Part shown: piece after piece, positions 1 through 64,000 of the stretch
How positions within the stretch are numbered: position 1 is the first letter of the stretch
How the letters are laid out: each line of letters starts with the position of its first letter
DNA from: a phage
Sequence record: PX994957.1
Length of the DNA stretch: 64,000 nucleotides
Strand: one strand, 5' to 3'
Notes under the pieces: generated by a model
The model's database searches: none
What the model was told of the DNA's origin: nothing
What the model saw: only the letters and a program-made list of their open reading frames with translations
Position numbers and translations under genes: made by a program

Positions 1-179
1 AAAGACTTTTTACCTCTAGAAAATCTTCCAGAAAGATTTTCAACAGTTTCATATGAAGAACCCCAATAATAATTACGTCCTTCTGCCATACGTTTAAGAG
101 CATTTAATAATTGGTCTGGAACATCAACCTGTCTTTGGAACTCTTCAAACATTGAATTGAAATCACTTTGCATTTTCAT
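1..179 (-). CDS. hypothetical protein, N-terminal part only (gene runs past window start)
   Basis: minus-strand ATG at 177-179 with GGAG 9 nt upstream; frame open to window edge. Confidence 0.35.
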   Translation of the reverse strand, partial: MKMQSDFNSMFEEFQRQVDVPDQLLNALKRMAEGRNYYWGSSYETVENLSGRFSRGKKS

Positions 180-220
180 TCCTACTTACTCCAAGTAATA
201 GGGGCCGAAGCCCCTTATCA

Positions 221-814
221 TTATTTCAGAGAATTAATATATTCCTGAACATCGGCAGAGGTAGTTTCAACCCCAGAAATATTGCCATTAAAGGTTTCAA
301 CTCGAGCAAGAGTGTCTTCAATATCAACCTTAGTCAGTGCTGCAATTTCAACTACATCATCAGCAGTACTAATTCCAAGGGCATTCGCGGCGCGAGTTTC
401 ACGGATATATTCCAATTTAACTGCAAGTTCTTGGCGAGCATCATCTAACTCAACTACTTTCTTGGCGATTTCAATTCGCATTTCAGCATAACCATCAGCT
501 TTAGTAGTCAACTGCTCAGCTGTTCGACGATATAGTAAACCGAGTTTAGCATGCATTGTTACATCTTGACCTTCGGAAAGAAGTTTACGAATTTCACGCT
601 CTTTTGATTCGGCCTGCTTATTCTTTTCGACAATAAGTTCACGAATACGCTTTTCTTCATTAATAGATTTAACAGAAGCAGTTTTTAGATCTTTAATTTT
701 ATCAAGTAGTTTTGCTGCCGCAGCAGTATACTGTTCTTCAACAGATAGATTTTTAGCCATAGCAGAACCAAGTTTAGTGCGAATAAACTCAACAATTTTC
801 TTCAGTGTGTTCAT
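221..814 (-). CDS. hypothetical early protein, predicted coiled-coil
   Basis: 197 aa ORF; charged heptad-like sequence; early promoter module just upstream. Confidence 0.5.
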
Positions 815-856
815 AGTATTTCCTTAGGTTGATTAAGATTTAAAATCTGTGGAAGA

Positions 857-886
857 ATTATATCCCATTATTTGAGAGATGTAAAC
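857..886 (-). promoter_or_regulatory. T4-type early promoter (GTTTAC-N18-TATAAT)
   Basis: minus strand GTTTAC (881-886) and TATAAT (857-862) with 18 nt spacer, upstream of ORF 221..814. Confidence 0.6.
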
Positions 887-1388
887 TATTTTTAATTTTA
901 CAAATTCGTTCAGCTTCATCGATAGCAGCATTAATAATGCTTTTAGCTATAGGAGTACTAATACTAGTAGCTTTTACACTTAACACGATTTCTTTATTTT
1001 TACCAGGCCAACCCCACGATTTTTCACCGTGAGTGCCTTTAATTACAGCAGACACCTCAAGTGAGCATCCATTATCACATGTTTTTACATTAACAACCCA
1101 AGGGTCACTTTTCTCAATCGGTTTCTCAATCGGTTTATCCCAGTAAATATTAAGAATACGTGGAACATCAAATTTGGCAGGACAAATCTTAACCGTAAGA
1201 CCTTCGCTTTCTAGCCAATTAATAAGAGGGCGTTCATACAGGCGACGATGTGGGCTTGGGATTCGACAAGCCTTGTGTCCGTTGCTTGCGGCTTCACTAA
1301 GCTGTTCTAATACCTGCTTTTGCATTATTGATAAAATACCATCAAAAGATCTTTCGGAAGTTTCATTCAGTTCAGTATAAAGAGACAT
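858..1388 (-). CDS. hypothetical protein
   Basis: 176 aa ORF, no recognised motif. Confidence 0.5.
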   Translation of the reverse strand: MSLYTELNETSERSFDGILSIMQKQVLEQLSEAASNGHKACRIPSPHRRLYERPLINWLESEGLTVKICPAKFDVPRILNIYWDKPIEKPIEKSDPWVVNVKTCDNGCSLEVSAVIKGTHGEKSWGWPGKNKEIVLSVKATSISTPIAKSIINAAIDEAERICKIKNSLHLSNNGI

Positions 1389-1450
1389 AACAGTTTCCTC
1401 ATGTCGGTATAATTAGATAATATCACGTTTCTAATAGATAGATTGTATAC

Positions 1451-1789
1451 TTATTCTTCATCTGAATTCAGCGTAATAAAGTCATCGATGGCCTCTATAA
1501 TAGCATCGTTAATAGCCAGTAAAATAAAATCGTCGTCAGTACCTTTATAAGATTCTGAAGCATTGATATATGCTTGATTGACGAGTTCCCAAGCCTTTTT
1601 AAAATAAGGAGCTTCATCATCAGGACAAATATCCCGCACACCTTCAAAGATACGATTGGCATAATCTAACACCCATTGTACAGGCATGTTTTGAGAACGT
1701 TCGTTAAACTCTTTAAATTCCTTAGATTCAAAAAGCTCTTCAGGATAATAATTTCGATTACAAAAAGCTTTACTAAAGTTACGTTTCAT
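1451..1789 (-). CDS. hypothetical protein
   Basis: 112 aa ORF; GAGGAG SD; early promoter module upstream. Confidence 0.5.
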   Translation of the reverse strand: MKRNFSKAFCNRNYYPEELFESKEFKEFNERSQNMPVQWVLDYANRIFEGVRDICPDDEAPYFKKAWELVNQAYINASESYKGTDDDFILLAINDAIIEAIDDFITLNSDEE

Positions 1790-1814
1790 AATGTTCTCCT
1801 CAAGTTACAGGCTC

Positions 1815-1844
1815 ATAATATCTCAATCATGAGCCTGTGTAAAC
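1815..1844 (-). promoter_or_regulatory. T4-type early promoter with overlapping stem-loop
   Basis: minus GTTTAC (1839-1844) N18 TATTAT (1815-1820); 9-bp inverted repeat caggctcat/atgagcctg overlaps -10. Confidence 0.55.
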
Positions 1845-2108
1845 TTATTTCATATTATTGAAATATTCTTCTGCGATTTCATCGTTATCATGGTAAACTT
1901 TAGAAGACAGTTTAACATAACTTTCAGCAGTGAACATGTTAATCACAACCTTTACAGTATACCACTGACCGTCTTCATTACCCATTACTGCATAAGTTTC
2001 AAACATCGGATGGTCAGGACCGATAACTTTAATATCATTCACTGTACGACCGAAATCTTCTGAAACACATTTCATAAAGAAGTTGAACAGCTCACCGTAA
2101 TTATCCAT
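1845..2108 (-). CDS. hypothetical protein (start moved to internal Met with GGAG SD; track ORF runs to 2171)
   Basis: ATG at 2106-2108 has GGAG 7 nt upstream; the track start at 2171 lies inside the promoter spacer. Confidence 0.45.
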   Translation of the reverse strand: MDNYGELFNFFMKCVSEDFGRTVNDIKVIGPDHPMFETYAVMGNEDGQWYTVKVVINMFTAESYVKLSSKVYHDNDEIAEEYFNNMK

Positions 2109-2151
2109 TTCATTCTCCAAGTTGTTTTCTGTATCAGTAGTTGATAGTTGT

Positions 2152-2181
2152 ATAGTACCATGGAAGGACAAGGATGTAAAT
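2152..2181 (-). promoter_or_regulatory. T4-type early promoter variant (ATTTAC-N18-TACTAT)
   Basis: minus ATTTAC (2176-2181) N18 TACTAT (2152-2157); flanking sequence resembles the copy at 6160-6189. Confidence 0.45.
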
Positions 2182-2310
2182 AGTTTTGTGAAAAAATTTT
2201 TAAAAAGTTTTGGGGAATTCTAGGGCAGGGAGGGGAAATCAAAGGATAGGATAATATATTATAAAGGGTAGAAACTAAATGATGTCTAGAGAGGCCTGGA
2301 AAGGCCTAGA

Positions 2311-2345
2311 TACCAAAAAGCCCCAACCTTTCGGCTAGGGCTAAG
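2311..2345 (-). terminator. hairpin plus U-tract terminator; 35-bp direct repeat copy 1
   Basis: taccaaaaagccccaacctttcggctagggctaag; on minus strand hairpin followed by TTTTT. Confidence 0.5.
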
Positions 2346-2349
2346 AATG

Positions 2350-2823
2350 TTATTTTATTTGTTTAGCAGACCAAATGCGGTCTTTAATAATTTTTTGGAT
2401 GTCTTCAACATACTCAAGAGAGTGAGCATGTGGGTTATCTTTGAAACTATGAGCTCGCGCAAGTTTCTGGCCTTCGGTCTTAATTATCAAAAGTTCTTTA
2501 AGAATTGCTTCATACCTAGAGATAATTCCTTTAGCAATATTTTTTTCTTGTGCTGCTTTAGGGTCAGCCTTAGGAGCAGGTTTACCTGAAGCCTTTGCAA
2601 AAGCAGCTCCAGTAGCAACTAAACTTTTCCAGGCCATACTAACTGCATTTCCCGTAAATCCTTCCGCTTTCATGTCGCGTGCGAACTGGAATCGCGATTC
2701 ATCAGAAGCATCTTTATAAGAATATTTACCCGCTGCAATGGCTGCTTTTGCGACAGCTTGAATTTCGGTGCTAGATGCTTCATTTAACACCACTTCATTT
2801 AAAAATTGAGTATATGATTTCAT
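2350..2823 (-). CDS. candidate packaged internal head protein (capsid-targeting-sequence-like N-terminus)
   Basis: 157 aa; N-terminus MKSYTQFLNE resembles T4 IP capsid targeting sequence MKTYQEFIAE with L-x-E cleavage context; late promoter upstream. Confidence 0.5.
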   Translation of the reverse strand: MKSYTQFLNEVVLNEASSTEIQAVAKAAIAAGKYSYKDASDESRFQFARDMKAEGFTGNAVSMAWKSLVATGAAFAKASGKPAPKADPKAAQEKNIAKGIISRYEAILKELLIIKTEGQKLARAHSFKDNPHAHSLEYVEDIQKIIKDRIWSAKQIK

Positions 2824-2863
2824 CTTATTTCCTGTTTTAATTCGTGGATTTAATATACTACTA

Positions 2864-2871
2864 TATTTATA
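2864..2871 (-). promoter_or_regulatory. T4 late promoter TATAAATA
   Basis: minus-strand TATAAATA about 40 nt upstream of ORF 2350..2823. Confidence 0.5.
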
Positions 2872-2904
2872 CCAAAAAGCCCCAACCTTTCGGTCGGGGC
2901 TAAG
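2870..2904 (-). terminator. hairpin plus U-tract terminator; 35-bp direct repeat copy 2
   Basis: taccaaaaagccccaacctttcggtcggggctaag; 6-bp GC stem agcccc/ggggct, A-run on plus = U-run on minus. Confidence 0.55.
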
Positions 2905-3210
2905 CCTTGCGGCAACCTTGTCGGGGTTCCACCTGCTAAGGCAAGTGTTTGTACGAAACGCCGGGATTCGAACCCGGTTATTAAGCAGTTGACGCTACTC
3001 AATATTTTTAAAAGGCCATATCTCGACCATATCCGAACGTTCCGTCAAAAACGCTACTCGGCTTACGGCAAAGATATTTCCTCGAATCGATAATTCGGTG
3101 CGCCGTTTCTGCTGTGATGTAAGAGGGCATCAATAAACGCAAAGATTATTAACGCAATTCCTTACTCAGGGAACATCAGTCCGACGACTTACCGGTAGCG
3201 ACCCGGTTTC
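2905..3210 (-). ncRNA. structured non-coding region, candidate stable small RNA(s) analogous to T4 rnaC/rnaD
   Basis: about 300 bp with no ORF, GC-richer than flanks, tRNA-like T-arm motif CCGGGTTCGAATCCCGG on minus strand (about 2961-2977), terminator at 3-prime side. Confidence 0.35.
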
Positions 3211-3561
3211 TTAATATTCTTTTAAAGCATCAATCTGTTTACGGCGTTCACGCCATAAATCAATTGCTTCATACGCGGATTCAACATTTCGAATTGGACG
3301 GCATTTATATAAAGATTTGTGATTTTGATATTGCGTAGATAACGGAATTTTATCTAAAAGGTCTTTACGTTCAAAGTATTCGTAACCATCTAAGCCAAAT
3401 GAACGATTTTTGAGAAATTGCCAATGACCAAATTCGTTTTGAATATAAATATAATCCGCATGTTGATAAAGTAAATTAATTTCACGAAATGAGATATGTT
3501 TTTCATATTCATTGAAGTAAAATGTTAAATCATGAACTACTAAATAAACATTACCTTTCAT
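3211..3561 (-). CDS. hypothetical protein
   Basis: 116 aa ORF immediately downstream of tRNA-Arg. Confidence 0.45.
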   Translation of the reverse strand: MKGNVYLVVHDLTFYFNEYEKHISFREINLLYQHADYIYIQNEFGHWQFLKNRSFGLDGYEYFERKDLLDKIPLSTQYQNHKSLYKCRPIRNVESAYEAIDLWRERRKQIDALKEY

Positions 3562-3579
3562 ATTTTCCTCACTTATAAT

Positions 3580-3655
3580 TGGTCGAGGCAGTAGGGATCG
3601 AACCTACGACCTAGGACTTAGAAGGTCCTTGCTCTTCCTTCTGAGCTATGCCCCG
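3580..3655 (-). tRNA. tRNA-Arg (anticodon UCU)
   Basis: hand-folded cloverleaf: acceptor CGGGGCA/TGCCTCG, anticodon loop CTTCTAA, T-loop TTCGATC, encoded CCA. Confidence 0.85.
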
Positions 3656-3659
3656 TAAT

Positions 3660-3735
3660 TGGGGTGACCGATGGGAGTCGAACCCATGACTACGAGAATC
3701 ACAATCTCGAGTTCTACCAACTGAACTACGGCCAC
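3660..3735 (-). tRNA. tRNA-His-like (anticodon GUG), no encoded G-1
   Basis: cloverleaf: acceptor GTGGCCG/CGGTCAC, discriminator C73, anticodon loop TTGTGAT, T-loop TTCGACT, CCA encoded; nucleotide -1 is U. Confidence 0.6.
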
Positions 3736-3849
3736 ATTAATACCTACTCCAACAATCAAGATGTCTTCACACGAAATTAAGAGAAGAGTGATCAGTTCAA
3801 CCCCTATAATCGCGTCAAGTAGATATTAATGTGACAGTTGTCACAAATT

Positions 3850-3924
3850 TGGCGGACGTGATAGGATTCGAACCTATAACCAATCGCTTAACAGGCGATC
3901 GCTCTGCCATTGAGCTACACATCC
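3850..3924 (-). tRNA. tRNA-Asn (anticodon GUU)
   Basis: cloverleaf: acceptor GGATGTG/CACGTCC, anticodon loop CTGTTAA, T-loop TTCGAAT, CCA encoded. Confidence 0.8.
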
Positions 3925-3928
3925 AAAT

Positions 3929-4015
3929 TGGTGGGGAGTGGTGGAGTCGAACCACCCGAGTCGCAATGACAATGAATTTACAGTCCACACCGCTACCTCT
4001 ACGGGATAACTCCCC
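3929..4015 (-). tRNA. tRNA-Tyr (anticodon GUA), long variable arm
   Basis: acceptor GGGGAGT/ACTCCCC, anticodon loop CTGTAAA, type II variable arm, T-loop TTCGACT, CCA encoded. Confidence 0.75.
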
Positions 4016-4027
4016 TAATTCATAATT

Positions 4028-4102
4028 TGGTGGCCCTGGGTGGAATTGAACCACCATCTGGCGATTATGAGTCGCTTGCTTGAACCTTCCAGCTACAGGG
4101 CC
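4028..4102 (-). tRNA. tRNA with CAU anticodon (Ile2 or Met)
   Basis: acceptor GGCCCTG/CAGGGCC, anticodon loop CTCATAA, T-loop TTCAATT; Ile vs Met cannot be decided from sequence alone. Confidence 0.7.
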
Positions 4103-4103
4103 T

Positions 4104-4179
4104 TGGTGCTGATTGACGGAATCGAACCGCCGACGTCCTCATTACAAGTGAGGTGCTCTACCTACTGAGCTAAATCAGC
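4104..4179 (-). tRNA. tRNA-Thr (anticodon UGU)
   Basis: acceptor GCTGATT/AATCAGC, anticodon loop CTTGTAA, T-loop TTCGATT, CCA encoded. Confidence 0.85.
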
Positions 4180-4185
4180 AAAAAC

Positions 4186-4275
4186 TGGCGGAGGCGATAG
4201 GATTTGAACCTATGAGTCGCCGGAGCGACTGCCGGTTTTCAAGACCGGTGCATTAAACCACTCTGCCACGCCTCC
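4186..4275 (-). tRNA. tRNA-Ser (anticodon UGA), long variable arm
   Basis: acceptor GGAGGCG/CGCCTCC, anticodon stem-loop CCGGT-CTTGAAA-ACCGG, T-loop TTCAAAT. Confidence 0.85.
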
Positions 4276-4281
4276 AAATAT

Positions 4282-4932
4282 TTATATATTGTTAATTTGA
4301 TTTAGAATTCTTTTTGCTTGAGTATGACTTACGCCAATATGCTTAGCATATTTAGATAATTCACCACGCTTAGAAAAATCATATAATTTAGAAATTTCTA
4401 TTCTTCTTTTTCTTTCATCCGCAGAAACTTTTGCTTCGTTTGCTTTTGCTATTTTACGTTTAGCTTCTTGAGAATGAGTTTTACCAGCAAATCCATTCTT
4501 CATTAATCCATTTGAAGACCATCCTTTTAATTTTCCGTTAGAATGTGCCTTTTTAACACCCAATGAAATTAATTCGCGTTGCTGATCTGTCATAGGATAA
4601 TTATTTATATGGTCCCATCCACCTTCACCTCCAAGTTTTAAATTATACACATCTGGTCTATTTAAAAACTCTTCTGTGACAATATTTTTCTCAGCTTCAA
4701 GCATAGATTCTTTATCATCAAAATACTCTAATATTTCTTTAGAAAAATTTTCTATACCATATTTATCTTGGGCTCTTTTTAATAATTTACCAGAACCCAT
4801 ATATCCATCATCTAAATTTTCGGTAGAATGCACACCAATATAAATTTTATTATTAATTTTATTTGTTATTTTATAAAGATAAAAATGCATATCAGTCCCT
4901 AATAAAGAACTGAGCGTCTCACGACGAGTCAT
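4282..4932 (-). CDS. segB: GIY-YIG homing endonuclease (SegB-like) within the tRNA cluster
   Basis: 216 aa; N-terminal GIY-YIG motifs (YLYKITNKINNKIYIGV ... YMGSG); basic C-terminal DNA-binding-like tail; true start may be internal Met at 4890. Confidence 0.8.
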   Translation of the reverse strand: MTRRETLSSLLGTDMHFYLYKITNKINNKIYIGVHSTENLDDGYMGSGKLLKRAQDKYGIENFSKEILEYFDDKESMLEAEKNIVTEEFLNRPDVYNLKLGGEGGWDHINNYPMTDQQRELISLGVKKAHSNGKLKGWSSNGLMKNGFAGKTHSQEAKRKIAKANEAKVSADERKRRIEISKLYDFSKRGELSKYAKHIGVSHTQAKRILNQINNI

Positions 4933-4936
4933 AAAT

Positions 4937-5010
<74 letters not shown>

Positions 5011-5015
5011 AAATT

Positions 5016-5102
5016 TGGTGCGAGAAGTGGGACTCGAACCCACAAGGAAATCATTCCGCAGCATTTTAAGTGCTGTGCCTTTACCAATTTGACCATTCTC
5101 GC
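5016..5102 (-). tRNA. tRNA-Leu (anticodon UAA), long variable arm
   Basis: acceptor GCGAGAA/TTCTCGC, anticodon loop CTTAAAA, T-loop TTCGAGT. Confidence 0.85.
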
Positions 5103-5103
5103 G

Positions 5104-5176
5104 CTGGGAATAAAGGACTCGAACCTTTGCATCTAGCAGTCAAAGTGCTATGCCTTACCAACTTGACTAATTCCCA
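5104..5176 (-). tRNA. tRNA-Gln (anticodon UUG), CCA not encoded
   Basis: acceptor TGGGAAT/ATTCCCA, anticodon loop CTTTGAC, T-loop TTCGAGT. Confidence 0.8.
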
Positions 5177-5273
5177 ATTATTAACAAAGGCTCTCAAACA
5201 AGAACCCTTGATGATAGAGGGTATTAATCAGTGCGGTATGAGTTAATAATAACAAATAATTCTTAAAGCATAT

Positions 5274-5561
5274 TTACCATTTATGATAATACATATTTAC
5301 GATGCATTCAAGACCCAAAGGATTCTTGAAAATATCATATTCAAGAGGACCTTTTTCTGTTTCAATAAAGAAATCAAAATTTACTGTATTAAATTTACGG
5401 TCTTCCTTCACTAATTTAACTTGAGAAGATGAACGGTCAACATAAACCTTTTCAACTTCAAAACATGTTAAAACGCCATAATCATCAATCAAGGCTTTAG
5501 CCGCGTCTTGATCATATTTATATCCATTTTCAATGGATGATACTTTAGCATAAAGAATCAT
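5274..5561 (-). CDS. hypothetical protein
   Basis: 95 aa ORF, last gene of a tightly packed three-gene unit. Confidence 0.45.
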   Translation of the reverse strand: MILYAKVSSIENGYKYDQDAAKALIDDYGVLTCFEVEKVYVDRSSSQVKLVKEDRKFNTVNFDFFIETEKGPLEYDIFKNPLGLECIVNMYYHKW

Positions 5562-5563
5562 TA

Positions 5564-5944
5564 TCAGCCTTCATCAACAATAGTATGCGTATTGGCATTT
5601 ACAATTTGCCACCAATCAAAGCGATTAGAACCATACATCGGTTTGTTTTCATTTTCTTTGATAATATCACGGAGTTCATCTTCGGTAGCGGCTTTCGCGA
5701 TTAAATCAGCATATCCACCACGAGGATAATAATTATCACCTGCAAAAAGTAAAAAGTTTGGTTTAATATTATTAAACTCTTCAAGAGTAATAACTGTTCC
5801 ACCAGGTTGAACAATATCTACATAACTATATCCTAATTTTTGAGCAGCATCTACTGCTTCAAGCAGGGTATCATGAGCCCATCCAATTTGGCAATCTGGC
5901 TTTTCAGATGGATTAGCCTGATAATCTGCATATACTTTATACAT
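5564..5944 (-). CDS. hypothetical protein (start set to Met with AGGTGA SD)
   Basis: 126 aa from ATG 5942-5944; the track ORF extends to 5983 through a less likely upstream start. Confidence 0.45.
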   Translation of the reverse strand: MYKVYADYQANPSEKPDCQIGWAHDTLLEAVDAAQKLGYSYVDIVQPGGTVITLEEFNNIKPNFLLFAGDNYYPRGGYADLIAKAATEDELRDIIKENENKPMYGSNRFDWWQIVNANTHTIVDEG

Positions 5945-5945
5945 T

Positions 5946-6131
5946 TTACTCACCTTTAGAAATTTTATCCATAACGATAGCAATTAAACCAATTAAAAAT
6001 GCTACTACAAGTGAAAATACATTTTCTGCTGTAGTTAATAATCCGCATATAAATCCAACAAACATTGAAAAACTAAAAGCGGAAGCAGAAATTGCAATAG
6101 CAACATTTCGAATTAATTCACAGCGTTTCAT
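5946..6131 (-). CDS. small predicted membrane protein (two hydrophobic helices)
   Basis: 61 aa from ATG 6129-6131 with GAGGAG SD; hydrophobic segments AIAISASAFSFSMFVGFICGLL and VVAFLIGLIAIV. Confidence 0.45.
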   Translation of the reverse strand: MKRCELIRNVAIAISASAFSFSMFVGFICGLLTTAENVFSLVVAFLIGLIAIVMDKISKGE

Positions 6132-6159
6132 TTTATTCTCCTCAGTAGTTGATAGGGTA

Positions 6160-6189
6160 ATAGTATCACTACTAAAACCCCGTGTAAAC
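6160..6189 (-). promoter_or_regulatory. T4-type early promoter with stem-loop (PeSL-like module)
   Basis: minus GTTTAC (6184-6189) N18 TACTAT (6160-6165); inverted repeat agtagt/actact; 32-nt core gtgtaaacaactttgtgaaattattttaaatc shared with copy at 6513-6544. Confidence 0.55.
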
Positions 6190-6201
6190 AACTTTGTGAA
6201 A

Positions 6202-6459
6202 TTATTTTAAATCTTCTAATCGTTTCTTCATCTTAGAACCATTTTTAGCGATTTCTCCTGCGTCAGAGCATAATGCTAAAAGTGCTTTAACTTTAGTTTG
6301 GTCTCCTTTAAAAGACGAAGGATCGACTGCAGCAGCAAGTTCTTTAATACGAGAGAAAAGACGCTCAGCTTCAGCTAAAGCCATTCCAAGCTTTACTTCC
6401 ATACCATGAGAAGATTCAGTGATAATAGTTTCTGTAGCAAACTCTTTATAAGTTTTCAT
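6202..6459 (-). CDS. candidate internal head protein (IPI-locus analogue) with capsid-targeting-sequence-like N-terminus
   Basis: 85 aa; N-terminus MKTYKEFATETIITE closely resembles T4 CTS MKTYQEFIAE; sits where ipI lies in T4 (between tRNAs and 57B). Confidence 0.55.
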   Translation of the reverse strand: MKTYKEFATETIITESSHGMEVKLGMALAEAERLFSRIKELAAAVDPSSFKGDQTKVKALLALCSDAGEIAKNGSKMKKRLEDLK

Positions 6460-6490
6460 TTTATTTTTCCTAATTAATTTTGATGAGGTA

Positions 6491-6520
6491 ATAGTATCAC
6501 TACCTCATCAGTGTGTAAAC
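6491..6520 (-). promoter_or_regulatory. T4-type early promoter with stem-loop (PeSL-like module)
   Basis: minus GTTTAC (6515-6520) N18 TACTAT (6491-6496); perfect 10-bp inverted repeat tgatgaggta/tacctcatca at 6481-6510. Confidence 0.55.
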
Positions 6521-6532
6521 AACTTTGTGAAA

Positions 6533-7229
<697 letters not shown>

Positions 7230-7230
<1 letters not shown>

Positions 7231-7955
7231 TATAGTACCTTTAGTGTATTTTTAATTTTAGAAAAAAGTTCTTCAAGAGAACCATCGTTTGTAATTACTA
7301 AATCACCATCACGAATTGGCAATCCAGCTTCTGTAATATGTGTATCATTGGATTTTTGACCAGGACGAACTACATGAATTACTGTAGCACCCATCGCCCT
7401 AGCCGCATCCATTTCATGATCTTGACGAGTATCAGGAACGATATAATAATCATAACCTGAGTTAAATTTATCAAGATAATCTAAAGCAAATAATTTTACC
7501 CAGTACATGCGGTCGAAGTTATTAACAATCAAATCCGTACCTAGGGCTTGCATCAGACGACGGACTGACCATTGATCTTCAATATTATTTATAACGTCAA
7601 TAATCTTGTTAAATGCTACGGAATTAACTGATTCTTGTCCTTCGTCATCAAAAACAAACACACCCTTAATTGGGCTTTTACCATTAAGATAGCAAAATGC
7701 TTGTTCCATAATCGTGATTACTTCTAATTTAGTCAGATTTAAATTAGTCTCACGATCATAGTCAATTCCTTCAAACTCTTTACGAGTTAAGCAAGGATAG
7801 TCAGTGTTTGCTGCAAATACTCCCCATGCATAAGCCAATGCATCCTTAATAGGACCAGCAAGTTGATATTTAACTGCAGAATAATTGCTCATGATAAAAT
7901 CAGCAGTAGTATCTTTTCCACTACGCTTTACACCGCTTAAAAAGATTAATTTCAT
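7230..7955 (-). CDS. 1: gp1 deoxynucleoside monophosphate kinase
   Basis: 241 aa from internal Met (MKLIFLSGVKRSGKDT P-loop); track ORF includes 13 extra upstream codons. Confidence 0.9.
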
Positions 7956-8004
7956 GTGTTTCTCCTCAAATTTAATTAAGATTATAACACACAAAACTGA
8001 AGCA

Positions 8005-8535
8005 TTAAACTTCTGCTATAATTTTTCCATCTTTTTCTACTTGAAAATAGGTGTAAGGAATCGTTGCAGTACATACTAAAGCCGGGTCTGAATCTTCTGT
8101 GTAGCTAAATTCTACTTCAGATAGGTCAGAAACCCACGGCTTATAAAAATTTATTGACATCACGATTTCAGTTTTGCTATTATCTAAGATGTAAAGAGTA
8201 ATGTACTCAGGACCTGTTTTTTGGGCAGTATTTTCACCTGTAAGATAGTTGCTAGTTCCTAGCATCCATTCATACATTCCTATCCACGACTTAAGTTCTT
8301 CATCAACTATAAATCTCACAATGAGTGGATCATACTCGAATGTAACGCCTGGACGTTGTGCTCGGCCCAGTCCAAACGGCCCAGTCACGGTATCAGTAAC
8401 AGGTATTCTAATTCCTGGAATAGGAACTGACTGAGCATTTAAAGTAAAAGCAGATGTAGTATTACTGTGTGGTATTGATACTACAAAGTTAGTTGTATTT
8501 GCTTGGTTAAAAATTTGTTGCAGAGTTTGCGACAT
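8005..8535 (-). CDS. 3: gp3 tail tube terminator / sheath stabiliser
   Basis: 176 aa from Met at 8533-8535 (MSQTLQQIF...), GAGGA SD; track ORF extends upstream. Confidence 0.85.
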   Translation of the reverse strand: MSQTLQQIFNQANTTNFVVSIPHSNTTSAFTLNAQSVPIPGIRIPVTDTVTGPFGLGRAQRPGVTFEYDPLIVRFIVDEELKSWIGMYEWMLGTSNYLTGENTAQKTGPEYITLYILDNSKTEIVMSINFYKPWVSDLSEVEFSYTEDSDPALVCTATIPYTYFQVEKDGKIIAEV

Positions 8536-8641
8536 ATATTCCTCATAATGCTTTATAACTGTTGGTGGTATAATGGGTCTAAGTCCCTTCCATTCAATTC
8601 CATTTAGAACAAACAACAGAAAAGAATGGAAGATAATAGAA

Positions 8642-9466
8642 TTAGATATTTGACCAGACTTTGTTTGCAGAGAAACGTTTTCCTTTTGAAACGAACTGCT
8701 GAAGTGGCATCAGCACAACGTTCGCCCAGTCTTTCGGGGCGATTTCAACAAGGCTACCCATAATATTACCGGGTATATATGCCTTAATCATTTGGTCTGC
8801 ACCCCTAAATCCTTTCACTTGACTCCAATCAATTTTTAATTTTGTTTTATTAGTAATAGTAGGTGTATTTGAATATTGCTTTAAAAGCTCTTCTAGAAAC
8901 TGTTGACGAGCTTTAGGTGGAATATAGTGCAAGTTTAATCCATACATTAAATTATGCTTACCTAAACCAAGGTAAATTATTAAAGGAAATTTATCCCAGT
9001 AAGGAAGAGTTTCCTTGTGTTTAGCATCATAAGCAAAAGCATATATTCGTCCCGGCTGCGGGCGAACAACTTTATGTCCTTTTACTTGCTTAATAGTTTC
9101 AGCAAACCATTTTCTGGTTTTATTATTAATTGCTGCACCTTCATTACGAATTTTATCGCGCAATGTTTGTCTGAATGAATTTATCATAAGCAGTTGTCTT
9201 TCTTGCTTATTGAGCTTATTCATTGCTTTTGATTCAAGCTTTTGAATCTTTTCAGCTGTTTTAATTCCTGAAGCATATTTTGACATTGCTGAAGTAAACG
9301 TGGAGTATTTGATTCCTCTTTCTTCAGCAAATTGTTTTCCTGTCATTCCTTTTGCTTTGGCCTTTTTATATTCAAGACCTATTTGAATCCATTTCTTTTC
9401 GTTTAATGATTGCTTAACCTTTGGAACTTGGGGAGTGCTTTCATTAATTATTTGAAAAATAGCCAT
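8642..9466 (-). CDS. 2: gp2 DNA end-protector protein
   Basis: 274 aa, size and synteny with T4 gp2. Confidence 0.85.
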
Positions 9467-9918
9467 TATGCCCCCTTAAAGCCAAGAGCTCGTAATCCAT
9501 CTTCTGTTAGAATTCTAAATTTTATTCCACGCTTTTCAGCTAAAGATTGCGCTGCTTTCCATTTGTCAGTGTTCACAGACCAGGTATAAATTTCATTCAT
9601 AAATCTTTTCTTCGCTGCAGTTGTTAGATGTGCTGGTTTAACTGGTGGTTGTGTTTCTTTTTTAGGTTTTATTTCAATAAAAAATTCTTGTCCAGAAGAA
9701 TCTTTCATCCAAATATCCATGAAGTATCTACGTTTTTTCCCTTCTGCATTACAAAAATAAGGAATTACTGCTGTTTCACTACCCCATGCAATAATTTCTG
9801 GATTTTTATCTAACCATTCAAAAAAGAATTTTTCCCAATTTGATCTATACGTAATTTTTTTAGGGTCACCTCTATATTTTGATATATTTTTAGGAACCCA
9901 TTTTCCAGAATATGCCAT
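9466..9918 (-). CDS. 4: gp4 head completion protein
   Basis: 150 aa, synteny and size match T4 gp4. Confidence 0.85.
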
Positions 9919-9929
9919 TGGATTCTCCT

Positions 9930-9937
9930 TATAAATA
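9930..9937 (+). promoter_or_regulatory. T4 late promoter TATAAATA
   Basis: TATAAATA about 30 nt upstream of gene 53. Confidence 0.6.
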
Positions 9938-9965
9938 GATAATATATTTATAAACAGGAGGGCCC

Positions 9966-10556
9966 ATGCTCTTTACATTTTTTGATCCGATTGAATATGC
10001 GGCCAAAACGGTGAATAAAAACGCGCCGACTATTCCTATGACAGATATTTTTAGAAACTATAAAGACTATTTTAAACGCGCTCTTGCGGGATACCGCTTA
10101 CGTACTTATTATATCAAAGGTTCACCACGCCCGGAAGAATTAGCAAATACTATATATGGAAATCCACAGTTGTATTGGGTTTTATTGATGTGTAATGATA
10201 ATTATGATCCATATTATGGATGGATTACTTCACAAGAAGCTGCTTATCAAGCATCTATACAAAAATACAAAAACGTAGGTGGAGACCAAATAGTATATCA
10301 CGTGAATGAGAATGGTGAAAAATTTTATAATTTAATATCATACGATGATAATCCATATGTTTGGTATGACAAAGGTGATAAAGCTAGAAAATATCCTCAA
10401 TATGAAGGAGCACTTGCTGCTGTTAATACGTATGAAGCTGCTGTTCTTGAAAATGAAAAACTTCGTCAAATAAAAATAATAGCAAAATCAGACATCAATT
10501 CATTTATGAACGACCTTATACGTATAATGGAGAAATCTTATGGAAATGATAAGTAA
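9966..10556 (+). CDS. 53: gp53 baseplate wedge protein
   Basis: 196 aa, first gene of the plus-strand late block, precedes gp5. Confidence 0.85.
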   Translation: MLFTFFDPIEYAAKTVNKNAPTIPMTDIFRNYKDYFKRALAGYRLRTYYIKGSPRPEELANTIYGNPQLYWVLLMCNDNYDPYYGWITSQEAAYQASIQKYKNVGGDQIVYHVNENGEKFYNLISYDDNPYVWYDKGDKARKYPQYEGALAAVNTYEAAVLENEKLRQIKIIAKSDINSFMNDLIRIMEKSYGNDK

Positions 10557-12267
10557 TAACCTTAATTGGTTTGTTGGTGTTGTTGAAGATAGAATGGACC
10601 CATTAAAATTAGGTCGTGTTCGTGTTCGTGTGGTTGGTCTGCATCCACCACAAAGAGCACAAGGTGATGTAATGGGTATTCCAACTGAAAAATTGCCATG
10701 GATGTCAGTTATTCAACCTATAACTTCTGCAGCAATGTCTGGAATTGGAGGCTCCGTTACTGGACCGGTAGAAGGAACTAGAGTTTATGGTCATTTTTTA
10801 GACAAATGGAAAACCAACGGAATTGTTCTTGGCACGTATGGTGGAATAGTTCGCGAAAAACCGAATAGACTTGAAGGATTTTCTGATCCAACTGGACAAT
10901 ATCCTAGACGTTTAGGAAATGATACTAACGTACTAAACCAAGGCGGAGAAGTAGGATATGATTCGTCTTCTAACGTTATCCAAGATAGTAACTTAGACAC
11001 CGCAATAAATCCCGATGATAGACCACTATCAGAGATTCCAACTGATGATAATCCAAATATGTCAATGGCTGAAATGCTTCGCCGTGATGAAGGATTAAGA
11101 CTAAAAGTTTATTGGGATACAGAAGGATATCCGACAATTGGTATTGGTCATCTTATTATGAAGCAGCCAGTTCGTGATATGACCCAAATTAATAAAGTTT
11201 TATCAAAACAAGTTGGTCGTGAAATTACCGGAAATCCAGGTTCTATTACAATGGAAGAAGCGGTAACTTTATTTGAACGCGATTTGGCTGATATGCAACG
11301 TGACATTAAATCACATTCTAAAGTAGGACCAGTCTGGCAAGCTGTCAACCGTTCTCGTCAAATGGCATTAGAAAATATGGCATTTCAGATGGGTGTTGGC
11401 GGTGTAGCTAAATTTAACACAATGTTAACTGCTATGTTAGCAGGAGATTGGGAAAAAGCATATAAAGCCGGTCGTGATTCATTGTGGTATCAACAAACAA
11501 AAGGCCGTGCATCCCGTGTTACCATGATTATTCTTACCGGAAATTTGGAATCATATGGTATTGAAGTTAAAACACCAGCTAGGTCTTTGTCGGCAATGGC
11601 TGCTACTGTGGCGAAGTCTTCTGACCCTGCTGACCCTCCTATTCCAAATGACTCGAGAATTTTATTCAAAGAACCAGTTTCTTCATATAAAGGCGAATAT
11701 CCGTATGTTCACACAATGGAAACTGAAAGCGGTCATATTCAGGAATTTGATGATACCCCTGGGCAAGAACGATACAGATTAGTTCATCCAACTGGAACTT
11801 ATGAAGAAGTATCACCGTCAGGAAGAAGAACAAGAAAAACTGTTGATAATTTGTATGATATAACCAACGCTGATGGTAATTTTTTGGTAGCCGGTGATAA
11901 AAAGACTAACGTCGGTGGATCAGAAATTTATTACAACATGGATAATCGTTTACATCAAATCGATGGAAGCAATACAATATTTGTACGTGGCGATGAAACT
12001 AAGACGGTTGAAGGTAATGGAACTATCCTAGTTAAAGGTAATGTTACTATTGTAGTTGAAGGTAATGCTGACATTACAGTTAAAGGAGATGCTACCACTT
12101 TAGTTGAAGGAAATCAGACTAATACAGTAAATGGAAATCTTTCTTGGAAAGTTGCTGGGACAGTTGATTGGGACGTTGGTGGTGATTGGACAGAAAAAAT
12201 GGCATCTATGAGTTCTATTTCATCTGGTCAATACACAATTGATGGATCGAGGATTGACATTGGCTAA
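10540..12267 (+). CDS. 5: gp5 baseplate hub / tail-associated lysozyme with C-terminal beta-helix spike
   Basis: 575 aa; lysozyme motif YWDTEGYPTIGIGHL; C-terminal VxGxxTxx octapeptide repeats (VEGNGTIL VKGNVTIV VEGNADIT ...). Confidence 0.95.
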   Translation: MEMISNNLNWFVGVVEDRMDPLKLGRVRVRVVGLHPPQRAQGDVMGIPTEKLPWMSVIQPITSAAMSGIGGSVTGPVEGTRVYGHFLDKWKTNGIVLGTYGGIVREKPNRLEGFSDPTGQYPRRLGNDTNVLNQGGEVGYDSSSNVIQDSNLDTAINPDDRPLSEIPTDDNPNMSMAEMLRRDEGLRLKVYWDTEGYPTIGIGHLIMKQPVRDMTQINKVLSKQVGREITGNPGSITMEEAVTLFERDLADMQRDIKSHSKVGPVWQAVNRSRQMALENMAFQMGVGGVAKFNTMLTAMLAGDWEKAYKAGRDSLWYQQTKGRASRVTMIILTGNLESYGIEVKTPARSLSAMAATVAKSSDPADPPIPNDSRILFKEPVSSYKGEYPYVHTMETESGHIQEFDDTPGQERYRLVHPTGTYEEVSPSGRRTRKTVDNLYDITNADGNFLVAGDKKTNVGGSEIYYNMDNRLHQIDGSNTIFVRGDETKTVEGNGTILVKGNVTIVVEGNADITVKGDATTLVEGNQTNTVNGNLSWKVAGTVDWDVGGDWTEKMASMSSISSGQYTIDGSRIDIG

Positions 12268-12796
12268 TATACTTCCAATGAGCGCTGATTTAGGAGAATC
12301 CATGGAAGGTTCTTCTATCGACGTCACCTTTACCGCTCAATTAGAAACAGGTGAAACGTTAGTATCTATAAATATAACTAGTTACGAAGAAACTCCTGGG
12401 GTTTTAGTAGAAGAAAATCGCTTATACGGAACATATGAATCTGTGTTTGGATTTGGAAATGACGCGTTGAAATATCGTTTAGGTGATGAATTTAAAACTG
12501 CTGCTTCATGGGAAGAACTTCCTACTGATTCTGACACTCAGTTGTATTTGTGGAAAGCTCCTCAAAATCTCCAGAAGACATTCACTTACGAAGTAACATT
12601 AATATATGACTATCAAGAACAAAGTGAATCTGGAGGTTCTGGCAGTAATTCTAGGTCATCTTCTGATACTACTGAACCGACAGATCCTCCTGCTCCAGTA
12701 AGAAAAACTCTCGTTAAAAATTATACTAAAACTATAGTTGGAAATTGGAGTCGTTGGGCTAATAAGCTGAGAAGCTATGTGTATGAGAGGCCATAA
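12239..12796 (+). CDS. 5.1: gp5.1-like hypothetical protein
   Basis: 185 aa ORF between 5 and 5.4; exact start uncertain. Confidence 0.55.
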
Positions 12797-13090
12797 ATGT
12801 CAGGATTAAGTTATGATAAGTGTGTTACTGCTGGCCATGAAGCGTGGCCTCCAACAGTTGTGAATGCTACACAAAGTAAAGTATTCACTGGAGGAATTGC
12901 TGTTCTAGTAGCAGGCGATCCAATTACAGAACATACAGAAATTAAAAAGCCATATGAAACACATGGCGGAGTGACACAACCCAGAACTTCTAAGGTATAT
13001 GTCACTGGAAAGAAAGCTGTTCAAATGGCTGATCCAATATCATGCGGTGATACTGTGGCTCAGGCATCATCTAAAGTATTCATTAAATAG
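12797..13090 (+). CDS. 5.4: gp5.4 PAAR-repeat spike tip protein
   Basis: 97 aa, Cys/His-containing PAAR-like fold, position between 5 and 6. Confidence 0.8.
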
Positions 13091-13098
13091 GATTTAAA

Positions 13099-15081
13099 AT
13101 GGCAAATACCCCTGTAAATTATCAATTAACAAGAACAGCAAATGCTATTCCCGAGATATTCGTCGGGGGTACGTTTGCTGAAATAAAACAAAACCTCATT
13201 GAATGGCTTAATGGCCAAAATGAATTTTTGGATTATGATTTTGAAGGCTCAAGATTAAACGTTCTGTGCGACCTTTTGGCTTATAATACGCTGTACATTC
13301 AGCAGTTTGGTAATGCTGCTGTATATGAAAGCTTTATGCGTACTGCTAACTTACGAAGTTCAGTTGTTCAAGCTGCACAAGATAACGGATATTTACCTAC
13401 TTCAAAATCCGCTGCGCAGACCGAAATTATGTTAACATGCACCGACGCATTGAATAGGAATTACATTACTATTCCTCGCGGAACTCGCTTTTTAGCATAT
13501 GCAAAAGATACTTCTGTTAATCCATATAACTTCGTTTCTACCGAAGACGTTATTGCTATTCGTGATAAAAATAACCAATATTTTCCACGTTTAAAATTGG
13601 CCCAGGGACGTATAGTAAGAACTGAAATCATTTATGATAAATTAACACCTATTATCATTTATGATAAAAATATTGATAGAAACCAAGTTAAGCTGTATGT
13701 TGATGGAGCAGAATGGATTAACTGGACAAGAAAGTCAATGGTTCATGCTGGTTCTACATCAACAATTTACTACATGCGTGAAACTATTGATGGAAATACT
13801 GAATTTTATTTTGGTGAAGGTGAGATTTCCGTTAATGCGGCAGAAGGAGCATTGACCGCTAATTATATTGGAGGTCTTAAACCTACCCAGAACTCTACAA
13901 TTGTTATTGAGTACATCAGTACTAACGGTGCAGATGCGAACGGCGCAGTCGGATTTTCGTATGCAGATACATTAACAAATATAACTGTCATCAATATTAA
14001 TGAAAATCCAAACGACGACCCAGATTTTGTCGGAGCAGATGGCGGCGGTGATCCAGAAGATATTGAGCGTATTCGCGAATTAGGTACTATTAAACGCGAA
14101 ACCCAGCAACGCTGCGTAACCGCAACTGATTATGATACATTTGTCTCAGAAAGATTTGGTTCTATTATTCAAGCTGTTCAGACTTTCACTGATTCTACTA
14201 AACCTGGTTATGCATTTATTGCTGCTAAACCTAAATCAGGATTGTATTTAACTACTGTGCAGCGTGAAGATATTAAAAATTATCTCAAAGATTATAATTT
14301 AGCACCTATTACACCATCAATTATTTCTCCTAATTATCTTTTTATTAAGACTAATTTAAAAGTCACATATGCTTTAAATAAGCTGCAAGAATCTGAACAG
14401 TGGCTTGAAGGTCAAATAATTGATAAAATTGACCGCTATTATACTGAAGATGTAGAAATTTTTAACTCATCTTTCGCTAAGTCTAAGATGTTAACTTATG
14501 TAGATGATGCAGATCATTCTATCATTGGTTCATCAGCGACAATTCAAATTGTTCGTGAAGTACAAAACTTCTATAAAACGCCTGAAGCAGGTATTAAATA
14601 CAATAATCAAATAAAAGATCGTTCTATGGAATCTAATACGTTTTCATTTAATTCTGGACGAAAGGTTGTAAATCCTGATACTGGTTTAGAAGAAGATGTA
14701 TTATATGACGTTCGTATAGTATCAACAGACCGAGATTCTAAAGGAATTGGTAAAGTTATTATTGGTCCATTTGCTTCTGGCGATGTTACAGAAAATGAAA
14801 ACATTCAGCCGTATACAGGCAACGATTTTAACAAATTAATAAACTCCACCGGACGTGACAAATACTATGTTATCGGTGAAATAAATTATCCAGCCGATAC
14901 AATTTATTGGAATATCGCTAAAATTAATTTAACATCTGAAAAATTTGAAGTTCAGACTATTGAATTATATTCTGACCCAACCGATGATGTTATCTTTACT
15001 CGCGATGGTTCACTGATTGTATTTGAAAATGACTTACGTCCACAATACTTAACTATCGATTTGGAGCCTATATCACAATGA
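13099..15081 (+). CDS. 6: gp6 baseplate wedge protein
   Basis: 660 aa, same length and position as T4 gp6. Confidence 0.9.
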   Translation: MANTPVNYQLTRTANAIPEIFVGGTFAEIKQNLIEWLNGQNEFLDYDFEGSRLNVLCDLLAYNTLYIQQFGNAAVYESFMRTANLRSSVVQAAQDNGYLPTSKSAAQTEIMLTCTDALNRNYITIPRGTRFLAYAKDTSVNPYNFVSTEDVIAIRDKNNQYFPRLKLAQGRIVRTEIIYDKLTPIIIYDKNIDRNQVKLYVDGAEWINWTRKSMVHAGSTSTIYYMRETIDGNTEFYFGEGEISVNAAEGALTANYIGGLKPTQNSTIVIEYISTNGADANGAVGFSYADTLTNITVININENPNDDPDFVGADGGGDPEDIERIRELGTIKRETQQRCVTATDYDTFVSERFGSIIQAVQTFTDSTKPGYAFIAAKPKSGLYLTTVQREDIKNYLKDYNLAPITPSIISPNYLFIKTNLKVTYALNKLQESEQWLEGQIIDKIDRYYTEDVEIFNSSFAKSKMLTYVDDADHSIIGSSATIQIVREVQNFYKTPEAGIKYNNQIKDRSMESNTFSFNSGRKVVNPDTGLEEDVLYDVRIVSTDRDSKGIGKVIIGPFASGDVTENENIQPYTGNDFNKLINSTGRDKYYVIGEINYPADTIYWNIAKINLTSEKFEVQTIELYSDPTDDVIFTRDGSLIVFENDLRPQYLTIDLEPISQ

Positions 15082-18000
15082 CAGTAAAAGCACCTTCAGT
15101 CACTAGTCTCAGAATTTCCAAGTTATCCGCAAATCAGGTGCAAGTACGCTGGGATGACGTTGGTGCTAATTTCTACTACTTTGTAGAAATCGCTGAGACA
15201 AAATCAAACTCGGGAGAAAATCTCCCGAGTAATCAATATCGTTGGATTAATTTAGGATATACAGCAAATAATAGTTTCTTTTTTGATGATGCTGATCCAT
15301 TGACATCATACATTATCAGAGTAGCTACAGCTGCGCAAGATTTTGAGCAGTCTGATTGGATTTATACAGAAGAGTTTGAAACTTTTGCTACGAATGCTTA
15401 CACATTTCAAAATATGATTGAAATGCAATTAGCTAATAAATTCATTCAGGAAAAGTTCACTCTTAATAATTCTAATTATGTCAATTTCAATAATGACACA
15501 ATAATGGCTGCGTTGATGAATGAATCATTTCAGTTTAGCCCATCGTATGCTGATGTCTCATCAATCAGTAATTTTATTATTGGTGAAAACGAGTATCATG
15601 AAATACAAGGTTCTATTCAGCAAGTATGTAAGGATATTAACCGAGTTTATTTGATGGAATCAGAAGGGATTCTATATCTTTTTGAGCGTTATCAACCCGT
15701 AGTTAAAGTATCAAATGATAAAGGACAAACTTGGAAAGCTGTAAAGCTCTTCAATGACCGTGTAGGATATCCTTTATCTAAGACTGTATATTACCAATCT
15801 GCAAACACAACATACGTTCTAGGATACGACAAGATTTTCTATGGCCGTAAATCGACTGATGTTAGATGGTCAGCAGATGATGTCAGATTCAGTTCGCAGG
15901 ATATAACATTTGCTAAATTAGGAGACCAACTTCATTTAGGATTCGATGTTGAAATCTTCGCTACTTATGCGACTTTACCAGCGAATGTATATCGTATAGC
16001 TGAATCCATTACTTGCACGGATGATTATATCTATGTTGTTGCCAGAGATAAAGTTAGATATATAAAAACGAGTAATGCACCTATAGATTCTGACCCGTTA
16101 TCACCAACATACTCGGAAAGACTTTTTGAACCTGATACAATGACTATAACTGGAAATCCTAAAGCTGTATGCTATAAAATGGATTCTATCGGTGATAAAG
16201 TTTTTGCTCTTATTATTGGTGAAGTTGAAACATTAAATGCTAATCCTAGAACATCAAAAATAATTGATTCCGCTGATAAAGGAATATATGTTTTAAATCA
16301 AGACACGAAAACATGGAAAAGAGTTTTCGGTAATACCGAAGAAGAAAGAAGACGTATTCAACCTGGATACGCAAACATGTCAACTGATGGTAAATTAGTT
16401 TCTCTGTCTTCGAGTAATTTTAAATTTTTAAGTGATAACGTTGTTAATGACCCTGAAACTGCTGTAAAATACCAGTTAATCGGTGCTGTTAAATATGAAT
16501 TTCCTCGCGAATGGTTAGCTGATAAACATTATCATATGATGGCGTTTATAGCGGATGAAAAATCTGATTGGGAGACTTTTACTCCTCAACCGATGAAATA
16601 CTACGCAGAACCGTTCTTTAATTGGTCTAAAAAATCTAACACTCGTTGTTGGATAAACAACTCTGATAAAGCTGTAGTAGTTTATGCTGATTTAAAATAC
16701 ACTAAAGTTATAGAAAATATTCCGGAAACATCACCAGATAGATTAGTTCATGAATACTGGGATGATGGCGATTGCACTATAGTAATGCCAAATGTTAAAT
16801 TCACCGGATTTAAAAAATATGCATCTGGGATGCTTTTCTACAAATCTTCTGGCGAAATAATTTCTTATTATGATTTTAACTATCGTGTGAGAGATACAGT
16901 AGAAATTATTTGGAAGCCAACTGAAGTATTTTTAAAAGCATTTTTACAAAACCAAGAGCGCGAAACTCCTTGGTCACCAGAAGAAGAACGTGGATTAGCT
17001 GACCCTGATTTAAGACCATTGATTGGCACAATGATGCCTGATTCTTATTTGTTACAAGATTCTAATTTTGAGGCATTTTGTGAAGCATATATTCAATATC
17101 TTTCTGACGGATATGGAACTCAGTATAACAATTTACGAAATTTAATTCGTAACCAATATCCGCGAGAAGAGCATGCGTGGGAATATTTATGGTCAGAAAT
17201 ATATAAAAGAAACATTTATTTAAATGCTGACAAACGCGATGCTGTTGCAAGATTTTTTGAATCACGTAGCTATGATTTTTATTCTACTAAAGGAATTGAA
17301 GCATCATATAAATTTCTTTTTAAAGTTCTTTATAATGAAGAAGTTGAAATTGAAATTGAATCGGGAGCAGGTACTGAATATGATGTAATCATTCAATCTG
17401 ATTCTCTTACAGAAGATTTAGTAGGACAAACGATTTATACAGCTACAGGAAGATGTAATGTTACTTATATAGAAAGAAGCTATTCTAATGGTAAATTGCA
17501 ATGGACCGTGACTATACATAATCTTTTGGGGCGGTTAATAGCAGGACAAGAAGTTAAAGCAGAAAGACTTCCAGGTTTTGAAGGCGAAATTATTCGCGGG
17601 GTTAAAGGAAAGGATTTGCTTCAAAATAATATAGACTATATTAATAGAAGTAGATCATATTATGTAATGAAAATTAAATCCAATTTACCTTCTTCCCGCT
17701 GGAAATCTGACGTTATTCGTTTTGTTCATCCAGTAGGATTTGGATTTATAGCAATTACACTTTTAACGATGTTTATTAATGTTGGTTTAACTCTTAAACA
17801 CACAGAGACTATAATTAATAAATACAAAAACTATAAATGGGATTCTGGATTGCCTACTGAATATGCTGATAGAGTAGCTAAATTGACTCCAACTGGTGAA
17901 ATTGAGCATGATTCGGTAACAGGCGAAGCAATTTATGAGCCTGGCCCAATGGCTGGTGTAGAATATCCTCTTCCTGATGACTATAATGCTGAAAATAACA

Positions 18001-18176
18001 ATTCAATATTTCAAGGTCAATTGCCGTCTGAACGACGTAAATTAATGAGTCCTTTATTTGATGCATCTGGAACAACATTTGCACAATTTAGGAATTTAGT
18101 TAATAAACGTCTAAAAGATAATATAGGAAATCCAAGAGACCCTGAAAATCCAACACAGGTTAAAATAGATGAATGA
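15078..18176 (+). CDS. 7: gp7 baseplate wedge initiator
   Basis: 1032 aa, same length and position as T4 gp7. Confidence 0.9.
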   Translation: MTVKAPSVTSLRISKLSANQVQVRWDDVGANFYYFVEIAETKSNSGENLPSNQYRWINLGYTANNSFFFDDADPLTSYIIRVATAAQDFEQSDWIYTEEFETFATNAYTFQNMIEMQLANKFIQEKFTLNNSNYVNFNNDTIMAALMNESFQFSPSYADVSSISNFIIGENEYHEIQGSIQQVCKDINRVYLMESEGILYLFERYQPVVKVSNDKGQTWKAVKLFNDRVGYPLSKTVYYQSANTTYVLGYDKIFYGRKSTDVRWSADDVRFSSQDITFAKLGDQLHLGFDVEIFATYATLPANVYRIAESITCTDDYIYVVARDKVRYIKTSNAPIDSDPLSPTYSERLFEPDTMTITGNPKAVCYKMDSIGDKVFALIIGEVETLNANPRTSKIIDSADKGIYVLNQDTKTWKRVFGNTEEERRRIQPGYANMSTDGKLVSLSSSNFKFLSDNVVNDPETAVKYQLIGAVKYEFPREWLADKHYHMMAFIADEKSDWETFTPQPMKYYAEPFFNWSKKSNTRCWINNSDKAVVVYADLKYTKVIENIPETSPDRLVHEYWDDGDCTIVMPNVKFTGFKKYASGMLFYKSSGEIISYYDFNYRVRDTVEIIWKPTEVFLKAFLQNQERETPWSPEEERGLADPDLRPLIGTMMPDSYLLQDSNFEAFCEAYIQYLSDGYGTQYNNLRNLIRNQYPREEHAWEYLWSEIYKRNIYLNADKRDAVARFFESRSYDFYSTKGIEASYKFLFKVLYNEEVEIEIESGAGTEYDVIIQSDSLTEDLVGQTIYTATGRCNVTYIERSYSNGKLQWTVTIHNLLGRLIAGQEVKAERLPGFEGEIIRGVKGKDLLQNNIDYINRSRSYYVMKIKSNLPSSRWKSDVIRFVHPVGFGFIAITLLTMFINVGLTLKHTETIINKYKNYKWDSGLPTEYADRVAKLTPTGEIEHDSVTGEAIYEPGPMAGVEYPLPDDYNAENNNSIFQGQLPSERRKLMSPLFDASGTTFAQFRNLVNKRLKDNIGNPRDPENPTQVKIDE

Positions 18177-19173
18177 TTCAAGTGTTATCTATCGTGCGAT
18201 AGTTACTTCAAAATTTAGAACAGAAAAAATGTTGAATTTTTATAATTCAATTGGAAGTGGTCCGGATAAAAACACTATCTTTATCACATTTGGAAGATCA
18301 GAACCGTGGTCATCAAATGAAAATGAGGTGGGCTTTGCCCCACCTTATCCTACCGATTCTGTATTAGGTGTAACTGACATGTGGACGCATATGATGGGAA
18401 CAGTAAAAGTTCTTCCATCAATGCTTGATGCAGTTATTCCTCGTCGAGATTGGGGAGATACTAGATATCCGGATCCATACACATTTAGAATTAATGATAT
18501 TGTAGTGTGCAACTCAGCTCCTTACAACGCTACTGAATCAGGCGCGGGATGGTTAGTGTATCGCTGTTTAGATGTTCCTGATACTGGAATGTGCTCAATA
18601 GCATCTTTAACTAATAAGGATGAATGCCTTAAATTAGGTGGAAAATGGACTCCTTCTGCTAGGTCAATGACTCCTCCTGAAGGCCGAGGAGATGCTGAAG
18701 GAACAATTGAACCCGGCGATGGATATGTATGGGAATATCTTTTTGAGATTCCGCCTGATGTATCTATAAATAGATGCACGAATGAGTATATTGTAGTTCC
18801 TTGGCCTGAGGAATTAAAAGAAGACCCGACTAGATGGGGGTATGAAGATAATCTCACTTGGCAGCAAGATGATTTTGGGTTAATTTATCGTGTTAAAGCT
18901 AATACAATTCGTTTTAAAGCATATTTAGATTCAGTTTATTTTCCTGAAGCTGCATTGCCGGGAAATAAAGGATTTAGACAAATATCGATAATTACAAATC
19001 CTCTTGAAGCTAAAGTTCATCCAAATGATCCAAACGTTAAAGCTGAAAAGGATTATTATGATCCTGAAGATTTAATGAGGCATTCGGGTGAAATGATTTA
19101 TATGGAAAATAGGCCACCTATTATTATGGCAATGGATCAGACAGAAGAAATCAATATTCTGTTTACATTTTAA
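18169..19173 (+). CDS. 8: gp8 baseplate wedge protein
   Basis: 334 aa, synteny. Confidence 0.9.
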   Translation: MNDSSVIYRAIVTSKFRTEKMLNFYNSIGSGPDKNTIFITFGRSEPWSSNENEVGFAPPYPTDSVLGVTDMWTHMMGTVKVLPSMLDAVIPRRDWGDTRYPDPYTFRINDIVVCNSAPYNATESGAGWLVYRCLDVPDTGMCSIASLTNKDECLKLGGKWTPSARSMTPPEGRGDAEGTIEPGDGYVWEYLFEIPPDVSINRCTNEYIVVPWPEELKEDPTRWGYEDNLTWQQDDFGLIYRVKANTIRFKAYLDSVYFPEAALPGNKGFRQISIITNPLEAKVHPNDPNVKAEKDYYDPEDLMRHSGEMIYMENRPPIIMAMDQTEEINILFTF

Positions 19174-19178
19174 ATTAA

Positions 19179-19203
19179 GGGAGCCCATGGGCTCCCTTTT
19201 TCT
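19179..19203 (+). terminator. rho-independent terminator after gene 8
   Basis: 9-bp palindrome gggagccca/tgggctccc followed by TTTTT. Confidence 0.7.
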
Positions 19204-19204
19204 T

Positions 19205-19212
19205 TATAAATA
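19205..19212 (+). promoter_or_regulatory. T4 late promoter TATAAATA
   Basis: TATAAATA 25 nt upstream of gene 9 start. Confidence 0.7.
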
Positions 19213-19236
19213 CTATAAACTCATAAGGAAACCGCT

Positions 19237-20103
19237 ATGTTCATTCAAGAACCAAAGAAATTGATTGATACCGGCGAAATTGGTAACGCTTCTACTGGTG
19301 ATATCTTATTCGACGGTGGTAATAAAATTAATAGTGATTTTAACGCAATTTATAATGCGTTTGGCGATCAACGTAAAATGGCAGTAGCAAATGGCACCGG
19401 AGCAGATGGTCAAATTATCCATGCTACTGGGTATTATCAAAAACACTCTATTGCAGAGTATGCAACTCCAGTAAAAGTTGGCACTAGACATGATATTGAT
19501 ACTTCTACCGTAGGTGTTAAAGTTATCATTGAAAGAGGCGAACTTGGCGACTGCGTTGAATTTATTAACTCGAATGGATCAATATCAGTTACTAATCCTT
19601 TAACGATTCAAGCTATTGATTCAATTAAAGGCGTTTCAGGTAATTTAGTAGTAACTAGTCCATATAGTAAAGTTACTTTACGTTGTATTTCATCTGATAA
19701 TTCTACGTCGGTTTGGAATTATTCTATTGAAAGTATGTTTGGGCAAAAGGAATCACCAGCTGAAGGTACATGGAATATTTCTACATCTGGATCAGTTGAC
19801 ATTCCACTATTTCATCGCACTGAATACAATATGGCTAAATTGCTAGTTACGTGCCAATCAGTAGATGGAAGAAAAATTAAAACAGCAGAAATAAATATTC
19901 TTGTGGATACTGTTAATTCAGAGGTCATTTCTTCTGAATATGCTGTCATGCGAGTTGGGAATGAAACCGAAGAAGACGAAATCGCTAATACTGCATTTAG
20001 TATTAAAGAAAATTACGTAACGGCGACTATAAGTTCTTCAACTGTCGGTATGAGAGCAGCAGTTAAAGTTATCGCTACGCAGAAAATCGGGGTGGCTCAA
20101 TAA
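19237..20103 (+). CDS. 9: gp9 baseplate wedge / long tail fibre socket
   Basis: 288 aa, synteny. Confidence 0.9.
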   Translation: MFIQEPKKLIDTGEIGNASTGDILFDGGNKINSDFNAIYNAFGDQRKMAVANGTGADGQIIHATGYYQKHSIAEYATPVKVGTRHDIDTSTVGVKVIIERGELGDCVEFINSNGSISVTNPLTIQAIDSIKGVSGNLVVTSPYSKVTLRCISSDNSTSVWNYSIESMFGQKESPAEGTWNISTSGSVDIPLFHRTEYNMAKLLVTCQSVDGRKIKTAEINILVDTVNSEVISSEYAVMRVGNETEEDEIANTAFSIKENYVTATISSSTVGMRAAVKVIATQKIGVAQ

Positions 20104-21908
20104 TGAAACAAAATATTAATATCGGTAATGTTGTAGATGATGGTACCGGTGACTACCTGCGTAAAGGTGGTATAAAAATAAATGAAAACTTTGATGAGCT
20201 TTATTATGAACTCGGTGATGGTAATGTTCCATATTCAGCCGGTGCTTGGAAAACTTATAATGCTTCATCTGGGCAAACATTAAAAGCTGAATGGGGAAAA
20301 TCATACGCTATTAATACTTCGTCTGGAAGAGTAACACTGCAACTTCCTAAAGGAACTGTTAATGATTATAATAAAGTAATTAGAGCTAGGGATGTATTTG
20401 CAACATGGAATGTTAATCCAGTTACTTTAGTAGCCGCTTCTGGTGATACTATCAAAGGATCATCGTCATCGGTTGAAATTAACGTTCAATTTAGTGATTT
20501 AGAGCTAGTTTATTGCGCTCCGGGCCGTTGGGAATATGTCAAAAATAAACAAATTGACAAAATTATTAGTTCAGACATTAGCAATGTAGCTCGTAAAGAA
20601 TTTTTAGTCGAAGTTCAAGGACAAACAGACTTTTTAGATATTTTCCGTGGAACTAGTTATAATGTTAATAACATCAGAGTAAAACACCGCGGTAATGAAT
20701 TGTATTACGGCGATGTTTTTAGCGAAAATAGCGACTTTGGTTCTCCTGGAGAAAATGAAGGCGAATTAGTTCCTCTTGATGGATTTAATATTCGATTAAG
20801 ACAGCCTTGTAATATTGGTGACACTGTTCAAATTGAAACATTTATGGATGGTGTATCACAATGGAGAAGTTCATATACAAGACGCCAAATAAAAGTACTG
20901 GATTCAAAACTAACATCAAAGACTTCTTTAGAAGGAAGTATTTACGTTACTGATTTATCGACGATGAAATCAATTCCATTTTCCGCATTTGGATTAATTC
21001 CAGGAGAACCTATTAATCCTAATTCTCTTGAAGTTCGTTTTAATGGAATTTTACAACAACAAGCTGGAACAGCTGGATATCCTCTGTTTTTGTGTGAAGG
21101 CGCTAGTTCAGATACGCAAGAAGGATGTATATCTCTTGGTGGTGAATGGAAAGAATCAAACACAGATTATTCTATAGAATATGAAGATGGAAAACCTACC
21201 AGTCTTTTATTTGATAGAAAATTTGAATCAGGCGATATAATCGTTATAACGTGGTTCAATAATGATTTAGGAACTCTTTTAGAAAAAGATGACATCATTG
21301 AATTGACTGATGACCGTTATGTTAGCAAAGGATCATCTACCGAAGTTACTGGTGATGTAGCCTTAACAGATTTTGATAAAATCGGTTGGCCAAATGTTGA
21401 AAAAGTTGATTCTTATACTAGAACGTATAATTCAATATCATCTATTTTCGATAGCATTTATCCTGTAGGTTCAATTTATGAAAATGCTATAAATCCAAAT
21501 AATCCGGTGACTTATATGGGATTTGGTTCATGGAAATTATTTGGTAAAGGACAAGTTTTAGTAGGATGGAATGATGATGTTACGGATCCAAACTTTGCTT
21601 TAAACAATAATGATTTAGATTCTAGCGGAAATCCTTCACATACTGCCGGTGGAACAGTTGGAACAACATCAGTAACGCTTGAAAACGCAAATCTTCCTGC
21701 AACTAAAACTGATGAAAAAGTTTTAATTGAAGATGAAAACGGATCAGTTATTATTGGAGGTTGTCAATATGACCCAGACGAAACTGGTCCTATATATACA
21801 AAATATCGTGAAGACTACGCAACAACAAACTCTTCACATACTCCTCCTGCTAATATTAGTAATATTCAACCGTCTATTACTGTATACCGTTGGATAAGGA
21901 TTGCATAA
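20103..21908 (+). CDS. 10: gp10 baseplate wedge / short tail fibre attachment
   Basis: 601 aa, synteny. Confidence 0.9.
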
Positions 21909-22567
21909 TGAGTTTACTTAATAATAAAGCGGGAGTTATTTCCCGCTTAGCAGATTTTCTTGGTTTTAGAACTAAGAAAAATGATATTTCGGTTATGAAT
22001 AATCAGCCAGTAGGTGCTGTAACAATTTCACAAATAGCAAAAGGTTTTTATGACCCAAATGTAGAATCTGCTATTAATGATGTTAGAAATATGGCAGAGC
22101 AACAGGTTGGAGCTGTATTAGTTAATATAAGCGGCGTATCTCCTACTGGAGTTCAGCAAACAGACTACTGGTCATTTGAAGGAACTGTCAATGATACTTC
22201 AGCCAAACCGGGTGACACAGTTATTGTTAACATGTTTGGTATTCCAGTTAAAGCTACTAATGGAATGACTTCAATCGAATTTACCAGTGCCGTTAGAACA
22301 GCTCTACAGGAAATGGTTGCAAAATTTATTGCAATTGATTCATTTGAAGACCATCCTACCATAGGAAATAAAATACAAGTTAAGTATTTAGATAACCAAG
22401 AACATATCTTAGAACAATACTCTGATAAAGGAATTACTTTCAAACAAGAAATAATTTCTCCTTCTAAACCTGGATACGGAACTTGGCAATTATTAGGTGC
22501 GCAAACTGTCACGCTAGATAGTCACACACAACCTACGGTATTTTATTATTTTGAGAGAATAGCATGA
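21908..22567 (+). CDS. 11: gp11 baseplate wedge / short tail fibre connector
   Basis: 219 aa from ATG overlapping gp10 stop (TAATG); [20 protein letters not shown]. Confidence 0.9.
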
Positions 22568-24114
22568 GTAACAATACATATCAGCACGTATCAAATGAAT
22601 CAAAATACGTTAAATTCGATCCTGTAGGATCGAATTTTCCTGACACTGTCACGACAGTGCAGTCTGCATTATCAAAAATAAGTAATATCGGCGTAAATGG
22701 TATTCCTGATGCAACTATGGAAGTTAAAGGAATAGCAATGATTGCGTCAGAGCAAGAGGTTTTAGATGGAACTAATAATTCTAAAATCGTTACACCAGCT
22801 ACATTAGCAACAAGATTATTGTATCCAAATGCTACTGAAACTAAGTATGGTTTAACGCGCTATTCAACAAATGAAGAAACATTAGAAGGCTCAGATAATA
22901 ATTCATCAATAACGCCCCAAAAACTGAAATACCATACTGACGATGTGTTCCAAAATAGATATTCGTCTGAGTCATCAAACGGGGTTATTAAAATATCATC
23001 TACACCTGCAGCTTTAGCTGGAGTAGATGATACTACGGCAATGACTCCGCTAAAAACACAAAAACTTGCAATAAAATTAATTTCGCAAATAGCTCCTTCA
23101 GAAGACACAGCATCAGAATCTGTTAGAGGCGTAGTTCAGTTATCAACTGTCGCTCAAACTCGTCAAGGAACTCTCCGCGAAGGATATGCAATTTCTCCGT
23201 ATACCTTTATGAATTCTGTTGCAACACAAGAATATAAGGGTGTTATACGTTTAGGAACACAATCGGAAATTAACAGTAATTTGGGAGATGTTGCTGTAAC
23301 AGGTGAAACATTAAATGGTCGAGGAGCTACCGGTTCTATGCGTGGGGTAGTAAAATTAACGACGCAAGCCGGTATTGCCCCTGAAGGTGATAGCTCTGGA
23401 GCATTAGCATGGAACGCAGATGTAATTAATACTCGCGGTGGACAAACTATTAATGGTTCTTTAAATTTAGATCATTTAACAGCAAATGGAATTTGGTCAC
23501 GCGGCGGAATGTGGAAAAATGGCGATCAACCTGTTGCCACTGAAAGATATGCGTCCGAAAGGGTTCCAGTTGGAACTATTATGATGTTTGCTGGAGATTC
23601 AGCTCCTCCTGGTTGGATTATGTGCCATGGTGGAACTGTGTCAGGAGATCAATATCCTGATTATAGAAACACAGTTGGAACGAGATTTGGTGGCGATTGG
23701 AATAATCCTGGCATTCCTGATATGCGAGGTCTTTTCGTCAGAGGAGCTGGTACTGGTGGTCATATTTTAAATCAACGAGGGCAAGATGGTTACGGGAAGG
23801 ATAGACTTGGTGTAGGATGTGACGGAATGCATGTTGGCGGTGTTCAAGCACAACAGATGTCATACCATAAACATGCTGGCGGTTGGGGAGAATACCAAAG
23901 ACATGAAGCTCCATTTGGCGCGTCCGTTTATCAAGGATATCTTGGAACTAGAAAATATGCCGACTGGGATAATGCTTCATACTTCACTAATGATGGATTT
24001 GAATTAGGTGGACCGAGAGATGCCCTTGGTACACTTAATCGTGAAGGATTAATTGGTTATGAAACTAGACCATGGAATATATCATTAAACTATATTATTA
24101 AAATTCATTACTAA
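22564..24114 (+). CDS. 12: gp12 short tail fibre
   Basis: 516 aa, ATGA overlap with gene 11, synteny. Confidence 0.9.
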
Positions 24115-24123
24115 GGATTACAA

Positions 24124-25581
24124 ATGATTGAATTAAAAGATTTACCTTTTGTTGATAGCGTTCCTGGCGAAGGTCAGGAACGTATTTCATGGATTAAAAA
24201 TGGTGAAGAAATACTAGGAGCTAGTACTAAGTATGGAAACGATGGATCAATGAATAGACCAACTGTGTCCGTATTTAAAAATGTTGAGGTTCTTGATGAA
24301 AATATAGGAATTCTTAAAACTGCCGTTGAAACATCACAGGAAGATATTAAAACAATTCAAGGCATTTTGGATGTATCTGGAGATATCGAAGCACTATCAC
24401 AGATTAGCGTTAATAAAAATGACATATCAAATTTAAAGACGCTTACGAATGAACACACTGATATATTAAATGGTACAAATACTACGGTTGATAATATTCT
24501 TTCTGATATTGGTCCATTTAATTCGCAAGCAAATTCAGTTTATAGAACGATTAGAAATGATTTGTTATGGATTAAAAGGGAATTAGGACAATATGCTGGG
24601 CAAGATATTAATGGTCTTCCTGTTGTAGGAAATAGCAGCACGGGGATGAAGCACCGTATCATTAATAATACAGATGCTATAACTTCCCAAGGAATACGTC
24701 TAAGTGATTTGGAAGAAAAATTTATTGAATCTGATGTAGGTTCACTGACAATTGAAGTCGGAAATCTTAGACAAGAACTTGGACAAAGACCATCTTCATT
24801 TAGTGAAAGCATATATTCACGTGTGCATAATTTAGATCAATCACAGATTAATCTTAGTTCCGAAATTAAATCTATCAAAACTTCTATTGGATATCCAGGA
24901 AATACTTCAATAATCACAGATGTCAATGTCAACAGTCAAGAAATTTCAGCTTTAAATGATGAACTAAATAAAAGTGGCGGCGTTAAACAGCGATTAACTG
25001 TTATTGAAACATCGATTGGTTCAGATGATATTCCTTCTAGTATTAAAGGTCAAATTAAAGATAATACCACTTCTATTGAATCTTTAAATGGAATTGTAGG
25101 TGAAAACACCTCGTCCGGTTTAAGAGCTAACGTTTCATGGCTAAATCAGATAGTTGGAACTGATTCTAGCGGAGGTCAACCTTCTCCTCCGGGGTCTCTT
25201 TTAAATAGAGTTTCAACTGTTGAAACCTCTGTTAATAGACTTAACAATGATGTTCAAAACTTACAGGTTGAAATTGGTAATAACAATTCCGGAATTAAAG
25301 GGCAAGTTGTAACACTAAATAAATTAGTAAATGGAACAAATCCGAATGGTTCAACTGTCGAAGAACGCGGATTGACTAATTCAATAAAAGCTAATGAGAC
25401 TAACATTTCTTCAATTAATCAAGAGATTCGTAGTATTAAAGGTAATGTGTCCTCATTGCAGAGGGATGTCCAGACTTTACAAGAAGCTGGTTATATTCCT
25501 GAAGCTCCAAAAGATGGTCAAGCTTACGTTCGTAAAGACGGCGAATGGGTATTGCTTTCTACCTTTTTATCACCAGCATAA
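24124..25581 (+). CDS. wac: fibritin (whisker antigen control, wac)
   Basis: 485 aa coiled-coil; C-terminal foldon [27 protein letters not shown]. Confidence 0.95.
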
Positions 25582-25611
25582 CATGGGCCGCAAGGCCCTA
25601 AAGGATTTTAA

Positions 25612-27313
<1,702 letters not shown>

Positions 27314-27354
27314 TAAATATTATAAACTAATTAAAGCCCAGATTAGGAGAAATC

Positions 27355-30495
<3,141 letters not shown>

Positions 30496-30523
30496 TATTA
30501 AAGCATATTAAAGAGGATTAAAA

Positions 30524-32512
30524 ATGACTTTATTATCTCCGGGCATTGAGCTCAAAGAAACTACGGTTCAAAGCACCGTGGTTAATAACTCTACTGGTAC
30601 AGCAGCTTTGGCCGGTAAATTCCAGTGGGGTCCTGCTTTTCAGATTAAACAGGTTACAAATGAAGTAGATTTAGTTAATACTTTTGGTCAACCAACCGCT
30701 GAAACTGCTGACTATTTTATGTCTGCGATGAATTTCTTGCAGTACGGAAATGACTTACGAGTAGTTCGTGCTGTTGATAGAGATACCGCTAAAAACTCAT
30801 CGCCAATTGCTGGTAATATTGAATACACAATTTCTACCCCGGGTAGTAACTATGCAGTTGGAGATAAAATCACGGTCAAATATGTTTCAGATGATATTGA
30901 AACTGAAGGTAAAATTACCGAAGTAGACGCAGATGGAAAAATTAAGAAAATTAATATTCCTACTGCAAAAATTATTGCTAAAGCTAAAGAAGTTGGCGAA
31001 TACCCAACATTAGGTTCTAACTGGACTGCAGAAATTTCTTCATCTTCTTCCGGTTTAGCTGCAGTAATAACTCTTGGAAAAATTATTACTGATTCCGGTA
31101 TTTTATTAGCTGAAATCGAGAGCGCTGAAACTGCTATGACAGCAGTTGATTTTCAGGCAAATCTTGAAAAATATGGAATTCCAGGAGTAGTAGCTCTCTA
31201 TCCAGGCGAATTAGGCGATAAAATTGAAATTGAAATCATATCTAAAGCTGACTATGCGAAAGGCGCTTCTGCATTACTGCCAATTTATCCAGGTGGTGGT
31301 ACTCGTGCATCTACTGCCAAGGCAGTATTTGGATATGGGCCGCAGACTGACTCACAGTACGCTATTATAGTTCGTCGAAATGATGCTATTGTTCAAAGCG
31401 TTGTTCTTTCAACTAAGCGCGGTGAAAAAGATATTTACGATAGTAACATCTATATCGATGACTTTTTCGCAAAAGGCGGCTCAGAATATATTTTTGCAAC
31501 TGCACAAAACTGGCCAGAAGGCTTCTCTGGAATTTTAACTCTGTCTGGTGGATTATCATCAAATGCTGAAGTAACAGCAGGAGATTTGATGGAAGCTTGG
31601 GACTTCTTTGCTGACCGCGAATCTGTTGACGTTCAGTTGTTTATTGCGGGTTCTTGTGCCGGTGAATCTTTAGAAACAGCATCTACTGTCCAAAAACACG
31701 TCGTTTCAATTGGTGATGCTCGCCAGGATTGCTTAGTATTGTGCTCACCACCGCGTGAAACTGTAGTTGGAATTCCTGTAACCCGTGCTGTTGACAACTT
31801 AGTCAATTGGAGAACTGCCACAGGTTCATATACTGATAATAACTTTAATATTAGTTCAACCTACGCAGCAATTGATGGTAACTACAAATATCAGTATGAC
31901 AAATATAATGATGTGAATCGTTGGGTTCCATTAGCAGCTGATATTGCTGGTTTATGCGCAAGAACTGATAACGTATCTCAGACTTGGATGTCACCAGCTG
32001 GTTATAATCGTGGCCAGATTCTTAACGTTATTAAACTTGCTATTGAAACTCGCCAGGCACAACGTGACCGCTTATATCAAGAAGCTATCAACCCAGTAAC
32101 TGGTACTGGTGGTGATGGTTACGTATTGTATGGTGATAAAACAGCTACTTCTGTTCCTTCTCCATTTGATCGTATTAACGTTCGTCGTCTGTTTAATATG
32201 TTGAAAACGAATATCGGACGTAGTTCAAAATATCGTTTGTTCGAATTAAACAACGCGTTTACTCGTTCTTCATTCCGTACAGAAACTGCTCAGTACTTGC
32301 AAGGAATTAAAGCTCTTGGCGGAATTTATGAATATCGTGTAGTTTGCGATACAACAAATAACACTCCGTCAGTAATTGATAGAAATGAGTTTGTTGCAAC
32401 ATTCTACATCCAACCGGCGCGCAGTATAAATTATATCCAGCTTAACTTCGTTGCGACTGCTACTGGTGCAGATTTCGATGAGTTAACTGGGTTAACTGGT
32501 CTTGCTGGTTAA
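30524..32512 (+). CDS. 18: gp18 contractile tail sheath
   Basis: 662 aa, synteny. Confidence 0.95.
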   Translation: MTLLSPGIELKETTVQSTVVNNSTGTAALAGKFQWGPAFQIKQVTNEVDLVNTFGQPTAETADYFMSAMNFLQYGNDLRVVRAVDRDTAKNSSPIAGNIEYTISTPGSNYAVGDKITVKYVSDDIETEGKITEVDADGKIKKINIPTAKIIAKAKEVGEYPTLGSNWTAEISSSSSGLAAVITLGKIITDSGILLAEIESAETAMTAVDFQANLEKYGIPGVVALYPGELGDKIEIEIISKADYAKGASALLPIYPGGGTRASTAKAVFGYGPQTDSQYAIIVRRNDAIVQSVVLSTKRGEKDIYDSNIYIDDFFAKGGSEYIFATAQNWPEGFSGILTLSGGLSSNAEVTAGDLMEAWDFFADRESVDVQLFIAGSCAGESLETASTVQKHVVSIGDARQDCLVLCSPPRETVVGIPVTRAVDNLVNWRTATGSYTDNNFNISSTYAAIDGNYKYQYDKYNDVNRWVPLAADIAGLCARTDNVSQTWMSPAGYNRGQILNVIKLAIETRQAQRDRLYQEAINPVTGTGGDGYVLYGDKTATSVPSPFDRINVRRLFNMLKTNIGRSSKYRLFELNNAFTRSSFRTETAQYLQGIKALGGIYEYRVVCDTTNNTPSVIDRNEFVATFYIQPARSINYIQLNFVATATGADFDELTGLTGLAG

Positions 32513-32547
32513 TACGGTGCATTCTAAAGGCCTGTTTCGGCAGGCCA

Positions 32548-32555
32548 TATAAATA
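32548..32555 (+). promoter_or_regulatory. T4 late promoter TATAAATA (distal copy)
   Basis: TATAAATA immediately after hairpin aggcctg/caggcct. Confidence 0.6.
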
Positions 32556-32606
32556 CACTATATCCTTAATTCTTTAATTCTATATGCCCTAGGTTAAACA
32601 TAGGGA

Positions 32607-32614
32607 TATAAATA
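32607..32614 (+). promoter_or_regulatory. T4 late promoter TATAAATA (proximal copy)
   Basis: TATAAATA 15 nt upstream of gene 19. Confidence 0.65.
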
Positions 32615-32628
32615 CTACAGAGGCTAAT

Positions 32629-33120
32629 ATGTTTGTAGATGATGTAACACGAGCGTTTGAATCTGGTGATTTTGCTCGACCTAACTTATTCCAAGTAGAA
32701 ATTTCTTATCTTGGACAAAATTTTACGTTCCAATGTAAAGCCACTGCTTTACCAGCTGGTATTGTAGAAAAAATTCCAGTCGGATTTATGAACCGTAAAA
32801 TTAACGTAGCAGGTGATCGTACATTCGATGACTGGACTGTTACAGTAATGAACGATGAGGCACATGATGCTCGCCAGAAGTTCGTTGATTGGCAAAGCAT
32901 TGCTGCGGGGCAAGGAAACGAAATTACTGGTGGAAAACCTGCAGAGTATAAAAAGAGCGCTATCGTTCGTCAATATGCTCGTGACGCTAAAACAGTAACA
33001 AAAGAAATTGAAATTAAAGGTCTGTGGCCTACTAACGTGGGTGAACTTCAATTAGATTGGGATTCAAACAATGAAATTCAAACCTTTGAAGTAACTCTTG
33101 CTCTCGATTATTGGGAATAA
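32629..33120 (+). CDS. 19: gp19 tail tube
   Basis: 163 aa, synteny. Confidence 0.95.
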   Translation: MFVDDVTRAFESGDFARPNLFQVEISYLGQNFTFQCKATALPAGIVEKIPVGFMNRKINVAGDRTFDDWTVTVMNDEAHDARQKFVDWQSIAAGQGNEITGGKPAEYKKSAIVRQYARDAKTVTKEIEIKGLWPTNVGELQLDWDSNNEIQTFEVTLALDYWE

Positions 33121-33152
33121 AATGAATGGGGAGAAATCCCCATCCTGCTTAA

Positions 33153-34777
<1,625 letters not shown>

Positions 34778-34778
<1 letters not shown>

Positions 34779-35014
34779 TGGAAGGTTTAATTGAAGCTAT
34801 TAAATCAAACGACCTCGTAGCCGCTCGTAAATTCTTTGCTGAAGCCATGGCTGCAAGAACGACTGATTTAATCAAAGAAGAAAAAATCACTATCGCTCGT
34901 AATTTCTTAATCGAGGGTGAAGAACCTGATGACGAGGATGACGACGAAGATAGCGATGATGATAAAGACGACAAAAAAGACAAAGACTCTGACGATGACG
35001 AGGATGATGAATAA
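34778..35014 (+). CDS. 67: gp67 prohead core protein
   Basis: 78 aa, highly acidic C-terminus ([12 protein letters not shown]). Confidence 0.85.
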
Positions 35015-35439
35015 TGATTCTAATCCCTGAAACTCATGAATTAGTTCTCGAGAATGTCGAAGCACTTATTCCTGAAGCACAGGGTCGCTTTGACGAGTTG
35101 TCTTCTGCTTTAAATAAAGACGATATAAATAAAATTATCGAGAATATGCTTGATGATGAAACTGATTTAGCGGTTGCATTAGCTTCTATTAATGAAAATA
35201 TGCCGTTAAATGAATTCATCGTTAAACATGTTTCTGCCCGTGGTGAAATTACTCGCACTAAAGATCGCAAAACCCGCGAACGTAATGCATTTCAAACTAC
35301 CGGGTTGTCTAAAGCAAAACGTAGACAAATTGCTCGTAAAGCTACCAAAACGAAGATTGCCAATCCAGCAGGTCAATCTCGTGCTCAGCGTAAGCGTAAA
35401 AAAGCTCTTAAACGCCGTAAAGCATTAGGATTAAGCTAA
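35014..35439 (+). CDS. 68: gp68 prohead core protein
   Basis: 141 aa, basic C-terminus, synteny. Confidence 0.85.
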
Positions 35440-36077
35440 TGAATGAACCCCAATTACTAATTGAAACTTGGGGTCAACCTGGCGAAATTATTGATGGCGT
35501 ACCAATGCTTGAATCTCATGATGGAAAAGACTTAGGTTTAAAACCTGGTTTATACATCGAAGGAATATTCATGCAAGCAGAAGTCGTCAATAGAAATAAA
35601 CGTCTTTATCCAAAACGTATATTAGAAAAAGCGGTAAAAGACTATATTAATGAGCAAGTTTTAACTAAACAAGCTCTCGGAGAATTAAATCATCCTCCAC
35701 GCGCTAATGTTGACCCGATGCAAGCCGCTATCATTATAGAAGATATGTGGTGGAAAGGAAATGACGTATACGGACGAGCTCGTGTTATTGAAGGTGACCA
35801 TGGTCCTGGAGATAAATTAGCAGCTAATATTCGTGCCGGATGGATTCCAGGAGTTTCTTCTCGTGGATTAGGTTCATTGACTGACACAAATAAAGGTTAT
35901 CGTATCGTAAACGAAGGATTCAAATTAACTGTAGGTGTTGATGCAGTATGGGGTCCAAGTGCTCCAGATGCATGGGTAACTCCTAAGGAAATTACAGAAT
36001 CACAGACGGCGGAAGCCGATACAAGTGCCGATGACGCCTATATGGCTCTCGCAGAGGCCATGAAAAAAGCGTTATAA
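35439..36077 (+). CDS. 21: gp21 prohead core protease
   Basis: 212 aa, synteny between 68 and 22. Confidence 0.9.
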   Translation: MNEPQLLIETWGQPGEIIDGVPMLESHDGKDLGLKPGLYIEGIFMQAEVVNRNKRLYPKRILEKAVKDYINEQVLTKQALGELNHPPRANVDPMQAAIIIEDMWWKGNDVYGRARVIEGDHGPGDKLAANIRAGWIPGVSSRGLGSLTDTNKGYRIVNEGFKLTVGVDAVWGPSAPDAWVTPKEITESQTAEADTSADDAYMALAEAMKKAL

Positions 36078-36107
36078 ATATTATTATCTAAACAACAGGA
36101 CTACAAA

Positions 36108-36917
36108 ATGCTTAAAGAACAACTGATTGCCGAAGCGCAGAAAATTGATGCTTCCGTTGCTCTTGATAGTATTTTCGAATCAGTTAATATTTCTCCGGAA
36201 GCAAAAGAAACTTTCGGCACTGTATTCGAAGCTACCGTCAAGCAGCACGCCGTTAAATTAGCTGAATCTCATATCGCTAAAATTGCTGAAAAAGCAGAAG
36301 AAGAAGTAGAAAAAAATAAAGAAGAAGCAGAAGAAAAAGCTGAGAAGAAAATCGCTGAGCAAGCTTCTAAATTCCTTGACCATCTTGCAAAAGAATGGCT
36401 CACTGAAAATAAATTAGCAGTAGATAAAGGTATCAAAGCCGAACTGTTTGAATCCATGCTTGGTGGATTGAAAGAGCTCTTCGTTGAACACAACGTTGTT
36501 GTTCCAGAAGAATCAGTTGATGTTGTAGCTGAAATGGAAGAAGAACTGCAAGAACATAAAGAAGAATCAGCTCGTCTGTTCGAAGAACTCAATAAGCGTG
36601 ACGCATATATCAATTATGTGCAGCGTGAAGTGGCATTGAGCGAAAGTACTAAAGATCTGACTGAGTCTCAAAAAGAAAAAGTCTCTGCTCTGGTCGAAGG
36701 TATTGATTATTCAGATGCATTCTCAAGCAAATTGAGTGCCATCGTAGAAATGGTGAAGAAATCTAATAAAGATGAAAGCACTATTACTGAGAGTATAAAT
36801 ACTCCTGATACTGAAGCAGCCGGACTGAATTTCGTCACTGAAGCTGTAGAAGATAAATCTGCACAAGGTGCAGAAGATATTGTAAGTGTATATGCGAAAG
36901 TCGCATCTCGTTTCTAA
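36108..36917 (+). CDS. 22: gp22 prohead core scaffold
   Basis: 269 aa, Glu/Lys-rich helical protein. Confidence 0.9.
   Translation: MLKEQLIAEAQKIDASVALDSIFESVNISPEAKETFGTVFEATVKQHAVKLAESHIAKIAEKAEEEVEKNKEEAEEKAEKKIAEQASKFLDHLAKEWLTENKLAVDKGIKAELFESMLGGLKELFVEHNVVVPEESVDVVAEMEEELQEHKEESARLFEELNKRDAYINYVQREVALSESTKDLTESQKEKVSALVEGIDYSDAFSSKLSAIVEMVKKSNKDESTITESINTPDTEAAGLNFVTEAVEDKSAQGAEDIVSVYAKVASRF
36794..36801 (+). promoter_or_regulatory. T4 late promoter TATAAATA inside 3-prime end of gene 22
   Basis: TATAAATA about 135 nt upstream of gene 23. Confidence 0.55.
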
Positions 36918-36935
36918 TTTTAAAGGTTAACACAA

Positions 36936-38501
36936 ATGACTATCAAAACTAAAGCTGAACTTTTGAACAAATGGAAGCCATTACTGGAAGGTGAAGGTTT
37001 ACCGGAAATTGCTAATAGCAAACAAGCGATTATCGCTAAAATCTTTGAAAACCAGGAAAAAGATTTCCAGACAGCTCCGGAATATAAAGACGAAAAAATC
37101 GCCCAGGCATTTGGTTCTTTCTTAACAGAAGCTGAAATCGGTGGTGACCACGGTTACAACGCTACTAACATTGCTGCTGGTCAGACTTCTGGCGCAGTAA
37201 CTCAGATTGGCCCAGCTGTTATGGGTATGGTACGTCGTGCTATTCCTAACCTGATTGCTTTCGATATTTGCGGTGTTCAGCCGATGAATAGCCCGACTGG
37301 CCAGGTATTCGCACTGCGTGCAGTATATGGTAAAGACCCAATCGCTGCTGATGCTAAAGAAGCATTCCACCCAATGTATGGTCCAGATGCAATGTTCTCT
37401 GGTCAGGGTGCTGCTAAGAAATTCCCAGCTCTGGCTGCTAGCACACAAACCAAAGTAGGTGATATCTATACTCACTTCTTCCAGGAAACTGGTACTGTAT
37501 ATCTGCAAGCTTCTGCTCAAGTAACAATTAGTTCTACTGCAGATGATGCAGCTAAATTAGATGCTGAAATTAAGAAACAAATGGAAGCTGGCGCATTGGT
37601 AGAAATCGCTGAAGGTATGGCTACTTCTATCGCTGAACTTCAGGAAGGTTTCAACGGTTCTACCGATAACCCATGGAATGAAATGGGCTTCCGTATCGAT
37701 AAACAAGTTATCGAAGCTAAATCTCGTCAGCTGAAAGCTGCTTACTCTATCGAATTAGCACAAGACCTCCGCGCTGTTCACGGTATGGATGCTGATGCTG
37801 AACTGTCTGGTATTCTGGCTACCGAAATCATGTTGGAAATCAACCGTGAAGTTGTTGATTGGATTAACTACTCAGCTCAGGTTGGTAAATCTGGTATGAC
37901 CCTGACTCCGGGTTCTAAAGCTGGTGTATTTGACTTCCAGGATCCGATTGATATTCGTGGTGCTCGCTGGGCGGGTGAATCCTTTAAAGCTCTGTTGTTC
38001 CAGATTGACAAAGAAGCAGTTGAAATTGCTCGTCAGACCGGTCGTGGTGAAGGTAACTTCATTATCGCTTCCCGTAACGTAGTTAACGTTCTGGCTTCAG
38101 TTGATACTGGCATTTCTTATGCTGCACAGGGTCTGGCGACCGGCTTTAACACTGATACTACCAAGTCAGTATTTGCTGGTGTTCTGGGTGGTAAATACCG
38201 TGTATATATCGACCAGTATGCTAAACAGGATTATTTCACTGTAGGTTATAAAGGTCCGAACGAAATGGATGCTGGTATTTACTACGCTCCATATGTAGCT
38301 CTGACTCCACTACGTGGTTCTGATCCGAAGAACTTCCAACCAGTAATGGGATTCAAAACTCGTTACGGTATCGGTATCAACCCATTTGCAGAATCCGCTG
38401 CTCAGGCTCCGGCTTCTCGCATTCAGAGTGGTATGCCTTCTATCCTGAACAGCCTTGGTAAGAACGCTTACTTCCGCCGTGTATATGTTAAAGGTATCTA
38501 A
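36936..38501 (+). CDS. 23: gp23 major capsid protein
   Basis: 521 aa; sequence recognised as T4 gp23 (MTIKTKAELLNKWKPLLEGEG...). Confidence 0.97.
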   Translation: MTIKTKAELLNKWKPLLEGEGLPEIANSKQAIIAKIFENQEKDFQTAPEYKDEKIAQAFGSFLTEAEIGGDHGYNATNIAAGQTSGAVTQIGPAVMGMVRRAIPNLIAFDICGVQPMNSPTGQVFALRAVYGKDPIAADAKEAFHPMYGPDAMFSGQGAAKKFPALAASTQTKVGDIYTHFFQETGTVYLQASAQVTISSTADDAAKLDAEIKKQMEAGALVEIAEGMATSIAELQEGFNGSTDNPWNEMGFRIDKQVIEAKSRQLKAAYSIELAQDLRAVHGMDADAELSGILATEIMLEINREVVDWINYSAQVGKSGMTLTPGSKAGVFDFQDPIDIRGARWAGESFKALLFQIDKEAVEIARQTGRGEGNFIIASRNVVNVLASVDTGISYAAQGLATGFNTDTTKSVFAGVLGGKYRVYIDQYAKQDYFTVGYKGPNEMDAGIYYAPYVALTPLRGSDPKNFQPVMGFKTRYGIGINPFAESAAQAPASRIQSGMPSILNSLGKNAYFRRVYVKGI

Positions 38502-38516
38502 TCTTTGACGATTTAA

Positions 38517-38546
38517 GGGACCTTCGGGTCCCTTTAGTTGTTTTTA
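38517..38546 (+). terminator. rho-independent terminator after gene 23
   Basis: hairpin gggacc-ttcg-ggtccc followed by T-rich tract. Confidence 0.7.
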
Positions 38547-38549
38547 TGG

Positions 38550-38557
38550 TATAAATA
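38550..38557 (+). promoter_or_regulatory. T4 late promoter TATAAATA
   Basis: TATAAATA 28 nt upstream of gene 24. Confidence 0.7.
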
Positions 38558-38584
38558 AATCATATAAACTGAAAGGAAAGCGCA

Positions 38585-39868
38585 ATGGCTAAAATCAACG
38601 AACTTCTGCGCGAATCAACCACAACGAATAGCAACTCAATCGGTCGCCCAAATCTCGTTGCTTTGACTCGCGCTACCACTAAATTAATATATTCTGACAT
38701 TGTAGCAACGCAAAGAACTAATCAACCTGTTGCTGCTTTTTATGGTATCAAATACCTTAACCCAGACAATGAATTTACATTTAAAACTGGTGCTACTTAT
38801 GCTGGCGAAGCTGGATATGTAGACCGAGAACAAATCACAGAATTAACGGAAGAGTCTAAATTAACTCTTAATAAAGGCGATTTATTCAAATATAATAATA
38901 TCGTTTATAAAGTATTAGAAGATACACCATTTGCTGATATTGAAGAAAGCGATTTAGAATTAGCTCTTCAGATTGCAATTGTTCTTTTAAAGGTTCGTCT
39001 ATTTTCTGACGCAGCGTCAACAAGCAAATTTGAAAGCTCTGATAGTGAAATTGCGGATGCTAGATTCCAGATTAATAAATGGCAAACCGCAGTTAAATCT
39101 CGTAAACTTAAAACTGGCATCACAGTCGAATTAGCACAAGATTTAGAAGCAAATGGATTTGATGCTCCTAATTTCTTGGAAGATTTGCTTGCAACTGAAA
39201 TGGCAGATGAAATCAATAAAGATATTCTACAGTCTTTGATTACAGTATCAAAACGTTATAAAGTTACAGGAATTACTGATACTGGATTCATTGATTTGAG
39301 TTATGCATCTGCACCTGAAGCTGGTCGTTCATTATACCGAATGGTATGTGAAATGGTTTCGCATATCCAAAAAGAATCAACTTATACAGCAACGTTTTGT
39401 GTTGCTTCAGCTCGTGCCGCTGCGATTCTTGCTGCATCTGGTTGGTTAAAACATAAACCAGAAGATGATAAATATCTTTCACAAAATGCCTACGGGTTCT
39501 TAGCTAATGGTTTACCGCTTTATTGCGATACTAACAGCCCATTAGATTATGTAATCGTTGGCGTAGTAGAAAATATCGGTGAAAAAGAAATTGTTGGATC
39601 AATTTTCTATGCTCCGTATACAGAAGGTCTCGACTTAGATGACCCTGAACATGTGGGTGCATTTAAAGTTGTTGTTGATCCAGAAAGCTTACAACCGTCT
39701 ATCGGTTTATTAGTTAGATATGCTTTATCTGCAAATCCTTATACCGTAGCAAAAGATGAAAAAGAAGCAAGAGTAATTGATGGTGGAGACATGGATAAAA
39801 TGGCGGGTCGTTCAGATTTGTCTGTTTTATTAGGTGTTAAATTACCAAAAATTATTATCGATGAATAA
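38585..39868 (+). CDS. 24: gp24 head vertex protein
   Basis: 427 aa, gp23-like fold paralog, synteny. Confidence 0.95.
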   Translation: MAKINELLRESTTTNSNSIGRPNLVALTRATTKLIYSDIVATQRTNQPVAAFYGIKYLNPDNEFTFKTGATYAGEAGYVDREQITELTEESKLTLNKGDLFKYNNIVYKVLEDTPFADIEESDLELALQIAIVLLKVRLFSDAASTSKFESSDSEIADARFQINKWQTAVKSRKLKTGITVELAQDLEANGFDAPNFLEDLLATEMADEINKDILQSLITVSKRYKVTGITDTGFIDLSYASAPEAGRSLYRMVCEMVSHIQKESTYTATFCVASARAAAILAASGWLKHKPEDDKYLSQNAYGFLANGLPLYCDTNSPLDYVIVGVVENIGEKEIVGSIFYAPYTEGLDLDDPEHVGAFKVVVDPESLQPSIGLLVRYALSANPYTVAKDEKEARVIDGGDMDKMAGRSDLSVLLGVKLPKIIIDE

Positions 39869-39870
39869 AA

Positions 39871-39897
39871 CAAAGGGACCTTTCGGTCCCTTTTTAT
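39871..39897. terminator. bidirectional terminator between convergent genes 24 and rnlB
   Basis: hairpin gggacc-tttc-ggtccc flanked by A-run and T-run. Confidence 0.75.
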
Positions 39898-40902
39898 TTA
39901 GCTCACCAACTCAATCCAAGCTGGACGAAGTACATCTTGCACCATTTTAACTAATTCCTTTTTAATCAAAGAAGGATTATCTGCTTGAGTTAGAGTAATA
40001 CCTTCACGAGAAGTTTCTTCCAAAATATCTTGGACAGTTAGCCCCATCACCTTTCCAAAATCCTTTGGACCAATTTCGCCAATTTTAGAAATAACGTTAT
40101 TTACTCGGTTCAGTGTAACGTAACAAGCTAAAATTCCCACCAATTTGTTATCAGCTTCTGACAATTCAACTTTAGCTTTAATAGGCTTATCAGACTTTTT
40201 CTTTTCACTAAATTTAGAATTCTTGCATTTGATGGCTACACGATTGCGATTAGGCAGCCAAGAAGGATAACAAGGTTTCAATACATATCCTTCAGCGGTA
40301 AATACTTCGCCTTTGGCTTCGGCATTCCAAACGCATTTATTTGCATCAACTAATCCAGCATGGTCTACTGTAAAATTATAATCTTGGACGACAGAATCTA
40401 AATCATTTGGCAATTTAATAAGCTCTTCAAATTTACCGCGACCTAAAAGTGGAGCCATTTTAAATTTAAATGTATTGCAGAATGATTCCATCATATAATC
40501 ATCGACATAAGTCACGTCACCACTTTCTGTAGTGACAATAATGTCAAATACATAGAAATCTTTATCACCATAATCAACATTCTTCTGAATGCCAGGTCCA
40601 GCGAATTCGCCAAAAACTTGATAAGTCACAACAGCTGAAGTTTCCATAATATCTTGTACTGCTTTAATGGAATCAGCGTAATTCTTTAGAATAATTTCAT
40701 ACCCAAAGAAATCTTCAGCAGGAAGAATCGGTCCAGTACGTTTAGCGCAAGTTACTTTATCACGCTCAATAATCAATGAGAAATTTGTGCCGTGAATCTT
40801 TTCACGAGCTACCCATTCGCCGCCAGTCAATCCCAAGCTATAAAGTTTTTCAATAAATTTAGAGTTGTAATGATTTTCAAGACTGCTATACTTTTTAAAC
40901 AT
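39898..40902 (-). CDS. rnlB: RNA ligase 2 (RnlB)
   Basis: 334 aa; nucleotidyltransferase motif I KIHGTN (lysine adenylation site). Confidence 0.95.
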
Positions 40903-40911
40903 AATTAATCC

Positions 40912-41190
40912 TCAAAATGTAATTTCTAACCAATCACCATCACGCTGATCACTATTGACTTTAAAATTAAATCCTTCTTTTCTCAGCCAATCACCAATTT
41001 CTTCAGTAATCAATTTATCACGAGCAGTACAATAATAACTAAAATATGTTTTACCTTGTTCAGCTGCTTTATTAGCAAGTTCTGAAAAATCTTTAATAAA
41101 ACACTCTAGCTTAAACTGTTTACTTTTTAATGCTTTTTCACGTAATTGATTAGCAAAAGATTCATTTTCATAAAGATCATACTGTTCCAT
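40912..41190 (-). CDS. hypothetical protein (24.2-like)
   Basis: 92 aa ORF, synteny. Confidence 0.6.
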   Translation of the reverse strand: MEQYDLYENESFANQLREKALKSKQFKLECFIKDFSELANKAAEQGKTYFSYYCTARDKLITEEIGDWLRKEGFNFKVNSDQRDGDWLEITF

Positions 41191-41392
41191 TTTTCACCTT
41201 TTTATTAATGTGTCTTTTTCTATAGACAACTTTTTCTCGAGTCTCAAATTTATTCTTTGCAGTCATAGCTCGAGCCCATAATACAGCCACTTCTTTCGCC
41301 TGTAAGTTTAATTCACGAGCAATTTCAATGAATGACTTTCCAGACTCATGAAGCGTAAACACCACAACTTCAGTTCTCATAATCAATCTCAT
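41177..41392 (-). CDS. hypothetical protein (24.3-like)
   Basis: 71 aa ORF, synteny. Confidence 0.55.
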   Translation of the reverse strand: MRLIMRTEVVVFTLHESGKSFIEIARELNLQAKEVAVLWARAMTAKNKFETREKVVYRKRHINKKVKNGTV

Positions 41393-41455
41393 GTTATCGA
41401 GTTGGTGCCATTATATACATCATTTTCTGATTGTGTTTTGTGTGCTTTCAAAATG

Positions 41456-41479
41456 AAAAAAGGGGCCGAAGCCCCTTTC
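41456..41479. terminator. bidirectional hairpin terminator (ggggccgaagcccc)
   Basis: 14-nt GC hairpin flanked by A6 and T3; downstream of hoc on minus strand. Confidence 0.6.
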
Positions 41480-41481
41480 GA

Positions 41482-42612
41482 TTATGGATAAGTATAGATG
41501 ATACCAGTTTCTAAAGCAGTTTTATGGATGATGTATCCATTACGTGATTCTTGAACATCAACTTCTGGATAATCTTTCATCATCTTCTGAAGCGTATAAC
41601 GATGCAAGTAGTACTTACTATCTGGATCATCAGTTTTCCAATCTTTACCTTCTTCTGTCATTTTTTGGATTTCATCCATAACCCACCAACCGCACCAGAT
41701 GTAAGCTGAAGTACGGTGTGGAAGAGGATGAACATAAGGCAATTCACCTTCTGGTTCCGGAGCAACTTTATCAGTTACCTGAACTTGACCTTCTGCTGTA
41801 ATAGTTTTGCTATCATAATCAGTTGCAGTAACAGTTGCAGTAACTTCAATAGTTTGACTTCCAATAGATGAGGTATCAACGGTATATACATTAGTTGACC
41901 CTTCTGCAGGAGAAGAATCTTTCTTCCATGAATATTCAATTTGCGCTTCTTCTGGAGCACCAGTGACATTAGCGGTAAATGTAGCTGAAGCATCTTGCTG
42001 AACGTTAATAGAAGGAGGAGTCAATGTAACCTGTGGATTCATTGTCTTCTTATTAACTGTTAATGATACTTCATTAGAAGTAACGGTTTTTTCATCATAA
42101 TTTGTCGCGGTTACTTGAGCTACACACTTGATTTTTTTAACTCCGCTGGCGGCAGGAGTGTAATTAAATGTAGCAGAAGTCGCTTCGTCTACAGGAGAAT
42201 CGTCAACGTGCCATTGATACGTAGCAGATGCACCTGATGGCTGCGAAGCTAAGGCAGCAGTAAATTTAACAGCTGTTCCGATTACTCCAGCAGCGGGACT
42301 ATTGGGAGTTACTGCCAATGTAGTTGTCTGAGTTTTGTTTTTGACTGTGATAGTTGTAGTAGCTTCTGCTGTTTCAGCTTCAGATTCTGGAACTGTATTT
42401 GTTGCAACAACTTTAATAGTCTTTTGACCAGCAGGACCTTTTAATACATAATCAAAAGTTGCTTCAGACCCATCTTGTGGAGCATTATCTACACTCCAAG
42501 CATAAGTAATAGTTCCACCTCCAGTTTCACCACTGGGTGCAGCAGTAAACTGCTTGGTTTCATCAATAACCCCTGTCGGTGTTTTAGGAGTTATATCAAC
42601 TGTAAAAGCCAT
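41482..42612 (-). CDS. hoc: Hoc, highly immunogenic outer capsid protein (Ig-like domains)
   Basis: 376 aa; repeated Ig-like domain sequence; conserved C-terminal capsid-binding region. Confidence 0.95.
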   Translation of the reverse strand: MAFTVDITPKTPTGVIDETKQFTAAPSGETGGGTITYAWSVDNAPQDGSEATFDYVLKGPAGQKTIKVVATNTVPESEAETAEATTTITVKNKTQTTTLAVTPNSPAAGVIGTAVKFTAALASQPSGASATYQWHVDDSPVDEATSATFNYTPAASGVKKIKCVAQVTATNYDEKTVTSNEVSLTVNKKTMNPQVTLTPPSINVQQDASATFTANVTGAPEEAQIEYSWKKDSSPAEGSTNVYTVDTSSIGSQTIEVTATVTATDYDSKTITAEGQVQVTDKVAPEPEGELPYVHPLPHRTSAYIWCGWWVMDEIQKMTEEGKDWKTDDPDSKYYLHRYTLQKMMKDYPEVDVQESRNGYIIHKTALETGIIYTYP

Positions 42613-42621
42613 AAGTTATCC

Positions 42622-43302
42622 TTATTTTAATGTTACGAAAGAAGAATTGCGTGTTTCACGAATTAAAACTGATCCGTCGCGATTAATGTAATAAATTAAG
42701 CTAAACAAAGTTTGGTGTGCTGACGCGTGCTCAAAACTAGTTGGATGAGATTTCCAATCAGGAGTTTCAGCGATCCATTGATAAATCCACCAAGGAACCG
42801 TACAGAATCCTGGATTTTTTCCAATCAGCTGAAGATTCGGGCTAAAGTTTTCCGGAAGAGTAAATACAGACGGCTTTTCAGATTCAATAATCTCAGCTAC
42901 AGCTTGTTCGAATTTTTCTTCAACAAAAGGAGTATCTTCAATCAAAACATCAGTATTTTCAGGAATTTTATCCGTTTCTACCACTTCAATTTTAATATCA
43001 GATTTAACTGGAGAATCAATCAGAAGTGCTGCTTCTGGATTAACTTCTTCATCGTCATATTTTAATCCCTCTGCAGCATCAGCAGCATCAATTAAGTCTT
43101 TAATAGATAACCCATCAGTCTCTGGCATAGGTTCACTAGCGAGCTTCTGGAGGGCTTCTTCAATATCAGCAACGATATTATCAAAAGATTTATTCTTTTT
43201 GACCTTTATACCAAACTGTTCAGCATATTCAGCTAATTTAGCTTTAGCTTCTTTATTATCATCAAGAGCCTTCAGCTCTGCAATATAATCTTTATCTATC
43301 AT
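42622..43302 (-). CDS. inh: Inh, inhibitor of prohead protease
   Basis: 226 aa, synteny directly upstream of hoc. Confidence 0.8.
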   Translation of the reverse strand: MIDKDYIAELKALDDNKEAKAKLAEYAEQFGIKVKKNKSFDNIVADIEEALQKLASEPMPETDGLSIKDLIDAADAAEGLKYDDEEVNPEAALLIDSPVKSDIKIEVVETDKIPENTDVLIEDTPFVEEKFEQAVAEIIESEKPSVFTLPENFSPNLQLIGKNPGFCTVPWWIYQWIAETPDWKSHPTSFEHASAHQTLFSLIYYINRDGSVLIRETRNSSFVTLK

Positions 43303-43317
43303 AATATTTCCTCAGTA

Positions 43318-43325
43318 TAAATATA
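43318..43325 (+). promoter_or_regulatory. T4 late promoter TATAAATA
   Basis: TATAAATA 28 nt upstream of uvsW. Confidence 0.65.
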
Positions 43326-43352
43326 GATATATTTATTACATGGTATTTAGAC

Positions 43353-44864
43353 ATGACTGACATTAAAGTACATTTTTATGATTTTAGTCACGTGAGAATT
43401 GATTGTGAAGAAAGTACATTTCATGAACTCCGTGATTTCTTTAGCTTTGAAGCTGATGGGTATCGTTTTAATCCGAAATACAAATATGGCCACTGGGATG
43501 GACGAATCCGTCTTTTAGATTATAATCGTCTTCTTCCATTCGGCTTAGTCGGGCAAATTAAAAAGTTCTGTGATAACTTTGGCTATAAAGCCTGGATTGA
43601 CCCACAAATTAACGAAAAAGAAGAATTATCAAGAAAAGATTTTGATGAATGGCTTTCTAAATTAGAAATCTATTCAGGAAATAAAAGAATTGAACCACAC
43701 TGGTATCAAAAAGATGCAGTGTTCGAAGGATTAGTTAATCGTCGTAGAATTCTTAATCTTCCAACATCCGCTGGTAAATCGTTAATTCAAGCTTTACTCG
43801 CTCGGTATTATTTGGAAAATTACGAAGGTAAAATTCTTATCATTGTTCCAACAACTGCTCTAACAACTCAGATGGCTGATGACTTCGTTGACTATCGTTT
43901 ATTCAGTCATGCAATGATAAAGAAAATTGGTGGCGGAGCATCAAAAGATGATAAATATAAAAATGACGCACCAGTCGTTGTTGGTACATGGCAAACTGTA
44001 GTTAAACAACCGAAAGAATGGTTCTCACAGTTTGGAATGATGATGAATGATGAATGCCATCTTGCTACAGGAAAAAGTATTTCATCTATCATATCAGGTT
44101 TAAATAACTGTATGTTTAAATTTGGTCTATCAGGTTCATTACGTGATGGCAAAGCCAATATCATGCAGTATGTTGGAATGTTCGGTGAAATATTTAAGCC
44201 AGTAACGACTTCTAAATTAATGGAAGATGGACAAGTAACTGAGCTAAAAATTAATAGTATTTTTCTTCGCTATCCCGATGAGTTCACTACTAAATTAAAG
44301 GGAAAAACTTATCAAGAAGAAATAAAAATTATTACTGGGCTTAGTAAAAGAAATAAATGGATTGCTAAATTAGCTATTAAGCTTGCGCAAAAAGATGAAA
44401 ACGCTTTTGTCATGTTTAAACATGTATCACATGGTAAAGCTATTTTCGATTTAATTAAAAATGAATACGATAAAGTTTATTACGTATCAGGGGAAGTTGA
44501 TACCGAAACCCGCAATATAATGAAAACCTTAGCTGAAAATGGTAAAGGAATAATTATAGTAGCTAGTTATGGTGTATTTTCTACTGGTATTTCAGTTAAA
44601 AATCTGCACCACGTTGTTTTAGCACACGGTGTTAAATCAAAAATCATTGTATTACAAACAATCGGTCGTGTATTACGTAAGCATGGTTCTAAGACAATAG
44701 CAACAGTCTGGGACCTCATAGATGATTGTGGTGTTAAGCCAAAATCTGCTAATACGAAAAAGAAATATGTTCATTTGAACTATCTTTTAAAACACGGCAT
44801 TGATCGTATTCAGCGCTACGCAGATGAAAAATTTAATTACGTAATGAAAACAGTTAATTTATAA
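43353..44864 (+). CDS. uvsW: UvsW SF2 helicase
   Basis: 503 aa; Walker A LPTSAGKS, DEAH-like motif DECH. Confidence 0.95.
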   Translation: MTDIKVHFYDFSHVRIDCEESTFHELRDFFSFEADGYRFNPKYKYGHWDGRIRLLDYNRLLPFGLVGQIKKFCDNFGYKAWIDPQINEKEELSRKDFDEWLSKLEIYSGNKRIEPHWYQKDAVFEGLVNRRRILNLPTSAGKSLIQALLARYYLENYEGKILIIVPTTALTTQMADDFVDYRLFSHAMIKKIGGGASKDDKYKNDAPVVVGTWQTVVKQPKEWFSQFGMMMNDECHLATGKSISSIISGLNNCMFKFGLSGSLRDGKANIMQYVGMFGEIFKPVTTSKLMEDGQVTELKINSIFLRYPDEFTTKLKGKTYQEEIKIITGLSKRNKWIAKLAIKLAQKDENAFVMFKHVSHGKAIFDLIKNEYDKVYYVSGEVDTETRNIMKTLAENGKGIIIVASYGVFSTGISVKNLHHVVLAHGVKSKIIVLQTIGRVLRKHGSKTIATVWDLIDDCGVKPKSANTKKKYVHLNYLLKHGIDRIQRYADEKFNYVMKTVNL

Positions 44865-44889
44865 GGGCTTCGGCCCTTTGGAGAAAAAG

Positions 44890-45123
44890 ATGTTACTAGA
44901 ATTTAAACAATTTCTTTATGAAGCTTCTATTGATGAATTTATGGGTAAAATTGCCTCTTGCCAAACGATAGAAGGTTTAGAAGAACTTGAAGCTTATTAT
45001 AAGAAAAGAGTTAAAGAAACTGAATTAAAAGATACTGATGACATCTCAGTCAGAGATGCTTTGGCAGGAAAAAGAGCTGAATTAGAAGATTCAGACGATG
45101 ATGAAGTAGAAGAAAGCTTTTAA
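44890..45123 (+). CDS. uvsW.1: UvsW.1 small acidic protein
   Basis: 77 aa from ATG 44890 with GGAG SD; track ORF starts at an upstream TTG. Confidence 0.7.
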   Translation: MLLEFKQFLYEASIDEFMGKIASCQTIEGLEELEAYYKKRVKETELKDTDDISVRDALAGKRAELEDSDDDEVEESF

Positions 45124-45179
45124 ATTAAAAAAGGCCCAACCAAAAAAGGAAGGGCCAAAACTATAGACTAAAGGTCACA

Positions 45180-45347
45180 CTATAGCAAAAGTTGTGTTTC
45201 ATTTAATTGTTCTTCCGAACTTTCTGAAACTGGTAGTTCTTTAATGTAATTATAGCAAGGCCCAGGATGTACAGGACCTTTGTCTGTTTCAACAACCAAT
45301 GCAGAATCGATTGGAGTTTTACAGACAACACAAATCTTATCTGACAT
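45180..45347 (-). CDS. small Cys-containing protein (uvsY.-2-like), not in ORF track
   Basis: 55 aa hand-translated MSDKICVVCKTPIDSALVVETDKGPVHPGPCYNY...; GAGGAG SD upstream. Confidence 0.45.
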   Translation of the reverse strand: MSDKICVVCKTPIDSALVVETDKGPVHPGPCYNYIKELPVSESSEEQLNETQLLL

Positions 45348-45470
45348 GATTGTCTCCTCTGAATTATATATCTATTTATAACCCCATCTTAAAGCGCATT
45401 TCTTGTACACGCTTTAAACATGCTTCCATTTCTGCTAAAAGTCTAAATACTTCTTTATAATTTATCATAT

Positions 45471-45698
45471 TTACCCCATATCTCTCATATGCATATCAAT
45501 GCCTATATCTTTAGAATAAAAATATTCATCAAGATATCCGGCAAATTTTCCTTTAATATAAAGGACATCTTCACCACACGGGTGGTCGGCCAGGATACGA
45601 ATATCCTGACGCTTAAGATTATGCTTTTTCATTAAGAATTGAATCTCAGTTTCAAATTCTTCTTCATAATTAAAAGCATCATCAATGTTATATCTCAT
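45471..45698 (-). CDS. hypothetical protein (uvsY.-1-like)
   Basis: 75 aa, synteny. Confidence 0.6.
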   Translation of the reverse strand: MRYNIDDAFNYEEEFETEIQFLMKKHNLKRQDIRILADHPCGEDVLYIKGKFAGYLDEYFYSKDIGIDMHMRDMG

Positions 45699-46111
45699 TA
45701 TTTTCCAGCCTCAAATGCCCGCATGTCTTGAATATGCTTAATAGCAAATCCACGTGATTTAATAGCATCAAGAGCTCCGCTACAGAAATCCAATAAAATT
45801 CCCCAATATTGTAATGAAGTATCAACCTTTAAAACATCCTTATCAGCTGATAGAACTGTTTTCATTTCTGATTTCTCGTAACGATCCATACTAAATTCAT
45901 CACCATCTCCTCGTCCCGAGTAGTAGTCTAATTTAGCTTTAAGAGCAACTTTTTTCTGTGCTTCAATTCTAAGCATTTCCTTTTTAATACTTGAATGCTT
46001 ATTAAGCCATTTACTATATAACATCACATTATTAGCTGCTTCATACTGTAATTTAGTCGAATCTATAAACACATCTTTCTTCAATTCTTCTTGAAGATCT
46101 TCTAATCTCAT
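45698..46111 (-). CDS. uvsY: UvsY recombination mediator
   Basis: 137 aa, synteny and size. Confidence 0.9.
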   Translation of the reverse strand: MRLEDLQEELKKDVFIDSTKLQYEAANNVMLYSKWLNKHSSIKKEMLRIEAQKKVALKAKLDYYSGRGDGDEFSMDRYEKSEMKTVLSADKDVLKVDTSLQYWGILLDFCSGALDAIKSRGFAIKHIQDMRAFEAGK

Positions 46112-46177
46112 ATTGTTCTCTATTCAATTGTTATTGGATGGACTTAGATTCATTATACCACGTTTATACGTGAAGCA

Positions 46178-46576
46178 TTATACTCTATTACTGGAAGCCA
46201 GTTGTAGTTTTATCTGCTCAATATCATCAGGGTTATCGATGACTGAAAAGCGTATTTCTACTATCAAAGTATAATCATCATAAACCGGTATTACATTAAC
46301 TGCTAATTTATCAATACGTGGCTCATAGTTTCTTACTGCGCTTTCGATATTACGCTCAACCGTGTCAGCAGTAAGAGGAGTCATATTCTCAAAAAGTTGG
46401 TCAGATAAATCGCATCCAAATTCAGGGTCAAACGGTCTTGAACCTTTTCTTGTTGTAATAATTCCTAAAAGACTATTTTTAATTGACCTTAATCCAAGTG
46501 ATCTTGAAACGTCTTTGTTCCAATCCATTTTCATCTCTGGGTCAATATCAGAATAAAGCTTATTAATATTTGCCAT
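46178..46576 (-). CDS. 25: gp25 baseplate wedge (lysozyme-like fold)
   Basis: 132 aa, synteny. Confidence 0.9.
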   Translation of the reverse strand: MANINKLYSDIDPEMKMDWNKDVSRSLGLRSIKNSLLGIITTRKGSRPFDPEFGCDLSDQLFENMTPLTADTVERNIESAVRNYEPRIDKLAVNVIPVYDDYTLIVEIRFSVIDNPDDIEQIKLQLASSNRV

Positions 46577-47202
46577 TACAATAGCTCAAAGAATTCTTTG
46601 AGTCCTCTTATTACATGAGCGTGGGTTTTTCCACACTCTGGACATTTAATTGGAACAGCCAAATAAACAGTAGGCTTTAAAAGCATATCTTTTATAGCTA
46701 CAATATCTGACTCTGTGATGATAGAATATAAATCTTCCAATTCTTTTTCATTTAAGTCTTCAACTGGAATGCTTTCACCGTTAGCATGAATCGTTTCTAT
46801 ACATGATACTATCATGTGGGCTATATTTTTATCATCAAAAATTTTAGGGTAATGGAATTTAATTTTAATGTCACCCAGTGTATACCAGAGGTCTTCTGGT
46901 GCATCTATTTGTGTATGTAATAGATTTATATGGGTTGGTATTTCAGTTCCACAGGTGCACTTCCAGGAGTTTTCGTGATTAACTTCTCCAAGAGAATGCG
47001 CCCATAAATGAATCAGTAATAGTTCTGATTCTTGGCGGTTTAAATCTTTTGCATTTGTGCAGTCTTTGATTAGCTTTTTAATAATTACTTCTACGGAACC
47101 ATTATTTTTGGCAGTAATAAGTTCTAGATATTCTTTAAGAGTAAATGCACGACAGTTGATTATTTTAGAACCAACTCTCACGTCAAATTTGTATTCATAC
47201 AT
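46576..47202 (-). CDS. 26: gp26 baseplate hub protein
   Basis: 208 aa, synteny. Confidence 0.85.
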
Positions 47203-47228
47203 ATTTAGCTCCTTTATTTATCATATTT

Positions 47229-47236
47229 ATAAATAG
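47229..47236 (+). promoter_or_regulatory. T4 late promoter TATAAATA
   Basis: TATAAATA 17 nt upstream of gene 51. Confidence 0.65.
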
Positions 47237-47252
47237 AATAAAAGGAGCATCT

Positions 47253-48002
47253 ATGGCAAACATTATTCGTTGTAAATTACCTGATGGTGTTCATCGTTTT
47301 AAACCATTTACGGTAGAAGATTATCGAGATTTTTTGTTAGTTCGAAACGATATAGAACATCGGTCATCACAAGAACAAAAAGAAGTAATTGCTGATTTAA
47401 TTGCTGATTATTTTGGAGACTATCCAAAGACTTGGCAACCATTTATATTTTTACAGGTATTTGTAGGTTCAATAGGTAAAACTAAAGTACCAGTCACATT
47501 CATATGTCCAAAATGTAAAAAAGAAAAGACAGTTCCATTTGAAATATATCAAAAAGAATTAAAGGAACCTATTTTTGATGTAGCTAATGTTAAAATTAAA
47601 TTAAATTTTCCTTCTGAGTTTTATGAAAATAAAGCAAAGATGATTACTGAAAATATTCATTCTGTTCAAGTAGATGAAATGTGGTATGATTGGAAGGAAA
47701 TTAGTGAATCAAGTCAAATAGAACTTGTTGACGCCATCGAGATAGAAACATTAGAAAAAATTCTCGATGCAATGAATCCTATTAATTTAACATTGCACAT
47801 GTCGTGTTGTGATAAGTACATTAAAAAATACACTGATATAGTAGATGTGTTTAAGCTATTAGTTAATCCAGATGAGATATTTACTTTTTATCAAATTAAT
47901 CACACGCTTGTAAAAAGTAATTATAGCTTAAATTCAATAATGAAAATGATTCCTGCCGAGCGCGGATTCGTATTAAAACTGATTGAGAAGGATAAACAAT
48001 AA
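47253..48002 (+). CDS. 51: gp51 baseplate hub assembly catalyst
   Basis: 249 aa, synteny. Confidence 0.85.
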
Positions 48003-49174
48003 TGAGTATGTTGCAACGCCCCGGATATCCAAATCTCAGCGTTAAATTATTTGAGAGTTATGACGCTTGGAGTAATAATAGATTTGTTGAATTAGCTGCT
48101 ACTATTACCACATTAACTATGCGTGACTCTCTTTATGGTCGAAATGAAGGAATGCTACAATTTTATGATTCTAAAAACATTCATACAAAAATGGATGGAA
48201 ATGAAATAATTCAGATTTCTGTAGCTAATGCAAACGATATTAATAATGTTAAAACACGAATTTATGGATGCAAGCATTTTTCCGTGTCAGTAGATTCAAA
48301 AGGCGATAACATCATTGCTATTGAATTGGGAACTATTCATTCTATAGAAAATCTTAAATTTGGTAGACCATTTTTCCCTGATGCCGGGGAATCTATAAAG
48401 GAAATGCTTGGTGTCATTTATCAAGACCGCACATTATTAACTCCAGCAATAAATGCTATAAATGCTTATGTTCCTGATATTCCATGGACTAGCACATTTG
48501 AAAACTATTTGTCATATGTAAGAGAAGTTGCTCTAGCGGTAGGAAGCGATAAGTTCGTATTTGTATGGCAAGACATCATGGGAGTTAACATGATGGACTA
48601 TGATATGATGATAAATCAAGAACCATATCCAATGATTGTAGGTGAGCCAACTTTAATAGGTCAATTCGTCCAAGAATTGAAATATCCATTAGCATATGAT
48701 TTTGTTTGGTTGACTAAATCAAACCCGCATAAACGTGATCCAATGAAAAATGCTACTATCTATGCTCATTCATTTTTAGATTCTTCATTACCAATGATTA
48801 CTACAGGAAAGGGTGAAAACTCTATTGTAGTGTCAAGGTCAGGTGCTTATTCTGAAATGACTTATAGAAATGGATATGAAGAAGCTATTCGTCTTCAGAC
48901 TATGGCGCAGTATGATGGTTACGCTAAATGTTCTACTGTCGGTAATTTTAACTTGACTCCTGGCGTTAAAATTATTTTTAATGATAGTAAAAACCAATTT
49001 AAAACAGAATTTTACGTCGATGAAGTTATTCACGAATTATCAAATAATAATTCCGTAACTCATCTTTATATGTTCACTAATGCAACGAAACTGGAAACAA
49101 TTGACCCAGTTAAGGTTAAAAATGAATTTAAAACTGATACTACCACTGAAGAAAGTAGTTCTTCCGATAAGTAA
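48002..49174 (+). CDS. 27: gp27 baseplate hub
   Basis: 390 aa, synteny. Confidence 0.9.
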
Positions 49175-49655
49175 TAAAGAAGTTTCTATTCCTAAGATGG
49201 GTCTTAAACATTATAACATTTTAAAAGATGTTAAAGGTCCTGATGAAAATTTAAAGCTTCTTATTGATTCTATTTGTCCAAATTTATCACCGGCAGAAGT
49301 TGATTTCGTTTCTATTCATTTGCTAGAATTTAATGGAAAGATTAAATCTCGTAAAGAAATAGATGGTTATACTTATGATATTAATGACGTTTATGTATGT
49401 CAAAGATTGGAATTTCAATACCAAGGAAATACATTTTATTTTAGACCTCCTGGAAAATTTGAACAATTTTTAACTGTAAGCGATATGTTATCCAAATGCT
49501 TGCTTAAGGTCAATGATGAAGTTAAAGAAATTAATTTTCTTGAGATGCCAGCATTTGTTTTAAAATGGGCAAATGATATTTCTACAACTTTAGCAATTCC
49601 TGGCCCTAATGGTCCAATAACCGGAATTGGCAATATTATTGGATTATTTGAATGA
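49122..49655 (+). CDS. 28: gp28 baseplate hub distal subunit
   Basis: 177 aa from internal Met ([11 protein letters not shown]); overlaps 3-prime end of gene 27. Confidence 0.8.
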
Positions 49656-51424
49656 AAAAGCCACAAGAAATGCAAACGATGCGTAGAAAAGTTATTTCAG
49701 ATAATAAACCAACACAGGACGCGGCTAAATCCGCTTCTAATACTTTATCTGGTCTTAATGACATTTCTACAAAATTAGATGATGCTCAAGCTGCTTCTGA
49801 ATTAATAGCTCAGACTGTTGAAGAAAAATCAAATGAAATAGTTGGAGCAATTGATAACGTTGAAAGCGCAGTAAGTGATACTACTGCCGGTTCTGAGTTA
49901 ATTGCTGAAACTGTTGAAATTGGAAACAATATTAATAAAGAAATCGGTGAATCGCTCGGAAGCAAATTAGATAAATTAACAAGTTTACTGGAACAAAAAA
50001 TTCAGACAGCTGGAATTCAGCAAACTGGAACGAGTTTAGCAGTAGTCGAAAATGCTATTCCTGTTAAAGTCGTCGAGGATGATACAGCTGAATCTGTGGG
50101 TCCTTTATTACCGGCTCCTGAAGCAGTTAATAATGATCCTGATGCTGATTTTTTCCCTACTCCTCAGCCAATTGAACCAAAACAAGAGTCTCCAGAAGAG
50201 AAGCAAAAAAGAGACGCATTTAACTTAAAATTATCTCAAGCTTTAGATAAATTAACAAAGACAGTTGATTTCGGATTTAAGAAATCTATTTCAATTACTG
50301 ATAAAATATCTAGCATGCTATTTAAGTATACCGTCAGTGCTGCTATTGAAGCTGCTAAAATGGTTGCATTGATAATGGCTGTTGTTATTGGAATAGACCT
50401 GCTGATGGTTCATTTTAAATACTGGTCAGATAAATTTTCAAAAGCCTGGGATTTATTTAGCACTGATTTTACTAAATTCTCTAGCGAAACCGGAACATGG
50501 GGTCCTTTATTACAGAGCATCTTTGATTCTATTGATAAAATTAAACAACTTTGGGAAGCTGGAGATTGGGGCGGATTGACAGTAGCTATTGTTGAAGGGC
50601 TTGGAAGTGTTCTTTATAATTTAGGAGAGCTTATTCAATTAGGTATGGCTAAATTATCTGCAGCAATTCTTCGAGTCATTCCTGGCATGAAGGATACTGC
50701 TGATGAAGTAGAAGGAAGAGCATTAGAAAATTTCCAAAATTCTACTGGAGCATCTCTTAATAAAGAAGACCAAGAAAAAGTAGCAAATTATCAAGATAAA
50801 CGAATGAATGATGATCTTGGCCCAATAGCAAAAGGATTAGACAAAATTGCGAACTGGAAAACTCGTGCATCTAACTGGATTCGTGGTGTAGATAATAAAG
50901 AAGCATTGACTACTGACGAAGAACGTGCAGCAGAAGAAGAAAAATTAAAACAACTTTCACCGGAAGAAAGAAAAAATGCTTTAATGAAAGCTAATGAAGC
51001 TCGTGCTGCGATGATTCGTTTTGAAAAATACGCTGATTCAGCTGATATGAGCAAAGACTCGACAGTTAAATCAATTGAAGCTGCTCATGAAGACCTTAAA
51101 AAACGAATGAATGATCCGGATTTAAATAATTCACCAGCAGTTAAAAAAGAACTTGCTTCTAGATTTGCTAAAATTGATGCCACTTATCAAGAGCTCAAGA
51201 AAAATCAACCTGAAGCAAAACCTGAAACTTCTGCTAAATCACCAGAAGCAAAACAGGTCCAGGTGATTGAAAAGAACAAAGCACAACAAGCTCCTGTTCA
51301 ACAAGCATCTCCTTCAATCAATAATACTAATAATGTTATTAAGAAAAATACTGTCGTTCATAATATGACACCTGTCACAAGCACAACTGCTCCTGGTGTA
51401 TTTGGTGCGACGGGAGTTAATTAA
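49652..51424 (+). CDS. 29: gp29 tail tape measure / baseplate hub
   Basis: 590 aa, synteny. Confidence 0.9.
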   Translation: MKKPQEMQTMRRKVISDNKPTQDAAKSASNTLSGLNDISTKLDDAQAASELIAQTVEEKSNEIVGAIDNVESAVSDTTAGSELIAETVEIGNNINKEIGESLGSKLDKLTSLLEQKIQTAGIQQTGTSLAVVENAIPVKVVEDDTAESVGPLLPAPEAVNNDPDADFFPTPQPIEPKQESPEEKQKRDAFNLKLSQALDKLTKTVDFGFKKSISITDKISSMLFKYTVSAAIEAAKMVALIMAVVIGIDLLMVHFKYWSDKFSKAWDLFSTDFTKFSSETGTWGPLLQSIFDSIDKIKQLWEAGDWGGLTVAIVEGLGSVLYNLGELIQLGMAKLSAAILRVIPGMKDTADEVEGRALENFQNSTGASLNKEDQEKVANYQDKRMNDDLGPIAKGLDKIANWKTRASNWIRGVDNKEALTTDEERAAEEEKLKQLSPEERKNALMKANEARAAMIRFEKYADSADMSKDSTVKSIEAAHEDLKKRMNDPDLNNSPAVKKELASRFAKIDATYQELKKNQPEAKPETSAKSPEAKQVQVIEKNKAQQAPVQQASPSINNTNNVIKKNTVVHNMTPVTSTTAPGVFGATGVN

Positions 51425-51432
51425 GGAATAAT

Positions 51433-52527
51433 ATGGCAATTGTTAAAGAAATAACTGCTGATTTAATTAAAAAGTCCGGTGAAACAATTTCAGCCGGACA
51501 GAGTACTAAATCAGAAGTAGGAACTAAAACATACACAGCCCAGTTTCCAACTGGGCGTGCTAGTGGTAATGACACTACAGGGGACTTCCAGGTAACAGAT
51601 CTATATAAGAATGGATTATTATTTACTGCATACAATATGTCATCTAGGGATTCTGGAAGTCTTAGAACGATGAGATCTAACTACTCTTCTTCATCTTCGA
51701 GTATTTTACGTACAGCCAGAAACACTATCAGTAATACAGTATCAAAACTATCAAATGGACTAATATCAGATAATAATTCAGGAACAATAAGTAAAGTTCC
51801 TGTTGCAAATATTCTTTTACCTAGATCTAAATCTGACGTCGATACGTCATCACATAGATTTAATGATGTTCAAGATAGTCTTATTACAAAAGGCGGAGGT
51901 ACTGCTACTGGTGTGCTAAGTAATATGGCTTCAACTGCAGTATTTGGTGCGCTTGAAAGTATAACACAAGGAATAATGGCTGATAATAATGAACAGATCT
52001 ATACAACAGCTAGAAGTATGTATGGTGGTGCTGAAAATAGAACAAAAGTGTTCACCTGGGATTTGACTCCGCGCTCAACAGAAGATTTAATGGCTATTAT
52101 TAATATCTATCAGTATTTTAACTATTTTTCTTACGGTGAAACTGGTAAATCTCAATATGCTGCTGAAATAAAAGGATATTTAGATGAGTGGTATCGTTCT
52201 ACATTTATTGAACCATTAACGCCAGAAGACGCGATTAAAAACAAGACGTTATTTGAAAAAATGACATCGAGTTTAACGAACGTTCTTGTAGTTTCAAACC
52301 CGACAATTTGGATGGTGAAAAACTTTGGTGCAACTTCTAAATTTGATGGAAAGACTGAAGTATTCGGTCCATGCCAAATACAGAGTATTAGATTTGATAA
52401 AACACCAAATGGTAACTTTAATGGATTAGCTATTGCTCCTAACCTTCCAAGTTCTTTTACACTCGAGATTACTATGAGAGAGATTATTACGTTAAACCGT
52501 GCTTCTTTATATACGGGGACTTTCTAA
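51433..52527 (+). CDS. 48: gp48 baseplate tail tube cap
   Basis: 364 aa, synteny. Confidence 0.9.
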   Translation: MAIVKEITADLIKKSGETISAGQSTKSEVGTKTYTAQFPTGRASGNDTTGDFQVTDLYKNGLLFTAYNMSSRDSGSLRTMRSNYSSSSSSILRTARNTISNTVSKLSNGLISDNNSGTISKVPVANILLPRSKSDVDTSSHRFNDVQDSLITKGGGTATGVLSNMASTAVFGALESITQGIMADNNEQIYTTARSMYGGAENRTKVFTWDLTPRSTEDLMAIINIYQYFNYFSYGETGKSQYAAEIKGYLDEWYRSTFIEPLTPEDAIKNKTLFEKMTSSLTNVLVVSNPTIWMVKNFGATSKFDGKTEVFGPCQIQSIRFDKTPNGNFNGLAIAPNLPSSFTLEITMREIITLNRASLYTGTF

Positions 52528-53492
52528 TGTATTCTTTAGAGGAATTTAATAATCAAGCAATAAACGCAGACTTCCAACGTAATAATATGTTCAGCTGTGT
52601 TTTTGCTACAACTCCATCAACTAAAAGCTCATCGTTAATAAGCTCAATTAGTAACTTTGCTTATAATAACTTGGGTCTAAATTCAGATTGGTTGGGATTA
52701 ACTCAAGGTGATATTAATCAGGGAATTACCACGCTAATTACCGCTGGCACACAAAAACTGATAAGAAAATCAGGGGTTAGTAAATATCTTATTGGTGCCA
52801 TGAGTCAACGTACAGTTCAAAGTTTATTAGGCTCATTTACAGTTGGTACATATTTAATTGACTTCTTTAACATGGCATATAACTCATCTGGATTGATGAT
52901 ATATTCTGTAAAAATGCCAGAGAATAGATTATCCTATGAAACTGACTGGAACTATAATTCTCCTAATATTCGTATAACTGGAAGAGAATTAGACCCTTTG
53001 GTTATTTCATTTAGAATGGATTCAGAAGCTTGTAACTATCGTGCAATGCAAGACTGGGTTAACGCCGTTCAAGACCCAGTAACTGGATTGCGTGCTTTAC
53101 CGCAAGATGTCGAGGCAGATATTCAGGTCAATCTTCATTCTCGCAATGGATTACCACATACTGCGGTGATGTTCACTGGCTGTATTCCAATATCTGTGAG
53201 TGCTCCTGAGTTATCATATGATGGAGATAACCAAATAACTACATTTGATGTTACTTTCGCTTATAGAGTCATGCAGGCTGGAGCAGTTGATAGACAAGCT
53301 GCCCTTGAATGGCTTGAATCTGCTACTATAAATGGTATTCAAAGCGTTCTCGGAAATAGTGGAGGTGTTACTGGACTATCTAATTCGCTTTCACGACTTA
53401 GTAGATTAGGGGGAACTGCAGGAAGCATTTCAAATATTAATACTATGACAGGAATTGTCAACTCGCAAAGTAAAATATTAGGAGCAATATAA
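52527..53492 (+). CDS. 54: gp54 baseplate tail tube initiator
   Basis: 321 aa, synteny. Confidence 0.9.
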   Translation: MYSLEEFNNQAINADFQRNNMFSCVFATTPSTKSSSLISSISNFAYNNLGLNSDWLGLTQGDINQGITTLITAGTQKLIRKSGVSKYLIGAMSQRTVQSLLGSFTVGTYLIDFFNMAYNSSGLMIYSVKMPENRLSYETDWNYNSPNIRITGRELDPLVISFRMDSEACNYRAMQDWVNAVQDPVTGLRALPQDVEADIQVNLHSRNGLPHTAVMFTGCIPISVSAPELSYDGDNQITTFDVTFAYRVMQAGAVDRQAALEWLESATINGIQSVLGNSGGVTGLSNSLSRLSRLGGTAGSISNINTMTGIVNSQSKILGAI

Positions 53493-53494
53493 CA

Positions 53495-53522
53495 ATGGGG
53501 ACCGAAAGGTCCCCATGTTTTT
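53495..53522 (+). terminator. rho-independent terminator after gene 54
   Basis: hairpin atggggacc-gaaa-ggtccccat followed by TTTTTATTT. Confidence 0.7.
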
Positions 53523-53811
53523 ATTTACGGAATGAAATAAAAGCAGCAACTGAAGCAACAGAGGTTTCTTCAATATAAACCTCAATTTTTACCGGAGCTT
53601 CTGACTCAAATTTACCTGTTACTACACCTTGGAAAATACTTTCAGTCTGTTCTGGCTTTGAAAAATTTTCAGAAGGAAAAATTCCAAACTTTTTATCGGT
53701 TCCGAAAATTTTAATAAATTCATCGTAAACTGCTTCATTAAAAGCATTATCAGCAGGAATAACGCCTTCAACTACAAGTTCTTGACCTAAAAAGCGCAAA
53801 GAAGATTTCAT
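53521..53811 (-). CDS. hypothetical protein downstream of alt
   Basis: 96 aa ORF. Confidence 0.5.
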   Translation of the reverse strand: MKSSLRFLGQELVVEGVIPADNAFNEAVYDEFIKIFGTDKKFGIFPSENFSKPEQTESIFQGVVTGKFESEAPVKIEVYIEETSVASVAAFISFRK

Positions 53812-53871
53812 TTTGTGTTCCTCATGTTATGTCAGTAAGACTACTATAACACAACACGAGGGACTTGTAAA

Positions 53872-55929
53872 CTACATTTTGAACTTTTTAGACATTCCGT
53901 TAATGTTAACCAAAGAAGCTAAGATTTGAGAAACTTCGTTTTCCTCTTCTTTTGATTCTTCTACAAGGAATTGATTAAATCCAGCCATTGGACGAACTTC
54001 ACCAGTTTCCATTAGATGGTCGCCATCATATACTGATTCTTCTAATTGTTCAGAAGGAGGAACGATTGTACCTTCGATTAGATACTTGTTATAAGCAGTT
54101 TCTTTCATAAAGTAAGTACTTACTTTATTAATCTTCAGTAAAATTCCACGTGGTAGAATAACTTCAGCTTCTGATGGAAATCCTGATAAATGACCCGGAA
54201 CGATAACTTTAACTCGTTCAGCTCCTTTAATTACCATACCCACGCTAGTTTCAGCATCTTCATTAGCATATGTAGAATGACTACCCATATGCATCAAATC
54301 TTCTGCATCAACGGAACCTTCTCCTTCACCAGAAAATACTGCTCCGGAATCATCTAAGGCCATATAATTTTTACCATACTCACCAAAGATATTTGGTTTA
54401 AGTGATGTAGATACGAAGTTCTTGAAATAGAACATTTTATTTTCAATGTTATGACGCAAAGTTTTAAAAGTAACTTCTTGTCCACGGTAAAGTGTAGTTC
54501 CTGGAGGAAGAACTGAACCTTTAGCAAACGCAGAATCCATAGTCTCGATGTGCTTAATAGCGCGCTCCATGTATTCTTCACGTGTAGAATCAGGTTTACC
54601 TAAAAGGAATGAGTTCATTTCAACATACGAATCTGCACAATAATCTTCAATTACATCAGATTCAGCCTGAGTCAATCCTTTTGGAGTTACTTCAGTGCTT
54701 GCATATTCATACGCCTGAGCAGCGGATTCATCAATTAATTTATAAATGCCATTCATGACAAATTGAATAATAGCTGTCTTTTCATCTGGCGTAGCTTTAG
54801 AACCTTTAACTAAATCATTGACAATTTTCTTAATAACATCAAAGCTATTAGAAATATTAATGTCAGCAAGATCGCTTAAAATTTTATCAGTTTTATAATC
54901 AAAAAATTCTTTATTCTTTAAATATTCTTGAGAACTTTGATATGTTATATCGCTCTGCAACTTGATAGATGGATCACGTAAACGTGCATGGGCTAATGCA
55001 ATATGATTTCGGAAGCTTTCTAGTTCATAATCACTAGATTTAAAACGAGAAGCACTCCTCATACCACCGATAGCTCCTTTGCCGAAGTTTGAACCAATCT
55101 GAATAACGCCAGAGTTCATTGGTCCTTCTGCTTTATATACCGGAACTTTAGATTCAAACTCTTGATATTTCTTAGCAGCAAAGCTATCACCCTGAAGTGA
55201 AGCATCAACAGTAGAATATTGAGCTTGTGCTGCTAATCGACGACTAATTTTAGTTTTCTGAATAACAGCTTGATCCGTACGCTTATCATTTTCTAAAGCA
55301 ATAGAAGCAGCAACTGCGACAGCTTTAGGAACAGCATTACCTGTTTTAACGTCTACATAAACATCACCGACTTTCGATTCAACTTTTGTGAATAACTCAG
55401 TTGAAATAGGAGGTACACCTGGAATGTCTTCTAAATTGGCATTTTTACGGTAAACCATAATATATGCATATTTCTTATCATAGTCCCAGATTTCCTTTAA
55501 AAGAACATATCGACCTGCTCCTTTAGTACGTACTAAACGGTCAGCAATAACTTGCATTTGACGAGCAGCGCCATTTGTTTTACTTTTTAGTACGCGGAAT
55601 AGGCATGCATCAATTTTATACTGTTTCATTGTTTGAAGAGCAGTATCAAAAACAGCATTAATGACGCCAATTGGATTTCCACCCAAGTTTTTAAGCTTAA
55701 CTAATGATAATTTTTCATTAACACCTATCATTACGATATGCATCATTTTGTCGCCTGGCTTAACGTTTTTATTCGTATCACCGCCAGAGGTGTATGTACA
55801 AAATCTAAATCCAGGAAGCACGCTTTCTTCACCGGCTTGAATAGCAAAAATTTGTGGTATTTTATGCTTAGGATTTAAGTTAACAACCGGCGCCGAAGCG
55901 CCGTCAAATAATTCTGTAATAAGTTCCAT
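53872..55929 (-). CDS. Alt-like ADP-ribosyltransferase, paralog 2
   Basis: 685 aa; shares N-terminus MELITELFD... and catalytic motifs with adjacent gene: R (LYRGQ), STSL, SEAEVILPRG. Confidence 0.8.
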   Translation of the reverse strand: MELITELFDGASAPVVNLNPKHKIPQIFAIQAGEESVLPGFRFCTYTSGGDTNKNVKPGDKMMHIVMIGVNEKLSLVKLKNLGGNPIGVINAVFDTALQTMKQYKIDACLFRVLKSKTNGAARQMQVIADRLVRTKGAGRYVLLKEIWDYDKKYAYIMVYRKNANLEDIPGVPPISTELFTKVESKVGDVYVDVKTGNAVPKAVAVAASIALENDKRTDQAVIQKTKISRRLAAQAQYSTVDASLQGDSFAAKKYQEFESKVPVYKAEGPMNSGVIQIGSNFGKGAIGGMRSASRFKSSDYELESFRNHIALAHARLRDPSIKLQSDITYQSSQEYLKNKEFFDYKTDKILSDLADINISNSFDVIKKIVNDLVKGSKATPDEKTAIIQFVMNGIYKLIDESAAQAYEYASTEVTPKGLTQAESDVIEDYCADSYVEMNSFLLGKPDSTREEYMERAIKHIETMDSAFAKGSVLPPGTTLYRGQEVTFKTLRHNIENKMFYFKNFVSTSLKPNIFGEYGKNYMALDDSGAVFSGEGEGSVDAEDLMHMGSHSTYANEDAETSVGMVIKGAERVKVIVPGHLSGFPSEAEVILPRGILLKINKVSTYFMKETAYNKYLIEGTIVPPSEQLEESVYDGDHLMETGEVRPMAGFNQFLVEESKEEENEVSQILASLVNINGMSKKFKM

Positions 55930-55932
55930 GAT

Positions 55933-58026
55933 TTATCCTTGAACGAACTTGTAAGGCATGTTTGTAATATCTATGCAAGACGCAATAATTCCAAGAGATG
56001 ATTCTACTTTCTGTTTAATATTTGATGAAACAAATGATGCAAAGTCAACTCTGTCTTCTATTTCAATATCACCTGTCATTGCAACCAATTCACCAGTTTC
56101 CATTAAATGGTCTCCATCATAGATTACCGATTCGGTGAGCTCTTCCGTGGTCATAACTTCAGCTTGAATGAGTTTTGTATTATTAGATGTTGTTCCGTCA
56201 TTATTAGAAGCATCAGTTATTTTATTAACCTTGACCATCAATCCGCGTGGTAGAATAACTTCAGCTTCTGTTGCTATTCCGAGACTTCCTGGATATACAA
56301 CATTAACTTTATGAGCTCCATCAATTGCCCATCCTATTTGAACTTTAACATATTCAGGATTTTCTTTATACGCTCTTATTTCGTTTGGATTAATAGTTAT
56401 TCCTTCTTCATTTTTATCAACTGTTAATTCGTTACGAGCTTCTGGTTCTAAAAGACCAATACCAGCATGTGTGATTCCAAAACGTCCAAAAATGATAGGA
56501 GTTAAAGAAGTAGATACAAAATTTCTGAAGTAGAACACTTTATTTTTAACTAACGCTTCATATATAGGAGCAGTCATACTTTGAGCACGATAAACTGTAA
56601 TGCCTTCTGGTATACGGTCACCATTTTCAAAAGCTGAATCTAAGTTATTTATAGCAGATTCAATTTCTTTTTCACTCATTACATCGTATCGTTCTGGATT
56701 GTAACGACCTAAAAGAAGATTATTGATGTCAGTATATCCTGAACCGCAATATTCTCTAATGCCACGCTTTTGTGATGGAGTATATTTAGAACCATCGCGG
56801 GCAATAGTAATATCAATCATTGGACCAGCACCAATTCCAGAAAAACTGTAAATCATTCGTTTGAGGAATTTAGTTTTTGCTGCGTTCCAGGAATTTTTAG
56901 TTATTTCTTCCCAGACTTCATCTGGTTGTCCTTTACGATTTTTATTATGATTAGCAAGCCATTTATCTTTATAATCTTCAAAGAATTGATTTACAGCTGC
57001 TGCGTATTTCTCTAAACATTTTATTGAAGTAGTTGGTTCATTTTTAATTGCATTAAAAATTACTTCTTTAATTTTTTCTGAAACTTCACCGACTTGACTC
57101 ATTGGAAAGAATTTATAATCATAGTGAAGTTCATCTGCCGTTCCTTCAGCAATAATTTTTGCTGCCTTTGTTTTAGAAGCTAATGAATTAATTCCAATTT
57201 TCATTTCTTCTGCTTCGGGAATTAAAGGTGCAGTAGCTGGTTTATTAAAATTAGCTGCTGTAGATTCATACTTCTGGAATAATTCACTTTCAAATCTAGA
57301 AGATTCCAATGACTGACTTTGTGCAATTGCTCTACGGGAAATTTTAACTTTAACGATTACGGCTTGGTCAGAACGTTTATCATTTTCTTGTGCAATAGAT
57401 GCAGCAATTGCCTCATTTTTGGTTACTTGAGCTCCAGTATCTTTATTGATATAAACATCACCGACCTTCGATTCAACTTTAGTAAAAAGCTCGGTGCTAA
57501 TTTCTGGAACTCCTGGAATGTCTTCTAGTGATACATTTTTACGATGTATAAGAATATATGCATACTTTTTATCGTAATCCCAGAGTTCCTTAAGAAGGAC
57601 GTATCTGCCACCTGAACGACTGCGGATGAGTCTATCAGCAATAAGTTGAATTTGTCGAGCTTGACCGGCGGTTTTAGACTTAAGAATACGAAGCATGCAG
57701 GCATCAATTTTATATTGACGCATTGTTTGCATTGCAACAGTAAAAACTGAATTGATATAATTAATCGGGCTTGGACCAAGACCTTTTAATTTAGCAATTG
57801 AACCTTTAGCAGTTAATGTAAAAGGAACAATGTGCATCATTTTATCGCCCATCTTTAAATCACGATTAGTATCACCTCCAGATGTATAGGTACATAAACG
57901 AAAGCCTGGTTGTTCAATTGCATCATCAACATGAACTGAAAAAATTTGTGGTATTTTCTTCTTTGGATTTAAGTTTGTAATCGGAAGAGTAGTATCTTCG
58001 TCAAATAATTCTGTAATAAGTTCCAT
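55933..58026 (-). CDS. alt: Alt ADP-ribosyltransferase (packaged internal head protein)
   Basis: 697 aa; R-S-E motifs VYRAQ, FVSTSL, TEAEVILPRG; position upstream of gene 30. Confidence 0.85.
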   Translation of the reverse strand: MELITELFDEDTTLPITNLNPKKKIPQIFSVHVDDAIEQPGFRLCTYTSGGDTNRDLKMGDKMMHIVPFTLTAKGSIAKLKGLGPSPINYINSVFTVAMQTMRQYKIDACMLRILKSKTAGQARQIQLIADRLIRSRSGGRYVLLKELWDYDKKYAYILIHRKNVSLEDIPGVPEISTELFTKVESKVGDVYINKDTGAQVTKNEAIAASIAQENDKRSDQAVIVKVKISRRAIAQSQSLESSRFESELFQKYESTAANFNKPATAPLIPEAEEMKIGINSLASKTKAAKIIAEGTADELHYDYKFFPMSQVGEVSEKIKEVIFNAIKNEPTTSIKCLEKYAAAVNQFFEDYKDKWLANHNKNRKGQPDEVWEEITKNSWNAAKTKFLKRMIYSFSGIGAGPMIDITIARDGSKYTPSQKRGIREYCGSGYTDINNLLLGRYNPERYDVMSEKEIESAINNLDSAFENGDRIPEGITVYRAQSMTAPIYEALVKNKVFYFRNFVSTSLTPIIFGRFGITHAGIGLLEPEARNELTVDKNEEGITINPNEIRAYKENPEYVKVQIGWAIDGAHKVNVVYPGSLGIATEAEVILPRGLMVKVNKITDASNNDGTTSNNTKLIQAEVMTTEELTESVIYDGDHLMETGELVAMTGDIEIEDRVDFASFVSSNIKQKVESSLGIIASCIDITNMPYKFVQG

Positions 58027-58082
58027 GTTATCCTCTCTAGTGTTTATTCTATTTATAAAATTAAAGGCCCGAAGGCCTTTAA

Positions 58083-58268
58083 TTAATAGAGAGCTAAAAG
58101 AGTACGATATACTTCAAACTTTGGACCTTTTTCATATGGATCAAATCTTTCCGTGAATTCATCATATGCTAGTTTATCTGGGAATTCAAGAATAACCTGC
58201 GATACCGCAGTGGAAACATCTCCACCTTCTTTTTGAGCCACGACAATTGTTTCTAAGTAAGCTTTCAT
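58083..58268 (-). CDS. hypothetical small protein
   Basis: 61 aa ORF between alt and gene 30, 4-nt overlap with ligase stop. Confidence 0.45.
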   Translation of the reverse strand: MKAYLETIVVAQKEGGDVSTAVSQVILEFPDKLAYDEFTERFDPYEKGPKFEVYRTLLALY

Positions 58269-59728
58269 AAACCAGTTACCTCATGAAAATCGCCAAATAC
58301 ATCTTCGAACGTATTAGCTTTAGTTTTATCTTCACGTAAACGAATTGCAGTTGGAAGAAATAGCTTAACGTAATCAGTACGTCCATCTAATTTTACCCAG
58401 CCGTTGCATTCGCACTCTAGAATTTTTCCAATATAATAATTTTGGTTTTCCATAATGCGAGTACGGTCAAGTTCATGTGATTTTACGCCGGCTTTATCTT
58501 TTAAGCCTGAACCAGCATTTACTTTAATTTTTCCACACTCTGATTCAAGAATGAAACCACCTGCTTTAGTAGGGTCTTTACGGTGAGGATAAATTCCTAC
58601 AATTTTTAAATCAACATCAATTACTTCTTTAAATTTATAAAGATTTTTTGAACGAGCATTTTCCCATAATCCATCGATATTTTTGAGAATAATACCTTCA
58701 AGACCTTGGTCAATATACTTTTTATAAATTACCTTAGCTTCATCTAGGTTATTTACTATCTGGTTTTCAATTAAAATTACTTTATCATAGCCTGATGTCA
58801 TTTGTTTTAGTTTAGAAAAACGTACATCATATTTTAAACGAAATGCTGGAAGACCATATATTTCTACTAATGGAACATAGTCCCAGACCTGAAACTTCAT
58901 GCATTGTGCTTCTTTTTCAGAAATGGTTCCCTTTAAAGATTTATTAGCGATTCCATTAGAAGTAGTACGTGATTCAGCTACTTCGGCGAATTCTTTAGCT
59001 TTACTAATTTCAGGATAAGCATCAAAAAGAAAATCTAGGCCTTCTGGTTCCTTTTCAACTTGCTCATGGTATACCAATTCGCCATCAATTAACACACCTT
59101 CTGGATGAATCTGGCGAGCTTCTGCAGTCATTTTGATTAACTCTTCCTTGAGAAGATCTAATCCTAGATATTCATTACCAGCTCGTGATAAAAGACGAAC
59201 ATCATCTAATTCATCACCTCTGACTTCAGCAAAGCACCGAGCTCCATCAGCTTTTAACTGGGCAAAAGCTGGAAATTTGATATTCTTATTAATGCCTTTT
59301 TCATCATAAGAACTTGCCAGCATTTGAGGTTGTTCAGGAATTAAACCTGGCCAAACTTTGTTTGCAATAGATACTGATGCACCACATTCAAGGTCTCGCA
59401 TCATCACCCGACGCAAAACTTCAACATCATCTTTTTTACCGTCAGCAATATATCCAGTTAATTCCTCAATTGCCGCATTTCCGGTCAATTTCCGAGTAGC
59501 TAACGTGAATTCAATGAAGTCAAGCATATCGGTAAGAGTCAACATTCCAAAACTCTGGGTAGCAATATCAGGTTTAGGCCATTTCTTGATATAATACTGT
59601 AACCCACGGGAATAAGTCAGACGATATACTCGTTTAAGCAATTCATTATCTTTATTCTTTTCAAGAATTGCTTGCTTCTGCTTAGTTGAACCAATAGATG
59701 CTATTTCGTTCAGAATTTTAAGAATCAT
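58265..59728 (-). CDS. 30: gp30 ATP-dependent DNA ligase
   Basis: 487 aa; adenylation motif KADGAR; recognised as T4 DNA ligase. Confidence 0.95.
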   Translation of the reverse strand: MILKILNEIASIGSTKQKQAILEKNKDNELLKRVYRLTYSRGLQYYIKKWPKPDIATQSFGMLTLTDMLDFIEFTLATRKLTGNAAIEELTGYIADGKKDDVEVLRRVMMRDLECGASVSIANKVWPGLIPEQPQMLASSYDEKGINKNIKFPAFAQLKADGARCFAEVRGDELDDVRLLSRAGNEYLGLDLLKEELIKMTAEARQIHPEGVLIDGELVYHEQVEKEPEGLDFLFDAYPEISKAKEFAEVAESRTTSNGIANKSLKGTISEKEAQCMKFQVWDYVPLVEIYGLPAFRLKYDVRFSKLKQMTSGYDKVILIENQIVNNLDEAKVIYKKYIDQGLEGIILKNIDGLWENARSKNLYKFKEVIDVDLKIVGIYPHRKDPTKAGGFILESECGKIKVNAGSGLKDKAGVKSHELDRTRIMENQNYYIGKILECECNGWVKLDGRTDYVKLFLPTAIRLREDKTKANTFEDVFGDFHEVTGL

Positions 59729-59994
59729 TGTTCATCCTTTAGAGTTTGGTTTACAGCTCTATTATAAATCAATTCATCATTAAGCTCAGTCAAAGACCTG
59801 TGATACGTGGTTCTAACTTTATTTCCTTGCATCCAGTGCTTGACGTAAATGAAACCTTGCTCTACACATTTTTTAAAAATTCGTTCGTCTTTTTGAGCTC
59901 GGAATTCTGGATTGCATCTAAAAAATTGATTTACGTGACCGTAATCACGTGTAGTATTACCTTCATTTTCATAAATAGTGTGAACGACAAACAT
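59725..59994 (-). CDS. hypothetical protein (30.1-like)
   Basis: 89 aa, synteny. Confidence 0.55.
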   Translation of the reverse strand: MFVVHTIYENEGNTTRDYGHVNQFFRCNPEFRAQKDERIFKKCVEQGFIYVKHWMQGNKVRTTYHRSLTELNDELIYNRAVNQTLKDEQ

Positions 59995-60830
59995 TAGAAT
60001 GCTCCTTGGAAAATATTATCACCGCTAGTAGGTCTATTATACAAATACTCTATGCCACCAGGTTTAATATAGTTCCATGTCTGAAACGGATGCGTCTGAT
60101 ATGGATGATATAGATTATAAGGATTAAATCCAGGAGTTCTCCAGGTAGTGTTCCAAGGAAAAGAATCGTTTTTAATCATCTTTTCAATTACATCTTTTAC
60201 AGCTTTTTCACTATCAAAACTTTCTTTATTTTCCTTCGATGGAAAAAGCTTATTCTCTACATCATTCCATGTATAAACTCGCTGTGCAGTTTTTGGAATA
60301 CTGTCACGCTCCCCTCGAGCCATCCAATAAACAGGAACATTTAATATTTCACTTGCATGATCGCAGTGGTGAGCGAGATCGTCAATATAACAAATTACGT
60401 TATATTTCTCTTTTGCCTTTTTGAACAACTCTTCTTTTGAAGAATCATGACCACACATCAATACTTCTGAGAAGGCACCAGGAAAAAGAGCATTCAAATT
60501 AAATTGACGATTCAGCAGAGCGTCAATAGAATCACCCAATGCTGTAACAGCTACAAAATTATAATCTTCTTTTAATTTGTTAATTACACATAGAGCATCT
60601 TTATATGGAGACAAATAACGAATAAAATCTGAACGATTATACTTTTCGATTAATTTAACACCAAGTTCTTCATCGCAATTAAAGAGCTTACCAGGAGAAA
60701 TAAATTTTTCGTCCTGAATCATTTTTAAAATATGTTCCAACGGAAGATTATATTTTTGGGCAAAATAAGGAAGGCCCGATTGCCAGCTTAAACACACCCC
60801 GTCAATATCAGTCAAAATAGTAGGCTTCAT
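59994..60830 (-). CDS. HAD-superfamily phosphatase-like protein (30.2-like)
   Basis: 278 aa; N-terminal HAD motif I ILTDIDGV. Confidence 0.6.
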   Translation of the reverse strand: MKPTILTDIDGVCLSWQSGLPYFAQKYNLPLEHILKMIQDEKFISPGKLFNCDEELGVKLIEKYNRSDFIRYLSPYKDALCVINKLKEDYNFVAVTALGDSIDALLNRQFNLNALFPGAFSEVLMCGHDSSKEELFKKAKEKYNVICYIDDLAHHCDHASEILNVPVYWMARGERDSIPKTAQRVYTWNDVENKLFPSKENKESFDSEKAVKDVIEKMIKNDSFPWNTTWRTPGFNPYNLYHPYQTHPFQTWNYIKPGGIEYLYNRPTSGDNIFQGAF

Positions 60831-61291
60831 AGAGAGTCTCTTAATAGGTTTAACACATCAATAAATTCAGCTTCGGTTAGTATTGTATCATCTTTTGTTA
60901 GACCACTAGCCATGCTATGCTTCAAAACTTTTCCTTTCGAGGCTAGTAATGCATCACGAAAGCCCTTGTTTTGAATCGCTGCTTCAAAATATGCATTTGT
61001 GTACAACTCTTTCCACGCTGGTGAGTATCTTGAAAACGGAACTCCAAGCCAGAAGAGGGTCCCACGGTCCTGAGCTCTAGCATAAGACCTTCCAGCTTGT
61101 TGGGCGGCAAGCCCGGATAACCCAAATACACGACGTTGCTGTTCAACATTTTTCACCTTACATCCTTGGAGAAATCCTTCAAGACCTCCAAATTGGATAC
61201 CATTCATAACAAAAGGCCATTGGGCGAAATTACTTAATGCACACGATGGCCATCTAAAATTGCTTCTAATCTCTAACTCAGGCATTTTCAA
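60827..61291 (-). CDS. NADAR (YbiA/DUF1768)-like domain protein (30.3-like)
   Basis: 154 aa; LSNFAQWPF...G...E.F.Q..K and GLSGLAAQQAGR resemble E. coli YbiA motifs. Confidence 0.6.
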   Translation of the reverse strand: MKMPELEIRSNFRWPSCALSNFAQWPFVMNGIQFGGLEGFLQGCKVKNVEQQRRVFGLSGLAAQQAGRSYARAQDRGTLFWLGVPFSRYSPAWKELYTNAYFEAAIQNKGFRDALLASKGKVLKHSMASGLTKDDTILTEAEFIDVLNLLRDSL

Positions 61292-61484
61292 TACTTATAA
61301 TTTCAACATCAGCCCAATGACCATAGCAAGGAAGACGAAATTCAACTGGCCAGTTAGGGTCCTTTTCTAATATAATAGACTTAACTTGTGGTTCTTCATG
61401 TTCATCAGTATATGGATTTTTATCTGTTACTTTATATGTGACCTTAATGTACTGAATTCCAAAAATCTTATTAATTATATTCAT
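61278..61484 (-). CDS. hypothetical protein
   Basis: 68 aa ORF in 30.x cluster. Confidence 0.45.
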   Translation of the reverse strand: MNIINKIFGIQYIKVTYKVTDKNPYTDEHEEPQVKSIILEKDPNWPVEFRLPCYGHWADVEIISIENA

Positions 61485-61678
61485 ACTAATTCCTTTAATC
61501 CGTAAATAGGAGATAATTCATCACCCATACGAAGGTCTTCATTTCCATCTACCCAGGAAACAATATAAGCCTCTTTTATTTGAACACCACTCCATTTAAA
61601 TGGAGGTAGAACCTTAGAAATTAATCCAGGTATACCAACTCCCTTTAATTCAACAGTTTGACCTAAAAAGAATTTCAT
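61481..61678 (-). CDS. hypothetical protein
   Basis: 65 aa ORF in 30.x cluster. Confidence 0.45.
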   Translation of the reverse strand: MKFFLGQTVELKGVGIPGLISKVLPPFKWSGVQIKEAYIVSWVDGNEDLRMGDELSPIYGLKELV

Positions 61679-61965
61679 CAGAACCTCATCTGAAAGCCGT
61701 GTGATTTAACATTACCGCCGCCAATATCAGAAATATTAATTTCACGCGCAATTGAAGGGTCAATGTCAATTTCACGATTAAGTTTAGCGATAGCTAAAGT
61801 ATCACGCCCATTTACTGTACGGAATTCTAAAGGACAAACCACATCAACATAATTTTTAATCGATTCACTGGTAGGTTGCAAATGAGCAGGAAGGTCTTTA
61901 GGCGCCTTAGAGAAAACAACTTCACAGAAATTTTTGCGGGTATCAAAATAAGTAGTCATAAACAT
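61678..61965 (-). CDS. hypothetical protein
   Basis: 95 aa ORF in 30.x cluster. Confidence 0.5.
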   Translation of the reverse strand: MFMTTYFDTRKNFCEVVFSKAPKDLPAHLQPTSESIKNYVDVVCPLEFRTVNGRDTLAIAKLNREIDIDPSIAREINISDIGGGNVKSHGFQMRF

Positions 61966-62005
61966 AGTATTTTCCTCAGTAAGGGGCCGAAGCCCCTATT
62001 TTATT

Positions 62006-62371
62006 TTAAATATCAAATTCGTTAAGAACTACATCAAAGATTGCTTCAAGATGCTCAGGTTTAGCTCTGTTACTCAAAATATGACGAATCCAAGTTTTAA
62101 CCAGAAGCTTACGATTAGCGCCATTCCAGCAAGGATGGGTCCCTAAATCGCGTTGACGAAAATCATCATCCAGAGCGATTTTGAAGTTTGAACCTTCCAT
62201 TGTGATTGAAACCGTGATGCCATTTTCAAATCGCATATAAACGTAGTTAGGAGTCATATACTGTTCAATTTCGCATACTGATCCATTTTGATGTTTCCAA
62301 AGGCAAATAGTATCAATAGAACCTGCAATACCATTAGAAACATATTTACGTTCAAAGTTGATGTAGTTCAT
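62006..62371 (-). CDS. hypothetical protein
   Basis: 121 aa ORF. Confidence 0.5.
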   Translation of the reverse strand: MNYINFERKYVSNGIAGSIDTICLWKHQNGSVCEIEQYMTPNYVYMRFENGITVSITMEGSNFKIALDDDFRQRDLGTHPCWNGANRKLLVKTWIRHILSNRAKPEHLEAIFDVVLNEFDI

Positions 62372-62439
62372 TTTTGTTCTCCGAGATGTTTAATTGCGGT
62401 ACAGGTATATAATATCATATCCTGTACCAAAGTAAACAA

Positions 62440-62772
62440 TTATTTTACTACTTTCCAGTGCTTCATGTCAAGTTTACCGACTTTTTTCATCTTCTCAATT
62501 AAGCGTTCGGCACGTTGGCGAGCTGTAACATAATACCATTCACCTAATTCATTTTGTTCAATTTTTCCAACGATTACTGTATTCAATTCATAAATCCAAC
62601 CAGTAAAGAAATTATGAACTTGAATTGTAAAGGTGAAATCTGTTCCCATACCTTCTGTTGTTTCTACTTCAATAATATCACCTTCAATTGCCATTAAGAA
62701 CCACATAGTTTCATCATATTTACCATTGAAGCATTTAGTCTTAACTGCAGCGTTCAGATTAATCGTTTTCAT
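62440..62772 (-). CDS. hypothetical protein
   Basis: 110 aa ORF with GGAG SD and early promoter module upstream. Confidence 0.5.
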   Translation of the reverse strand: MKTINLNAAVKTKCFNGKYDETMWFLMAIEGDIIEVETTEGMGTDFTFTIQVHNFFTGWIYELNTVIVGKIEQNELGEWYYVTARQRAERLIEKMKKVGKLDMKHWKVVK

Positions 62773-62799
62773 TTTATTCTCCTTTGTTTGTGTAAGATA

Positions 62800-62829
62800 A
62801 TACTATCACAAAGGAACCATACTGTAAAC
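62800..62829 (-). promoter_or_regulatory. T4-type early promoter with stem-loop
   Basis: minus GTTTAC (62824-62829) N18 TAGTAT (62800-62805); 8-bp inverted repeat tcctttgt/acaaagga. Confidence 0.55.
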
Positions 62830-62852
62830 AACTTTATGCAATCTTTGGAAAA

Positions 62853-62878
62853 TAAAAAAGGACTCCCGAAGGAGTCCT
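62853..62878 (-). terminator. rho-independent terminator
   Basis: hairpin aggactcc-cgaa-ggagtcct; A6 on plus = U6 after hairpin on minus. Confidence 0.7.
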
Positions 62879-62882
62879 TAAC

Positions 62883-63101
62883 TTATGCTTTCTGCTTACC
62901 AAAACGAGAAGCATCATCTCGAAGAACCGCACGTGCTCGGCGCATGATCTTCTCAACAGTTTGATTGATACGAGAGTTCGACCCACGCTTGTAGCCAGCG
63001 CGTTTAGAATCACCAACTTTCTTTTCAACTGCTTTCTTTGCTTTAGCTTGTTTTGCCATTATAAATTCTCTTTTAAATGAAAATGCAGGACTTATTGGCA
63101 T
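62883..63101 (-). CDS. small highly basic protein (30.9-like); alternative start at 63059
   Basis: 72 aa ORF; Lys/Arg-rich MAKQAKAKKAVEKK...; either Met could be the start. Confidence 0.45.
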   Translation of the reverse strand: MPISPAFSFKREFIMAKQAKAKKAVEKKVGDSKRAGYKRGSNSRINQTVEKIMRRARAVLRDDASRFGKQKA

Positions 63102-63302
63102 TGCCTGCGCAAGCCCTCAAGGGGAACATAGGTTTTGGATATTTAACGACAGGATAACCATAAACCCGTCATCATTCACATTCAAGAGGTACACCATAAA
63201 ACTGCCGGGGTCTTAAAACTATAATGATTCGCAAATCATTAATCAGACAGTTCGATGGCTCCTCGATTTTAGCTCACACTAAGGCAGTGAATCTCCAATA
63301 AA

Positions 63303-63551
63303 TTACTTCAGTGTTACCACAAAGTGACGAACTGCTTTTCGTGCAGCAGAAGCCAGAGGCTTAGCATACTTAAGTTCATCTTTTTCCTGAAGCTCAGCAG
63401 CTAATGCAGTTTGAGCAGGATTCAGATGTTTGAAATAACGCAGGATTTCAAGAGCTTCGGCTTCAACATCAATAGATGCGCCATAGTTTTCGTGACCATT
63501 ATTCCATGCGTTTCGTTGCAGTTCAAGAGCGTGTTGTAATTGTTTAATCAT
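63303..63551 (-). CDS. rIII: rIII lysis-inhibition accessory protein
   Basis: 82 aa, same length as T4 rIII; position upstream of the 30.x cluster. Confidence 0.8.
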   Translation of the reverse strand: MIKQLQHALELQRNAWNNGHENYGASIDVEAEALEILRYFKHLNPAQTALAAELQEKDELKYAKPLASAARKAVRHFVVTLK

Positions 63552-63898
63552 TTAAAAATTCTCGTTAGAGATTAAAACTCGGTAGTCACGTTCTTCTGAA
63601 TTTCATCTTCTTTCGACAGATCTCTCAGTTGTAGACTACCACATAGAATTGTTCGGTTAACTTATTATTCCGACACCCAATTCATATTATTATTTATATC
63701 ACTTATAAAGACACGGAATAGCTTTATAGTGACAAGTAACGAATTTTTGTTTAATTTCTTTTGGCTGCTTAAGACCAAGAGCTACAAAAGGATGCGGAAC
63801 ATTTCGAATTTGACCAACTGGAAGAGAAGTCAAATCACCAACAGTTTAGTTTTCAAAATTTCACGAATTGCTACTTTTTGTTCAGTCGTCAGTTTCAT

Positions 63899-64000
63899 TT
63901 ATTTACCTATCACAGTTTTAATATGAGTTGTTCCACGTTCTTTAAGAGTGGAAAGCAATTTTTGGCATTTTTCTAAATCAGATTTCCAACTATATGGTCT
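63899..64000 (-). CDS. hypothetical protein, C-terminal part only (gene starts beyond window end)
   Basis: minus-strand frame open from window edge to TAA at 63899-63901 (...ERGTTHIKTVIGK*). Confidence 0.3.
   Translation of the reverse strand, partial: RPYSWKSDLEKCQKLLSTLKERGTTHIKTVIGK

Follow-up and report, generated by a model that had tools for sequence, protein, structure and literature searches.

A predicted late cassette for a candidate internal protein, bounded by repeated terminator hairpins, in the rnaC/e.8 slot of T4-like phages

Introduction

Repoila et al. are said to have described, in 1994, repeated regulatory stem-loops around polymorphic internal-protein genes, and a work by Comeau from 2007 is reportedly cited for 'more than 30' variants. 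MKTYQEFIAE, the capsid targeting sequence at the N-terminus of the T4 internal proteins, brings IPI-III to the core of the scaffold, does the same for foreign proteins to which it is fused, and is removed afterwards (PMC8442874, PMC3012670). For each of Ip1, Ip2 and Ip3 of T4, inhibition of a separate GmrSD type IV restriction enzyme has been shown (PMC12373910), and numerous further internal proteins, with targets still to be found, are known from related phages. According to the literature, the genes for internal proteins are confined to two loci. The stem-loop flanks have been generalized in studies of modular shuffling mediated by PeSL elements (Arbiol 2010; Comeau 2014; PMC2839356, PMC4122927), and mini-circles from recombination between flanking elements have been followed by inverse PCR in infected-cell or virion DNA (PMC2839356).

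Here, we analyse a gene that is bracketed by direct repeats in a phage genome. The window, i.e. the whole stretch of 64,000 nt that was analysed (sequence record PX994957.1), is by its sequence a Tequatrovirus (T4-like phage). Over 1.45 kb around the cassette it shares 95-98% identity with Escherichia phages AndreasVesalius, wV7, AR1, RB51 and RB68, and this stretch matches 773 phage records. Throughout, ipX and ipY are working names, the former for the gene listed first in Table 1 and the latter for a 187-aa gene of the RB14 type.

Results

The ORF on which the original prediction centred, 157 aa in length and beginning with MKSYTQFLNE, was borne out and lies on the minus strand (Table 1); a plus-strand ORF at 2347..2589 was rejected as unsupported and antisense to the conserved gene. 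RB68 and AR1 have ipX between rnaC and e.8 (RB68_138 and ar1_137, labelled 'hypothetical'), and it corresponds to g140 of phage fD1 (product Gp140). Both ipX and ipY are placed in phrog_2280 of the PHROGs collection, 'unknown function', and neither has a match in Pfam, NCBIfam or PADLOC. Despite the common PHROG we do not claim that the two are paralogous, because their similarity in BLASTP is confined to the first 10 residues. No more than 13 clusters were recovered when 1.84 billion representative proteins were searched with a profile, and all members of the ipX family that are traceable to a source come from T4-like phages. The family is found in about 500 sequenced T4-like phages, T4 not being among them, and both ipX and the RB14 gene are 'hypothetical' in every named database entry sampled, a mention in the older literature being possible. 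By its pattern of occurrence the gene is dispensable: it is missing in T4, PST and others, and it is truncated or frameshifted in some lineages.

The ipX protein is basic (pI 9.5, and 9.6 for the predicted mature form), and its AlphaFold2 model (pLDDT 77) is all-helical, with six helices: a bundle at the N-terminus is joined by a linker rich in Lys, Ala and Pro to a long helical hairpin at the C-terminus. This model has no significant neighbour in the PDB or BFVD outside its own family, and since the mature domain is without a match in these two collections as well as in Pfam, NCBIfam and PADLOC, no specific target is supported.

Table 1. Features of the ipX locus and other elements of the window referred to in the text
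Feature	Position	Strand	Remarks
ipX	2350..2823	-	157 aa, starts MKSYTQFLNEVVLNEASS; PHROG 2280
Capsid-targeting-like propeptide MKSYTQFLNE-VVLNE, codons 1-15	2779..2823	-	Reference peptide MKTYQEFIAE (PMC8442874)
Shine-Dalgarno-like AGGAAA	2828..2833	-	4 nt (2824-2827) to ATG; read from sequence
T4-type late promoter consensus TATAAATA	2864-2871	-	Exact match, 40 nt before ATG
Upstream repeat	2869..2904	-	Hairpin 2878-2901, GAAA loop, T-run 2873-2877
Downstream repeat, candidate ipX terminator	2310..2345	-	Hairpin 2319-2342; starts 4 nt past stop codon
Left-hand context: rnaC trailer, rnaC, rnaD	2905..3215	-	Annotations transferred from RB68 and T4
rnaC	~2952-3090	-	Stable small RNA; with rnaD closes the tRNA cluster
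rnaD	~3096-3215	-	Stable small RNA; with rnaC closes the tRNA cluster
Right-hand context: e.8 with its own promoter	1845..2203	-	From ORF list, repeats, promoter calls and RB68/T4 annotation
e.8 gene	1845-2108	-	
e.8 early-type promoter TTTACA-17-TACTAT	2152-2180	-	AT-rich element upstream
IpV gene	6202..6459		
69-nt repeats around the IpV gene	6149-6217 and 6480-6548		
Prohead protease gp21 (Peptidase_S77)	35439..36077	+	E 1.5e-111
Scaffold gp22	36108-36917		E 3.1e-90; after gp21
Capsid gp23	36936-38501		E 3.6e-121; after gp22

The near-identical repeats that had been predicted on both sides of the gene are 36 nt in length, with 33 of 36 positions (92%) identical and an offset of 559 nt, the coordinates first given for them being off by at most 1 nt. 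With up to three mismatches allowed, a 33-nt core hit these two sites and no others in the 64 kb, and it was not matched in any of 100 dinucleotide-preserving shuffles. On the minus strand, both copies have the features of an intrinsic terminator, namely a 10-bp GC-rich stem, a GAAA loop and a TTTTT tail, and their folding energies of -20.3 and -18.3 kcal/mol (z ~ -3.4) agree with the terminator hairpins originally proposed. The positions at which the copies vary (GACC, AGCC, TAGCC) pair via G-U wobble in the minus-strand RNA alone and are mismatches on the plus strand. Since the wobble is valid on the gene strand only, the hairpins appear to have been selected as RNA structures in the orientation of ipX, and both are predicted to act as intrinsic terminators on that strand. 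In Rfam, no model matched either hairpin, rnaC or rnaD.

As ipX lies between rnaC and e.8, the upstream repeat is the predicted terminator that closes the tRNA/rnaD/rnaC unit, and this is the copy that T4 keeps; the downstream repeat precedes the early promoter of e.8. The likeness of the two copies is not confined to the stem-loop but takes in TTAGCC and also the TTTTTGGTAT tail. It should be noted that the hairpin core also serves as a terminator in unrelated phage contigs of ~38 kb, and the similarity of the copies may therefore partly reflect selection for a strong terminator rather than shared descent.

The late promoter placed about 40 nt upstream of ipX in the original prediction was recovered as an exact TATAAATA (Table 1), which overlaps the end of the upstream repeat by 3 nt and is fused to the terminator tail (TTTTTGGTATAAATA). 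In the window as a whole TATAAATA was observed 26 times against 9.2 expected, with several copies just upstream of the ORFs for portal gp20 and scaffold gp22, and it is found at the equal position in KP01, SP21535, CrRp10 and IMG/VR contigs. No sigma-70-like site was called on the minus strand in the ipX leader or repeat. The order of a terminator followed by a late promoter recurs in distant homologs and before unrelated cargo in the rnaC/e.8 slot, and we infer that ipX would be a late-expressed gene.

The N-terminus is the most conserved feature of the otherwise divergent ipX family, and its targeting pattern is common to this family, T4 IPI-III and PST IpIV-VI (Table 2). MKSYTQFLNE is identical to MKTYQEFIAE at five of 10 residues and conservatively replaced at three. 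The propeptide holds two L-N-E motifs, at residues 8-10 and 13-15, the second of which is followed by Ala-Ser. Glu15 is invariant in the family alignment, where the next residue is Ala, Gln, Gly or Ser, and conforms to an L/I/M/F-x-E motif of the prohead-protease type. The pattern M-x-x-[YF]-x-x-F-[LV]...E is kept in members that are at most 38-42% identical to ipX or are similar to it only at the profile level. Among the 680 Met-initiated peptides of at least 30 aa in the window, two match MK[ST]Y..F[LIVA].E, one being ipX and the other IpV, in line with the claim that ipX is a second capsid-targeting-like gene.

Table 2. N-termini of ipX family members and of internal proteins, with the residue that follows the putative cut site
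Protein	N-terminus	Next residue
T4 IPII / IPIII	MKTYQEFIAE	A
PST IpIV	MKTYQEFITE	A
PST IpVI	MKTFKEFIAE	S
IpV, window 6202..6459	MKTYKEFATETIITE	S
ipX, window	MKSYTQFLNEVVLNE	A
ipX of SP21535	MKSYAQFLNE	A
ipX of JK45	MKSYAEFLTE	Q
KP01 homolog	MKFKEFLAE	A
RB14 gene	MKTYAEFLTE	A

The machinery for recruitment and cleavage is present, gp21, gp22, gp23 and the ORF for portal gp20 all being encoded in the window. In Yersinia phage fD1, the near-identical ortholog g140 is marked as particle-associated ('PPAP') on a list of 113-137 of 277 proteins that includes non-structural ones; because DenV, lysozyme, NudE and thymidine kinase are also on it, this list discriminates poorly. The fPS-2/65/90 paper contains no proteome, and the ip genes go unmentioned in the time-resolved omics study of T4. 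Judged by its N-terminus, ipX would be expected to undergo cleavage, packaging and injection in the phage of the window.

The original prediction had called for a check of whether relatives have or lack precisely the interval bounded by the repeats, and the slot in T4, as well as in PST, was indeed empty, with one repeat and no gene. The rnaC and e.8 flanks of T4 are as in the window, and the difference amounts to the gene plus one repeat, 559 bp in all. The hairpin of the single T4 copy is identical, its rnaC-side flank being as at the upstream copy and its e.8-side flank as at the downstream copy. A 401-nt query across the T4 junction spans ~401, 957, 1085-1090 or 1635 nt in relatives. In RB14, which belongs to the ~1085-nt class, the same hairpin stands before the 187-aa RB14ncORF136c, and the stem after it is another one that shares the CTTTTTGGTATCTAGG tail; the slot of RB69 has the same 187-aa gene in frameshifted form. 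The 1635-nt class consists of OES_C-2, PYps5T and HP3.1, with three matching pieces each. In CrRp10, which is arranged like this class, and in two IMG/VR contigs, ipX is followed by the 187-aa gene with a third hairpin copy between the two (identical in CrRp10). Other cargo with TATAAATA is found behind the rnaC terminator in IMG/VR contigs, namely a 126-aa protein starting with MYTVNEFLAETEIITE and a 184-aa membrane protein that lacks the targeting motif, with sister contigs presenting the matching empty site. The rnaC/e.8 slot has at least four occupancy states, including empty, ipX, ipY and ipX plus ipY.

Across 20 loci the hairpin is bordered on the left by one of three sequences (rnaC, or the end of either ipX or the 187-aa gene) and on the right by one of three others (the e.8 region or one of the two gene leaders); all six flank combinations are present, and the joint lies inside the hairpin or its tail in every one of the 20. 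Both hairpin copies of JK45 carry a lineage-specific arm variant (CCCCTTCC), and arm variants are swapped between the upstream and downstream copies across phages, e.g. in SP21535 versus L045. These shared and swapped variants point to exchange between the repeat copies.

Once per genome, and always in the rnaC/e.8 slot, is how ipX occurs, also in the JK45 group with its ~73% identity. The single distant relative examined, Klebsiella phage KP01, conserves only the N-terminal half of ipX; the terminator-TATAAATA junction is conserved as well, and the downstream hairpin is of unrelated sequence, which shows that the gene can do without the repeat. Since ipX is always single and in the same slot, JK45 and KP01 included, the occupied state is probably old and the T4 state probably a deletion. 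As for the mobility via the repeats that was part of the original prediction, 'move' has to mean that the gene is gained, lost or swapped while the site stays fixed, since ipX was found in one slot only; this much is supported by the relatives, and transposition, with one place per record, is not.

A transposable element was considered and rejected, there being no inverted terminal repeats, no target duplications and one place per genome. An integron-like attC system was likewise rejected, as no integrase is evident for an integron-like cassette array and the hairpin is an ordinary terminator. Cassette-specific horizontal transfer, with regard to the 97.6% identity of the RB69 ipY, was rejected too: the rnaC trailer/terminator and the start of e.8 in RB69 are also near-identical to the Tequatrovirus loci, and the high identity is therefore not specific to the cassette.

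Discussion

We consider it probable that the interval is a self-contained late cassette for a T4-type internal protein in the variable rnaC/e.8 slot. Early and middle transcripts of the tRNA/rnaD/rnaC unit would end at the upstream hairpin, and in the late phase gp55-RNA polymerase would initiate at TATAAATA and read ipX alone, until the transcript ends at the second copy of the hairpin, which would leave e.8 and the genes beyond it insulated. The MKSYTQFLNE(VVLNE) peptide would guide ipX into the prohead scaffolding core and be cut off by the gp21 protease after Glu15 (or Glu10), and the mature protein, basic, helical and of ~15 kDa, would remain with the head DNA and then enter the next host. 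Once there it would most likely block a host defence, as do Ip1, Ip2 and Ip3 of T4. By analogy with these, we tentatively put forward ipX as an injected counter-defence protein, a possibility that we regard as real though short of likely.

It could also be that ipX is an ordinary late accessory protein that is not packaged, and that the likeness of its N-terminus stems from recombination among the 5' ends of neighbouring genes, i.e. from shared translation-initiation regions. Such an explanation would fit the unspecific nature of the fD1 proteome list, the position of ipX outside the two loci that are said to confine internal-protein genes, and the match of just 5/10 residues to MKTYQEFIAE. 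However, the targeting motif is conserved as protein down to the most divergent members, and it always ends in Glu after hydrophobic-x, usually followed by Ala, Gly or Ser. Only two ORFs in the 64 kb have it, the other being a recognised internal protein; ipX is, moreover, basic like the T4 internal proteins and has the late promoter consensus, and the fD1 ortholog was detected in a virion preparation, albeit on the unspecific list. We find it unlikely that the protein stays outside the head. Similarly, the hairpins might be independently maintained terminators, with the insertions and deletions arising by illegitimate recombination or through a nearby homing endonuclease. A GIY-YIG (SegB-like) endonuclease gene is indeed present in the tRNA cluster, 1.4 kb from the cassette, the strong terminator core is generic and shared with unrelated phages, and KP01 retains the gene with a downstream hairpin that is not repeated. 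This scenario appears improbable nonetheless, as the similarity of the copies exceeds the stem-loop, every junction at the 20 loci falls in the hairpin or tail with all six flank combinations represented, and lineage-specific variants are shared by both copies of one genome in JK45 and swapped between SP21535 and L045.

Within the preferred reading of a late internal-protein cassette, both cassette ends are formed by the same terminator, and homologous recombination could therefore exchange whole cassettes. Recombination within the ~35-nt terminator would delete, insert or swap cassettes and leave the neighbours intact, either in one genome or among co-infecting relatives, and would thus produce the natural states of the slot, i.e. 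empty, with ipX, with ipY or with both; this is the mechanism that we infer for cassette exchange. On a hairpin-directed reading, the hairpin does more than provide passive homology. One may combine these ideas, such that the slot is a third IP locus of T-even phages, the GCCC...GGGC hairpin a preferred and loosely integron-like recombination site, and PHROG 2280 (ipX, ipY) a family of injected proteins that inhibit a host defence not yet linked to a phage counter-measure; as a joint proposition, we hold this to be very unlikely.

With members in about 500 T4-like phages, though not in T4, and with annotation as hypothetical, the ipX family is a ready candidate for an anti-defence screen, and, being widespread and unannotated, a candidate for the next injected anti-defence protein. 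The rnaC/e.8 locus may also prove to be a clean natural case of regulatory hairpins that serve as seams for accessory-gene exchange, by which the seam idea would be extended from early-promoter elements to late-promoter/terminator units. To a T4 specialist, the principle will come as no surprise.

Like the T4-type internal proteins, ipX has an N-terminal peptide of ~10-19 aa of the type MKT[YF].EF... that ends in hydrophobic-x-Glu, is small, basic, apparently non-essential and strongly polymorphic among close relatives, and is encoded in the same genome as gp21, gp22 and gp23. Its mature domain is, however, unrelated to that of any T4-type internal protein compared, and ipX sits between rnaC and e.8, whereas the classical internal-protein genes reside in the 57B-tRNA or denV-e loci. 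The promoters differ as well, with an exact late promoter for ipX and an early-type GTTTACA...TACTAT promoter with an embedded stem-loop for T4 ipI, ipII and ipIII.

In common with the PeSL cassettes (RB49/phi1) and the T-even IP-locus repeats, the ipX locus presents a non-essential ORF between repeated stem-loops in what would be a transcriptionally insulated unit, and a close relative has a single element in place of the ORF, T4 and the window differing by the ORF plus one repeat. [quoted passage not shown] Furthermore, the late TATAAATA belongs to the cargo side and has 3 nt in common with the repeat, whereas the PeSL promoter is part of the element. The window also contains the classical element, in the form of 69-nt repeats on both sides of the IpV gene (Table 1), and the architecture of these repeats is also found upstream of T4 ipI, ipII and ipIII.

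Lambdoid morons resemble ipX in that one accessory gene with a promoter and a terminator is located between conserved transcription units (PMC2839356). Morons presumably insert by illegitimate recombination, with no conserved sequences at their flanks, and it is often the prophage that expresses them, while the ipX unit is that of a lytic phage, is predicted to be late and has homologous repeats as exchange points. The principle of stem-loop-flanked internal-protein genes is known, and the ipX cassette is probably an unannotated member of this kind, with a somewhat different regulatory design and location. As read from the DNA, the ipX cassette would differ from the classical ones in three respects: a third slot, flanks made of GC-rich terminators, and a promoter that is owned by the cargo and predicted to be late-only.

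Cargo of the rnaC–e.8 slot

The slot between rnaC and e.8, which in the window holds ipX (our working name for the gene of a probable head-packaged protein), is occupied by a different kind of gene in L016 (IMG/VR 2706795408), a contig of a VR25-like lineage. There, the terminator of rnaC is the same, and TATAAATA and the gene for a 184-AA predicted membrane protein beginning MKLLKYLSWILL come after it; the gene finishes at a terminator of its own. Its sister contigs L015 and L028 lack this gene and present a precise empty site, and together these arrangements indicate that the slot takes late-promoter cargo without a targeting sequence. In L039, ipX is followed by a short leftover of the membrane-protein gene. 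In RB69 (L010, 1801-2363), the 187-AA targeting-sequence gene that is another occupant of the slot is frameshifted into RB69ORF149c and RB69ORF148c, and this copy is probably either a pseudogene or the product of a sequencing error.

In the Yersinia phage fD1 (L011, 3269-4239), the classical ipII/ipIII position is vacant, with the lysozyme gene e coming directly after denV, and g129, annotated as a 157-AA 'head protein', lies upstream of denV.

Hairpins, repeats and the tRNA cluster

The hairpin core GCCCCGGCCGAAAGGTTGGGGCTTTTT also occurs in a group of unrelated phages, represented by about 20 IMG/VR contigs of at most about 38 kb (among L013-L046), where it is preceded in every case by '...gtgttaggtgtgaaatt'; the core is thus a strong terminator in wide use beyond the T4-like phages. 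The second hairpin, beyond the ipX terminator, is kept in T4 and RB14 with a few changes.

Features of the window
Feature	Position	Strand	Location or content
Second hairpin TCTAGGCCTTTCCAGGCCTCTCTAGA	2288-2312	minus	directly after downstream terminator of ipX
Extra residues VVLNE	2779-2793		ipX codons 11-15
Direct repeats, 69 nt, 86% identical	6149-6217, 6480-6548		either side of internal-protein gene 6202..6459
Partial third copy of 69-nt repeat, shorter	2175-2203		upstream of e.8
tRNA-cluster differences from T4	3211-3561, 3660-3735, 4282-4932		116-AA ORF, tRNA-His, endonuclease gene

The 69-nt repeats enclose the gene for an 85-AA internal protein, the IpV of phage PST, and both carry an early-type promoter (TTTACA-17-TACTAT) and an embedded stem-loop. 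They are the classical Repoila-type element of internal-protein loci, and their sequence is also found upstream of T4 ipI.

The tRNA cluster of the window comprises 10 tRNAs and departs from that of T4 in an additional ORF between rnaD and tRNA-Arg, in its extra tRNA-His and in being split by a 216-AA GIY-YIG homing endonuclease gene of the SegB/SegD-like type. The 114-nt gap from tRNA-His to tRNA-Asn holds a 24-nt inverted repeat (3725-3748 / 3818-3841).

The propeptide of ipX

Compared with its orthologs in phages SP21535 and JK45, the window ipX has five additional residues, VVLNE, directly after the first LNE, which supply a second copy of the putative protease motif and extend the propeptide from 10 to 15 AA. 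The propeptides of IpV and T4 IPI are likewise longer, resembling this 15-AA version.

What the first reader, a model, noticed from the sequence alone, without database searches (positions are those of the whole stretch)
5177..6532. Variable cassette between tRNA cluster and 57B built from repeated promoter/stem-loop modules
Four small genes (95, 126, 61 and 85 aa) with no recognisable homology sit where T4 carries ipI. Two near-identical modules (core gtgtaaacaactttgtgaaattattttaaatc, GTTTAC-N18-TACTAT early promoter plus overlapping stem-loop) head the two transcription units. The 3-prime codons of both 57B and the 85-aa gene (...DLK-stop) lie inside the repeat, so the repeats can act as recombination joints for swapping gene cassettes. 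The 61-aa product has two hydrophobic helices; the 85-aa product carries a capsid-targeting-like N-terminus. Cargo of this kind in T4-like phages includes anti-restriction or anti-defence effectors.
Basis: partly seen in the sequence, partly recalled or inferred. Interest (0 to 1): 0.65.

Follow-up and report, generated by a model that had tools for sequence, protein, structure and literature searches.

The report
T-even phage internal-protein (Ip5) cassette hotspot
This is the well-known internal-protein hotspot of T4-like phages, where a single swappable gene (ip5, for a small protein injected with the DNA) sits between two copies of an early-promoter module that serve as recombination joints; the other three genes are ordinary conserved T4 genes, so the finding is real but already described.

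Summary
The repeats are real: two 69-nt modules (86% identical, exact 32-mer twice, never seen in shuffles), each a T4-type early promoter (TTTACA-N17-TACTAT with an extended -10 TG). The 3' codons D-L-K-stop of both 57B and the 85-aa gene lie inside the repeat.

The gene content was misread. The 95-, 126- and 61-aa genes are T4 trna.2, trna.3 and trna.4, in the same place as in T4. Only the 85-aa gene occupies the ipI slot, and it is Ip5, an internal head protein already named in T2, T6 and RB70 and present in about 270 sequenced phages.

In 33 related loci where both flanks were found, the 57B-trna.4 gap holds 0 to 5 genes from 13 unrelated families. All start with the capsid-targeting leader MKT[YF]xEFxxE. 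Breakpoints between arrangements fall inside the promoter modules or the leader codons, so the "recombination joint" idea holds.

This is the polymorphism of Repoila et al. 1994, called "PeSL-like" by Arbiol et al. 2010. Ip5 is most likely an injected anti-restriction protein, by analogy with Ip1-3, which each inhibit a distinct GmrSD enzyme; this is untested.

Verdict: already known, low interest. Minor additions: a covarying hairpin around the -10 box, and a second cassette (157-aa leader-bearing gene) at window 2310-2904.

The parts
6533..6988 (-). Gene 57B (151 aa), the conserved left flank. It belongs to the Acb1 anti-CBASS family. Its last codons D-L-K-stop (6533-6544) lie inside repeat copy A.
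   Evidence: Pfam PF23474 Acb1, E 2.6e-60. 97% nucleotide identity to T4 57B. RB51 annotation.
6480..6548 (-). Promoter module A (repeat copy 2), which heads ip5. -35 TTTACA at 6514-6519; 17-nt spacer; TG-extended -10 TACTAT at 6491-6496. A 10-bp hairpin (arms 6501-6510 and 6481-6490) brackets the -10 box. The Shine-Dalgarno AGGA and the ATG at 6459 follow.
   Evidence: z = -5.4. Identical in T4 upstream of ipI except for 1-2 bases.
6202..6459 (-). ip5 (85 aa), the only truly variable cassette gene. Codons 1-15 (6415-6459), MKTYKEFATETIITE, form the capsid-targeting leader with an I-T-E cleavage-type motif. The rest is predicted to be a two-helix hairpin.
   Evidence: phrog_3499 'internal head protein', E 3.7e-50. 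Named Ip5 in RB51, T2, RB70 and PP01. Unrelated to T4 ipI beyond the leader. AF2 model has helices at residues 17-44 and 54-84, pLDDT 74.
6149..6217 (-). Promoter module B (repeat copy 1), which heads trna.4-trna.3-trna.2. -35 TTTACA at 6183-6188; -10 TACTAT at 6160-6165. Only a weak hairpin is present (6154-6181). The last ip5 codons D-L-K-stop (6202-6213) lie inside the repeat.
   Evidence: z = -1.8. The same module stands upstream of trna.4 in T4.
5946..6131 (-). trna.4 (61 aa, two hydrophobic segments), the conserved right flank of the hotspot.
   Evidence: 98% nucleotide identity to T4 trna.4. phrog_1692. Found next to the IP gap in 33 of 40 loci. Hydropathy.
5564..5944 (-). trna.3 (126 aa). 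It is conserved in position but mosaic: the N-terminal half is unrelated to T4's, while the C-terminal half is conserved.
   Evidence: Alignment A1. phrog_1411, E 1.4e-55. Identity to the window ranges 34-99% and is uncoupled from 57B identity.
5274..5561 (-). trna.2 (95 aa), conserved.
   Evidence: 94% amino-acid identity to T4 trna.2. phrog_2023, E 2.7e-47.
5103..5176 (-). tRNA-Gln, the first gene of the tRNA cluster downstream of the unit.
   Evidence: ARAGORN; same position in T4.

Best explanation
The interval is the ipI-type internal-protein (IP) hotspot of a Tequatrovirus close to RB51, wV7 and AR1. The gene order on the minus strand is 57B(acb1) - [module A] - ip5 - [module B] - trna.4 - trna.3 - trna.2 - tRNA-Gln.

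Shown here:
- Only ip5 is a cassette.
- It is bracketed by two copies of a T4 early-promoter module. Each copy comprises the K-stop/A-rich tail of the preceding gene, then TTTCACAAAGTTG, the -35 TTTACA, a 17-nt spacer, TGA-TACTAT, and the SD and ATG of the next gene.
- Related phages carry 0 to 5 alternative IP genes at this spot.
- Every breakpoint between arrangements lies within a module or within the shared leader codons ATGAAAAC.T.TAAAGA.

Inferred mechanism:
- T4's efficient homologous recombination uses these 20-40-nt identities to delete, insert or swap whole promoter+ORF units during mixed infections or between tandem copies.
- Each incoming gene therefore arrives with its own promoter and leader and does not disturb 57B or the trna.4 operon.

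Inferred function of Ip5:
- It is made with a 15-residue capsid-targeting leader, packed into the prohead and trimmed by the prohead protease after ...ITE.
- It is injected with the DNA and there neutralises a host defence, most likely one particular GmrSD-type (Type IV) restriction enzyme. This is by analogy with Ip1, Ip2 and Ip3.

The hairpin around the -10 box is a conserved feature of these promoters. Its role (in transcription, RNA or recombination) is unknown.
For: Identity of the locus:
- 706 phage records match; the best are 97.8% identical and carry the annotation Ip5, tRNA.2, tRNA.3 and tRNA.4.
- T4 has the same layout with ipI in place of ip5.

Hotspot:
- In 33 loci where both flanks were found, the 57B-trna.4 gap ranges from 79 to 1663 nt.
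- It holds 54 leader-bearing ORFs in 13 families.
- Five different configurations occur among phages whose 57B protein is 100% identical (WIN, T4, L004, L034, L035).

Joints:
- L035 equals L004 minus ip5, with the crossover inside GATTTAAAATAATTTCACAAAGTTGTTTACA.
- The window equals L004 minus the 77-aa IP, with the crossover inside GTAGTGATACTATTACCCTATCAA.
- The T4 ipI/ip5 swap is bounded by leader codon ~8 on one side and ATTTCACAAAGTTGTTTACA on the other.

Ip5 as an IP:
- phrog_3499.
- The leader matches the consensus M-K-T-[YF]-x-E-F-x-x-E.
- A 51%-identical homologue sits in the other IP locus, beside gene e, in ~228 records.

Hairpin:
- 57.8% of cells are paired in register against 34-45% when slid. 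The covariation score is 0.298 against at most 0.167, and 0 of 500 shuffles reach it.
- The T4 ipII and ipIII promoters carry different 8-14-bp stems at the same place.

Literature:
- PMC2839356 (Discussion) states that Repoila 1994 saw PeSL-like, early-promoter-based elements at the two IP loci.
- PMC12373910 shows that Ip1-3 each inhibit a distinct GmrSD, and proposes that all Ip-locus proteins target GmrSD variants.
Against: - No experiment on this phage is available. Promoter activity, Ip5 packaging and cleavage, and any anti-defence activity are all inferred.
- The generic promoter scan finds no more sites than shuffles do (8 against 8.2). The promoter call therefore rests on conservation and on resemblance to T4 early promoters.
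- Ip5 has no sequence or informative fold similarity to Ip1-3 or to anything of known function.
- The module B hairpin is not better than shuffles.
- Enrichment of the hairpin in gap modules over other promoters is only suggestive (5.89 against 4.17 pairs of 9, p = 0.08, with only 6 controls).
- In other genera the first IP gene overlaps the 57B stop with no promoter module. Modules are therefore not the only joints; the leader codons can also serve.
Confidence: 0.85

Rival explanations
1. One reading: the whole 1.36-kb block of four orphan genes is one mobile cassette that replaces ipI, delimited by the tRNA cluster and 57B.
For: The block is bounded by conserved genes. trna.3 is itself mosaic relative to T4. 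Some relatives carry extra genes after trna.2, such as the 171-aa ORF of Sf23.
Against: T4 carries trna.2, trna.3 and trna.4 in the same order next to ipI. trna.4 and trna.2 are 96-99% identical to T4 at the DNA level. The trio is syntenic across genera, whereas only the 57B-trna.4 gap varies. All four proteins have established PHROG families.
Confidence: 0.03
2. The repeats are simply two copies of a strong early promoter, conserved for regulation. Gene turnover at the locus happens by ordinary recombination in the flanking genes or by illegitimate events, and the repeats play no part as joints.
For: The modules are good promoter matches and are conserved in T4. Promoter function alone would preserve them. 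In some genera IP genes follow 57B without any module.
Against: Breakpoints between five arrangements that share 95-98% identical flanks map inside the modules, not in 57B or trna.4. Exact one-unit differences (ip5 present or absent, 77-aa IP present or absent) leave a single chimeric module, as expected from crossover between repeats.
Confidence: 0.1
3. The modules are true PeSLs in the sense of Arbiol 2010: composite terminator-plus-promoter elements that isolate each cassette transcriptionally and are shuffled through mini-circles.
For: Parts are shared with PeSLs: an A/T-rich upstream region, -35/-10 boxes with N17, a stem-loop, SD and ATG, and association with indels. The Comeau 2014 consensus for T4/PST is TTTACW-N17-TAYWAT.
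Against: In PeSLs the stem-loop lies upstream of the promoter and acts as a terminator (legend of Fig. 3). Here it lies inside the promoter around the -10 box, has no T-run, and the terminator scan finds none. Arbiol et al. themselves call the IP-locus elements analogues, not homologues.
Confidence: 0.15
4. Ip5 is not an anti-defence effector. It is a generic basic or helical DNA-packing or scaffold-associated filler of the head, kept only because some IP is needed.
For: No homology to any inhibitor. The simple two-helix fold is uninformative. IPs are non-essential in T4, by established knowledge.
Against: All three T4 IPs tested have specific GmrSD targets (PMC12373910). Thirteen unrelated families turn over rapidly at one site, which fits arms-race cargo rather than a structural role. 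L008 and L009 have no IP gene at this locus.
Confidence: 0.2

Closest known systems
Hyperplastic internal-protein loci of T-even phages (Repoila, Tetart, Bouet & Krisch, EMBO J 1994; summarised in PMC2839356 and PMC4122927)
   Same: Same locus (between 57B and the trna ORFs). Same gene name (Ip5 of T2, T6, RB15 and RB70). Same conserved 5' unit of promoter plus translation start plus leader codons, proposed as the shuffling sequence.
   Different: Essentially nothing differs: the window is another isolate with the Ip5 configuration. I could not read the 1994 paper itself, so I cannot say whether the -10-bracketing hairpin covariation or the D-L-K-stop overlap is described there.
PeSL elements (promoter-early stem-loop) of RB49/phi1, PST/T4 and nt-1/KVP40 (PMC2839356, PMC4122927)
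   Same: Short conserved regulatory cassettes flank small accessory ORFs. Crossovers map between the AT-rich region, the -10 box and the SD. Recombination between neighbouring copies deletes or inserts one promoter+ORF unit.
   Different: The PeSL stem-loop lies upstream of the -35 box and doubles as a terminator. Here the stem-loop encloses the -10 box and no terminator is detectable. The promoter is of the T4-early type (TTTACA), not near-consensus sigma-70.
T4 Ip1 (IPI*), Ip2 and Ip3, injected inhibitors of GmrSD Type IV restriction enzymes (Bair 2007; PMC12373910)
   Same: N-terminal capsid-targeting leader, small size, location in an IP locus, and an early-promoter module upstream.
   Different: No sequence similarity beyond residues 1-22. 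Ip5 is predicted to be a helical hairpin. Its target is unknown.
Integron gene cassettes and lambdoid 'morons'
   Same: Small self-contained accessory genes are inserted at a fixed site between conserved genes, and arrays vary in length (0-5 genes).
   Different: There is no integrase or attC. The joints are promoter and leader homologies used by general recombination. Each cassette brings its own promoter rather than relying on a single Pc.

Membership tests
T-even internal protein (IP) family, Ip5 subgroup | N-terminal capsid-targeting sequence of the MKT[YF]xEFxxE type | tested here: met
   MKTYKEFATE matches the consensus built from 54 IP ORFs of this locus. The leader is shared with T4 IpI, IpII and IpIII.
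T-even internal protein (IP) family, Ip5 subgroup | Prohead-protease (gp21) cleavage motif (L/I)-x-E at the end of the leader | tested here: met
   I-T-E at residues 13-15, followed by S (direct reading). T4 IpI has I-T-E followed by A at the aligned place. Actual cleavage was not tested.
T-even internal protein (IP) family, Ip5 subgroup | Sequence membership in the named Ip5 family | tested here: met
   phrog_3499 'internal head protein', E 3.7e-50, full length. 95-100% identical to Ip5 of T2, RB70, PP01 and T6.
T-even internal protein (IP) family, Ip5 subgroup | Gene located in one of the two IP loci (57B-trna.4, or beside gene e) | tested here: met
   It lies between 57B and trna.4, in the position of T4 ipI.
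T-even internal protein (IP) family, Ip5 subgroup | Protein present in the mature head and injected with the DNA | not testable with these tools
   Needs virion proteomics or injection assays.
PeSL (Arbiol et al. 2010; Comeau et al. 2014) | Early promoter with -35 and -10 boxes 17 nt apart, followed by the SD and start codon of the next ORF | tested here: met
   TTTACA-N17-TACTAT, then SD and ATG, in both modules. This fits the T4/PST consensus TTTACW-N17-TAYWAT.
PeSL (Arbiol et al. 2010; Comeau et al. 2014) | Stem-loop just upstream of the promoter acting as terminator of the preceding unit | tested here: not met
   The hairpin lies between the -35 box and +10 and encloses the -10 box. It has no T-run, and 0 terminator-like sites were found in 5100-7300.
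PeSL (Arbiol et al. 2010; Comeau et al. 2014) | Location at indel or replacement boundaries between close relatives | tested here: met
   Breakpoints against T4, L004, L034 and L035 lie inside the modules.
PeSL (Arbiol et al. 2010; Comeau et al. 2014) | Formation of extrachromosomal mini-circles by recombination between neighbouring copies | not testable with these tools
   Needs inverse PCR on infected cells.
GmrSD (Type IV restriction) inhibitors Ip1, Ip2 and Ip3 | Sequence or fold homology to Ip1, Ip2 or Ip3 beyond the leader | tested here: not met
   BLASTP of the Ip5 body against T4 IpI, IpII and IpIII gives no hit better than E = 5. The PDB fold search gives no match at E <= 0.001.
GmrSD (Type IV restriction) inhibitors Ip1, Ip2 and Ip3 | Specific inhibition of a GmrSD enzyme | not testable with these tools
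   Functional assay required. Ip1-3 are themselves mutually unrelated, so lack of homology does not argue against the function.
Acb1 anti-CBASS nuclease (the flanking gene 57B) | Full-length match to the Acb1 profile above the curated cut-off | tested here: met
   PF23474, 202.7 bits against a cut-off of 27, residues 8-149.

The most novel reading that the evidence does not exclude
Two modest possibilities remain open.

(1) The inverted repeat that brackets the -10 hexamer is a selected functional element in its own right. It keeps its position while its sequence covaries across modules of both IP loci. It could act as a cruciform or hairpin that makes these promoters recombination hot spots (a target of T4 endonuclease VII). 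Alternatively, it could distinguish read-through transcripts, in which the hairpin forms, from promoter-initiated ones, in which it cannot.

(2) Ip5 and the unannotated 157-aa leader-bearing protein at 2350-2823 are injected inhibitors of defence systems not yet assigned to any IP. The 157-aa gene would then define a third, terminator-flanked IP locus.
Probability: 0.25. Interest if true: 0.4.

Novelty: already known. Interest (0 to 1): 0.15.

Why it matters
The locus is a textbook example of how T4-like phages swap injected anti-restriction proteins without disturbing neighbouring genes. It lies directly beside another counter-defence gene, 57B (acb1). The practical value is limited. It flags Ip5, and 12 other IP families seen here, as untested candidates for inhibitors of specific GmrSD or other defence variants, which bears on host range and on the design of phage-therapy cocktails. 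It adds nothing conceptually new beyond Repoila 1994, Arbiol 2010 and the 2025 Ip1-3 work.

Tried and rejected
- Pfam gave only sub-threshold noise for the four small proteins, and PADLOC gave no hits.
- A PDB sequence search with trna.3 found nothing at E <= 1.
- The AF2 model of Ip5 is a plain helical hairpin. Foldseek against the PDB returned only generic coiled coils and designed helical bundles, none at E <= 0.001. I draw no functional conclusion from this.
- Literature searches for Ip5 and for trna.2, trna.3, trna.4 and 57B found no functional study.
- Repoila 1994 and the Miller 2003 T4 review are not held in the library. What they say is taken second-hand from PMC2839356, PMC4122927 and PMC12373910.
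- A rigid search for GTTTAC-N15-GTGATACTAT found no further copies in the window beyond chance.
- A looser search for the 18-mer found three weak extra sites: 2176-2193 upstream of the e.8-like ORF, 50541 and 62824. I did not pursue them.
- I considered and rejected the idea that the hairpin is an intrinsic terminator: it has no T-run and the scan found 0 terminator sites.
- The test of whether the hairpin is specific to IP-locus promoters was inconclusive, because only 6 control promoters were available.
Full report
**What is there.** All genes of the interval lie on the minus strand. In transcription order they are:
- gene 1
- 57A (6988-7230)
- 57B (6533-6988)
- an 85-aa ORF (6202-6459)
- a 61-aa ORF (5946-6131)
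- a 126-aa ORF (5564-5944)
- a 95-aa ORF (5274-5561)
- tRNA-Gln (5103-5176), followed by nine more tRNA genes interrupted by a GIY-YIG homing-endonuclease gene

A megablast of 5100-7000 finds 706 phage records. Of these, 332 cover at least 80% of the query. The best hits (wV7, RB51, RB68, AR1, O157 typing phage 7) are 97.7-97.8% identical. The window is therefore a Tequatrovirus of that group.

**The observation.** The direct repeat is real.
- The two copies, 6149-6217 and 6480-6548, are 69 nt long, 86% identical and 331 nt apart.
- On the coding strand each copy reads ...GAT TTA AAA TAA TTTCACAAAGTTG TTTACA (17 nt) TACTAT..., with TG two bases before the -10 box.
- The codons GAT TTA AAA TAA are the last three codons plus stop of 57B in one copy and of the 85-aa ORF in the other.
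- Module A has a perfect 10-bp inverted repeat, TGATGAGGTA/TACCTCATCA, with the -10 hexamer in the loop. It folds at -17.4 kcal/mol with z = -5.4.
- Module B folds only weakly, with z = -1.8.
- No intrinsic terminator is detectable anywhere in 5100-7300.

**The gene content was misread.**
- RB51 and wV7 annotate the four ORFs as tRNA.2, tRNA.3, tRNA.4 and Ip5. The RB51 note reads 'similar to Ip5 from T6, T2, RB15 and RB70'.
- T4 itself has trna.2, trna.3, trna.4 and then ipI between tRNA-Gln and 57B.
- Aligned to T4, these parts are 94-99% identical: 57B, both promoter modules, trna.4, trna.2 and the spacer down to tRNA-Gln.
- Only two stretches differ: the body of the ip gene, after about 25 nt of shared 5' codons, and the N-terminal half of trna.3.
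- All four proteins belong to established PHROG families. The 85-aa protein is phrog_3499, 'internal head protein', at E 3.7e-50.
- Ip5 at 80% identity or more is encoded in about 270 phage records, including T2 and T6. A 51%-identical homologue lies in the other IP locus, next to the lysozyme gene e, in about 228 records.
- A UniRef entry 'Ip5, Enterobacteria phage RB70' already exists.

**Is the site a cassette hotspot, and are the repeats the joints?** I fetched 36 IMG/VR loci through 57B and added T4, RB51, wV7 and the window.
- In 33 loci where both flanks were found, the distance from the 57B stop to the trna.4 start ranges from 79 to 1663 nt. The order trna.4-trna.3-trna.2 is kept throughout.
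- The gap holds 0 to 5 ORFs. The 54 ORFs that carry the leader (consensus M-K-T-[YF]-[QK]-E-F-[IL]-x-E) cluster into 13 families with unrelated bodies.
- Five different configurations occur among phages whose 57B protein is 100% identical to the window's:
  - Ip5 alone (the window)
  - IpI (T4)
  - Ip5 plus a 77-aa IP (L004; also phage SholemSchwarzbard)
  - the 77-aa IP alone (L035)
  - a 102-aa IP (L034)
- The nucleotide breakpoints are informative:
- L035 is L004 minus ip5.
  - The window is L004 minus the 77-aa IP. The switch lies inside GTAGTGATACTATTACCCTATCAA, the -10 box plus the 3' arm.
  - The T4 ipI/ip5 replacement runs from about codon 8 of the leader to ATTTCACAAAGTTGTTTACA.
- The modules, together with the leader codons, are therefore the recombination joints. 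Each unit of exchange is 'promoter + leader + ORF'.
- In more distant genera the first IP gene overlaps the 57B stop codon with no module in between. There the leader codons alone must serve as the joint.

**The hairpin.** I took 30 distinct modules with a 17-nt spacer and aligned them without gaps.
- For a 9-bp helix that pairs spacer positions 5-13 with the nine bases after the -10 box, 57.8% of cells are paired. When the partner is slid by 1-3 columns the figure is 34-45%.
- The covariation score is 0.298, against at most 0.167 when slid, and 0 of 500 shuffles reach it.
- The stems differ in sequence: GAGGTA/TACCTC, GGGGTA/TACCCT, AGGACT/AGTCCT, AGGGAT/ATCCCT and GAGGAC/GTCCTC.
- The T4 ipII and ipIII promoters carry quite different 8-14-bp stems at the same place, AATTGTGA/TCACAATT and TCCTAGAATTGTGA/TCACAATTCTAGGA.
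- Modules inside the gap average 5.9 of 9 pairs, against 4.2 for six promoters elsewhere. With p = 0.08 this is only suggestive.
- The hairpin is thus a conserved trait of IP-locus early promoters. It cannot be a classical terminator, and nothing here tells what it does.
- No late promoter (TATAAATA) precedes ip5. The nearest upstream one on this strand is at 7586-7593, inside gene 1. Late synthesis of Ip5 for head assembly would therefore rely on read-through transcripts. In those the hairpin can form, whereas in transcripts started at module A it cannot. This is inference.

**What Ip5 is likely to do.**
- Beyond residues 1-22, Ip5 shares nothing with T4 IpI, IpII or IpIII.
- The AF2 model (pLDDT 74) is an antiparallel two-helix hairpin with helices at residues 17-44 and 54-84.
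- PDB matches are generic helical hairpins, none at E <= 0.001. Pfam and PADLOC give nothing.
- The open literature holds no functional study of Ip5.
- By analogy, the best guess is an injected inhibitor of one particular Type IV restriction enzyme. Ip1 was shown long ago to inhibit GmrSD. Ip2 and Ip3 were shown in 2025 each to inhibit a different GmrSD. Those authors propose that all proteins of the two Ip loci target GmrSD variants (PMC12373910). For Ip5 this remains an inference.
- The neighbouring gene 57B is itself a counter-defence gene, Acb1 (PF23474, E 2.6e-60).

**Comparison with what is known.**
- According to Arbiol et al. 2010, Repoila et al. [quoted passage not shown] These are analogues, not homologues, of PeSLs. 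They are based on T4 early promoters with weaker AT-rich stem-loops, and they are possibly responsible for the plasticity of the IP loci.
- Comeau et al. 2014 repeat this and give the T4/PST promoter consensus TTTACW-N17-TAYWAT.
- The finding is therefore a correct rediscovery of a published phenomenon, in a genome about 98% identical to annotated ones.
- It does not meet the strict PeSL definition, which requires a stem-loop upstream of the promoter acting as a terminator. It works like a PeSL in the respect that matters: conserved regulatory linkers mediate modular exchange.

**Verdict.**
- Novelty: already known. Interest is low (0.15).
- The only points not obviously in the literature I could read are the positional covariation of the -10-bracketing hairpin and the passing observation of a second cassette. 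That cassette is a 157-aa leader-bearing gene with its own late promoter, inserted exactly at the rnaC terminator and flanked by a duplicated 36-nt terminator.

Noticed in passing
window 2310-2904 (gene 2350-2823, minus strand): This is a second cassette. A 157-aa ORF starts MKSYTQFLNE, a capsid-targeting-like leader, and has a T4 late-promoter motif TATAAATA (2864-2871) about 40 nt upstream. It is flanked by a 36-nt direct repeat (2310-2345 and 2869-2904, 92% identical) that is a GC hairpin plus T-run terminator. T4 has a single copy of that terminator (the end of rnaC) and no gene, so the 559-bp unit is an exact insertion. Homologues occur in 512 phage records, all annotated 'hypothetical protein', and the PHROG family (phrog_2280) has no function. 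It is possibly an unrecognised internal or virion protein in a third locus.
   Followed up: partly
window 6533-6988: Gene 57B is a full-length member of the Acb1 anti-CBASS family (PF23474, E 2.6e-60). RefSeq annotates its homologues as 'RNA ligase'. The IP hotspot thus lies directly downstream of another counter-defence gene.
   Followed up: partly
window 5564-5944 (trna.3): trna.3 is mosaic. Its N-terminal half is unrelated to T4's, while the C-terminal half (from GCAGGTGATAATTATTATCC onward) is conserved. Across loci its identity to the window (34-99%) is uncoupled from 57B identity: for example it is 95% in a phage whose 57B is 85% identical, but 56% in T4. This second exchange patch is not bounded by the repeats.
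   Followed up: partly
window 4282-4932: A SegB-like GIY-YIG homing-endonuclease gene (216 aa) sits inside the tRNA cluster between tRNA-Ser and tRNA-Gly. wV7 and T4 carry tRNA-Pro at that place, and the window has no tRNA-Pro.
   Followed up: no
L043 (T4 63.5-67.5 kb): promoters upstream of ipIII, ipII and denV: The second IP locus of T4 also has early-promoter modules with long inverted repeats that enclose the -10 box, up to 14 bp (TCCTAGAATTGTGA/TCACAATTCTAGGA). In the denV module the outer stem pairs the spacer with the Shine-Dalgarno region. Similar stems that sequester the Shine-Dalgarno sequence occur upstream of trna.4 in several other genera, for example TCTCCATTTG...CAAATGGAGA.
   Followed up: partly
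L041 (Shigella phage Sf23) 464-979; relatives H10-H13, H16-H17: Some close relatives carry an extra 171-aa ORF inserted between trna.2 and tRNA-Gln, so a further indel site exists at the downstream end of the trna.2-4 block.
   Followed up: no
window 2176-2193 and 62824-62841 (minus strand): These are weak extra copies of the module core, TTTCACAAAGTTGTTTAC, with 3 and 2 mismatches. The first lies upstream of the e.8-like ORF, as it does in T4.
   Followed up: no

Follow-up and report, generated by a model that had tools for sequence, protein, structure and literature searches.

The ip5 internal protein cassette at the trna.4/57B locus: a predicted capsid-targeted protein and its possible host target

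The ip5 cassette and its boundaries

We have investigated the internal protein (IP) locus in a stretch of phage DNA of 64,000 nucleotides (record PX994957.1), referred to here in its entirety as the window. The gene order in this region, tRNA cluster, trna.2, trna.3, trna.4, ip5, 57B, 57A, 1, 3, 2, 4, is that of T4. A preliminary description made from the sequence had proposed an 85-aa ORF with an N-terminus resembling a capsid targeting sequence (CTS) at the position of ipI; the ORF is real, is encoded on the minus strand and lies between trna.4 and 57B, as ipI does in T4. The features of the cassette are:

6202..6459, minus strand: ip5 coding sequence, 85 codons plus stop, ATG start (ORF list and translation)
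6208..6435, no strand: cassette-specific segment of 228 bp without a T4 counterpart (blastn comparison with the T4 locus)
6480..6548, minus strand: upstream copy of a 69-nt direct repeat, an early-type promoter plus stem-loop, including the last codons of 57B (DLK and stop)
6149..6217, minus strand: downstream copy of the 69-nt repeat, a promoter-like element for trna.4, including the last codons of ip5 (DLK and stop)

The ip5 translation, MKTYKEFATETIITESSHGMEVKLG...RLEDLK, with the N-terminal start MKTYKEFATETIITE, is 100% identical to RB51 Ip5 (ACP31062) and 95-100% identical to the proteins of T2, T6, RB70, RB32, RB14 and wV7, the Ip5 clusters of T2 and RB70 (Q38378) being recovered at 95% identity in a protein database search. 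The locus, CTS and flanking elements are likewise shared with these T-even phages. PHROG 3499, 'internal head protein', covers residues 1-85 of 85 (E=3.7e-50), while a Pfam search of the ORF detected no significant family, DUF7890 falling below the cut-off at E=0.08. The Ip5 name is carried in the T2, T6, RB70, RB32 and RB14 records, and the annotation is either Ip5 or 'internal head protein' in T2, T6, RB32, RB14, wV7 and ∼270 phage records. The text of the T6 record states 'Ip5 ... replaces ipI', and an ip6 gene adjoins. Megablast of positions 5200-7300 retrieved 710 phage records, the top matches at 98-99% identity being Sf23, JY01, wV7 and RB51. The window ORF is thus ip5, an allele of the polymorphic IP cassette at the T-even trna.4/57B locus. 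Identity with RB51, the named records, PHROG 3499 and the 269 records carrying close homologues (see below) make it a common, named allele and not the candidate novel internal protein that had been suggested. Nothing of substance sets the window ip5 apart from known Ip5, of which it is an ordinary allele, and the gene and its name, its CTS, its substitution for ipI and the organization of the locus as a cassette have all been recorded before. IP-locus polymorphism and the conserved CTS are dated to Repoila et al. 1994 in later papers (PMC3012670, PMC2839356, PMC12373910), and such a cassette arrangement is also attributed to those authors.

Blastn against T4 revealed 96-97% identity up to position 6207 and again from 6436, with no alignment over 6208-6435, in the place of which T4 has ipI codons 9-95. 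The breakpoints of the swap are the stop codon and the position after codon 8 of the leader, and only the cargo-coding part is replaced relative to T4. The two copies of the flanking 69-nt repeat (repeat family D1) are 86% identical and carry, on the coding strand, a promoter of the T4-early type, TTTACA N17 TACTAT preceded by TG. Upstream of ip5, the promoter-like site at 6519..6491 overlaps a 13-bp stem-loop (6481-6510; -17.4 kcal/mol, z=-5.4); the stem-loop of the downstream copy is weak (z=-1.4). The repeat overlaps the 3' ends of 57B and ip5, so that DLK terminates the two proteins alike. T4 ipI has the same promoter/stem-loop element on both sides, in SholemSchwarzbard, where ip5 and an ip6-like gene are in tandem, the two are bracketed by three repeat copies, and promoter annotations made by the depositors of phage Lutter fall at the corresponding positions. 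The flanking repeat was also considered as an intrinsic terminator and rejected, as no terminator-like site was detected by scanning and no U-run follows the hairpin.

A second cassette, ip6, was observed between ip5 and trna.4 in T6 and SholemSchwarzbard (L003 2491-2724, L008 990-1223). In SholemSchwarzbard it encodes 77 aa beginning with the leader MKTYQEFIAE and is bracketed by a further repeat copy. ip6 is absent from the window, having been lost or never present.

This organization, in which the recombination boundaries around a variable ORF are marked by a flanking promoter and stem-loop repeat, is like that of the PeSL mobile regulatory cassettes of T4-type phages. IP-locus elements have been called PeSL-like (Arbiol et al. 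2010, PMC2839356; Comeau et al. 2014, PMC4122927), but are analogues and not homologues of the RB49/phi1 PeSLs, having a T4 early promoter and AT-richer stems (PMC2839356). We propose that ip5 is exchanged, between phages and between both IP loci, by recombination within the conserved CTS codons and the flanking early-promoter/stem-loop repeats.

A pattern search detected no canonical late promoter adjoining ip5 on its upstream side, the nearest upstream match to the consensus being:

7586..7593, minus strand: late-promoter consensus TATAAATA, inside gene 1, ∼1.1 kb from ip5 (pattern search)

T4 gene 1 has a TATAAATA match in the corresponding part and T4 ipI is likewise devoid of an adjacent one. 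The site at 7586-7593 may be a source of late read-through of 57A-57B-ip5.

Predicted processing, structure and family range of Ip5

The elements associated with the predicted processing of Ip5 are:

6415..6459, minus strand: CTS, MKTYKEFATETIITE, codons 1-15, with a predicted gp21 site at its end, I-T-E followed by S
6205..6414, minus strand: predicted mature cargo, Ip5*, 70 aa, 7.5 kDa, pI 9.2, all-alpha
35439..36077, plus strand: gene 21, prohead core serine protease (Pfam Peptidase_S77, E=1.5e-111), the enzyme expected to remove the CTS
36108..36917, plus strand: gene 22, scaffolding core protein (Pfam T4_CASP, E=3.1e-90), into which CTS-bearing proteins assemble

The first seven residues of Ip5, MKTYKEF, fit the CTS consensus MKT(Y/F)xEF. 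Across the six frames of the 64-kb window the pattern M[KQ][TM][YF]..F occurs once, at the ip5 start codon, the chance expectation being roughly estimated as ∼0.1. The resemblance of the leader to the T4 CTS noted in the preliminary description is correct, although MKTYQEFIAE, the sequence quoted there, is how T4 IPII and IPIII begin, T4 IPI itself having MKTFKEFTSTTTPVSTITE at its start. BLASTP against IPI, IPII and IPIII aligned only the N-terminus, from residues 1-13 to residues 1-22 of Ip5 (IPI up to residue 26), with single-comparison E values of 0.002-0.005, and detected no significant alignment of the Ip5 body with any of the three. Ip5 is thus not a close IPI ortholog, similarity being confined to the leader, and the earlier impression that the remainder does not look like IPI is borne out. 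Ip5 and T4 IPI (Ip1) nevertheless occupy the same genomic slot, have a related long CTS ending in I-T-E and are similar in mature size and basic charge. Likewise IPII and IPIII are, as predicted for Ip5, CTS-bearing, injected, basic IP-cassette proteins, but in T4 they are encoded at the e-denV locus and have bodies unrelated to that of Ip5.

M1, T3 and F7 are invariant across the Ip5 family, as is E15 in an alignment of nine sequences. The prohead-protease motif L/I-x-E that had been pointed out at the end of the leader is present as I13-T14-E15 followed by S, and such a motif occurs near the leader end in seven of seven aligned members, including the distant P0011 and P0012, although in differing columns: ITE in Ip5, LNE in the RB69 type, LAE in P0011 and LSE in P0012. 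In the variant P0004 a 10-residue leader, MQTYQTFITE, is fused straight to SSHGMEV, a junction from which a gp21 cut after E15 would be expected in the window protein. Cleavage after E15 is thus predicted from the motif, with the placement of the mature end rendered less sure by further L/I-x-E motifs inside the body (LAE at 28-30 and IKE at 38-40), which lie within a confidently predicted helix. The window also encodes portal, gp67, gp23 and gp24, which together with gp21 and gp22 indicates that the CTS-using machinery is present. According to reviews, the CTS alone is enough to encapsidate foreign proteins (PMC3012670).

The mature part is predicted to consist of helices at residues 17-44, 54-63 and 67-83, with AF2 pLDDT >90 for the body and 55-58 for the leader in a model built from only nine sequences. 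It thus differs from IPI*, for which two beta sheets with helices on either side have been reported (PMC3012670), and the mature parts of the two proteins share no detectable similarity. A structure search with the model returned no PDB match and no informative structural match, and the fold as modelled is novel, without a known analogue. The calculated pI of 9.2 is comparable to the 9.0-9.7 of T4 IPI*, IPII* and IPIII*.

Tblastn with predicted Ip5* detected 269 phage records at ≥90% identity and 228 more at ∼54%, the latter being RB69-like Mosigvirus; the corresponding search with IPI* detected 292. The Ip5 body is at least 99% identical in 232 records and its core is conserved also in distant members at 40-54% identity. 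A nine-member HMM searched against 1.84 billion representative proteins recovered five clusters, all members of which begin MKTY or MQTY. For the most distant members, P0011 and P0012 (40-41% identity), sequenced phages yielded no close match. Relatives other than T4-like internal proteins were recovered neither by word-indexed protein searches nor by the exhaustive HMM search.

ORF127c of RB69 is truly homologous to the Ip5 body, sharing its conserved core (54% identity over 61 residues), and its CTS ends in L-N-E followed by A. Unlike ip5 it is not located by 57B but between e and denV, which is the ipIII/ipII locus of T4, and its C-terminus is eight residues longer. Ip5-type cargo is therefore present in both IP loci. 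Three more CTS-bearing ORFs (ORF125, 124 and 123) were observed downstream of denV in the RB69 segment 3698-4692, one annotated as an internal head protein and two as hypothetical.

Role and possible targets of Ip5

In the proposed mechanism, the unprocessed protein would be steered by its 15-residue N-terminal CTS into the gp22 scaffolding core of the prohead, where the gp21 prohead protease would cut after I13-T14-E15. The 70-aa, basic, all-helical Ip5* would remain with the DNA in the head, be injected along with it and act in the cell prior to any phage gene expression. Ip5 is thus considered likely to be packaged, processed and injected. Literature searches combining Ip5 with phage terms returned nothing relevant, no proteomic or biochemical report of Ip5 in virions or of its cleavage was found in the literature searched, and internal proteins are not mentioned in two virion-proteomics studies of T4-like Yersinia phages. 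Once injected, Ip5* would most probably bind and block a host defence protein which attacks incoming sugar-modified hmC DNA. The precedent for this function is provided by Ip1, Ip2 and Ip3, which block one GmrSD-family type IV restriction enzyme apiece, and on the basis of this analogy an anti-defence role is the reading we favour, with some reserve. The neighbouring gene 57B corresponds to Acb1, which fits an anti-defence neighbourhood.

Of the T4 proteins Ip1, Ip2 and Ip3, every one inhibits a GmrSD-family enzyme of its own, with no cross-protection (Silas et al. 2025, PMC12373910). Injected Ip1 (IPI*) acts against the GmrSD of E. coli CT596, and Ip2 (IPII) and Ip3 (IPIII) inhibit GmrSD-ECOR21 and GmrSD-ECOR17, respectively. 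The suggestion in the preliminary description that a different cargo could target a different host defence is thus already the working model of the field. When ip4-10 were assayed against active GmrSD variants, no reproducible inhibition was observed (PMC12373910, Supplementary Fig. 9). The ip5 of that study is assumed to be the Ip5 family described here on the basis of the Repoila nomenclature cited there, the supplement being without a sequence. As only eight active systems of a very diverse family were assayed (PMC12373910), a GmrSD target for Ip5 is still quite plausible. T2 and T6 are still restricted by GmrSD-ECOR21 and GmrSD-ECOR17 (PMC12373910) even though they encode Ip5, so that neither enzyme is a target of Ip5 at its natural dose. 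Given an anti-defence role, the target is split between a GmrSD subtype outside those assayed and something else.

That ip5 encodes an early, cytoplasmic, unpackaged protein, the CTS-like N-terminus being a remnant of recombination, is very improbable. It would accord with the early-type promoter of ip5, the lack of an adjacent late promoter and leader homology to T4 that stops after codon 8, but T4 ipI, which is proven to be packaged, has the same upstream element and likewise no adjacent TATAAATA. Furthermore, the leader is kept in every family member, in both IP loci and across 40-54% divergence, with L/I-x-E near its end in each full-length member, whereas a remnant would decay. If Ip5 is packaged, it could still be a dispensable basic filler of the head, functioning in core assembly or in DNA condensation or ejection, with no specific host target and neutral turnover of the cassette. 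The basic pI, like that of other internal proteins embedded in packaged DNA (PMC3012670), the failure of the published screen to yield an Ip5 target and the tiny, phage-restricted family are consistent with such a role. We nevertheless consider it improbable, since the near identity of the body in 232 records and its fixed core in distant members argue for a specific folded function over bulk charge. The confident, compact model of the body also speaks against a filler, as does the precedent of T4 Ip1-3, which were formerly deemed fillers and all proved to be specific inhibitors (PMC12373910).

More weight, although still short of being likely, is given to the alternative that Ip5 is packaged and injected but acts on a target outside the GmrSD family, candidates being another enzyme that acts on modified DNA, either a nuclease or a glycosylase, or else a sensor by which entry of the DNA would set off abortive infection. 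The screen without reproducible inhibition of the assayed variants, the restriction of Ip5-bearing T2 and T6 by two GmrSD systems and the apparent novelty of the fold all point in this direction. So does phage range, as Ip5-type cargo is found in Tequatrovirus (T2, T6, RB51) and, at 54% identity, in RB69-like Mosigvirus. The two groups carry different hmC sugars, and a cargo distributed across both would argue against recognition tied to a single sugar-specific enzyme. Conversely, all three internal proteins with a known target act on GmrSD enzymes, the eight systems assayed come from a very diverse family, and no result obtained here points to a candidate target of another kind. That Ip5* is specifically an injected inhibitor of a host defence other than a GmrSD-type restriction enzyme is accordingly rated as unlikely. 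If true, the T-even internal-protein arsenal would extend beyond type IV restriction, by way of a small helical fold without a known analogue.

Returning to the favoured reading of Ip5 as an injected anti-defence protein, the remaining interest of ip5 is its target. Ip5 is about as widespread as Ip1 (269 records, plus 228 of the RB69 type, versus 292 for IPI*), and many of the records carrying it are phages of E. coli O157, Shigella and Yersinia. Knowledge of the target would aid host-range prediction and would probably reveal another defence specificity.

Neighbouring genes and the tRNA region

The gene upstream of ip5, 57B (6533-6988, minus strand), matched the anti-CBASS nuclease Acb1 over its full length (Pfam PF23474, E=2.6e-60); in many records it is labelled 'RNA ligase' or hypothetical. 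On the other side of ip5, the ORF list extends trna.4 (5946-6191, minus strand) to a TTG start, giving 81 aa, whereas in relatives the protein is a hydrophobic polypeptide of 61 aa from an ATG at ∼6131 (MKRCELIRN...), labelled 'putative membrane protein' in RB68, Ac3 and T6.

The tRNA cluster (3580-5176, minus strand) contains 10 genes: Arg, His, Asn, Tyr, Met/Ile(CAT), Thr, Ser, Gly, Leu and Gln. tRNA-His, Asn and Tyr are missing from the T4 cluster. Conversely, the window cluster is without tRNA-Pro, which T4 and Sf23 have between tRNA-Ser and tRNA-Gly; in the window this position is occupied by a 216-aa ORF (4282-4932, minus strand), the equivalent of which in RB51 is annotated as a truncated SegB-like GIY-YIG homing endonuclease. 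Relative to the window at about 5180-5270, its nearest relatives Sf23, JY01, Sa45lw and AR1 have ∼500 extra bases, their matches being in two pieces. In the Sf23 segment 1564-2079 the extra bases coincide with a hypothetical gene of 171 aa that separates tRNA-Gln from trna.2. This gene is missing at that spot in the window, RB51 and T4 and marks another point of insertion or deletion.

Follow-up and report, generated by a model that had tools for sequence, protein, structure and literature searches.

A tandem pair of full-length Alt-family ADP-ribosyltransferase genes at the alt locus of a Tequatrovirus

The alt locus and its expression signals

The window (the whole stretch of phage DNA analysed, 64,000 nucleotides of record PX994957.1) was 99.7% identical to phage Sa45lw of the species Tequatrovirus sf23, identifying its source as a Tequatrovirus. 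The ORF listing reproduced, at identical coordinates, the two adjoining minus-strand genes of 697 and 685 aa described in the first-pass annotation, here termed copies A and B and separated by 3 nt (Table 1). The locus order, gene 30 - alt.1 - alt - alt paralog - alt.-3 - gene 54, is the standard T-even arrangement, with alt.1 and alt.-3 recognized by their Pfam matches (Phage_blade and DUF5498, respectively), and the pair lies where the family is expected, between gene 30/alt.1 and alt.-3/gene 54 and antiparallel to the baseplate genes. Since the tandem pair is present in hundreds of independent genome records, an assembly artefact is excluded.

Table 1. Coordinates of the genes, motifs and signals at the alt locus, listed in the direction of transcription
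Feature	Position	Strand	Remark
G+C-rich hairpin aaaggcc-ttcg-ggccttt, then aatttt	58063..58080	(-)	Between alt.1 homologue and putative late promoter
Putative T4-type late promoter TATAAATA	58050..58057	(-)	Exact match; 24 nt upstream of A start codon
Shine-Dalgarno-like GAGAGGA for A	58031..58037	(-)	Read from sequence
Copy A, alt orthologue, 697 aa	55933..58026	(-)	T2/T6-type allele of middle+ART cassette
A N-terminal propeptide region MELITE↓LFDE	57997..58026	(-)	Candidate gp21 prohead-protease motif ITE-6
A-specific all-helical middle, aa 241-410	56797..57306	(-)	Only 31-33% identical to T4/sb2-type allele
A catalytic Arg motif VYRAQS (R480)	56578..56595	(-)	Invariant alignment column
A FVSTSL (S-T-S motif)	56503..56520	(-)	Alignment
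A ARTT region ATEAEVILPRGL (E587-x-E589)	56239..56274	(-)	Alignment
A C-terminal gp21 motif EELTE↓SVIYDGDH (LTE-632)	56107..56145	(-)	Candidate counterpart of T4 Alt LTE-619
AGGA ribosome-binding site for B	55936..55939	(-)	Overlaps last sense codons of A; A stop 55933-55935
Copy B, full-length alt paralog, 685 aa	53872..55929	(-)	= alt.-2 of RB51/ime09
B N-terminal propeptide region MELITE↓LFDG	55900..55929	(-)	Same candidate ITE-6 motif
A5 run, B nt 160-164	55766..55770	(-)	One A fewer in T4
Upstream 9-nt direct repeat CTAAAAAGT, B nt 340-348	55582..55590	(-)	Left edge of T4 deletion
B-specific all-helical middle, aa 241-415	54685..55209	(-)	Helical in model; no homology to middle of A
B catalytic Arg motif LYRGQE (R482)	54475..54492	(-)	Invariant column; aligns on catalytic Arg of C3-like ART 4xsg
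B FVSTSL (S507-T-S509)	54400..54417	(-)	Alignment
B ARTT region GFPSEAEVILPRGI (E587-x-E589)	54142..54183	(-)	Aromatic F five residues ahead of first Glu
B aligned C-terminal motif EQLEE↓SVYDGDHLM (LEE-631)	54010..54051	(-)	LEE not LTE; still fits L-x-E
Downstream copy of CTAAAAAGT, B nt 2039-2047	53883..53891	(-)	Right edge of T4-type deletion

The motif TATAAATA was enriched within the window (26 found vs 9.2 expected), and its copy upstream of A likely works as a late promoter. A further copy inside A (56646-56653) could drive B expression separately. The hairpin preceding the promoter appears terminator-like, and was missed by a stricter terminator scan applying a T-run criterion. The gap between the A stop and the B start contained no late promoter, and its length of just 3 nt suggests co-transcription and possibly coupled translation; B is probably co-transcribed with A from the late promoter.

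Candidate (L/I)-x-E sites for the prohead protease gp21 were found at both ends of both products, in the manner of T4 Alt, which is cleaved at ITE-6 and LTE-619 (Ali et al. 2017, PMC5694885). The first 28 nt of A and B, encoding MELITELFD with ITE-6, are identical, whereas the genes are ~65% identical elsewhere; residue 10 is G in B vs E in A and T4 Alt. In the structural model of B, a low-confidence tail (pLDDT < 50, residues 629-672) starts at LEE-631.

Domain organization and relationship to T4 Alt

Copies A and B were 41% identical over their full length (BLASTP, E = 4e-164). The common ends and divergent centre noticed in the first-pass annotation were borne out by profile-profile comparison, in which the N-terminal domains (about 68% identity; probability 100%, E 6e-93) and the ART domains (about 34-40% identity; probability 100%, E 1e-42) proved homologous, whereas homology between the middle regions of ~175 residues (B aa 241-415) was undetectable (probability 0.7%). 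The motifs quoted there (MELITELFD, PQIF, CTYTSGGDTN, KMMHIV, YRAQ/YRGQ, FVSTSL, and EAEVILPRG) were likewise all found. An exhaustive phmmer search of B aa 241-415 against 1.84 billion representative proteins returned zero matches and no hint as to function, a weak negative given that the representative of its own family was also missed; the B-type middle is also present in JS10/JS98- and KM16-like phages.

Both copies exceeded the Pfam gathering cutoff of 23.4 bits for PF03496 (ADPrib_exo_Tox), with 129.9 bits (E 9.6e-38) for A and 71.5 bits (E 7.7e-20) for B. In addition, phrog_802 ('Alt-like RNA polymerase ADP-ribosyltransferase') matched each over its full length, including the family-specific N-terminal domain (A residues 1-696, E 1e-272; B residues 1-685, E 3e-256), and PF26846 (Tevenvirinae_ADPRT) was present on all homologues in the precomputed annotation; an NCBIfam scan of A and B matched no family. 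R480/R482, STS, and E587-x-E589 were invariant across an alignment of 19 family members, and a search for the loss of catalytic residues revealed none in either copy, in agreement with the earlier view that the R-S-E residues are intact in both. As judged from these matches and alignments, A and B are both complete members of the Alt family of ADP-ribosyltransferases, and their R, S-T-S, and E-x-E motifs are intact.

A profile search aligned the family motifs on YRG and QYE/EYE of the solved enzymes 4xsg and 5h03, with the ARTT region of B falling on AYPGQYELLLPR of 4xsg and EYEVL of 5h03 (C. perfringens binary enterotoxin component a); the profile search alone succeeded, as querying the PDB sequences with B as a single sequence gave no match. 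The structural models of A and B, of moderate confidence (pLDDT 73-74) and based on alignments that were shallow (15-19 sequences), displayed a helical N-terminal part plus a split beta-sandwich core, and a C3/VIP2-like ART fold is predicted. The E-x-E motif is a sequence correlate of arginine specificity (PMC8120803), and the ARTT loop differed systematically between the A and B lineages in the family alignment. The C3/VIP2-like R-S-E toxins (Vis, C3bot, Certhrax, CDTa/iota-like, and VIP2) differ from A and B in being secreted bacterial proteins with other delivery modules, and share only 15-25% sequence identity with them.

T4 Alt is an internal head protein and NAD+:arginine mono-ADP-ribosyltransferase that is injected along with the DNA, and it targets Arg265 of RNA polymerase alpha (PMC2988021) and other host proteins. 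Copy A was 71% identical to T4 Alt (gpAlt, NP_049811) over its full length, with ~99% in the N-terminal 247 aa and ~95% in the C-tail, and by these values is its orthologue. The two also share their neighbours, late promoter, and ITE-6 and LTE processing motifs, but A carries a T2/T6-type middle+ART cassette, in which the middle is 31% and the ART domain 66% identical to T4 Alt; 324 records, T2 alt and T6 among them, match this variable part at 94-100% identity. Copy B resembles T4 Alt in domain order, catalytic residues, predicted fold, and termini, but belongs to a separate paralog lineage with 41% identity and an unrelated middle, and T4 has no protein equivalent of it.

The T4 remnant and the distribution of copy B

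The doubt expressed in the first-pass annotation about T4, and whether a second copy is standard, could be settled, as T4 carries one alt plus alt.-1/alt.-2, a frameshifted and internally deleted remnant of B, and lacks a full-length second gene. Copy B and the T4 fragments (NP_049810 and NP_049809) occupy the same locus and are collinear, flanks included, with 96-97% nt identity over B nt 1-339 and 2039-2230, down to the last codons and the 3' flank, and the T4-fragment families phrog_23015/15247 matched B aa 1-56 and 62-117. By this collinearity, the gene that survives in T4 as fragments is preserved intact as B. T4 lacks B nt 340-2038, a stretch of 1,699 nt between two CTAAAAAGT repeats, and the loss of one A from the A5 run split the remnant into alt.-1 and alt.-2 by a 1-nt frameshift; thus, the remnant encodes no ART domain, whereas the window gene is complete. 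The T4 GenBank note describes alt.-1/alt.-2 as an 'old duplication of the first part of gene alt', which in the light of the alignment is better read as the remnant of a full-length paralog.

The T4-type deletion junction occurred in at least 60 records, mostly independent isolates. A laboratory artefact of T4 as the origin of the loss was rejected, the junction being identical in these records. A strict tie between T4-type A and B loss was also rejected, since sb2 combines T4-type A with intact B, and slur14 and vB_Eco_Geo provide the converse cases, in which window-type A accompanies the deletion. For the window genome, recent A/B gene conversion was rejected on the third-position identity of 40-62% in the shared N-terminal part.

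Copy B was intact in 402 GenBank phage records at 94-99.9% nt identity, including T2, T6, and RB51, and in about three quarters of sequenced relatives, whereas T4 and roughly a fifth of relatives retain only alt.-1/alt.-2 after the 1.7-kb deletion at the 9-nt repeats. Tequatrovirus genomes usually carry both genes in tandem, and this was already known: B records are commonly annotated 'Alt-like ... (x2)' or 'alt.-2', and alt duplication and paralogy were recorded by Nolan et al. 2006. The novelty implied by the first-pass annotation therefore fails. Apparent single chimeric A/B genes were present in two metagenomic assemblies, showing that the locus is recombinationally unstable. Copy B showed a dN/dS of about 0.04 at a dS of about 0.19, with the ~240-residue N-terminal domain as its most constrained part (dN/dS 0.02), and is a maintained gene under strong purifying selection. 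The lack of B in T4 and about 90 other records indicates that, on some hosts at least, B is not required.

The RB51/ime09 'alt.-2' genes are orthologous to B (about 94-98% nt identity) and also stand in tandem with alt. Full-length Alt paralogs likewise lie beside alt in JS98 ('altb'), SP18 ('alta'), and 44RR (ORF187c), although the JS98-type proteins are just about 48% identical to B despite their B-type middle. A search of the accessible literature found no functional study of any of these genes, nor any functional or proteomic report on the activity, targets, or virion presence of B; the CmdTAC paper deals with alt.-3 rather than ARTs, and a 2023 review of the T4 head does not mention Alt. 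Phage fD1 carries both genes (g200 and g201); its virion preparation lists many non-structural proteins as particle-associated.

Proposed role of copy B

Given that B is maintained, probably co-transcribed late, and equipped with both prohead-protease motifs, it most likely represents a second arginine ADP-ribosyltransferase that is packaged in the capsid, injected, and directed at its own set of targets. Taken as a whole, the explanation of B as an old tandem Alt paralog serving as a second packaged and injected enzyme with targets of its own can be held with considerable confidence.

Three alternatives were weighed against this explanation. That B is a duplicate in decay or devoid of catalytic activity could be suspected from the T4 copy, clearly a pseudogene remnant, and from the instability of the locus indicated by the chimeric genes, but is highly improbable, as about 400 records hold an intact ORF, the Pfam score lies well over the threshold, the catalytic residues are all invariant even in the B-type proteins of other genera, and the low dN/dS at that dS effectively refutes decay. 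Copy B might instead be a redundant back-up of Alt, packaged and injected against the main Alt target (RNA polymerase alpha Arg265) for greater dose or robustness. The shared domain order, predicted fold, and arginine-type E-x-E motif would accord with this, as would the viability of T4 and the other relatives without B and the known overlap among T4 ARTs, alpha Arg265 being modified by Alt and ModA alike (PMC2988021). Nevertheless, the weakly conserved ART domains, the unrelated middles, and the lineage-specific ARTT loop point the other way, and the joint retention of the two lineages across genera (JS98 alta/altb, 44RR), together with the strong constraint on B, is unexpected for a pure duplicate, so that redundancy is regarded as unlikely.

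Somewhat less likely again is a late ART that acts in the producing cell (e.g., on host or phage proteins) and is neither packaged nor injected. The G at residue 10 in place of E and the LEE in place of LTE at the C-terminus are compatible with such a role, and packaging is not a requirement for T4-type ARTs, as seen from ModA and ModB (PMC5512222). These two enzymes are R-S-E ADP-ribosyltransferases of the same clade as A and B and serve host takeover (PMC5512222, PMC8120803), but they comprise only ~200 aa, are expressed early, and have no Tevenvirinae N-terminal domain, helical middle, or propeptides. By contrast, the N-terminal domain shared with Alt is under the tightest constraint in B, the start of the gene with ITE-6 is identical to that of A despite the divergence elsewhere, and B shares the presumed late transcription unit with a known head protein, all of which argue against an unpackaged enzyme.

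Under the preferred explanation of B as a second packaged and injected enzyme, A and B would both be made late from a single transcript, and their shared N-terminal propeptide and domain would steer them into the prohead core. There, gp21 would trim them at ITE-6 and at an L-x-E site about 55-65 residues from the C-terminus, leaving mature forms of ~70 and ~69 kDa. Both would then be ejected into the next host, where each would ADP-ribosylate arginines on a target set fixed by its own helical middle and ARTT loop; it is plausible that both copies are packaged and that their targets differ. The family would thus consist of a constant delivery frame (N-terminal domain and C-terminal propeptide) around an exchangeable effector cassette, of which the genus would hold at least three, namely T2/T6-type A, T4-type A, and B. 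This resembles T4 IPI/IPII/IPIII, in which a conserved N-terminal targeting propeptide cut by gp21 accompanies diversifying injected cargo (PMC3012670, PMC9026906). However, the IPs are small, as far as described non-enzymes, and have a CTS of ~10 residues only, whereas Alt-family proteins add a conserved N-terminal domain of ~230 residues and a C-terminal propeptide. The more specific proposal that B targets are unlike those of Alt, possibly including a defence component, and that the Alt family is a delivery frame with swappable cassettes, at least three of them in Tequatroviruses, is given an even chance. Alt itself acts on the defence component MazF.

As a genome feature, the pair is ordinary, representing a normal T-even alt locus. 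It is the reference phage T4 that is the deviant, since T2, T6, and about three quarters of sequenced Tequatroviruses encode B, and decades of T4 genetics were blind to B because T4 has only the deletion remnant. If B is injected, the set of enzymes delivered before any gene expression would be larger than in the T4 textbook picture, and three cassettes on one frame, together with natural B-deletion strains, would offer a natural comparison for ART target choice.

The gene pair and its domain anatomy

The ORF listing of the window returned exactly the two adjacent minus-strand genes of 685 and 697 aa that the first-pass annotation had described as a tandem pair of Alt-like ADP-ribosyltransferases (ARTs), here called copy A (697 aa) and copy B (685 aa), with a gap of 3 nt between them. 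A and B aligned over their full length at 41% identity (BLASTP, E = 4e-164), both scored above the gathering threshold of Pfam family PF03496 (ADPrib_exo_Tox), and PHROG 802 ('Alt-like RNA polymerase ADP-ribosyltransferase') matched each of them end to end. All motifs quoted in that annotation were located in the two sequences, and the shared ends and divergent centre that it reported agreed with a profile-profile comparison, which revealed homologous N-terminal domains (E 6e-93) and ART domains (E 1e-42) and found no homology between the ~175-residue middles (probability 0.7%). In the predicted models, the parts of both proteins follow the same order. A short helix at the N-terminus precedes an alpha/beta domain (about 12-225), whose secondary-structure pattern is identical in A and B. 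A linker modelled at low confidence (about 228-246) leads to a middle made up entirely of helices (to about 410-415), which continues directly into the helical N-terminal part of the ART domain; the beta-rich core of that domain and a low-confidence C-terminal tail complete the chain. The structural interpretation of the pair is supported.

The catalytic R-S-E motifs (Arg, Ser-Thr-Ser, Glu-x-Glu), claimed to be intact in both copies, proved to be so: R482, Q484, S507, S509, E587, and E589 (B numbering) were invariant in a 19-sequence alignment covering the A and B lineages and several genera. The PDB matches to its profile were only R-S-E class toxins, namely a C3-like ART (4xsg), C. perfringens binary enterotoxin component a, Certhrax, Vis, and CdtA, with the family YR-Q aligning to their catalytic Arg and EAEVILPR to their (Q/E)-x-E ARTT motif. 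Moreover, comparison of B across seven phages gave a mean dS of 0.19, dN of 0.008, and dN/dS of 0.04, with segment values of 0.02 (N-terminal 240 residues), 0.08 (middle), 0.03 (ART domain), and 0.01 (C-tail).

The 5-kb stretch around the pair matched 548 phage records, including Escherichia phage vB_EcoM-Sa45lw (Tequatrovirus sf23; 99.7% identical) and Shigella phage Sf23 (99.1%). The pair is flanked by T4 genes 29, 48, and 54 on the plus strand and by alt.-3, alt.1, 30, 30.1, etc. on the minus strand; the pair is an ordinary Tequatrovirus alt locus. The label 'siderophore-interacting protein' given to the alt.1 homologue in one T6 RefSeq record appears to be an error of annotation transfer. 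Elsewhere in the window, an Rfam scan at gathering threshold listed nine of the ten tRNAs in a cluster, missing Tyr. T4 has eight tRNA genes (Gln, Leu, Gly, Pro, Ser, Thr, Ile, Arg), and hence a set unlike this one.

Features of the alt locus and other parts of the window
Feature	Position	Strand	Remark
Copy A	55933..58026	-	ORF, 697 aa
Copy B	53872..55929	-	ORF, 685 aa
T4 late-promoter consensus TATAAATA	58057-58050		24 nt before A ATG
Ribosome-binding site GAGAGGA	between late-promoter consensus and A start		
AGGA for B	overlaps last sense codons of A		B start 3 nt past A stop
9-nt direct repeat CTAAAAAGT	55582-55590 and 53883-53891		two copies; T4 deletion junction
alt.1 homologue	58083-58268	-	61 aa; PF24647 'Phage_blade', E 7e-28
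GC hairpin, then T-rich run	downstream of alt.1 homologue		followed by late-promoter consensus
alt.-3 homologue	53521-53811	-	96 aa, DUF5498; just downstream of B
Early-type promoter-like site of alt.-3	53843-53871	-	TTTACA-17-TATAGT with TG
Bidirectional hairpin terminator	53495-53516		common to alt.-3 homologue and gene 54
10-tRNA cluster	3580-5176	-	Arg-TCT, His, Asn, Tyr, Met-CAT, Thr, Ser, Gly, Leu, Gln

Relation to T4, distribution, and age of the duplication

The reference T4 gene order is 54 / alt.-3 / alt.-2 / alt.-1 / alt / alt.1 / 30. Copy A is orthologous to T4 alt by position, with 71% amino-acid identity to T4 Alt (~99% over residues 1-247 and ~95% over the last ~100), compared with 41% for B. 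Where the window has B, T4 has two short ORFs, alt.-1 of 61 aa and alt.-2 of 67 aa. Alignment of this T4 stretch revealed 96-97% nucleotide identity with B nt 1-339, beyond which it resumed only at B nt 2039 and the 3' flank; in the A5 run at B nt 160-164, T4 is short of one A, which creates the frameshift dividing alt.-1 from alt.-2. The alignment jump, the frameshift, and the direct repeat at the junction indicate that T4 carries the remnant of a full-length paralog from which 1,699 nt were lost. PHROG families built from the two T4 fragments likewise gave stronger matches to B (aa 1-56 and 62-117) than to A. The doubt raised at first pass about the second copy in T4 is thus settled: T4 has alt and the B remnant alt.-1/alt.-2.

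The segment missing from T4 was found in 402 phage records (94-99.9% identity, coverage at least 80%), including T2, T6, RB51, RB27, and RB10, and a translated search recovered B at 80% or more amino-acid identity in 403 records, nearly all with two Alt-family places each. Both ORFs were intact in all seven further loci inspected (T2, T6, ime09, sb2, PEC04, RB51, and Yersinia phage fD1). In ~90 records, the 5' part of B was present and its body absent (502 vs 412 records). In at least 60 records, which are mostly from independent isolates, the T4-type junction appeared as one uninterrupted match, and this rules out a laboratory artefact as the source of the deletion.

The tandem pair has been annotated by many depositors ('Alt-like RNA polymerase ADP-ribosyltransferase (x2)', 'alt_1/alt_2'), B is named 'alt.-2' in the RB51 and ime09 records, and the names 'altb' and 'alta' are used in the other-genus phages JS98 and SP18. 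Furthermore, Nolan et al. 2006 (PMC1524935) classed alt.-1/alt.-2 of T4 as a duplication paralogous to alt and reported that phage 44RR has a duplicate of full length, and the T4 GenBank notes also record the duplication; the pair was therefore already known. In fD1 (HE956711; L011 7633-11787), the annotation of both genes (g200, g201) reads simply 'protein of unknown function'; LC-MS/MS results for fD1 virions have been tabulated (PXD026812).

The B middle had no detectable relative among the 1.84 billion representative proteins searched. A B-type middle is present in JS10/JS98- and KM16-like phages, indicating that the B lineage predates the genus. The shared N-terminal parts of A and B in the window have 61-73% nucleotide identity (third positions 40-62%), and, judged from this divergence, the duplication is old and without recent homogenisation, except in the first 28 nt (ATGGAACTTATTACAGAATTATTTGACG), which are identical in A (57999-58026, minus strand) and B (55902-55929, minus strand). 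This identity suggests either nucleotide-level constraint (translation initiation or the propeptide) or micro-conversion. In addition, in two Logan assemblies, SRR24155011 (L003:5001-7055) and SRR19633722 (L004:5001-7061), only one Alt-family gene separates the alt.1 homologue from the alt.-3 homologue. This gene is a chimera, A-type from the N-terminus up to about aa 195 or 225 and B-type in its body; in P0003, the A-type stretch is only ~55 residues. The two assembled chimeras may be the expected product of unequal crossover between A and B or, alternatively, of assembly collapse.

Across the eight phages compared, the N-terminal 240 residues and C-tail of A were at least 94% identical, whereas the middle and ART region (window 56272-57285) fell into two classes, a T2/T6/RB51/ime09/PEC04/window type and a T4/sb2 type, with 31-33% (middle) and 66-67% (ART) amino-acid identity between them. 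The window type is the common one (324 records); the reference protein, T4 Alt, is of the rarer type. These classes assort independently of B: sb2 combines a T4-type A with an intact B, and slur14 and vB_Eco_Geo a window-type A with the B deletion. Together, the A classes and B look like one delivery frame with exchangeable effector cassettes, reminiscent of the CTS plus variable cargo of T-even internal proteins (PMC3012670).

Expression, processing, and target specificity

The simplest reading of the promoter, ribosome-binding, and terminator signals is that A and B would share one late transcript. A second exact TATAAATA lies inside A (56646-56653, minus strand), ~720 nt upstream of the B start codon, and could be a late promoter from which B is expressed independently, or a match by chance. 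For the gene just downstream of B, the T4 counterpart is alt.-3, and T4 mutants with a C-terminal extension of Alt.-3 evade the defence system CmdTAC (Vassallo et al. 2024, PMC11618068).

The prohead core contains about 40 copies of T4 Alt, which the prohead protease gp21 trims at ITE-6 and LTE-619, giving a mature form of 68.2 kDa (PMC9026906, PMC5694885). Both A and B retain ITE-6. At the C-terminal site, A has LTE-632, and B has LEE-631 at the aligned position, fitting (L/I)-x-E; confidence in the B model drops from residue 629 onward. After cleavage, masses of 70.1 kDa for A and 69.1 kDa for B are predicted. Since B keeps the gp21 motifs of T4 Alt, it is probably packaged and injected like Alt.

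The targets of T4 Alt, about 27 proteins in all, include RNA polymerase alpha Arg265, MazF Arg84, and EF-Tu (PMC2988021, PMC8120803), and E-x-E, the motif that marks ARTs specific for arginine (PMC8120803), is present in both A and B. The ART domains of A and B are only ~34-40% identical, and their middle regions are unrelated. In all B-type sequences, the fifth position ahead of the first Glu is aromatic (SGFPSEAE, SEYPEEAE, and similar) and aligns with the Tyr that the C3-like enzyme 4xsg has in AYPGQYE; A-type sequences have no such aromatic (LGIATEAE, APSNEME). In C3-like toxins, the ARTT turn-1 aromatic contributes to substrate recognition, and the B-type aromatic is a lead towards a possible difference in specificity between A and B.

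Follow-up and report, generated by a model that had tools for sequence, protein, structure and literature searches.

Organization of the locus

The window, a stretch of 64,000 nucleotides from phage sequence record PX994957.1, belongs to a Tequatrovirus (T4-like) genome. Two minus-strand ORFs singled out in a preliminary description of this DNA, 59994-60830 and 60827-61291, are indeed present and carry the motifs quoted there, namely ILTDIDGV at the start of the former and LSNFAQWPF...GGLEGFLQGCK together with GLSGLAAQQAGR in the latter. They encode the counterparts of the T4 proteins gp30.2 and gp30.3, with 97% identity in either case. The start of gene 30.3 has to be corrected, as 61291 is merely the first in-frame TTG of the ORF, and the ATG at 61285 fits the T4 annotation and yields a protein of 152 aa. 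Because of the 97% identity to T4 and the homologues recovered by tblastn (1,511 phage records for gp30.3; 1,440 for gp30.2, the matches listed for the latter being T4-like phages), both genes are far removed from chance ORFs. Together with 30.4 and 30.1 they form a single tightly packed run on the minus strand: the stop of 30.4 and the start of 30.3 overlap by 8 nt, the stop and start codons of 30.3 and 30.2 interlock as ATGA, and those of 30.2 and 30.1 as TAATG. The genes are:

61278..61484, minus strand: gene 30.4, context, directly upstream of 30.3 (ORF layout)
60827..61285, minus strand: gene 30.3 (adfN), 152-aa phage-type NADAR, predicted DNA guanine-ADP-ribose glycohydrolase (97% T4 identity over 152/152 aa; PF08010; hhalign; AF2 fold)
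60240..60830, minus strand: gene 30.2, HAD phosphatase domain with helical C1 cap, residues 1-197
59994..60239, minus strand: gene 30.2, C-terminal tail, residues 198-278 and stop (predicted disordered, aromatic/Pro-rich)
59725..59994, minus strand: gene 30.1, DUF3045, context (PF11243, E 3e-64)
58265..59728, minus strand: gene 30, ATP-dependent DNA ligase, context (PF01068)
55933..58026, minus strand: alt, Alt ADP-ribosyltransferase, context, outside the mechanism discussed here (PF03496, E 1e-37; 71% identity to T4 Alt)
53872..55929, minus strand: second, full-length Alt paralogue, context (PF03496, E 8e-20; 41% identity to T4 Alt)

An Rfam search over 57-64 kb of the window returned no matches, an NCBIfam search likewise yielded none, and no PADLOC model matched at the locus. 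A promoter scan gave 22 matches against 21.8 in shuffled sequence, that is, no excess; one of the 22 was a strong match.

gp30.3 as a phage-branch member of the NADAR superfamily

The gp30.3 of the window is identical to its T4 orthologue at 147 of 152 residues, and the five substitutions (S2P, D28N, I53V, Q114L and I125M) leave the known catalytic positions untouched. It matches the Pfam family PF08010 (E 1e-69) and, taken alone, shows no match to PF08719 (NADAR) in a plain Pfam scan. The relationship between these families emerges from profile comparisons: the gp30.3 family alignment matches the PF08719 YbiA-family alignment with 95.9% probability (hhalign, E 6.2e-9), three of ten gp30.3 family members themselves match PF08719 (best E 0.003), and some YbiA homologues match both models. 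The top PDB sequence match of the gp30.3 family profile is E. coli YbiA, through the SNFA...E..Q..K motif, and the alignment places E36 and K43 of gp30.3 on E48 and K55 of YbiA. In agreement with this, the AF2 model of gp30.3 (pLDDT 87, pTM 0.84) adopts the YbiA fold, a helical core with small β-hairpins at its flanks, and its only Foldseek matches in the PDB at probability 1.00 are YbiA (2b3w), PnNADAR (8bau) and the G. lovleyi NADAR (8bat). The residues central to the assignment are as follows:

61157..61180, minus strand: NADAR catalytic motif E36-G-F-L-Q-G-C-K43 in T4 numbering (codons verified; E and K invariant in the gp30.3 family alignment)
60917..60919, minus strand: His123, last β-strand of gp30.3 (codon checked; invariant in the gp30.3 family alignment)
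60830..60874, minus strand: C-terminal helix of AdfN, about residues 138-152, intact, TEAEFIDVLNLLRDSL (sequence and AF2 model, helix 140-153)

NADAR families are defined by the residue in the last strand, which is His in phage NADARs, Glu in YbiA and Asp in DarG1 (PMC11125620, PMC12945103). In gp30.3 this position is H123, within the tetrapeptide LKHS, and gp30.3 is thus a member of the phage branch of the superfamily. YbiA (PF08719) is its best match both in structure (Foldseek E 1e-4, TM 0.68) and in sequence profile, with the SNFA-WP...E-F-Q-K motif in both proteins at about 16% identity. The two nevertheless differ in the last-strand residue and in specificity, as YbiA also removes ADP-ribose from cytidine, whereas the T4 NADAR acts on G-ADPr only (PMC11125620, PMC12945103). 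An N-glycosidase activity on riboflavin intermediates has been associated with further NADAR proteins (PMC11125620, PMC12945103).

Comparison across Mosigvirus-like loci (L010-L019) had suggested extreme conservation of gp30.3, resembling recent horizontal transfer, with 92-97% identity against 64-75% for its neighbours. This proved to be an artefact of a multi-member query; direct comparison gives an unremarkable 83% aa and 80% nt identity.

AdfN and escape from DarTG1

The T4 gp30.3 has been published as AdfN, the anti-DarT factor NADAR (Johannesman et al., Nat Commun 2025, PMC11825919). Three papers report that it hydrolyses guanine-ADPr on DNA (PMC11825919, PMC11125620, PMC12945103), and in vitro it removes G-ADPr from DNA and does not remove T-ADPr or C-ADPr (PMC11125620, PMC12945103). 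AdfN is both necessary and sufficient for the escape of T-even phages from DarTG1, and T4 AdfN is impaired by E36A, by K43A and by a C-terminal truncation of the RB69 type (PMC11825919). The RB69 frameshift allele encodes a protein shorter by 15 residues that has lost the C-terminal helix and is inactive, and the phage is DarTG1-sensitive (PMC11825919). Under DarTG1, transposon insertions in T4 30.3 are lost (log2FC -7.25), and those in 30.4 are partly depleted (log2FC -1.79, adj p 0.014; HIDEN-SEQ preprint 10.1101/2025.11.20.689424), the latter probably through a polar effect on 30.3. Hence the suggestion that this NADAR counters host DNA toxins of the DarT type has direct experimental backing in the 97%-identical T4 protein (PMC11825919, PMC11125620, HIDEN-SEQ preprint).

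At this level of identity the chemistry of the T4 protein is expected to carry over to the window. In the mechanism that would follow, the host toxin DarT1 would ADP-ribosylate the N2 of guanine in the infecting phage DNA and block its replication; AdfN, by means of the conserved Glu36 and Lys43 and the family-specific His123, would then hydrolyse the N-glycosidic bond between ADP-ribose and guanine, freeing ADP-ribose and restoring the base. It would thereby act as an orphan antitoxin in the form of a minimal, single-domain NADAR enzyme. E36, K43 and His123 are all present in the window gp30.3, which ends in TEAEFIDVLNLLRDSL as T4 does and is of full length at 152 aa. Since the allele is complete including the C-terminal helix, the phage should be DarTG1-resistant. 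It is an orthologue of T4 AdfN of equal length, flanked by 30.4 and 30.2 with the same overlaps; the two have the catalytic residues and the helix in common and are distinguished by the five substitutions.

A functional parallel is DarG1, the NADAR antitoxin of DarTG1 systems (G. lovleyi 8bat, E. coli C7 NADAR; Schuller et al. 2023, PMC11543638). It has the same fold as gp30.3, carries out the same reaction as the T4 protein, the hydrolysis of ADP-ribose from guanine N2 (PMC11543638), and uses an equivalent Glu/Lys pair, E88 and K95 in the E. coli C7 NADAR. In contrast to DarG1, gp30.3 has no DarT partner, consists of the core domain without an N-terminal extension, and bears His rather than Asp in the last strand (PMC11125620, PMC12945103); furthermore, T4 gp30.3 is unable to replace DarG1 in uninfected cells. 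In the window the NADAR gene adjoins no DarT1, its neighbours being 30.4 and 30.2 and the ARTs nearby being of the Alt type (PF03496). The gene is an orphan antitoxin-like gene, as published, and not a DarTG1 operon. A comparable case is T4 AdfM (Tk.4), the macrodomain anti-DarTG2 factor, likewise a phage-encoded orphan antitoxin-like hydrolase that erases DarT marks on DNA (10.1101/2025.11.20.689424), although it has an unrelated fold, is specific for thymidine-ADPr and lies at a different locus.

Iyer et al. 2022 proposed, from a comparative-genomic argument (PMC9503650), a role for phage NADARs according to which gp30.3 would chiefly degrade small immune signals derived from ADP-ribose rather than DNA adducts. 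Given that the T4 orthologue has been directly shown to de-ADP-ribosylate DNA and has a DarTG1-specific phenotype, and that small-molecule activity of this orthologue is unreported, such a primary role appears very unlikely.

The preliminary description also suggested a writer/eraser module from the proximity of the two ART genes; in such a pairing the NADAR would reverse the marks set by the neighbouring Alt transferases. The two PF03496 genes are indeed transcribed in the same direction at a distance of 3-7 kb. The targets of Alt, however, are host proteins, among them the alpha subunit of RNA polymerase (Iyer et al. 2022, PMC9503650), whereas the substrate on which T4 NADAR activity has been demonstrated is guanine-ADPr in nucleic acid, and neither T- nor C-ADPr is removed (PMC11125620, PMC12945103). 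The genomic context argues in the same direction: ligase, 30.1 and alt.1 stand between NADAR and Alt, and in a Klebsiella phage locus (L002) where 30.3 has moved elsewhere, Alt is still found beside the ligase. As T4 alt insertions are moreover neutral under DarTG1 (log2FC -0.01; HIDEN-SEQ preprint 10.1101/2025.11.20.689424), we regard a pairing with Alt as extremely improbable.

gp30.2 is a predicted HAD phosphatase

The HAD assignment made for gp30.2 from its motif I holds throughout the domain. All four HAD motifs (I DxDx[TV], II S/T, III K, IV DD) are present:

60795..60809, minus strand: HAD motif I, D8-I-D10-G-V, nucleophile and acid/base Asp (codons checked; conservation)
60543..60545, minus strand: HAD motif II, Thr96 (nearly invariant; codon checked)
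60435..60437, minus strand: HAD motif III, Lys132 (invariant; codon checked)
60378..60383, minus strand: HAD motif IV, Asp150-Asp151, Mg2+ ligands (D151 invariant, D150 nearly; codons checked)

Every one of 45 homologues has D8, D10 and G11, and D8 and D10 are likewise constant in 46 distant relatives; T96, K132 and D150-D151 are invariant or nearly so across the 45 close and 46 distant relatives. The AF2 model, with pLDDT above 90 for residues 1-195, shows a Rossmann-like core with a C1-type helical cap inserted after motif I (helices 16-86), and the structure has 114 HAD fold matches. As with gp30.3, the protein by itself escapes standard models: no HAD or NT5C model in Pfam and no HAD model in NCBIfam matched gp30.2. 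The direct Pfam check proposed in the preliminary description thus recovers neither PF08719 for the one protein nor a HAD family for the other, which taken literally speaks against both assignments, and the deeper sequence and structure comparisons still uphold both.

Among the 46 distant relatives, 16 match PF00702, 16 match PF13419 and 17 match PF06941 (NT5C). The first matches of the family profiles are 5'(3')-deoxyribonucleotidases, namely 2jao (E 0.018) and, over the full length, 3bwv (E 1.9e-6), the latter being the only significant profile-to-PDB sequence match, and the alignment reveals a DxDGVLxx[W/F]xSGL signature common to gp30.2 and cdN. The NT5C enzymes (mouse/human cdN 2jao and 2i7d; mdN 1q92; S. 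epidermidis 3bwv) combine, like gp30.2, a HAD core with a four-helix C1 cap, have the corresponding DxDGVLxx[F/W]xSGL signature, and give the best Foldseek TM/rmsd values. The identity is limited to 14-21%, with gp30.2 below the Pfam NT5C threshold, and gp30.2 departs from NT5C in its family-specific invariant residues R108, N111 and S67 and, in Tevenvirinae, in an 80-residue disordered tail. We conclude that gp30.2 is a true HAD phosphatase, as predicted, and nearest to the 5'(3')-deoxyribonucleotidases (NT5C). It would be a Mg2+-dependent phosphomonoesterase with a helical C1 cap and, being most like the 5'(3')-deoxyribonucleotidases, would most probably dephosphorylate a small molecule resembling a (deoxy)nucleoside monophosphate.

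No functional study or assay of gp30.2 was found in the literature searched, which did not extend to the Miller 2003 T4 genome review. Insertions in T4 30.2 are neutral in LB and M9 (HIDEN-SEQ preprint 10.1101/2025.11.20.689424), and the gene is not required under laboratory conditions. T5 Dmp, a dispensable, phage-encoded 5'-deoxynucleoside monophosphatase, illustrates that such activities are used by phages. Dmp is not among the tblastn matches listed, which are T4-like phages, and its biological logic need not transfer, since host nucleotides are excreted by T5 but recycled by T4-type phages. The genomic context of five distant relatives comprised three contigs below 1 kb, one fusion protein in an uninformative neighbourhood and one T4-like ligase/UvsY locus; the N-terminal parts of fused homologues had no Pfam match.

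Residues 225-278 of gp30.2 have pLDDT below 50 in the AF2 model. Tail-bearing homologues conserve the motif G-G-I-E-Y-L-Y-N-R-P-T, and the tail is absent from homologues of roughly 200 aa, about half of the family being tail-less. A disordered tail with a conserved short motif of this kind may tether gp30.2 to a partner. The GIEYLYN of gp30.2 was compared with the T4 C-termini SLDFLFG of gp43, SLDFLYEAND of gp55 and TLDFLL of gp33. Clamp binding by the tail is at most a weak lead, with the last hydrophobic position varying among homologues (Y/L/N/K/D/S).

Among HAD enzymes, a cap usually marks those acting on small molecules, and polynucleotide phosphatases generally do without one. This distinction bears on the idea that gp30.2 heals nucleic-acid ends as a 3'-phosphatase, in the manner of the T4 Pnk HAD domain, and so readies nicks for the adjacent ligase. 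Gene order could be read in its favour, in that 67 of 79 related loci have a ligase less than 700 bp downstream of their 30.2 homologue, as could a weak PHROG match to polynucleotide kinase (phrog_415, E 0.004) and the resemblance of G-I-E-Y-L-Y to the clamp-binding [ST]LDFL[FYL] C-termini of gp43, gp55 and gp33. However, gp30.2 carries the helical cap after motif I, its best sequence matches are nucleotidases and not PNKP, the final position of the clamp motif is unconserved with the tail missing from about half of the family, and adjacency is weak evidence because T4-like phages largely inherit their gene order. An end-healing function is accordingly improbable, and a nucleotidase-like phosphatase remains the preferred assignment.

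Do 30.3 and 30.2 form a module?

The proposal that the NADAR and HAD genes form one nucleotide-repair module was examined in the same 79 related loci, anchored on the 30.2 homologue. In 36 of them, below half, the distance from 30.2 to a 30.3 homologue is at most 1.7 kb, and in 19 the two are adjacent on the same strand; 40 have no NADAR within 6 kb of 30.2, and none was found near it in the loci inspected from Jiaodavirus and Ceceduovirus. Among the neighbours of 30.2, it is instead the ligase that is most conserved. The order 30.3-30.2-ligase is kept as far afield as Acinetobacter Twarogvirinae phage KARL-1. This occurrence, the adjacency in a fraction of the loci and the ATGA overlap would suit a two-enzyme module in which gp30.2 is the additional T-even factor on which AdfN depends in vivo and would process its product or recruit it to replicating DNA, and AdfN is in fact fully active only in T-even infections, for which its authors propose an additional T-even cofactor. 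Such a module is largely refuted by transposon sequencing of T4 under DarTG1, in which 30.2 insertions are neutral (log2FC -0.12, p 0.61, 71 TA sites; HIDEN-SEQ preprint 10.1101/2025.11.20.689424) against the log2FC of -7.25 for 30.3. The chemistry also speaks against it, since the NADAR reaction regenerates guanine without leaving a phosphomonoester for a phosphatase to act on (PMC11543638). Taken together with the many loci without a nearby NADAR, these results make gp30.2 a highly improbable partner of AdfN.

gp30.2 is not needed for AdfN function, and the evidence excludes it from DarTG1 escape, leaving other systems or hosts as candidates; the ATGA overlap and the conserved order leave room for a functional link that the DarTG1 screen in K-12 would not see. 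We consider it very likely that gp30.3 is AdfN and gp30.2 a HAD phosphomonoesterase, two independent early-gene products that lie side by side through inherited gene order. The identity, fold and motifs of both are observed directly, the AdfN chemistry is taken from the T4 literature, and the substrate class of gp30.2 is a prediction.

Implications

The orphan NADAR of T-even phages, AdfN, which erases DarT1 guanine ADP-ribosylation from the phage's own DNA, is already known from the literature, and the early genes 30.3 and 30.2 very probably stand next to each other because of inherited gene order. The modest question that remains concerns the role of gp30.2, a widely conserved predicted HAD phosphatase with a nucleotidase-like active site and a conserved tail motif. 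It may represent a phage-wide clade of HAD nucleotidases, spread over some 1,440 sequenced T4-like phages and, at 50% identity, about 1,450 clusters, that serves as a conditional counter-defence or nucleotide-pool enzyme removing an NMP-type signal of danger or immunity, or a non-canonical nucleotide with toxic effects, and whose conserved C-terminal peptide G-I-E-Y-L-x-x-Q/R-P-T could tether it to the replication machinery in Tevenvirinae; we regard this as a speculative and rather unlikely scenario. For the phage of the window, the practical consequence of its intact adfN allele is a predicted resistance to DarTG1.

Gene layout of the 30.3-30.2 region

The segment 59700-61500 matches 686 phage records by megablast, with a best identity of 99.3%, and these records are T4-like phages of Escherichia, Shigella and Yersinia in which genes 30.4, 30.3, 30.2, 30.1 and DNA ligase are annotated. 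Tequatrovirus genomes (e.g. ECML-363, Sf23, RB51 and RB68) are 98-99% identical over 24 kb around the site, and every gene between about 53.9 and 63.6 kb is on the minus strand. The two open reading frames described in a preliminary description as NADAR-like and HAD-like are present together with the motifs quoted for them, and comparison with annotated T4 (NC_000866) identifies them as follows:

60827-61291, minus strand: open reading frame of gene 30.3
59994-60830, minus strand: gene 30.2

The start of 30.3 equivalent to that of T4 is the ATG at 61285, giving 152 amino acids, the TTG at 61291 being merely the first in-frame start codon. The products are identical to their T4 counterparts at 147 of 152 (gp30.3) and 270 of 278 (gp30.2) positions, and the junctions are as in T4 (an 8-nt overlap of the 30.4 stop and 30.3 start, ATGA at 30.3/30.2 and TAATG at 30.2/30.1). 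Homologues detected by tblastn, in 1,511 phage records for gp30.3 and 1,440 for gp30.2, show near-identical genus distributions.

Upstream of gene 30.7 lies a near-consensus sigma-70-like promoter (62442-62471, minus strand; TTGACA-18-TAAAAT, 11/12), with a terminator-like GC-rich hairpin and T-run just upstream of it (62858-62879, minus strand). Judged by sequence, the two together would bound a transcription unit running from 30.7 to ligase; promoter-like matches overall were not commoner than in shuffled sequence in the promoter scan. Between alt and ligase, the small gene at 58083-58268 (minus strand; alt.1 in T4) gives a match of E 7e-28 to PF24647, a recent Pfam family named "Phage blade protein".

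gp30.3 is a NADAR protein

In a plain Pfam scan gp30.3 matches PF08010 (Phage_30_3; E 1e-69) and not the NADAR model PF08719; therefore the literal test proposed in the preliminary description, a search with the NADAR model, would have misfired. The NADAR assignment is upheld by profile, hhalign and fold evidence despite this absent match. The top PDB sequence match of a profile of ten family members is E. coli YbiA, aligned on SNFA-WP...E-F-Q-K; three of these ten match PF08719 individually, and certain YbiA homologues match both models. Alignment of the family by hhalign to 25 YbiA/PF08719 sequences gave 95.9% probability (E 6.2e-9, 98 columns). The AlphaFold model (pLDDT 87, pTM 0.84) has exactly three PDB matches of probability 1.00, namely YbiA (2b3w) and the NADARs of Phytophthora (8bau) and Geobacter lovleyi (8bat), all remaining matches having E values of about 1 or worse. 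Glu36, Lys43 (T4 numbering) and His123 are invariant across the family. An apparent extreme conservation of gp30.3 (92-97%) in Mosigvirus-like loci proved to be an artefact of multi-query best hits, the true identity being 83%.

Within 30.3, the interval 60943-61149 (minus strand) is the counterpart of the out-of-frame internal ORF 30.3' annotated in T4; it has 68 codons, as compared with the 75 of T4. Eight of 13 relatives have ACG, ATT or ATC where the ATG would be, the frame nonetheless being open over 75 codons in 11 of the 13; 30.3' is probably not a conserved gene.

The proposal that the NADAR counters DarT-type toxins matches published findings on T4 AdfN. Guanine-N2 ADP-ribose produced by DarT1, the toxin of the DarTG1 defence, is specifically hydrolysed by NADARs, which restores guanine, releases ADP-ribose and leaves no phosphomonoester on the DNA (Schuller et al. 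2023; PMC11543638). T4 gp30.3 removes G-ADPr and not T-ADPr in vitro, and a His in the last strand is the defining mark of phage NADARs (Toxins 2024; PMC11125620); cytidine-ADPr is likewise not removed (Toxins 2026; PMC12945103). Johannesman et al. (2025; PMC11825919) found by mapping that T2 and T4 owe their DarTG1 resistance to gene 30.3, renamed adfN, which is necessary and sufficient for resistance in T-even infections; function is lost with E36A, K43A or an RB69-type C-terminal truncation, and AdfN neither detoxifies DarT1 in uninfected cells nor rescues T5 or Bas25. In a T4 transposon-sequencing preprint, the mean for 30.3 insertions was 261.0 and fell to 0.7 under DarTG1 (log2FC -7.25, adjusted p 0; 10.1101/2025.11.20.689424). 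As the window's AdfN allele has its full length and none of the catalytic residues is missing, function should transfer from T4, and removal of G-ADPr from DNA is predicted for it. The methods of PMC11125620 give the cloned protein as "T4 phage NADAR (gp30.3; residues 1-208)", as against the 152 residues encoded in T4 and in the window, a discrepancy perhaps due to tag numbering or to the use of another accession.

gp30.2 is a capped HAD phosphomonoesterase

No HAD model of Pfam or NCBIfam is matched by gp30.2, which PHROGs places in phrog_420, labelled unknown function. The HAD assignment is nevertheless borne out by catalytic motifs, fold matches and the Pfam matches of its relatives. Across 45 aligned homologues, drawn from T4-like phages that infect many different hosts, D8, D10 and G11 (motif I), T96/A97 (II), K132 (III) and D150/D151 (IV) are invariant or nearly so, as are the family-specific W16, S18, S67, R108 and N111. 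An exhaustive profile search recovered 1,457 clusters at E<=1e-3; in 46 distant relatives D8, D10, K132 and D151 are still invariant and T96 nearly so, with Pfam matches to NT5C (17), PF00702 (16) and PF13419 (16). The AlphaFold model is confident over residues 1-195 (pLDDT >90) and disordered over 225-278; Foldseek returned 114 PDB matches at E<=1e-3, and all 50 of those listed belong to the HAD superfamily. Among the matches listed, the best TM and rmsd values are those of the 5'(3')-deoxyribonucleotidases of cytosol and mitochondria and of the deoxyribonucleotidase-like 3bwv of S. epidermidis; sequence profiles likewise favour nucleotidases, giving E 0.018 for 2jao and E 1.9e-6, over the full length, for 3bwv. 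The invariant W16, eight residues past the nucleophile, aligns with Phe18 of cdN, which we take to stack on the base in the cdN and mdN structures, and W16 may occupy this base-stacking position. We conclude from this that the product of 30.2 is a HAD phosphomonoesterase bearing a cap and that it probably acts as a nucleotidase.

The otherwise variable, disordered C-terminal tail holds a motif, G-[TG]-G-[IL]-E-Y-L-x-x-[QR]-P-T (60030-60059, minus strand; residues 258-267), conserved in homologues of several genera; homologues of about 200 aa lack the tail. The motif bears a superficial likeness to the C-termini with which T4 gp43, gp55 and gp33 bind the gp45 clamp ([ST]LDFL[FYL]), and this could at best hint weakly at clamp binding. 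A metagenomic protein of 302 aa (P0037) joins a gp30.2-like portion to a PF11243 domain (gp30.1, DUF3045), and is either a genuine fusion of the adjacent 30.2/30.1 genes or an artefact of read-through or assembly.

Linkage and genetics of 30.3 and 30.2

The preliminary description also proposed that the NADAR and HAD genes form a module. Their co-occurrence is little informative because both are near-universal in the group. For 79 IMG/VR loci with gp30.2 homologues, we determined where homologues of gp30.3, gp30.1 and ligase lie.

Arrangements around the 30.2 homologue in 79 loci
Ligase no more than 700 bp downstream: 67 loci
NADAR directly adjacent upstream: 19 loci
NADAR 100-1,250 bp upstream: 17 loci
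NADAR absent within 6 kb: 40 loci

Annotated genomes agree with these counts: the order 30.3-30.2-ligase is found in Acinetobacter phage KARL-1, and Klebsiella Jiaodavirus and Aeromonas Ceceduovirus have 30.2-(small gene)-ligase with no NADAR nearby. In Vibrio Schizotequatrovirus TCU-VP03-AIR1 (locus L005, 8001-8573) a gp30.2-like HAD gene (37% identity) adjoins nicotinamide phosphoribosyltransferase and radical-SAM genes rather than ligase; the same record has a second match elsewhere. Gene contexts of distant gp30.2 homologues were uninformative.

The decisive evidence is the T4 transposon-sequencing table (10.1101/2025.11.20.689424), in which only 30.3 and, more weakly, 30.4 (log2FC -1.79, adjusted p 0.014) are depleted under DarTG1 among 30.4, 30.3, 30.2, 30.1 and alt. 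Insertions in 30.2 are neutral (log2FC -0.12, p 0.61, 71 TA sites), as are those in 30.1 and alt (both -0.01); in LB, moreover, the 30.2 gene is not essential, with 72/72 TA sites hit, and in M9 insertions in it are neutral. Since the end of 30.4 and the start of 30.3 share 8 nt, the partial depletion of 30.4 is most simply read as a polar effect on 30.3, though 30.4 may make a real contribution of its own to DarTG1 escape. Given the neutrality of 30.2 and the lack of a phosphomonoester after NADAR hydrolysis, a NADAR-HAD module is rejected for DarTG1, in keeping with the 40 loci missing a nearby NADAR, and the adjacency is best explained as inherited gene order.

A writer/eraser pairing of the NADAR with the Alt ADP-ribosyltransferases is without support from conserved linkage or genetics. 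Alt is a protein ADP-ribosyltransferase packaged in the virion (PMC9503650), and T4 NADAR activity has been shown only for guanine-ADPr in nucleic acid (PMC11125620, PMC12945103). Both ART genes of the window are of the Alt type (PF03496), full length and in tandem, where T4 has one alt gene and the decayed remnants alt.-1, alt.-2 and alt.-3:

55933-58026, minus strand: ligase-side Alt, 71% identical overall to T4 Alt; a mosaic, near-identical over residues 1-245 and about 585-697, with a diverged middle including the ART domain
53872-55929, minus strand: second Alt copy, 41% identical to T4 Alt

On the whole, the pairing of NADAR-like and HAD-like genes is correct as an observation. As a member of a known superfamily the HAD gene 30.2 is ordinary, and no phenotype was detected for it; the most interesting guess, that on the NADAR, is correct, yet the anti-DarT role of the T-even NADAR is already established knowledge, published as AdfN.
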